Assembly: GCA_018222835.1 (NCBI GenBank)
Contig: JAAEZN010000005.1
Coordinates: 36,599 to 68,598 of the forward strand
Direction: 5' to 3'
Length of the DNA: 32,000 nt
From: Algicola sp.
GTDB taxonomy: Bacteria; Bacteroidota; Bacteroidia; Flavobacteriales; Flavobacteriaceae
Of the stretch, positions 1 through 32,000 are shown piece by piece. Each line of letters begins with the position of its first letter. Position 1 is the stretch's first letter. The translations under genes and the position numbers were made by a program. Below the pieces are notes generated by a model. It made no database searches. It was not told where the DNA came from and was given only the letters and a program-made list of their open reading frames with translations.

Positions 1-644
1 TAGGAAATCCAAACGAGCCCTATATTGTAAAACACTGGAGACAGGATTGGTTGTTCGAGAATACCAATCTATATACTTTTAATGCCAACAATAAATGGAC
101 ATACAAACAATTGAGCCCTGCGGAGGTTAAAGGACAGTGGACACAAAAAGTCTATCAAGTAGATGATAGCCCTCGTTACGAAGGCTCATCAACTTGGGTA
201 CATGTGGATGGAAAAAGTTATTGGGAAAATACCACGCCCGCTCCCCTTCCCCGTCGTGAGTACACTACTCGAAGCGATTATAATCTTACCATGCGCGGAA
301 ATCGTCAGGAGATTACGGAATATGGATGGTTGCACGAACAGGACAACGCCAAAATTATCCGCGAAGATGATAAAGAGGATGTTATTTTAGCTAAGGAAAA
401 AGGATACAACACCTATGTAAAGGTTGACGATAGCCGATGTGCAGGAGCCGCCAAATGGTGGAAAAAAAATCAGGAAAAATGGGCCATGGTTCGTACCAAA
501 TGGGATGAGGTTTACAACCGTAACACAAATCTTCAACTGGAAAGTAAAGTGGACAACAAAGTACTATTCAAGTATTTGCTGGATGAAGATACCTATAACG
601 AAAAGGATAAGATCAATGAGATCATCGAAGCATTTGTTAAATAA
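1..644 (+). CDS. Conserved hypothetical protein, C-terminal part (5' end lies outside the window)
   Basis: Frame +3 is open from base 3 (GNPNEPYIVKHWRQDW...) with no stop before the listed TTG at 51, so the ORF enters from the left edge. The stop is TAA at 642-644. The next same-strand gene starts 10 nt later. The sequence is W/Y/K-rich and looks soluble. I cannot name a family motif with confidence. Confidence 0.6.
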   Translation, partial: GNPNEPYIVKHWRQDWLFENTNLYTFNANNKWTYKQLSPAEVKGQWTQKVYQVDDSPRYEGSSTWVHVDGKSYWENTTPAPLPRREYTTRSDYNLTMRGNRQEITEYGWLHEQDNAKIIREDDKEDVILAKEKGYNTYVKVDDSRCAGAAKWWKKNQEKWAMVRTKWDEVYNRNTNLQLESKVDNKVLFKYLLDEDTYNEKDKINEIIEAFVK

Positions 645-654
645 CCATTATCAC

Positions 655-2154
655 ATGAAATCACTAAAGAAAATACTATTGTTTGGCTTGTTTTTGCCCA
701 CTTTTTCCATGGTTGCCCAGAGCAATAATGCATTTCTTGATAGGGCTTTCTGGAAAAATAACCCAGATGTTGAAGCCGTCAAGAACAAAATTAAGGAAGG
801 TAACGATCCTACGGCCCTCAACTCAAATGCCTTTGATGCTGTAGTATATGCACTTTTGGAAAAAGCCGACGATAATGTTATTGCATACTTGCTTTCCTTA
901 GAAGGAAATCCTGTGGACAAAAATACCCACGATAGCCGTATTTATTTGCACTGGGCCGCTTATGCCGGAAAAATTGAGATGGTAAGTTATTTACTGGAAA
1001 AGGGTTCCTCGGTAACTGATCTAGATAGTCATGGATATACTCCTTTGGCTTTTGCCGCCAATTCAGGCCAAAAAAATCCAGAGCTATATAATACTTTTGA
1101 AAAGCATGGAATCAACTTGACCAAAGAAAAAAGTGATCAGGGGGCCAACTTACTTCTATTGGTAGCACCATCATTGAATAGTGAGAAGGAATTAAAATTT
1201 TTTCTAAATAAAGGATTAAAGTTGGATAGTAAAGATGATTCCGGTAACGGCATTTTTAATTACGCGGCCAAAAAAGGAAATACCGATTTTCTTGATTTGC
1301 TCATAAAAAAAGGGGGGGATTATAAAACCCTCAATAAAGAAGGTGCCAATGCCTTTTTGTTTGCCTCGCAAGGCGGGCGTGGGTTCAGCAATCCTCTATC
1401 AGTTTATGAGTACTTGAAAAAACTTGGACTCGACCCAAACATGGTGACCAAAGATGGCTATACTCCTCTTCACCGTTTGGCCTATAATAATACAGACAAG
1501 GCCATTTTCGAATTGTTTCTATCAGCCGGTGCCGACGTAAACCAAAAAGATGCCAACGGCAATACTCCATTCTTAAACGCAGCCGCTCGAAACAACATGG
1601 GGATGGTTAAACTATTGTCCGAAGATGTTTCCGATTTTAATACAGCTAACGCCAATGGACAAACAGCCTTAATGCTTGCCACTGAAAATAACACTCCCGA
1701 AGTGGTGGGTTATTTGCTCGCCAAAGGTGCCGATGCCCTTGTAACGGACAATATGGGAAATTCAATAGCCTATTATTGGGCAGCCTCGTTTAGTGATAAA
1801 GATGCTGAAGCATTTGAGCAGAAAAAAATATTGTTCGAGAAAAAAGGTGTGGTCTTCAATAACGTACAAGCTGATGGTAATACCTTGTACCATTTGGCAG
1901 CAAAGAACAATAATGTGTCCCTTGCCAAAAAATTGGAAGGGTTTGGGATTGACCTGAATGCCAAAAACGATGAAGGACTTACCGCACTACATTTGGCTGC
2001 CATGAAAGCCGAAAATGATGGATTGATGAAATACTTGATATCCATCGGGGCCGATGTAAAAATCAAGACCGACTTTGAAGAAACGGTTTATGACCTGGCC
2101 AGCGAAAATGAACTCTTACAAAAACAAAACATAGGATTAAACTTTTTAAAGTAA
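655..2154 (+). CDS. Secreted ankyrin-repeat protein (about 499 aa)
   Basis: ATG at 655 opens a classic signal peptide (MKSLKKILLFGLFLPTFSMVAQ). About 33-aa ANK units recur with the G-x-TPL/ALH-x-AA signature (GYTPLAFAANSG, GYTPLHRLAYNN, GNTPFLNAAARNN, GQTALMLATENN, GNTLYHLAAKNN, GLTALHLAAMKA). The longer listed ORF from 424 overlaps the preceding gene and is not needed. Confidence 0.9.
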   Translation: MKSLKKILLFGLFLPTFSMVAQSNNAFLDRAFWKNNPDVEAVKNKIKEGNDPTALNSNAFDAVVYALLEKADDNVIAYLLSLEGNPVDKNTHDSRIYLHWAAYAGKIEMVSYLLEKGSSVTDLDSHGYTPLAFAANSGQKNPELYNTFEKHGINLTKEKSDQGANLLLLVAPSLNSEKELKFFLNKGLKLDSKDDSGNGIFNYAAKKGNTDFLDLLIKKGGDYKTLNKEGANAFLFASQGGRGFSNPLSVYEYLKKLGLDPNMVTKDGYTPLHRLAYNNTDKAIFELFLSAGADVNQKDANGNTPFLNAAARNNMGMVKLLSEDVSDFNTANANGQTALMLATENNTPEVVGYLLAKGADALVTDNMGNSIAYYWAASFSDKDAEAFEQKKILFEKKGVVFNNVQADGNTLYHLAAKNNNVSLAKKLEGFGIDLNAKNDEGLTALHLAAMKAENDGLMKYLISIGADVKIKTDFEETVYDLASENELLQKQNIGLNFLK

Positions 2155-2155
2155 G

Positions 2156-2641
2156 ATGAAGAAATTAATGAAGATTGCCCCTGTACTTATGCTTGCAGGA
2201 TTACTTTTTACCGCTTTTGCACCTACCCAGACCAAAACAATAAAATGTCTTATCCAAATGACCAATTATTCTGGTGAAGGAGCCTATTTGGTAGTTTCTC
2301 TCCTAAAACCTGATGGTGAATACGAAGAGACGCTCTATGTACAAGGAAAGGATAGTGAGTGGTATAGCGAAATTCCCGAATGGTGGAAGTTTTATGGTAA
2401 ATATCGTCCGAATATAGATGGCATTTCCGGAGAAACTATTAGCGGCGGGGAACGTACCGTTACCATTTTACAAATACCCGAGGACAAGATCGATAAAGGT
2501 TATAGTATTCGTTTTGAAACTTCTGTTGAAGATCAGGATTACTACATGGACGACATTCAATTTGAGCTTACTTCGGATAACCTGAAAAGCAAAAAAGAAG
2601 GAAAAGGATTTATTCGCTACGTGCGTATGCTTGCTCAGTAA
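2156..2641 (+). CDS. Secreted DUF2271-like protein (possible flavinylation substrate)
   Basis: The start lies 1 nt after the ankyrin stop. It has an N-terminal signal peptide (MKKLMKIAPVLMLAGLLFTAFA). Its size (161 aa) and the YLVVSLL...DGISGET...GGER pattern resemble the DUF2271 pattern I remember (AYVAVW... D-A-V-S/T-G-A-T). It sits immediately upstream of a PepSY-TM gene, which is the usual DUF2271 context. Confidence 0.6.
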   Translation: MKKLMKIAPVLMLAGLLFTAFAPTQTKTIKCLIQMTNYSGEGAYLVVSLLKPDGEYEETLYVQGKDSEWYSEIPEWWKFYGKYRPNIDGISGETISGGERTVTILQIPEDKIDKGYSIRFETSVEDQDYYMDDIQFELTSDNLKSKKEGKGFIRYVRMLAQ

Positions 2642-2650
2642 AAACTATTT

Positions 2651-4855
2651 ATGACCATTTCCATTTGGCGATATAGCCATTTTTTACTGGCTCTGGTTTC
2701 ATCCTTATTTCTTTTGATAGCCTCTGTGACCGGGATTATTTTAGCGGTCGAACCTATCCAGCATCAGGCAAAAGGTTATGCAATCAAGAATTTGGACCAG
2801 ATATCGTTGGCGACCACAATCAACGCCTTAGAGCAGAATTATGATGAAGTATTCTCTGTTGAGGTAGAATCATCCAATTTTGTAAAGGTCTCGGTTCTGA
2901 CCATGGATTTGGAAACGCTCAATATTTACATCGACCCACGAACGGGCGAACAATTGGGTGTGGTCCAAGACCGCTCAAACCTATATAGTTTTGCAACCAA
3001 TCTACACCGCTCTCTGTTCCTAAAAAGCATTGGGCGGTTTTTTGTAGGACTGATTTCGTTCTTGTTGTTGTGTATTGCCATAACGGGGTTGGTACTGCTT
3101 GCTAAGCGACAAGGAGGTATAAGACGATTGTTTACCAAGGTACAAAAGGACTATTTGGAGCTTCGTTTTCATGTAATATTGAGTCGGTGGTTTTTTATTC
3201 CGATCATTATTCTTTCAGTTACTGGTGTATATCTTTCTGCGGAGAAATTCAACCTGCTTCCAGATACATCGGCAGACAATTGGAAAAAGCAGCAAATCGA
3301 ATCCCATACCACATACAAAAGTGTCCTAGCAATTCCTCTTTTCCAGAATACAACCCTGGATAATATTCGAAAAATTGAGTTTCCATTTTCCGAAGACCCG
3401 GAGGAGTTTTATCTAATTGCCTTAAAAAACAGGGAGATTCAGGTAAATCAAGAAACCGGGGAAATAATTGCAAGCGCTTCATATCCATTTGTGAATCTGG
3501 CTTCAAGGTTTAGCTATAAAATGCACACAGGAGAAGGTAGTGTTTGGTGGTCCCTGATTCTATTATTGGCAAGCGCATCCATTTTGTTTTTTATCTATTC
3601 CGGATTTGTGATGTCGGTAAAGCGCATTAAGCGAGGTAAAAAAGACACTGCTCTATCCCAAATGCCGGATAAAGACGAAAGTGAAATCATTATTATGGTC
3701 GGTTCGGAAACTGGAACCACCTACGATTTCGGTGTACAATTGTTCCAATCTTTGAGTTCGGTCGGTAAGAAAGTTTTTCTAAGCGAATTAAACCAATATG
3801 CCACCTATCCAAAGGCAGAGCACATTATTATTTTAACTTCCACTTATGGTGAGGGCGAGTCACCAACAAACGCAAGAAAATTTCTAGCCCGTTTAAAGTC
3901 TGTGCACCAACCGATAAACCTCAACTATGCGGTTGTTGGTTTTGGTTCGATGGAATACCCCGAATATTGCAAATATGCTGTTGAGGTAGATGAAGAACTG
4001 AATCACCTAGAAAGCTTTACTCCCCTACTGCAACTTCAAAAAATCAATAATGCAGAGTTTTCTACTTTCAATACATGGGCGCAAAAGTGGGGTCAAGCCT
4101 CAAAAATTGAATTCTCGCTCCAAGCTCCGCCTAAAAAGCAACAAAAAATTAAATTGCTTTCTTTCGATGTTGTTCATAGATCGGAACTAAATATCGATGA
4201 TACTTTTTTACTTAGGCTACGACCTAAAAAAAGAGTTGACTTTACTTCTGGAGACCTATTGTCCATTTATCCTGAAGATTCCGATGTTGCACGACAATAT
4301 TCCATTGCCAAAATTGAGAAGGAAATTGTTTTAAGCATCAAAAAGCATGAATTCGGGCGCTGCTCCACCTTTCTTTCCAAATTAGAAAAAGGAGCTACAC
4401 TAACGGCAAGCATCGATAAGAATCCACACTTTCATTTTCCAAAGAAAGTAAACTCTGCCATACTTATTTCCAATGGAACAGGTATTGCCCCATTTTTGGG
4501 AATGATACACCAGAGCAATTGTTCCAACATTAATCTGCTTTGGGGTGTTCGTTACTGGACATCTACAATATTGTACAAGGATTATTTAGAAAATCGGATT
4601 GAATGCAACCCGAAAATCAACCATTCTATCGCTTTCTCGAGAGAGGAAAACAAAATGTATGTGCAAGATATGCTTTCCGATCAAAAAGAAATTGTTCTAA
4701 AAGCCATTCAAGAAGATGGTTGCATCATGATCTGTGGGTCACTTGCCATGCAAAAACAAGTGCTCGATGTTCTGGAGTCAATGCTTCAGGAACACACTGA
4801 TTTGGACCTTGACCTACTCAAAAGTAATGGTCAATTAAAAATGGATTGTTACTGA
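2651..4855 (+). CDS. PepSY-associated transmembrane domain fused to flavodoxin-like (FMN) and FNR-like (FAD/NAD(P)H) reductase modules, similar to sulfite reductase flavoprotein (CysJ) or CPR
   Basis: The N-terminal ~330 aa contains four hydrophobic helices with His at helix boundaries (IWRYSHFLL, NLHRSLFL, LRFHVILSRW, YKMHTGEG), typical of PepSY_TM proteins. After the last helix comes a basic stretch (VKRIKRGKKD). A flavodoxin module follows (IIIMVGSETGTTYDFG, ILTSTYGEGESPTNA). The FNR module has RQYSIA (the RxYS FAD motif), SNGTGIAPFLG (NAD(P)H motif), ICGS...M and a C-terminal aromatic residue (..MDCY). Confidence 0.85.
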   Translation: MTISIWRYSHFLLALVSSLFLLIASVTGIILAVEPIQHQAKGYAIKNLDQISLATTINALEQNYDEVFSVEVESSNFVKVSVLTMDLETLNIYIDPRTGEQLGVVQDRSNLYSFATNLHRSLFLKSIGRFFVGLISFLLLCIAITGLVLLAKRQGGIRRLFTKVQKDYLELRFHVILSRWFFIPIIILSVTGVYLSAEKFNLLPDTSADNWKKQQIESHTTYKSVLAIPLFQNTTLDNIRKIEFPFSEDPEEFYLIALKNREIQVNQETGEIIASASYPFVNLASRFSYKMHTGEGSVWWSLILLLASASILFFIYSGFVMSVKRIKRGKKDTALSQMPDKDESEIIIMVGSETGTTYDFGVQLFQSLSSVGKKVFLSELNQYATYPKAEHIIILTSTYGEGESPTNARKFLARLKSVHQPINLNYAVVGFGSMEYPEYCKYAVEVDEELNHLESFTPLLQLQKINNAEFSTFNTWAQKWGQASKIEFSLQAPPKKQQKIKLLSFDVVHRSELNIDDTFLLRLRPKKRVDFTSGDLLSIYPEDSDVARQYSIAKIEKEIVLSIKKHEFGRCSTFLSKLEKGATLTASIDKNPHFHFPKKVNSAILISNGTGIAPFLGMIHQSNCSNINLLWGVRYWTSTILYKDYLENRIECNPKINHSIAFSREENKMYVQDMLSDQKEIVLKAIQEDGCIMICGSLAMQKQVLDVLESMLQEHTDLDLDLLKSNGQLKMDCY

Positions 4856-5025
4856 TAGGATCCTAGTCCCATACAGCCCGTACATTTCCCAACCCTGACA
4901 TTGAACAAGGATTTAGCAAAAAAGAATGTTCATATTAGGTTCTTGAGGTATCTTTACGAAAACTTTTTTCAACCTAAAATTTTCATCAATAAGAGAACCT
5001 GAACCAATACCTTATCTGTTAAAAC

Positions 5026-5661
5026 ATGGTGTACATCGAGGAGACCTTTTACTATGATTACTCCACTCCTGAAATTCAGGACATGGTTGAAAACATTAAA
5101 AACCTGGCTTCAGATCAGGAAAAAATAGAGCAACTGTACCTTAAAGTTAGGGATAGTTGGCGATACAATCCGTATAATATTGGATTAACGCCCGCCCATT
5201 ACAAAGCCAGTGCCATAGCCCAAAAACCTGTTGGGCATTGTATCGATAAAGCTATTCTGTATGTTGCAGGGCTTCGTGCATTGCATATACCTGCAAGGTT
5301 ACGGTTGGCAAAAGTGGCCAATCACATTGCAACAGAGCATTTGGAAGAAACTTTGGGCTCGCACGAAATAGCTCCCCATGGTTTGGTAGATGTGCTTTAT
5401 AATGGTGGTTGGTTCAAATGCTCGCCAGCTTTTAACAAAGAGCTCTGCGAACTCTATAATGTTGCCCCTTTAGAGTTTGATGGTACTGAAGATTCCATTT
5501 TTCAGGAATATAACAGGGACAACAAACAATTTATGGAGTATTTGGAAGATTACGGTCATTTTGAAGATGTTCCTATTGAGTTCATCTTTAAGACCTTTAA
5601 GGATACCTATCCCGAAATCAGCAAAAAAACACAAGGCGCAAAAGAGTTTAAAATCAAGTAA
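5026..5661 (+). CDS. Transglutaminase-like (cysteine-protease fold) family protein
   Basis: An in-frame TAA lies two codons upstream of the ATG. It carries a transglutaminase-core-like Cys motif (VGHCIDKAILYVAGLRALHIPARL) followed by a His/Asp segment (IAPHGLVDVLYNGGW). There is no signal peptide. Confidence 0.7.
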   Translation: MVYIEETFYYDYSTPEIQDMVENIKNLASDQEKIEQLYLKVRDSWRYNPYNIGLTPAHYKASAIAQKPVGHCIDKAILYVAGLRALHIPARLRLAKVANHIATEHLEETLGSHEIAPHGLVDVLYNGGWFKCSPAFNKELCELYNVAPLEFDGTEDSIFQEYNRDNKQFMEYLEDYGHFEDVPIEFIFKTFKDTYPEISKKTQGAKEFKIK

Positions 5662-5785
5662 CTGTAACCAATCACATAAAACAGATAAATCGCTCGCTAT
5701 AATCAGGAGGAACCTTAAAGTTCGAGAATAACCTACAATAGTGAGTTCTATCCATGCTTAGCATCCCCCCCGGTCAATTGTCGCT

Positions 5786-5825
5786 TAAAAAAGAGCACCT
5801 AAGAAATGAATATCTCTTAGGTGCT
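5786..5825 (-). terminator. Rho-independent terminator downstream of the SusD gene
   Basis: A perfect 11-bp stem pairs 5794-5804 (AGCACCTAAGA) with 5815-5825 (TCTTAGGTGCT) around a 10-nt loop. On the minus strand the hairpin is followed by a T-run (plus-strand AAAAAA at 5787-5792). It lies between the convergent genes ending at 5661 (+) and 5863 (-). Confidence 0.75.
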
Positions 5826-5862
5826 AAAACTAAACTCAAAACTGAATTAACTAAACTTATAT

Positions 5863-7413
5863 TTATTCATCAATCAATGGGTTTGCTTGAATTTCTGATA
5901 ATGGCACTGGAAAATAAGAGTGTTCAGCTGCACTAAACCCAGACCTATCGGCAGCTTGCATAGCCTGATCTAACATTCCCCATCGTCTTAAATCAAAAAA
6001 TCGTGTGGATTCCAAGGTAAGTTCCATAATACGTTCATGGATAATTTGGCCCCTCACCTCTTCTTGTGTTGATGCCGTAGTTGGAGGCATTAATCCGTGG
6101 ACTTCCCTTATTTCATTTATAATGGGAATGGCAAGGGCCGTACTACCGGTCTCGTTCAATGCTTCAGCATACATCAAGAGTACATCCGCATAACGCATTA
6201 GGGTAAGGTTTATCCCAATATAACCGTTGTCCCAAACATAATTGGGCAACCATTTCCTAAAATAAGCACTGCCATCTTTGGCATCCGCACTACCATAAGT
6301 ATCGGAAACAAGTACATCCCACGTAAAGCCTTGCATGGCATTGGTTTCGGTATCATTGTAATAATCGTCCTTAAAATAAAGGGTTCCGTACAACCTATTA
6401 TCGTACAACCCGTTCGAGGCAACCATGCCTTCGGTCTTCATTACATCCACCAAATCATAAGAGGCCTCAATACCTCCCCATCCGCCAATACACCAATCGC
6501 CAATAAATGCATGCAGACGGTTGGCATTCCACGAAGTAGCATCGCCACTTTTAAATTGAAGTTCGAAAACCGCTTCTTGATTGTTCTCATTTTCACCGTT
6601 AAAGTTGCCTACAAAATCTGGGAACAAGTCGTAAACACCACTTTCCACAACTTGTTCTAGAGCTGCAACAGCATTATCCATATCCGTACTTTCAGCGGAC
6701 GATGCATCCCCTGCTTTATATAGATAGGCCTTGCCTAAATAAGCTAATGCCGCACCTTTGGTGGCACGTCCCGTATCTGCATCGGCAAAGGTTTCTGGCA
6801 AATTGGATGCCGCTTCTTGAAAATCTTGTAAAACTACCTGCCATGCTTCTGGACGGGTGGATAACGGACTATCCAAATTATCCGGGGTAAGTTCTTCCAT
6901 CCGAACAATGATCTGTTCGTATAGACTAAGTAATTTAAAGTGATAATATCCTCTCAAAAATTTAGCTTCTGCTATAATCCTGGTTTTATCCGCTTCGGAA
7001 ATTTGTTCCGGAGTCATTTGTCCTACTTTGGATATTACCTGATTTGCAAAATTGAGCCCTTTATAGTTGGTGGTCCACAAAACATTCAGAAAAGTATGCC
7101 CGTTCGTGTAATTGAAATTAAAAATGGACATCCAATGGGCGTAGTTTGATGCATCTGGTCCTGGCAGGGCATAATCCGAACGAAAATATTCCACTACGGG
7201 TCTTCCTTCTTGCCATCCATCCCAAAAATTACTTCGCGATTCCAATTCCGAATAGGCTGCCACCAATCCAGATTCAGCATCTTCTACATTTCTCCAGAAT
7301 GATGAAGAGGTCAATTGGTCTGGAGACTCCTGCTCCAAAAATTCATCGTCATCACAGGAAAGTATTGCAAACATGAATATGCTTGCTACAAACATTTGTA
7401 CTATATTTTTCAT
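5863..7413 (-). CDS. susD: SusD/RagB-family nutrient-binding outer-membrane lipoprotein
   Basis: It has a lipoprotein signal with lipobox Cys (MKNIVQMFVASIFMFAILSCDDD). TPR-like SusD signatures are present (AEAKFLRGYYHFKL, AYLGKAYLY, VLLMYAEAL, ERIMELTLESTRFFDLRRWG). It lies 16 nt downstream of a SusC gene. Confidence 0.9.
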   Translation of the reverse strand: MKNIVQMFVASIFMFAILSCDDDEFLEQESPDQLTSSSFWRNVEDAESGLVAAYSELESRSNFWDGWQEGRPVVEYFRSDYALPGPDASNYAHWMSIFNFNYTNGHTFLNVLWTTNYKGLNFANQVISKVGQMTPEQISEADKTRIIAEAKFLRGYYHFKLLSLYEQIIVRMEELTPDNLDSPLSTRPEAWQVVLQDFQEAASNLPETFADADTGRATKGAALAYLGKAYLYKAGDASSAESTDMDNAVAALEQVVESGVYDLFPDFVGNFNGENENNQEAVFELQFKSGDATSWNANRLHAFIGDWCIGGWGGIEASYDLVDVMKTEGMVASNGLYDNRLYGTLYFKDDYYNDTETNAMQGFTWDVLVSDTYGSADAKDGSAYFRKWLPNYVWDNGYIGINLTLMRYADVLLMYAEALNETGSTALAIPIINEIREVHGLMPPTTASTQEEVRGQIIHERIMELTLESTRFFDLRRWGMLDQAMQAADRSGFSAAEHSYFPVPLSEIQANPLIDE

Positions 7414-7429
7414 GTCTTATTTTTTTAGA

Positions 7430-10400
7430 TTAAAATTCCAATTGCATTCCGAAGATGAATGATTTGGTCTTAGGGTATAGATTTAAATCGATACCTCTTG
7501 ATAGTATGCTCTGGTTCTGCCCCGAGATACTTGCACCAACTTCTGGGTCTAGACCGCTGTAGTTAGTGAACGTAAATAAGTTCTGCCCGGTCATGAACAA
7601 CCTTAAACGGTTGATTCCAATCTTCTCCAATGTTGTTCTTGGCAAAGAATACCCCAAAGAAATGGTTTTGATCCTTAAATAATCACCACTCTCCAAGAAC
7701 CTTGTAGATGCACGGTTGTTCCTATTGGGGTCACCGAGTACCGCACGTGGTATATCGGTATTGGTGTTATCCGGTGTCCATGCGTTAAGGGCGGCTTTCC
7801 GGTAATTTCTTCCGGTATCCATACTCATTAAACGAAAATCGTTCCCATTATAAATTTTAGCACCCCCTACTCCTTGGAAGAATACATTTACATCAAAACC
7901 TTTATAGTCTGCACTTAGGTTAAGGCTATATTCAAAATCCGGTATGGCCGAACCTTGATAGACTTCATCATCGGAATTAATGACACCATCCCCATTTTGA
8001 TCTACGAAACGGATATCCCCTGGTGCTGCTTCAGGCTGAATTGGAATACCGCCTACACTGTGGGCATCTATCTCTGCCTGATTCTGGAAGATTCCGTCGG
8101 CCACTGGCAAGAAATAAGCTCCGGGCTCATAACCGATTTTCGTCTGGTTTACAAAATGATCTGAACCAAACAACAACCCAATACCATAAATGGTCTGATC
8201 CTCGTTGCTCAACTTGGTTACTTCACTATTAATAGTGGTAAGTGTAGCAAATGCTGAATAATTAAAGGCGCCATCTTTGTTGGTATAGCCTATCTCAAAC
8301 TCTAGACCACTGTTCTCGAACTCCCCTACATTGACTACCGGATTGTTGACTCCTGCCGCAGGAGACACCACTTTGGTAATCAATAAATCCTCGGTAGAGC
8401 TATTGTAATAATTAACTGCTCCGGTGAGTTTATTGCCCAGCGATGCAAAATCGAGACCTAAATTATATGAAGTGTTGGTTTCCCACTGAAGATCATCGTT
8501 CTGTAACTCTCTGGCAATACTTCCCTGGTATGAGGTCTGCGGATTTCCAAACACGTATCCTCCATCGTCTTGACTTTTCCCTTGGGATATCAATGCAACA
8601 TAATCGTAGTAGCCCAAAGCACTATCGTTACCTGCCTGTCCCCAACTAAATCTAAGCTTTAAAAAATCGAAAGCGTTCTGGTTTTCCATAAAGTTCTCAC
8701 TGGTAAGCTTCCATCCCAAAGCAAAGGATGGGAAAACACCATACTTATTATTGCTTCCAAATTTTGAACTTCCATCCCTACGTACACTGGCTTGGAACAA
8801 GTATTTATCATCAAAAGCATAGTTTACTCTTCCAAATTGCGATGCCAAACTATACTCTGCGTTTGATCCTTGAGAAAAGAAGGTACCATCGTTAAAAGCA
8901 TTGAGAGTCCTAAAGTCCGGATCCAGAATTTCGGCCGGAACACGCTCTTCTACAATTGCACCATCCTCGATTTCCCGTTGGATCTTGTAACCTTCGGCCT
9001 GTGTAAAATTCCATTTGTACGGTTCCGTGATTCTTTGGTAACCGGCCAATAGTTGAAAATCGTGCTTCTCATTAATATTAAAGTCGTACTTTAAAGTATA
9101 TTCTTGGTTGTACCTTTTAAATTCATTATCGTACTCTGATATAAAAGCAAACTCACGACCTTCCTCCTGTGCTGCCCTAACTTGAAATGGCTTGTGGAAC
9201 GCAAATTCAAATGAATCCCTAACAGAATAGGAAAGATTAGCGCCGGCCACTAGACCCTTGAACAACTCGTAGGATACATTTACGGTTCCCAAAAAGTATT
9301 TTGCCTTGCTGTACTGCTCCAAAAACTTATTTTCGCCCACCGGGTTTCTATGATCTGGCAAATCGCCGTCCCTGTATCCATAACCAGAAGGTTTGGTTTC
9401 GTCCAGTACCGGAATCAAAGGTGAAATAAAATACGTTTCCCGTAGCGAAAATTTATAGGGTTCCCTGTAGGTTTCGCTATAGTTTAGATTGGTCTGGATC
9501 TTCAACTTACCTTTGGTGACACCAAAATTTGCGGTAATACCTTTTTTACTGAATCGAGACCCTATAAGTATTCCTTCCTCATCGGCGTAATTTCCTGAAA
9601 TGGAATAATTAAAGAATTCGGAAGCTCCACTGATACGAGCGTTCAACAGATTTAAATACCCCGTTCTATCGGTTTCATCTACCCAATCGGTATTGAAATT
9701 GGGAGGATTGGTTACATAGGTCGGTAACTCTGCTCCGGCATTGGCATACATTTGCTGATGTACTTGGACATATCCATCGGCATCCAACAGTTCCATGATT
9801 TCTCGGGAACTATTTATACTATAGCTTGAATTTATTTCGACCCTTGGTTTTCCTGACTTACCTTTTTTGGTGGTAATGATCACAACACCATTGGCGGCCT
9901 TGGTACCATAAATAGCACCCGAAGCTGCATCTTTAAGTACTTCTATGGATTCAATATTGACGGGATCTAGATAGTAAGGATCTGCCTGTACACCATCAAT
10001 TATATATAGTGGTTGGTTGTTTCCAAAACTTCCCACCCCACGGATAAGAACATCGGAAACAGCACCGGGACTGCCTGAAGAAGAGGTAACGGTTACACCT
10101 GAGACCCGACCTTGTAGTGCATCGGTAGGGTTGGTAACCACCACTTTGTTCAGTTCTTCACTTTTTACCGAGCTAATGGCTCCGGTAACATCGCTTTTCT
10201 TCTGGGTACCATATCCAACAATAACCACTTCATCCAATCCCTGTGCATCTTCTTCAAGGGTTACATTGATCACAGATTGGTTTCCTACAGCGATTTCCTT
10301 GGTAAGAAAACCTAGATAACGGAACACAAGAACGTCTCCTGAACCCGTAGTTTCAATAGTATAGTTACCATCAAAATCGGTTTGCGTACCTGTAGTGGGG

Positions 10401-22260: not shown

Positions 22261-23553
22261 TTAAGGGAAAATACCTCTTTGGACATACGCTTCTTCAAGG
22301 CGTTCTATGGCAATTACAAAAGCAGCAGTACGCATATCTATCTTCTGCGTTTTTGTTTTTTGCATAACCTTGTTGAAGGATTCCCTCATCTTCTTCTCCA
22401 GCTTCTCCAGTACCTCATCCAGTTGCCATATCTCACCGTTTCGGTTTTGCAACCATTCAAAATAACTACCGATCACACCACCGGAGTTACATAGAATGTC
22501 AGGGATAATGTCAACACCGTTTTCCAATAGGATTTCTTCGGCTTTAACATCTGTAGGACCATTTGCCCCTTCTGCTATCAAGCTTGCTTTAATTTGAGGT
22601 GCATTCTTTACCGTAATCTGGTTACCAAGAGCTGCAGGGATACAAATATCACAGTCCAACCCAAAGAAGTCGGCGTTATCCAAAGGGCTTCCTCCTGCAA
22701 ATCCTAAAATGCTTCCTTTGTTTGCCCTGGCATAGTCCAAAAGTTGCTCAGGGTGAATACCAGACTCGTTATGGATGCTTCCATAGGCATCTTGTACGGC
22801 TGTAAGTATCGCACCTTCTTCATGTAAAAAATGAGAAGCCCAATATCCCACATTACCAAAACCTTGCACTATGAACTTTTTCCCTTTTAAAGGAATATTC
22901 TTGTGTTCTGCCCAAAACTTAATAGTTAAGAAAACACCATATCCGGTAGCTCTATCCCTACCTTCGGAACCACCTGCTCCGATCGGTTTACCCGTTACCA
23001 CGTGTAAATTCTTTGACCGTTCGTTGGGAGATTTTGTGGACATATAGGTATCCAAAATCCAAGCCATGGTCTGTGGATTTGTGTTTACATCCGGGGCGGG
23101 AATATCCAGTTCTGGTCCAATATTATCACCTAGGGCGTAAGTAAACCTTCTGGTTATACGTTGTAGCTCATCTTGAGAATACTTGGTTGGATCCAACTGT
23201 ATTCCACCTTTGGCTCCACCATAGGGCAATCCTGCCAAAGAGGTCTTCCATGTCATCCACATGGCCAAGGCCCTTGCTGCATCGATATCCACTGTTGGGT
23301 GGTAACGCAAACCACCTTTGTAAGGCCCCAGGGCATTGTTGTGCTGTACACGGTAGCCCGTAAAAATCTCCACTTCCCCGTTATCCATACGTACCGGAAA
23401 ATGTACCACAAATTCATTGTTGGTCACTTCAAGAATCTTTCTAATATTCTTGTTCAAGTCTATAATGTCAGCGGCATTGTTGAATTGACGCATAACATTA
23501 TCCAACATTCCCTGCTTTTTTTGCTTCTTTTTTGATGTTAACGTTGTTGTCAT
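22261..23553 (-). CDS. gdhA: Glutamate dehydrogenase (Glu/Leu/Phe/Val dehydrogenase family)
   Basis: Diagnostic motifs are present: KGGLRYHP, the catalytic-Lys glycine loop PYGGAKGG, and the Rossmann dinucleotide motif VQGFGNVGYW. The 430-aa length is typical of hexameric GDH. Confidence 0.95.
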   Translation of the reverse strand: MTTTLTSKKKQKKQGMLDNVMRQFNNAADIIDLNKNIRKILEVTNNEFVVHFPVRMDNGEVEIFTGYRVQHNNALGPYKGGLRYHPTVDIDAARALAMWMTWKTSLAGLPYGGAKGGIQLDPTKYSQDELQRITRRFTYALGDNIGPELDIPAPDVNTNPQTMAWILDTYMSTKSPNERSKNLHVVTGKPIGAGGSEGRDRATGYGVFLTIKFWAEHKNIPLKGKKFIVQGFGNVGYWASHFLHEEGAILTAVQDAYGSIHNESGIHPEQLLDYARANKGSILGFAGGSPLDNADFFGLDCDICIPAALGNQITVKNAPQIKASLIAEGANGPTDVKAEEILLENGVDIIPDILCNSGGVIGSYFEWLQNRNGEIWQLDEVLEKLEKKMRESFNKVMQKTKTQKIDMRTAAFVIAIERLEEAYVQRGIFP

Positions 23554-23597
23554 ATTTAATTTACTAAGAGTACTTTAAACCTTCTTGTTTTTGATTA

Positions 23598-23756
23598 TTA
23601 ATACATTTCATCCGACATCATTATGGTAGGTTCTTTAGTATCTTCCATAAAATGATGGTATTCGTTGCACAGACTTATCTGATCCCTTTTCTTGCTCAAA
23701 GAGCAATACGATTTATGAATACAGGTCGAGCATAGGCTGCGTACAAATTTATTCAT
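23598..23756 (-). CDS. Possible small Cys-rich protein (52 aa), absent from the supplied ORF track
   Basis: I translated it by hand: ATG at 23756, TAA at 23598-23600, giving MNKFVRSLCSTCIHKSYCSLSKKRDQISLCNEYHHFMEDTKEPTIMMSDEMY. It has four Cys, including CxxC. It lies 44 nt upstream of gdh on the same strand, inside a 551-bp gap. An open frame of this length could arise by chance in AT-rich DNA. Confidence 0.25.
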   Translation of the reverse strand: MNKFVRSLCSTCIHKSYCSLSKKRDQISLCNEYHHFMEDTKEPTIMMSDEMY

Positions 23757-23964
23757 TAGAATATTGATTTAAGTTGTATTTGTCTTTTTGTGATGGAAAT
23801 AAGTTATGATGGACATATTTTTTCCTGACCCGTAGATTCCATAATTATTTTTGGCCGTCACGTCAGGTTTATATTTATCTTTAAACCTTGGGGTTGTGTT
23901 TTACTGAGATCCTATCATTGCTACCGCTTTTAATTTACCGTCCGAGATAATTTGGCAACTATAT

Positions 23965-23980
23965 GGCAAAGGGTATGCCT
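23965..23980 (-). promoter_or_regulatory. Candidate sigma-54 (-24/-12) promoter facing the small ORF and gdh
   Basis: The minus strand reads AGGCAT-ACCCT-TTGCC, against the consensus TGGCAC-N5-TTGCW. The invariant GG (23979-23978) and GC (23967-23966) have canonical 12-nt register. It lies directly downstream of a sigma-54 activator gene with an intact GAFTGA motif. This is a motif match only, with 2 mismatches in the -24 hexamer. Confidence 0.3.
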
Positions 23981-24016
23981 TTTAAAAACAAAAAAAACTT
24001 TTTTTGTTTAAAAGGC
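23977..24016 (-). terminator. A/U-rich imperfect hairpin downstream of the response-regulator gene (possible terminator)
   Basis: GCCTTTTAAA(AA)CAAAAAA...TTTTTTGTTTAAAAGGC forms a GCC/GGC clamp plus a long A-T stem with a 2-nt bulge. It starts about 89 nt after the regulator stop codon. The stem is weak and no separate U-tract follows. Confidence 0.3.
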
Positions 24017-24068
24017 TAATAATCAATAATTTAACTCAACAAAGAATACTAAAAAATAAATACGGAGC

Positions 24069-24106
24069 GGTCAATTTTTAACCGATTGGTCAAAAGCTAT
24101 CCGATC
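24069..24106. repeat. Imperfect 19-bp tandem repeat (x2) overlapping the response-regulator stop codon
   Basis: Unit 1 is GGTCAATTTTTAACCGATT (24069-24087) and unit 2 is GGTCAAAAGCTATCCGATC (24088-24106). They match at 13 of 19 positions, with conserved GGTCAA and CCGAT blocks kept at the same spacing. Confidence 0.5.
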
Positions 24107-25433
24107 AATCCAACTTGTCGCGAAGTGTTTTTCGGGTAATCTGTAGGATTTCTGCTGCTTTGGTCTTGTTCCCTTTGGTATGTACCAGCACTTTTTGGAT
24201 ATACTTTTTCTCCATTTCTTTTAATGACATCAATTCATCTTCTGGAAAATGTATTTCGTATTTTAAATAATCCGGCAGGTCTTTTACATTAATGTGACCA
24301 TCTGCCATAATAACGGCGCGTTGGATTACATTTTCAAGTTCTCGAATATTTCCGGGCCAATCATATCGTTCCAGTACCTGTAAAGCATCAGGATTAATGC
24401 GCAATAAACGATCTCTATATTCGATCCCGTACTTATGCAGGAACTTGTCCACCAACAAAGGGATATCGGATTTCCTATCACGAAGCGGAGGCACGTTGAT
24501 CTCAACAACGGTCAAACGATAATATAAATCTTCTCTAAAGTTCTTTTTTCTGATCTCTTCCAACAGGTCCACATTCGTGGCGGCAATAATTCGTAGTTCA
24601 ACTTTTTCAACGGTCCGGGAGCCTACTTTTGTAATCTCCTTTTCCTGTAATGCTCGCAACAGTTTAGCTTGTACATCCAAACTAGCCGTTCCTATTTCAT
24701 CCAGAAAGAGTGTTCCGCCCGATGCTGCCTGAAAAAATCCATCCCTATTTTGGTCGGCTCCTGTAAAAGCGCCTTTTGTGTAACCGAACAGTTCCGCTTC
24801 TTGAAGATTTTCTGGAATAGCTCCACAGTTTACGGCCACAAAAGGTTTTTTGGCATACTTGCCCAAATAATGGATCGCTCTGGCCACCAATTCCTTTCCC
24901 GTACCGCTTTCCCCATTGATCAAAACAGTCGCTCTATTGTCCTTTACCCTGTCCACTACGGTTCGAACCTGATTAAAGGTCTTGGATTCCCCTACCATTT
25001 CTTTGAAATGGGTATCTGTAGAAACTCTAGTTATTGTGGGCGTGGATTTCTCGGTTTTACGTCCTTGGGACAAAGCTTTGTCCACCGCAATTTTAAGTTC
25101 CTCTTTGGTGAACGGTTTTGTTAAATAATCCATGGCTCCCGATTTGAGCACTTCCAAAGCTCCATCTACAGAGGGGTAGCCCGTAACTACCAATTTTGGC
25201 GTATTTGGGTAATGCTCGTTGGCGAATTTCAGCAATTGAATTCCATCCACCTCGGGCATTTGTATATCCGTTATTAAAAGATCTATAGGTGTATCCTTTA
25301 AAATAAAAACGGCCTCCTTGACAGAAATCGCTTTAAAAACATGGAAATTTAGGTCTTTGAGCCTTCTTGACAGAAGTTCCAATATCCCAATATCATCATC
25401 TACGACCAGAATGTTTTCTTTATGCAATGGCAT
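24105..25433 (-). CDS. Sigma-54-dependent response regulator (NtrC family: REC, AAA+ and Fis-type HTH domains)
   Basis: The REC domain has a phospho-acceptor context (LLITDIQMPEVDG). The AAA+ domain has Walker A (GESGTGKE), an intact sigma-54 contact loop (GAFTGA) and Walker B (LFLDEIG). The C-terminal HTH is KTKAAEILQITRKTLRDKL. Confidence 0.95.
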   Translation of the reverse strand: MPLHKENILVVDDDIGILELLSRRLKDLNFHVFKAISVKEAVFILKDTPIDLLITDIQMPEVDGIQLLKFANEHYPNTPKLVVTGYPSVDGALEVLKSGAMDYLTKPFTKEELKIAVDKALSQGRKTEKSTPTITRVSTDTHFKEMVGESKTFNQVRTVVDRVKDNRATVLINGESGTGKELVARAIHYLGKYAKKPFVAVNCGAIPENLQEAELFGYTKGAFTGADQNRDGFFQAASGGTLFLDEIGTASLDVQAKLLRALQEKEITKVGSRTVEKVELRIIAATNVDLLEEIRKKNFREDLYYRLTVVEINVPPLRDRKSDIPLLVDKFLHKYGIEYRDRLLRINPDALQVLERYDWPGNIRELENVIQRAVIMADGHINVKDLPDYLKYEIHFPEDELMSLKEMEKKYIQKVLVHTKGNKTKAAEILQITRKTLRDKLD

Positions 25434-25437
25434 ATAT

Positions 25438-26529
25438 TTAATTTGGAAACTCTATGGTAAAAATAGTGCCTTTTGGTTTATTGGGCCTATGGACAATGGT
25501 GCCTTTGTAACTTTTAATAATGCCGTGCACCACGCTTAATCCCAGACCTGTGCCTTCTCCTACTGGCTTAGTGGTATAAAAAGGCTCAAAAATCTTATTT
25601 TCGTTGCCCGGGGATATTCCCTCACCCTGATCAATTATATTGATAATAGTATTATTGGCCTTACCTAGCAGTTCTATTTTGATTTCGCCTTGTGCCGGTG
25701 AATAATAAGCTGCGTTCATTATCAAATTGAACAATACCTGTGTCAATTGCACAGTATTGGCACGTATTTGTAAGTTGTCATCTTCAAAAGATGTAATAAT
25801 CTTTAATTGTTTTGCCCTGAGCGATGGCCCCATTAAACGCACAACTCCTTCTATTACCTTTTTCAGGTCAACCGGTTCCATCTGTTCAGGCATTTCGCAG
25901 GTAAAAAACATTAATTTCTTAACGATTTCACGGCTAAAAATGGCATTATCCATTATTTTTTGAAGGTCTCTTTTGGTCCGCGCGTTCGTTGCTTCATCCA
26001 TTAATAGTTCTGCGAACCCTAAAATATTGGCCAAAGGAGTGTTAAGTTCATGTGCTATCCCGGCCGTAATCTCTCCCATAATATGCAGGCGATCACTGCG
26101 CTCCATCTGTCTTTTGGTCTCCTGCTCGGCATCATGAATTTGTTTGCGCTCAATAAAATTGCCTACGGCTAAACACACGTTTTTAAGCAAAGTTTGTTCT
26201 TCTTCCAGAAAATCGGTCATCTTATATTTTGATGAAGGATATCCAACAGAAATAGTCCCTTCCACTTTATTAAAGACAATTACGTTGCCGGTAAGGCACA
26301 CCATATTTTCATTGAATCCGATTGTCTGTGCTTGATATGCTCCAATAGATAATTTGGTCTCAGCATCGTCCATAAATTGCCAACCTTTTTTTAAACAATA
26401 GGCAATGGCTTCCAAAGAAGTGTTGAGCTCATCGTATCCAGAATTCACAATAATAGAAGTTACCTCGTAGAGGCAGGTCAATTCCTTTACCCGTTCCTTT
26501 AATTTTTGTTCCGTATTTATCATGGGCAA
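25438..26529 (-). CDS. Soluble sensor histidine kinase (uncharacterised N-terminal sensor domain, then HisKA and HATPase_c)
   Basis: The H-box (EITAGIAHELNTPLANI), N-box (LFNLIMNAAYYS) and G-boxes (IDQGEGI, GTGLGLSVV) are present. There are no hydrophobic TM segments. The N-terminal ~150 aa begins with a KELTCLYEVTSII motif. The stop lies 4 nt before the regulator start, so the two form an operon. Confidence 0.9.
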   Translation of the reverse strand: MPMINTEQKLKERVKELTCLYEVTSIIVNSGYDELNTSLEAIAYCLKKGWQFMDDAETKLSIGAYQAQTIGFNENMVCLTGNVIVFNKVEGTISVGYPSSKYKMTDFLEEEQTLLKNVCLAVGNFIERKQIHDAEQETKRQMERSDRLHIMGEITAGIAHELNTPLANILGFAELLMDEATNARTKRDLQKIMDNAIFSREIVKKLMFFTCEMPEQMEPVDLKKVIEGVVRLMGPSLRAKQLKIITSFEDDNLQIRANTVQLTQVLFNLIMNAAYYSPAQGEIKIELLGKANNTIINIIDQGEGISPGNENKIFEPFYTTKPVGEGTGLGLSVVHGIIKSYKGTIVHRPNKPKGTIFTIEFPN

Positions 26530-26652
26530 CTACTTAAGACCGTAAAGTTAACAGGGTTTATACTGAGATACGCTATAACTGCAAAAAATAACTGGTCACT
26601 AGTTCACCTTTAAGCACATTACAAGGTAACTCATATGGCTTCAAATGCTAAT

Positions 26653-26672
26653 GCCCGGTATTTCTACCGGGC
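26653..26672 (-). terminator. GC-rich hairpin downstream of the phosphodiesterase gene (possible terminator)
   Basis: A perfect 8-bp stem pairs GCCCGGTA (26653-26660) with TACCGGGC (26665-26672) around the loop TTTC. It lies 37 nt after the stop at 26709. The minus-strand tail (ATTAGCATTTGA) is only moderately U-rich. Confidence 0.45.
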
Positions 26673-26708
26673 AAACAACTTAAACGAACTAAACAAGACT
26701 AACATGTG

Positions 26709-28043
26709 TTATTCTAAAACTACATGATAGTATTCCTTTGGTTGATTCATATCTGCTCCCAGCAATTCTGCAGCAATTTTTGCTACGTCTTCCAAGAACA
26801 TATTTTCTATAAGCACCTCTTTTTCAAGACCTTTTCCGTATCCTACAAAACCGGTAGCTATATCGTGAAAGTTAGGGTAATGGCCATGTTTTCCTCCTCT
26901 TTTGGCACTAATGAACGGGCCATCACCATCATTTGAGAAAAAATAGCCTTTTTTACCACTTAGTGCCAAAACAGCGTTAGGGTCTCCTCCCCTTTTGGCA
27001 ATTTTATCCCTTTCTATTATCTCAAAGGTCGATCTTTCTTCTATAGGCAATTGGCTGAATGCCTTCCTGATCTGGTCTATCATTTTTTTGTCCTTTGGAT
27101 CTTTTAAATGGAGAAAGGTAGATCCTCCTGCTGAGTAAAACCATGCTTTTGGATTTTCTCTATTATAGATTCCCATTTTGGCCAAAAGTACATTGGGCGC
27201 TATTTGTGAATGTACATCCACAAAACCATGGTCACCGGTAACGATAATGGTGGTTTTATCTTCAATCCCGGCTTTTTGTAGTGCATCACGTATTATCCCA
27301 ATAGCATTATCTGCTCCTGCAATCGCCTTTTGTACATCTAAACCTTTGCGACCTACTTTGTGCTGTGCCCCATCGGTAATGGGTAAGTGAATGGTTAATA
27401 GATTGGGTTTGTATTGGCGTAAAATATAACCAGCTATCCTTGCCAGATTTTGGTCCATGGATAGAGAGGTTAGATTGTAATCGTTTATTTCCAATGTTCC
27501 GGTTGCATTTTTTACCACTTCTTCAAACAATCCTTTAGGATTTGCTTTTTCTGAGGTGGCCATTCTTCTGTCCATAGGATTTGTAAAGGACCAAAACTCA
27601 GGAATATTGTAGTCGATATAGTTGGCATTGACAGAAATTGGCCAAGAAACTGCAGCCGTGGTCAACCCCTTTTCTTTAGCGGCTTGCCACAAGGTTTTTG
27701 CCTTGATTTCTTTAAAATCATAGACCCATCCTCCGGAGCTGCCGTTATCGTTCATTTTTGTATTGTAATAGATACCATGCTCTTCTGGAGTTGTACCTGT
27801 TATAAGAGTGGTATGCGATGGATAGGTTACCGTTGGGAATATACCTGTAACTTCTTTTGCGGCAACACCTTTACTTACCATTTCTTGGAGGTTTGGTGTT
27901 GGCATGGTATTGTCCAGATAAAACTCTGAACGAAATCCATCAATACTTATAATAATTACGTGCTCTGGCTTAGTTTGGGCATTTAGGGTCACTACAAATA
28001 GCAACCCCAATACCTTAATTATATTATTGAAACGGAACAACAT
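26709..28043 (-). CDS. Secreted nucleotide pyrophosphatase/phosphodiesterase (NPP, alkaline-phosphatase superfamily)
   Basis: It has a signal peptide (MLFRFNNIIKVLGLLFVVTLNAQ). The NPP nucleophile context is FPTVTYPSHTTLITG. Metal-ligand motifs are ITDGAQH, VTGDHGF and GGKHGHY. The start overlaps the upstream SusD-like gene by 20 nt. Confidence 0.85.
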   Translation of the reverse strand: MLFRFNNIIKVLGLLFVVTLNAQTKPEHVIIISIDGFRSEFYLDNTMPTPNLQEMVSKGVAAKEVTGIFPTVTYPSHTTLITGTTPEEHGIYYNTKMNDNGSSGGWVYDFKEIKAKTLWQAAKEKGLTTAAVSWPISVNANYIDYNIPEFWSFTNPMDRRMATSEKANPKGLFEEVVKNATGTLEINDYNLTSLSMDQNLARIAGYILRQYKPNLLTIHLPITDGAQHKVGRKGLDVQKAIAGADNAIGIIRDALQKAGIEDKTTIIVTGDHGFVDVHSQIAPNVLLAKMGIYNRENPKAWFYSAGGSTFLHLKDPKDKKMIDQIRKAFSQLPIEERSTFEIIERDKIAKRGGDPNAVLALSGKKGYFFSNDGDGPFISAKRGGKHGHYPNFHDIATGFVGYGKGLEKEVLIENMFLEDVAKIAAELLGADMNQPKEYYHVVLE

Positions 28044-29430
28044 CTTCGGTAGATTTATTGTTAACGATAACTTTATTCATATCAAATGCTACGGTCACGT
28101 TTCCTGTGGCTTCATCAACCATGAAATCGTCCAAACCTGAATTCAATGGGATAAAACTTGGAATTACGGCCTGTGTGAAAGATTCGTCCACATTAGGATT
28201 GTTCAACTGCTCTGTTTGGGAAACCGGGAAACGAATGCCTAAATCATTCATTCTTCTACCTTCACTAATAAATATTTCCTGTCTTAGTAAATAGGTGAGG
28301 TACAACATTTCGTCCACAGAACTAGCTGCTTCAATATCCTCTATGGTAACCTTAGTTCCAGAAACGGTATATACTGGAATAAACCCGGCCTGACGGTCCA
28401 ATACTAAATCATTTTCGAATTCTGAACCGGCATCTGCACGCACGGCTACAGCGGTAAGTGGATAGTCTGTTCTGTTTGTTCCGTTGCGCAGTTCCCTAGT
28501 ATCATCAATCTGTGCCACGGGTCTTGCTGCAACCACATCCAATAGATCCAACGCAGTAGCTTTTGCGCTGACCACATTATTTTCTGCCAAATAGGCTTCC
28601 ATCAAAATTAGGAACGCCTCTTCTGCCTTTGCCAAACTAATTGGTTTTTGGTCTGCTACCGCGGTGCCCTGATCGTAATATTTAGGGTCTAGGTAATCCA
28701 ACCTTGGCAGTGGTGCAAATCTATTTTGCATACTGGTAAATGTGGCATTCTGCATCTCGTTCACCACTCCGTTTTCACCATCAAAACCAATGGTGAACAA
28801 AAATGATTCATCCGCAGTCAAAGATTCGGCAATGGTTTTTGCATTGGTCAAATCCCCTAAACGATAATATGCCCTGGCTTGGAACATTTTAAATGCGTTG
28901 ATATGGTTTGCATCTGTGGCCATATCGATTGCATCTTCAAACTCCTCGATGGCCCCGTTCAACAAAGTTTTCCAATCCGATACGGTCCCCAAGGACTCCA
29001 TTGGCAGGCCTACAAAGTTCTCCCCTCCCAATAGAAAGGCGAAACCTTTGCAAAAGTGCATGTAAGCAATGTTTTCTTGGCTTACATTTTCGTCCGCTAC
29101 GGCTACGGTCTCCAATCCGTAGGTTGCCATTTCCCTTAATCTACCTATTTCTTGTTGCAGGTCGTTTACATCAATATCTGTATAAGCGATTTGTGGAATA
29201 TCAAAAACCTTGCTGTAAAGGGTGTAGTTATTAAAGTAATTATCCGATGTCATTTCAGTATTGATCAATACCGAATTCATGGTAATCGCCAATTGTCTTT
29301 CCAGACCTTTTACCCAACTTTTTGTCGGATCTGGCGTATTTAAATAAATATCCTCGGTTACATTGGGGTTGTCAACACATGCTCCCAATAGCATTACGGA
29401 CAAAACCGCTGTTATTATTCTTGTTTTCAT
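28024..29430 (-). CDS. SusD/RagB-like outer-membrane lipoprotein (divergent)
   Basis: It has a lipoprotein signal (AVLSVMLLGACVDN). SusD-like TPR signatures are present (FQARAYYRLGDLTNA, EEAFLILMEAYLAEN, LRQEIFISEGRRMNDLGIRFP). It lies 18 nt downstream of a SusC gene. It is more divergent than the SusD at 5863-7413. Confidence 0.75.
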   Translation of the reverse strand: MKTRIITAVLSVMLLGACVDNPNVTEDIYLNTPDPTKSWVKGLERQLAITMNSVLINTEMTSDNYFNNYTLYSKVFDIPQIAYTDIDVNDLQQEIGRLREMATYGLETVAVADENVSQENIAYMHFCKGFAFLLGGENFVGLPMESLGTVSDWKTLLNGAIEEFEDAIDMATDANHINAFKMFQARAYYRLGDLTNAKTIAESLTADESFLFTIGFDGENGVVNEMQNATFTSMQNRFAPLPRLDYLDPKYYDQGTAVADQKPISLAKAEEAFLILMEAYLAENNVVSAKATALDLLDVVAARPVAQIDDTRELRNGTNRTDYPLTAVAVRADAGSEFENDLVLDRQAGFIPVYTVSGTKVTIEDIEAASSVDEMLYLTYLLRQEIFISEGRRMNDLGIRFPVSQTEQLNNPNVDESFTQAVIPSFIPLNSGLDDFMVDEATGNVTVAFDMNKVIVNNKSTEDVVPFQ

Positions 29431-29448
29431 TTTTTCGTAATTCAGGAA

Positions 29449-32000: not shown

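Follow-up and report, generated by a model that had tools for sequence, protein, structure and literature searches.

How Flavobacteriia release the iron of haem once it has been taken up across the outer membrane is an open question in the field, and in work on the haemophore RhuH of Riemerella anatipestifer an ABC transporter and a haem oxygenase are simply taken for granted (PMC11967795). A four-gene locus in Algicola sp. (assembly GCA_018222835.1) raises the question of whether part of this task may be carried out by an outward-facing reductase. The locus occupies positions 1-4855 of the window, the 32,000-nt stretch of contig JAAEZN010000005.1 that was analysed (36,599-68,598, forward strand). 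All four open reading frames lie on the plus strand with intergenic gaps of 10, 1 and 9 nt, and our gene calls reproduced the layout described in an earlier sequence-only reading. We consider it probable that the genes form an operon that serves to acquire haem and iron during iron starvation, most likely a Fur-regulated, NADPH-driven periplasmic reductase that releases iron, probably from haem.

Gene 4 (2651-4855, plus strand, 734 aa) encodes a PepSY_TM-flavodoxin-FNR fusion, as indicated by Pfam matches and an AlphaFold2 model (pLDDT 78.7, and approximately 90 in the flavodoxin domain). The membrane domain (2651-3640) matched PF03929 over aa 9-325 and over profile positions 3-295 of 295 (E 2e-34, with a score of 120.2 bits where the cut-off is 28.8), and Pfam returned no match in gene 4 to ferric_reduct (PF01794) with FAD_binding_8/NAD_binding_6. 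Hydrophobic segments at aa 15-33, 132-150, 175-193 and 302-320 correspond to modelled helices at 2-40, 126-154, 173-199 and 298-337, and the model contains two periplasmic PepSY alpha+beta domains, at aa 53-104 and 229-277. The loop at 151-172 is rich in K/R, and the stretch KRIKRGKK directly follows TM4. Hydropathy, the K/R distribution and the model fit an N-in/C-in topology with a predicted cytoplasmic reductase, in agreement with the earlier proposal based on the basic stretch after the last helix.

The histidines that had been pointed out at the helix boundaries proved to be conserved, with H10, H119, H174 and H292 invariant in 45 gene 4 orthologues and two of them at each membrane face. 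His10 (codon 2678-2680) is a candidate axial ligand of a cytoplasmic-side haem b, together with His174 (RFHV, 3170-3172), which like FoxB H198 lies where TM3 begins on the cytoplasmic side. His119 (NLHRS, 3005-3007) and His292 (KMHTG, 3524-3526), the latter on the periplasmic side just before TM4, are candidate ligands of a periplasmic-side haem b; all four codons are on the plus strand. FoxB (PDB 7ABW), in which conserved histidines hold a pair of haems b at the edges of the bilayer, was the sole match in a PDB search with the PepSY_TM domain profile (E 0.0034, first half only). His10 aligned with FoxB His9 and His119 with the FoxB EFHHNL motif; His174 and His292 were matched by position, with no HMMER alignment to FoxB.

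The flavodoxin-like FMN domain of gene 4 (aa 345-484, 3683-4102, plus strand; PF00258, E 3.3e-14, with Flavodoxin_1 matched at aa 348-453) carries the motifs GSETGTT, TSTYGEGE and GFGSMEYPEY. The FNR-like FAD/NADPH domain (aa 503-734, 4157-4855, plus strand; PF00175, with NAD_binding_1 matched at aa 605-704) carries RQYS, GRCSTFL, GTGIAPF, FSREENKMYVQ, ICGS and a terminal Tyr734. The top Foldseek matches were CysJ, NOS and CPR. TIGR01931 (cysJ) aligned with aa 564-720 only, and all NCBIfam cysJ scores were far below the cut-off. The description of this part as a complete CysJ/CPR-like diflavin reductase is therefore correct with respect to the cofactor motifs, all of which are present, but not with respect to the connecting domain, which is missing: Pfam returned no match to FAD_binding_1 (PF00667) in gene 4, and only 18 residues separate the flavodoxin and FNR domains in the model. 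The names in public use are 'PepSY domain-containing protein' and 'sulfite reductase flavoprotein alpha'.

Only the 3' part of gene 1, a rhuH-like gene, falls within the window (1-644, plus strand; 5'-open ORF 3-644, 213 codons); the full gene, for a protein of 301 aa, begins at G000:C130:36337, 261 nt before the window. Its product matched DUF6607 (PF20311; E 2.9e-79 for the window part and 2.4e-102 for the full gene) as well as RhuH itself (PDB 8XJC), both by sequence (phmmer E 2.3e-90; 54% identity over 258 aa) and by fold (Foldseek E 1e-20 with a model of pLDDT 70). Haem binding has been demonstrated for RhuH of R. anatipestifer, with His96 as ligand of the haem iron and R143, Y144, R170, R183 and Q198 as propionate binders (PMC11967795). 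In a gap-free alignment with 8XJC these contacts correspond to H99, R146, Y147, R173, R186 and Q201 of gene 1, which are invariant in 30 gene 1 orthologues. Gene 1, regarded in the sequence-only reading as an upstream hypothetical protein, is thus an orthologue of the Riemerella haemophore and is predicted to bind haem. It has a Sec-type signal peptide, assigned by eye as were all signal peptides at this locus, and neither a lipobox nor a T9SS tail was seen. RhuH, a haemophore that extracts haem from haemoproteins, is reported to be secreted in outer-membrane vesicles and to act outside the cell (PMC11967795), which agrees poorly with a redox partner in the periplasm, unless the protein is also active there.

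Approximately 60 nt upstream of gene 1 lies the box ATTCTTATTTAGATTAATTATAATTAA, which resembles the tested rhuH Fur box, and boxes of the ATTCTTATTTAGATTAATTATAATTAA type were found in 26 of 30 promoters. When the genome was scanned with a 27-nt matrix, the best sites (scores of 25-35, against a shuffled maximum of 17.7) preceded this operon, a rhuR-like receptor plus HmuY gene, two further receptors and feoAB. A Fur-type box upstream, one of the features that the earlier reading had proposed to look for, is therefore in place and is common to feoAB and TonB-dependent receptor genes. In R. anatipestifer, low iron raises the expression of the orthologous cluster B739_0173-0177, annotated as receptor, hypothetical, ankyrin, 'predicted periplasmic protein' and 'nitric oxide synthase', by log2 1.0-3.6 (PMC5429918). 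Its first gene, B739_0173, has a promoter to which Fur binds, and is derepressed in a fur mutant (PMC7976709). We matched the gene order of this cluster in R. anatipestifer genome G505. The RhuH gene, the receptor neighbours in related loci, the Fur and iron control of the orthologues and the common box tie the system to iron and haem acquisition. The Algicola genome contains feoB. The four families of haem-degrading or dechelating proteins that were searched, PF01126, PF05171, PF02514 and PF10615, had no match in this 99.98% complete genome; within this search, the route through an inner-membrane haem transporter and a cytoplasmic haem oxygenase was undetectable.

Gene 2 (655-2154, plus strand, MKSLKK start, 499 aa) encodes an ankyrin-repeat protein with an N-terminal signal peptide and nine stretches matching Ank_2 (E 3.5e-72). 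Full-length orthologues of the ankyrin gene lay beside the DUF2271 and fusion genes in 64 of 65 Bacteroidia loci; the synteny expected of an operon is kept in relatives, and the DUF2271 and reductase genes have the ankyrin protein as an obligate partner. Neighbours among the 65 loci included rhuH-like genes (32), TonB-dependent receptor genes (37) and HmuY-like genes (26); the present locus contains neither a receptor nor an HmuY gene. Among 301 Flavobacteriaceae genera, the fusion was found in 73 and DUF6607 in 96, with both in 56 and the two adjacent in 46. The modules are nevertheless separable, as DUF6607 occurred without the fusion in 40 sampled genera and the fusion without DUF6607 in 17.

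It is conceivable, though we find it doubtful, that the system is instead a general reductase of ferric chelates (siderophore or inorganic Fe(III)), similar to FoxB, XusC and HiuB with its own NADPH input, and that RhuH is co-regulated in an iron island without haem being the substrate. The 17 genera with the fusion but no DUF6607 would agree with this, as would the reduction of ferric siderophores by characterised PepSY_TM proteins. The same can be said of 11 loci in which the trio follows a receptor and a surface lipoprotein, parallel to XusABC, with rhuH absent; they include that of R. anatipestifer, where the trio stands with a different receptor and an uncharacterised lipoprotein and not with rhuH. 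However, the lipoprotein (c9) showed no DUF4374/XusB match, and rhuH is the first gene of the trio operon in 29 of 44 Flavobacteriaceae loci. The general reading is further opposed by a natural fusion, P0277 (779 aa; one representative among the best 150 listed), which joins a RhuH-like domain to an ankyrin protein; the latter is 40% identical to gene 2 along 486 aa, a stretch that runs from the mature N-terminus as far as the C-terminal NFLK.

Gene 3 (2156-2641, plus strand, 161 aa) encodes a secreted DUF2271 protein (PF10029, E 1.2e-36). ApbE has been demonstrated experimentally to flavinylate DUF2271 at [S/T]GA[S/T] (Méheust et al. 2021, eLife, PMC8238504). The corresponding motif of gene 3, identified by orthologue alignment, is D88-G-I-S-G-E-T94 (2417-2437, plus strand), in which S-G-E-T has Glu in place of the published Ala. 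The orthologue consensus is DAITGAT, with G-A-[TS] in 49 of 64 sequences and G-E-T in the other 15. An apbE gene is adjacent in 11 of the 65 related loci, 9 times directly downstream on the same strand. The earlier reading had suggested inspecting the upstream DNA for apbE; none was found near the operon on C130, and the two copies in the genome are on contigs C124 and C139. The operon is not self-contained, as had been claimed, because apbE sits elsewhere in the genome, and its promoter lies outside the window. We presume from its sequence that the gene 3 product is a periplasmic electron carrier flavinylated by ApbE. The Glu variants and the 54 of 65 loci that lack apbE could instead mean that DUF2271 in this lineage (SGET, no nearby apbE) is unflavinylated, and that the periplasmic PepSY haem reduces the substrate directly, as in FoxB, which functions without DUF2271; DUF2271 and the ankyrin protein would then be non-redox adaptors. 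We regard this as unlikely, given that the modifiable final Thr/Ser is kept in 64 of 64 orthologues, including every Glu variant, that the protein is otherwise 43-94% identical to its orthologues, and that the genome retains an apbE of the type adjoining the trio in other genera.

The NAD(P)H-to-periplasm conduit suggested by the sequence-only reading is supported by the conservation of the histidines, the DUF2271 Thr/Ser, synteny, topology and the FoxB match, and in silico checks of histidine conservation, topology and synteny gave nothing that speaks against it. In the mechanism that we propose, gene 4 would act as a one-polypeptide electron conduit, passing electrons from cytoplasmic NADPH first to the FAD of the FNR domain and next to the FMN of the flavodoxin domain, then to the cytoplasmic-face haem b (His10/His174), and on to the periplasmic-face haem b (His119/His292). 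From there they would reach the DUF2271 protein of gene 3, a small protein whose covalent FMN would be attached by the ApbE encoded elsewhere in the genome. The terminal acceptor would be Fe(III) in a ligand imported by a TonB-dependent receptor, most likely haem held by the RhuH-type haem-binding protein of gene 1 and by the gene 2 product, a putative periplasmic ankyrin scaffold, and the released Fe(II) may enter the cell via FeoB. Which cofactors are bound, in what direction and order the electrons flow and what accepts them are inferences, which we put forward as proposals.

The presence of a haem-capture gene and an outward NADPH reductase in one operon suggests a possible route by which haem iron would be freed outside the cytoplasm. 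As a tentative extension, the trio could be an undescribed periplasmic machine of Bacteroidia in which RhuH, on the ankyrin scaffold, holds the haem that RhuR/RhuA deliver. Electrons from NADPH would then reduce this haem, and it would be dechelated or degraded outside the cytoplasm, replacing the inner-membrane transporter and the cytoplasmic haem oxygenase. Highly improbable, in our view, is a role as electron source in periplasmic defence against, or repair after, oxidative stress (MsrPQ-like, or AnkB/KatB-like for the ankyrin protein, as the periplasmic ankyrin protein AnkB supports the catalase KatB in Pseudomonas) or in the reduction of copper that has been proposed for CrpH, since, diverse as PepSY_TM proteins are, with a CrpH subfamily that supports haem-copper oxidases, no catalase, Msr or copper genes recurred in the 65 loci, and the Fur and iron control of the R. 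anatipestifer orthologues and the promoter box common to feoAB and TonB-dependent receptors argue against it.

If iron release is indeed the function of this operon, then the subfamily names its own electron donor, the fused NADPH-FAD-FMN module, whereas the donor of FoxB-type reductases is unknown. It also names a periplasmic flavin carrier and a conserved ankyrin partner genetically tied to a haem-binding protein, and once fused to a RhuH domain. The system, found in Flavobacterium, Riemerella and many marine genera, offers a compact set of four genes for studying how electrons are supplied across the membrane to the acquisition of iron and haem, and it would assign a function to bacterial periplasmic ankyrin-repeat proteins, which have been poorly understood so far.

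Comparison with known systems places each part of the operon. The eukaryotic NOX, FRE and STEAP proteins are alike in working, carrying electrons in one polypeptide from NADPH through flavin and two stacked haems b to an extracytoplasmic metal or O2. Their membrane fold is unrelated, however (six-helix ferric_reduct, against four-helix PepSY_TM here), and gene 4 has an N-terminal membrane domain followed by the reductase, with an extra FMN domain; its resemblance to NOX/FRE is functional, not ancestral. With the diflavin reductases (CPR, CysJ and the NOS reductase domain), gene 4 shares the order of an FMN domain followed by a FAD/NADPH domain, the same cofactor motifs and, as proposed, the delivery of electrons to a haem partner. 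Unlike them, it has no connecting domain or FAD_binding_1, its FNR part spans only about 230 aa, and its reductase is joined to a membrane di-haem domain in place of a P450, a sulfite reductase or an NOS oxygenase. The ferric-siderophore reductases FoxB, FpvG, XusC and HiuB share with gene 4 the four TM helices, the pair of periplasmic PepSY domains and the four conserved histidines for two haems b, but they have no fused cytoplasmic reductase. With FoxB the sequence similarity is marginal, and the present system has in addition an NADPH module of its own and a presumed flavoprotein in the periplasm.

In the RhuH-RhuR-RhuA system of R. anatipestifer (Wang et al. 2025, PMC11967795), every haem contact is kept in gene 1, and in many relatives rhuH is divergent from a receptor and HmuY-like pair with a common Fur-type box. 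However, R. anatipestifer rhuH stands alone beside rhuR-rhuA, whereas here it heads an ankyrin/DUF2271/reductase operon and the receptor pair is on a separate contig (C58). A search by terms showed the RhuH paper to be silent on an operon, on ankyrin and on genes downstream, and to contain 'reduc' only 2 times (PMC11967795). The conduit is of a kind already published, namely the PepSY-like flavinylation-associated systems (Méheust 2021, PMC8238504). That study described PepSY-like/DUF2271/ApbE clusters in which apbE is frequent but not obligatory, counted 1077 PepSY-like genes to which a NAD-binding domain is fused, and predicted a role in reducing iron outside the cytosol, linked to Fur and to TonB-dependent receptors (PMC8238504). 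The present operon likewise clusters a PepSY_TM protein with DUF2271, here 9 nt upstream of gene 4. It differs in lacking apbE and a DUF4198 gene, in having a flavodoxin domain between the FNR and membrane domains, and in its haemophore gene in first place and obligate secreted ankyrin partner; ankyrin is not mentioned in the main text and the accessible part of the supplement of that study (PMC8238504). Relative to these published systems, the new points include the core trio, the conservation of the flavin-attachment Thr/Ser in DUF2271, the Fur-type box of the promoter, the RhuH orthology of gene 1 and the RhuH-ankyrin fusion.

The layout proposed in the sequence-only reading, four + strand genes separated by gaps of 10, 1 and 9 nt, was borne out by the ORFs, and Pfam assigned the products to DUF6607 (gene 1), ankyrin repeats (gene 2), DUF2271 (gene 3) and a 734-aa fusion of PepSY_TM, Flavodoxin_1 and NAD_binding_1 (gene 4). 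The window covers positions 36599-68598 of contig C130 in the source genome (G000), which is 3.5 Mb in size with a completeness of 99.98% and has Flagellimonas and Muricauda (Flavobacteriaceae) as its nearest public relatives. Upstream contig DNA revealed that the window edge cuts gene 1, which is 301 aa at full length, with 257 nt of intergenic DNA separating it from a GDSL lipase gene upstream. The stretch of C130 directly upstream of the operon has no gene for ApbE, an iron transporter or a TonB-dependent receptor. Nor is the operon self-contained, as had been proposed: both apbE genes of the genome are elsewhere, one on contig C124 beside a DUF3570 gene and the other on C139 after nqrF. 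The apbE gene on C124 (locus L002), which is of the type that neighbors the ankyrin, DUF2271 and fusion genes (the trio) in other genera, is clustered with the DUF3570 gene and with genes for a thioredoxin-like protein and a Rieske protein. DUF3570 is a second known ApbE substrate, and the C124 cluster is a separate flavinylation-associated system of this genome. No terminator-like site was found 3' of gene 4, and the operon was taken to end there because of a 170-nt gap and a next gene that is not conserved. This gene (window 5026-5661, + strand) encodes a transglutaminase-core protein and probably lies outside the system, since its position is kept only in L004, the locus of the closest relative.

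Hydropathy analysis of the fusion protein identified four segments (residues 15-33, 132-150, 175-193 and 302-320), and its AlphaFold2 model (pLDDT 78.7) contained four long helices and two alpha+beta PepSY domains. The basic loop at 151-172 and the KRIKRGKK stretch right after TM4 agree with the earlier placement of the reductase inside the cell, and the histidines suggested as haem ligands (H10, H119, H174 and H292) were invariant in 45 orthologues with 38-81% identity to the window protein. A PDB search with a profile restricted to the membrane domain gave a sole match, the PepSY_TM reductase FoxB (7ABW, E 0.0034), in which only the first half aligned, with H10 corresponding to FoxB H9 and H119 to the FoxB HH pair; the full-length query and the full-length profile returned reductase matches only, and no FoxB. 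According to the FoxB paper, conserved His residues ligate two haems b located at the edges of the bilayer, TM3 H198 serving the cytoplasmic haem, and the two-plus-two His layout is common to FoxB and the fusion. The remainder of the model comprised a flavodoxin fold (346-484) and an FNR fold (503-734), and Foldseek matched it to CysJ, NOS and CPR. The description of this module as a CysJ/CPR-like diflavin reductase holds for the FMN and FAD/NADPH motifs, which are of the CPR type, and fails for the connecting domain, which is missing from the model. Because these motifs include the S-R...K.YVQ stretch, which in CPR binds the NADPH 2'-phosphate, NADPH is the likely electron donor, as judged from sequence.

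Flavinylation of DUF2271 by ApbE at [S/T]GA[S/T] has been demonstrated by experiment (Méheust et al. 2021, PMC8238504). The consensus among the DUF2271 orthologues is IDAITGATI, and the last Thr/Ser of the motif was present in 64 of 64, with G-A-[TS] in 49 and Glu in 15. The window protein has one of the Glu forms, D-G-I-S-G-E-T, whereas the published motif has Ala at that position. An apbE gene was found in 11 of the 65 compared loci, and in 9, including that of Riemerella anatipestifer, it lies directly 3' of the fusion gene on the same strand.

These loci comprised 44 from different genera or species of Flavobacteriaceae, 17 further Flavobacteriales loci from four families (5 of the 17 again Flavobacteriaceae) and 4 from other Bacteroidia families. 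The trio occurs together in 64 of the 65, upholding the expected synteny; the exception is L074 (G033:C4), where neither an ankyrin nor a DUF2271 gene adjoins the fusion gene. On that contig a DUF6607 gene lies some 40 kb from the fusion gene, and a CobN/HmuS-type gene is present in the genome as well. The ankyrin orthologues are full length, carry signal peptides and share 37-83% identity with the window protein. Their alignment contained two conserved terminal blocks, N-terminal THDxRxYxxWA and C-terminal DLAxENExL, and no obvious conserved set of metal or haem ligands beyond these blocks and the repeat-consensus residues.

The sequence-only reading had left the upstream gene as hypothetical, its product being a suggested partner or substrate; we identified gene 1 as an orthologue of RhuH (E 2.3e-90, identity 54%), whose structure, PDB 8XJC, is titled "a novel haemophore of Riemerella anatipestifer". 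The AlphaFold2 model of gene 1 (pLDDT 70) also matched 8XJC (E 1e-20), with nitrobindin-type haem barrels next. RhuH binds haem with a Kd of 3.4e-11 M, with His96 coordinating the iron and R143, Y144, R170, R183 and Q198 on the propionates (PMC11967795). Aligned without gaps and shifted by three positions, these residues correspond to H99, R146, Y147, R173, R186 and Q201 of gene 1, all invariant in 30 orthologues. A term search of the RhuH paper found no mention of the operon, ankyrin or downstream genes. When the RhuH-like protein was searched against 1.8 billion representative proteins, one RhuH-ankyrin fusion, P0277 (779 aa), appeared among the best 150 matches listed; its residues 15-286 are DUF6607, and residues 305-779 match the window's ankyrin protein in its mature form from end to end (E 7e-116, with 40% identity over 486 aa). 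This natural fusion argues that the RhuH-like and ankyrin proteins share a compartment and act together. Another library representative, P0245 (673 aa), contains a tandem pair of DUF6607 domains.

Iron control of the operon can be inferred from its R. anatipestifer orthologue, its promoter and a genome scan. Genome G505 was assigned to R. anatipestifer because one of its proteins is 100% identical in sequence to the RhuH of 8XJC. Its trio locus (in order: receptor, lipoprotein, ankyrin, DUF2271, fusion, ApbE) matches B739_0173-0177, annotated as "CirA", hypothetical, "Ankyrin", "Predicted periplasmic protein" and "Nitric oxide synthase". These genes are up in low iron, with log2 values of 3.3, 3.6, 2.4, 3.1 and 1.05 (PMC5429918), and the B739_0173 promoter is bound by Fur, the gene being derepressed in a fur mutant (PMC7976709). 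Of the upstream features anticipated earlier (apbE, Fur boxes, iron transporters), only a Fur-type box was found, ATTCTTATTTAGATTAATTATAATTAA (C130:36270-36296, 329-303 nt before window base 1), followed by a TAnnTTTG element. A like box occurs in 26 of 30 rhuH-type promoters and also at the site of the Fur box tested in the RhuH paper, 25 bp before the ATG (PMC11967795). The 9-mer half-site TTATTTAGA showed no genome-wide enrichment (69 occurrences vs 89 expected); unlike it, the 27-nt matrix was specific, with scores of 25-35 against a shuffled-genome maximum of 17.7, and its sites precede this operon, a receptor and HmuY pair on C58, receptors on C113 and C104, and feoAB on C3.

Together, our results support reading the operon as a PepSY_TM conduit that is iron-regulated and driven by NADPH, with a predicted flavinylated DUF2271 carrier. 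Haem is a possible acceptor, which we put forward tentatively; other ferric chelates seem a rather unlikely one. Heme_oxygenase, HemS/ChuS, CobN/HmuS and HugZ-type DUF2470 had no match in the genome and feoAB is present, which leaves room for periplasmic iron release from haem; absence of these families is no proof of such release, because the search covered those four only. The distribution of the fusion gave no sign of being complementary to that of HmuS/CobN (PF02514), which is rare in Flavobacteriaceae: of 301 genera, 11 carry PF02514, and 7 of these have the fusion as well. With no anticorrelation, this comparison is uninformative. Among the 301 sampled genera, 73 have the fusion, 96 DUF6607 and 56 both, adjacent in 46, counts that describe related genera and do not constitute a test.

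Of the 65 loci, 32 contain DUF6607, 37 a receptor and 26 an HmuY-like gene. In several genera (L045, L047, L048, L053, L054, L066) the DNA directly 3' of the fusion gene encodes small proteins, roughly 105-130 aa long, cluster c17 being DUF6686 and cluster c19 having no Pfam match, and in the window genome a 105-aa protein without a Pfam match (C109:20560-20917) lies behind a high-scoring Fur-type box; these proteins may be further regulon members.

A TonB-dependent receptor gene, usually with an HmuY-like gene, adjoins the rhuH-like gene in 24 of the 44 Flavobacteriaceae loci, in most of them divergently, the same layout as rhuR-rhuA/rhuH of R. anatipestifer. In the window genome the pair of a rhuR-like TonB-dependent receptor gene and an HmuY-like gene is on C58 (locus L097), where the promoter region (C58:2950-3060) retains the two inverted boxes that are typical of the bidirectional rhuR/rhuH promoter in other genera and faces no divergent gene. 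Because this promoter is intact without a divergent gene, it looks like a scar of relocation of the rhuH operon to C130. A different receptor and lipoprotein precede the ankyrin gene in 8 of the 44 Flavobacteriaceae loci. This variant, a CarboxypepD_reg-type TonB-dependent receptor and a 430-480-aa lipoprotein (c9) ahead of the trio, was found in 11 loci (L059, L060, L063, L064, L069, L071, L073, L075, L080, L084, L100). Its layout parallels XusABC, whereas XusB is a DUF4374 protein and the c9 lipoprotein, considered as XusB and rejected, had no DUF4374 or other Pfam match.

Literature searches found nothing relevant for PepSY, ankyrin and iron together, no ankyrin link to PepSY-like systems and nothing for 'DUF6607'; the part of the Méheust et al. 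2021 supplement consulted has no PF12796 or Ank_2 entries. The electron conduit proposed earlier is a known kind of system, since Méheust et al. 2021 (PMC8238504) describe 3220 clusters of "PepSY-like systems", with DUF2271 in 2833, report a NAD-binding domain fused to 1077 PepSY-like genes, and propose iron reduction as a role; a follow-up paper relates the PepSY and MsrQ haem sites. New relative to these systems are the conserved periplasmic ankyrin partner and the tie of the trio, genetic and, through the fusion, physical, to the RhuH haem-binding protein.
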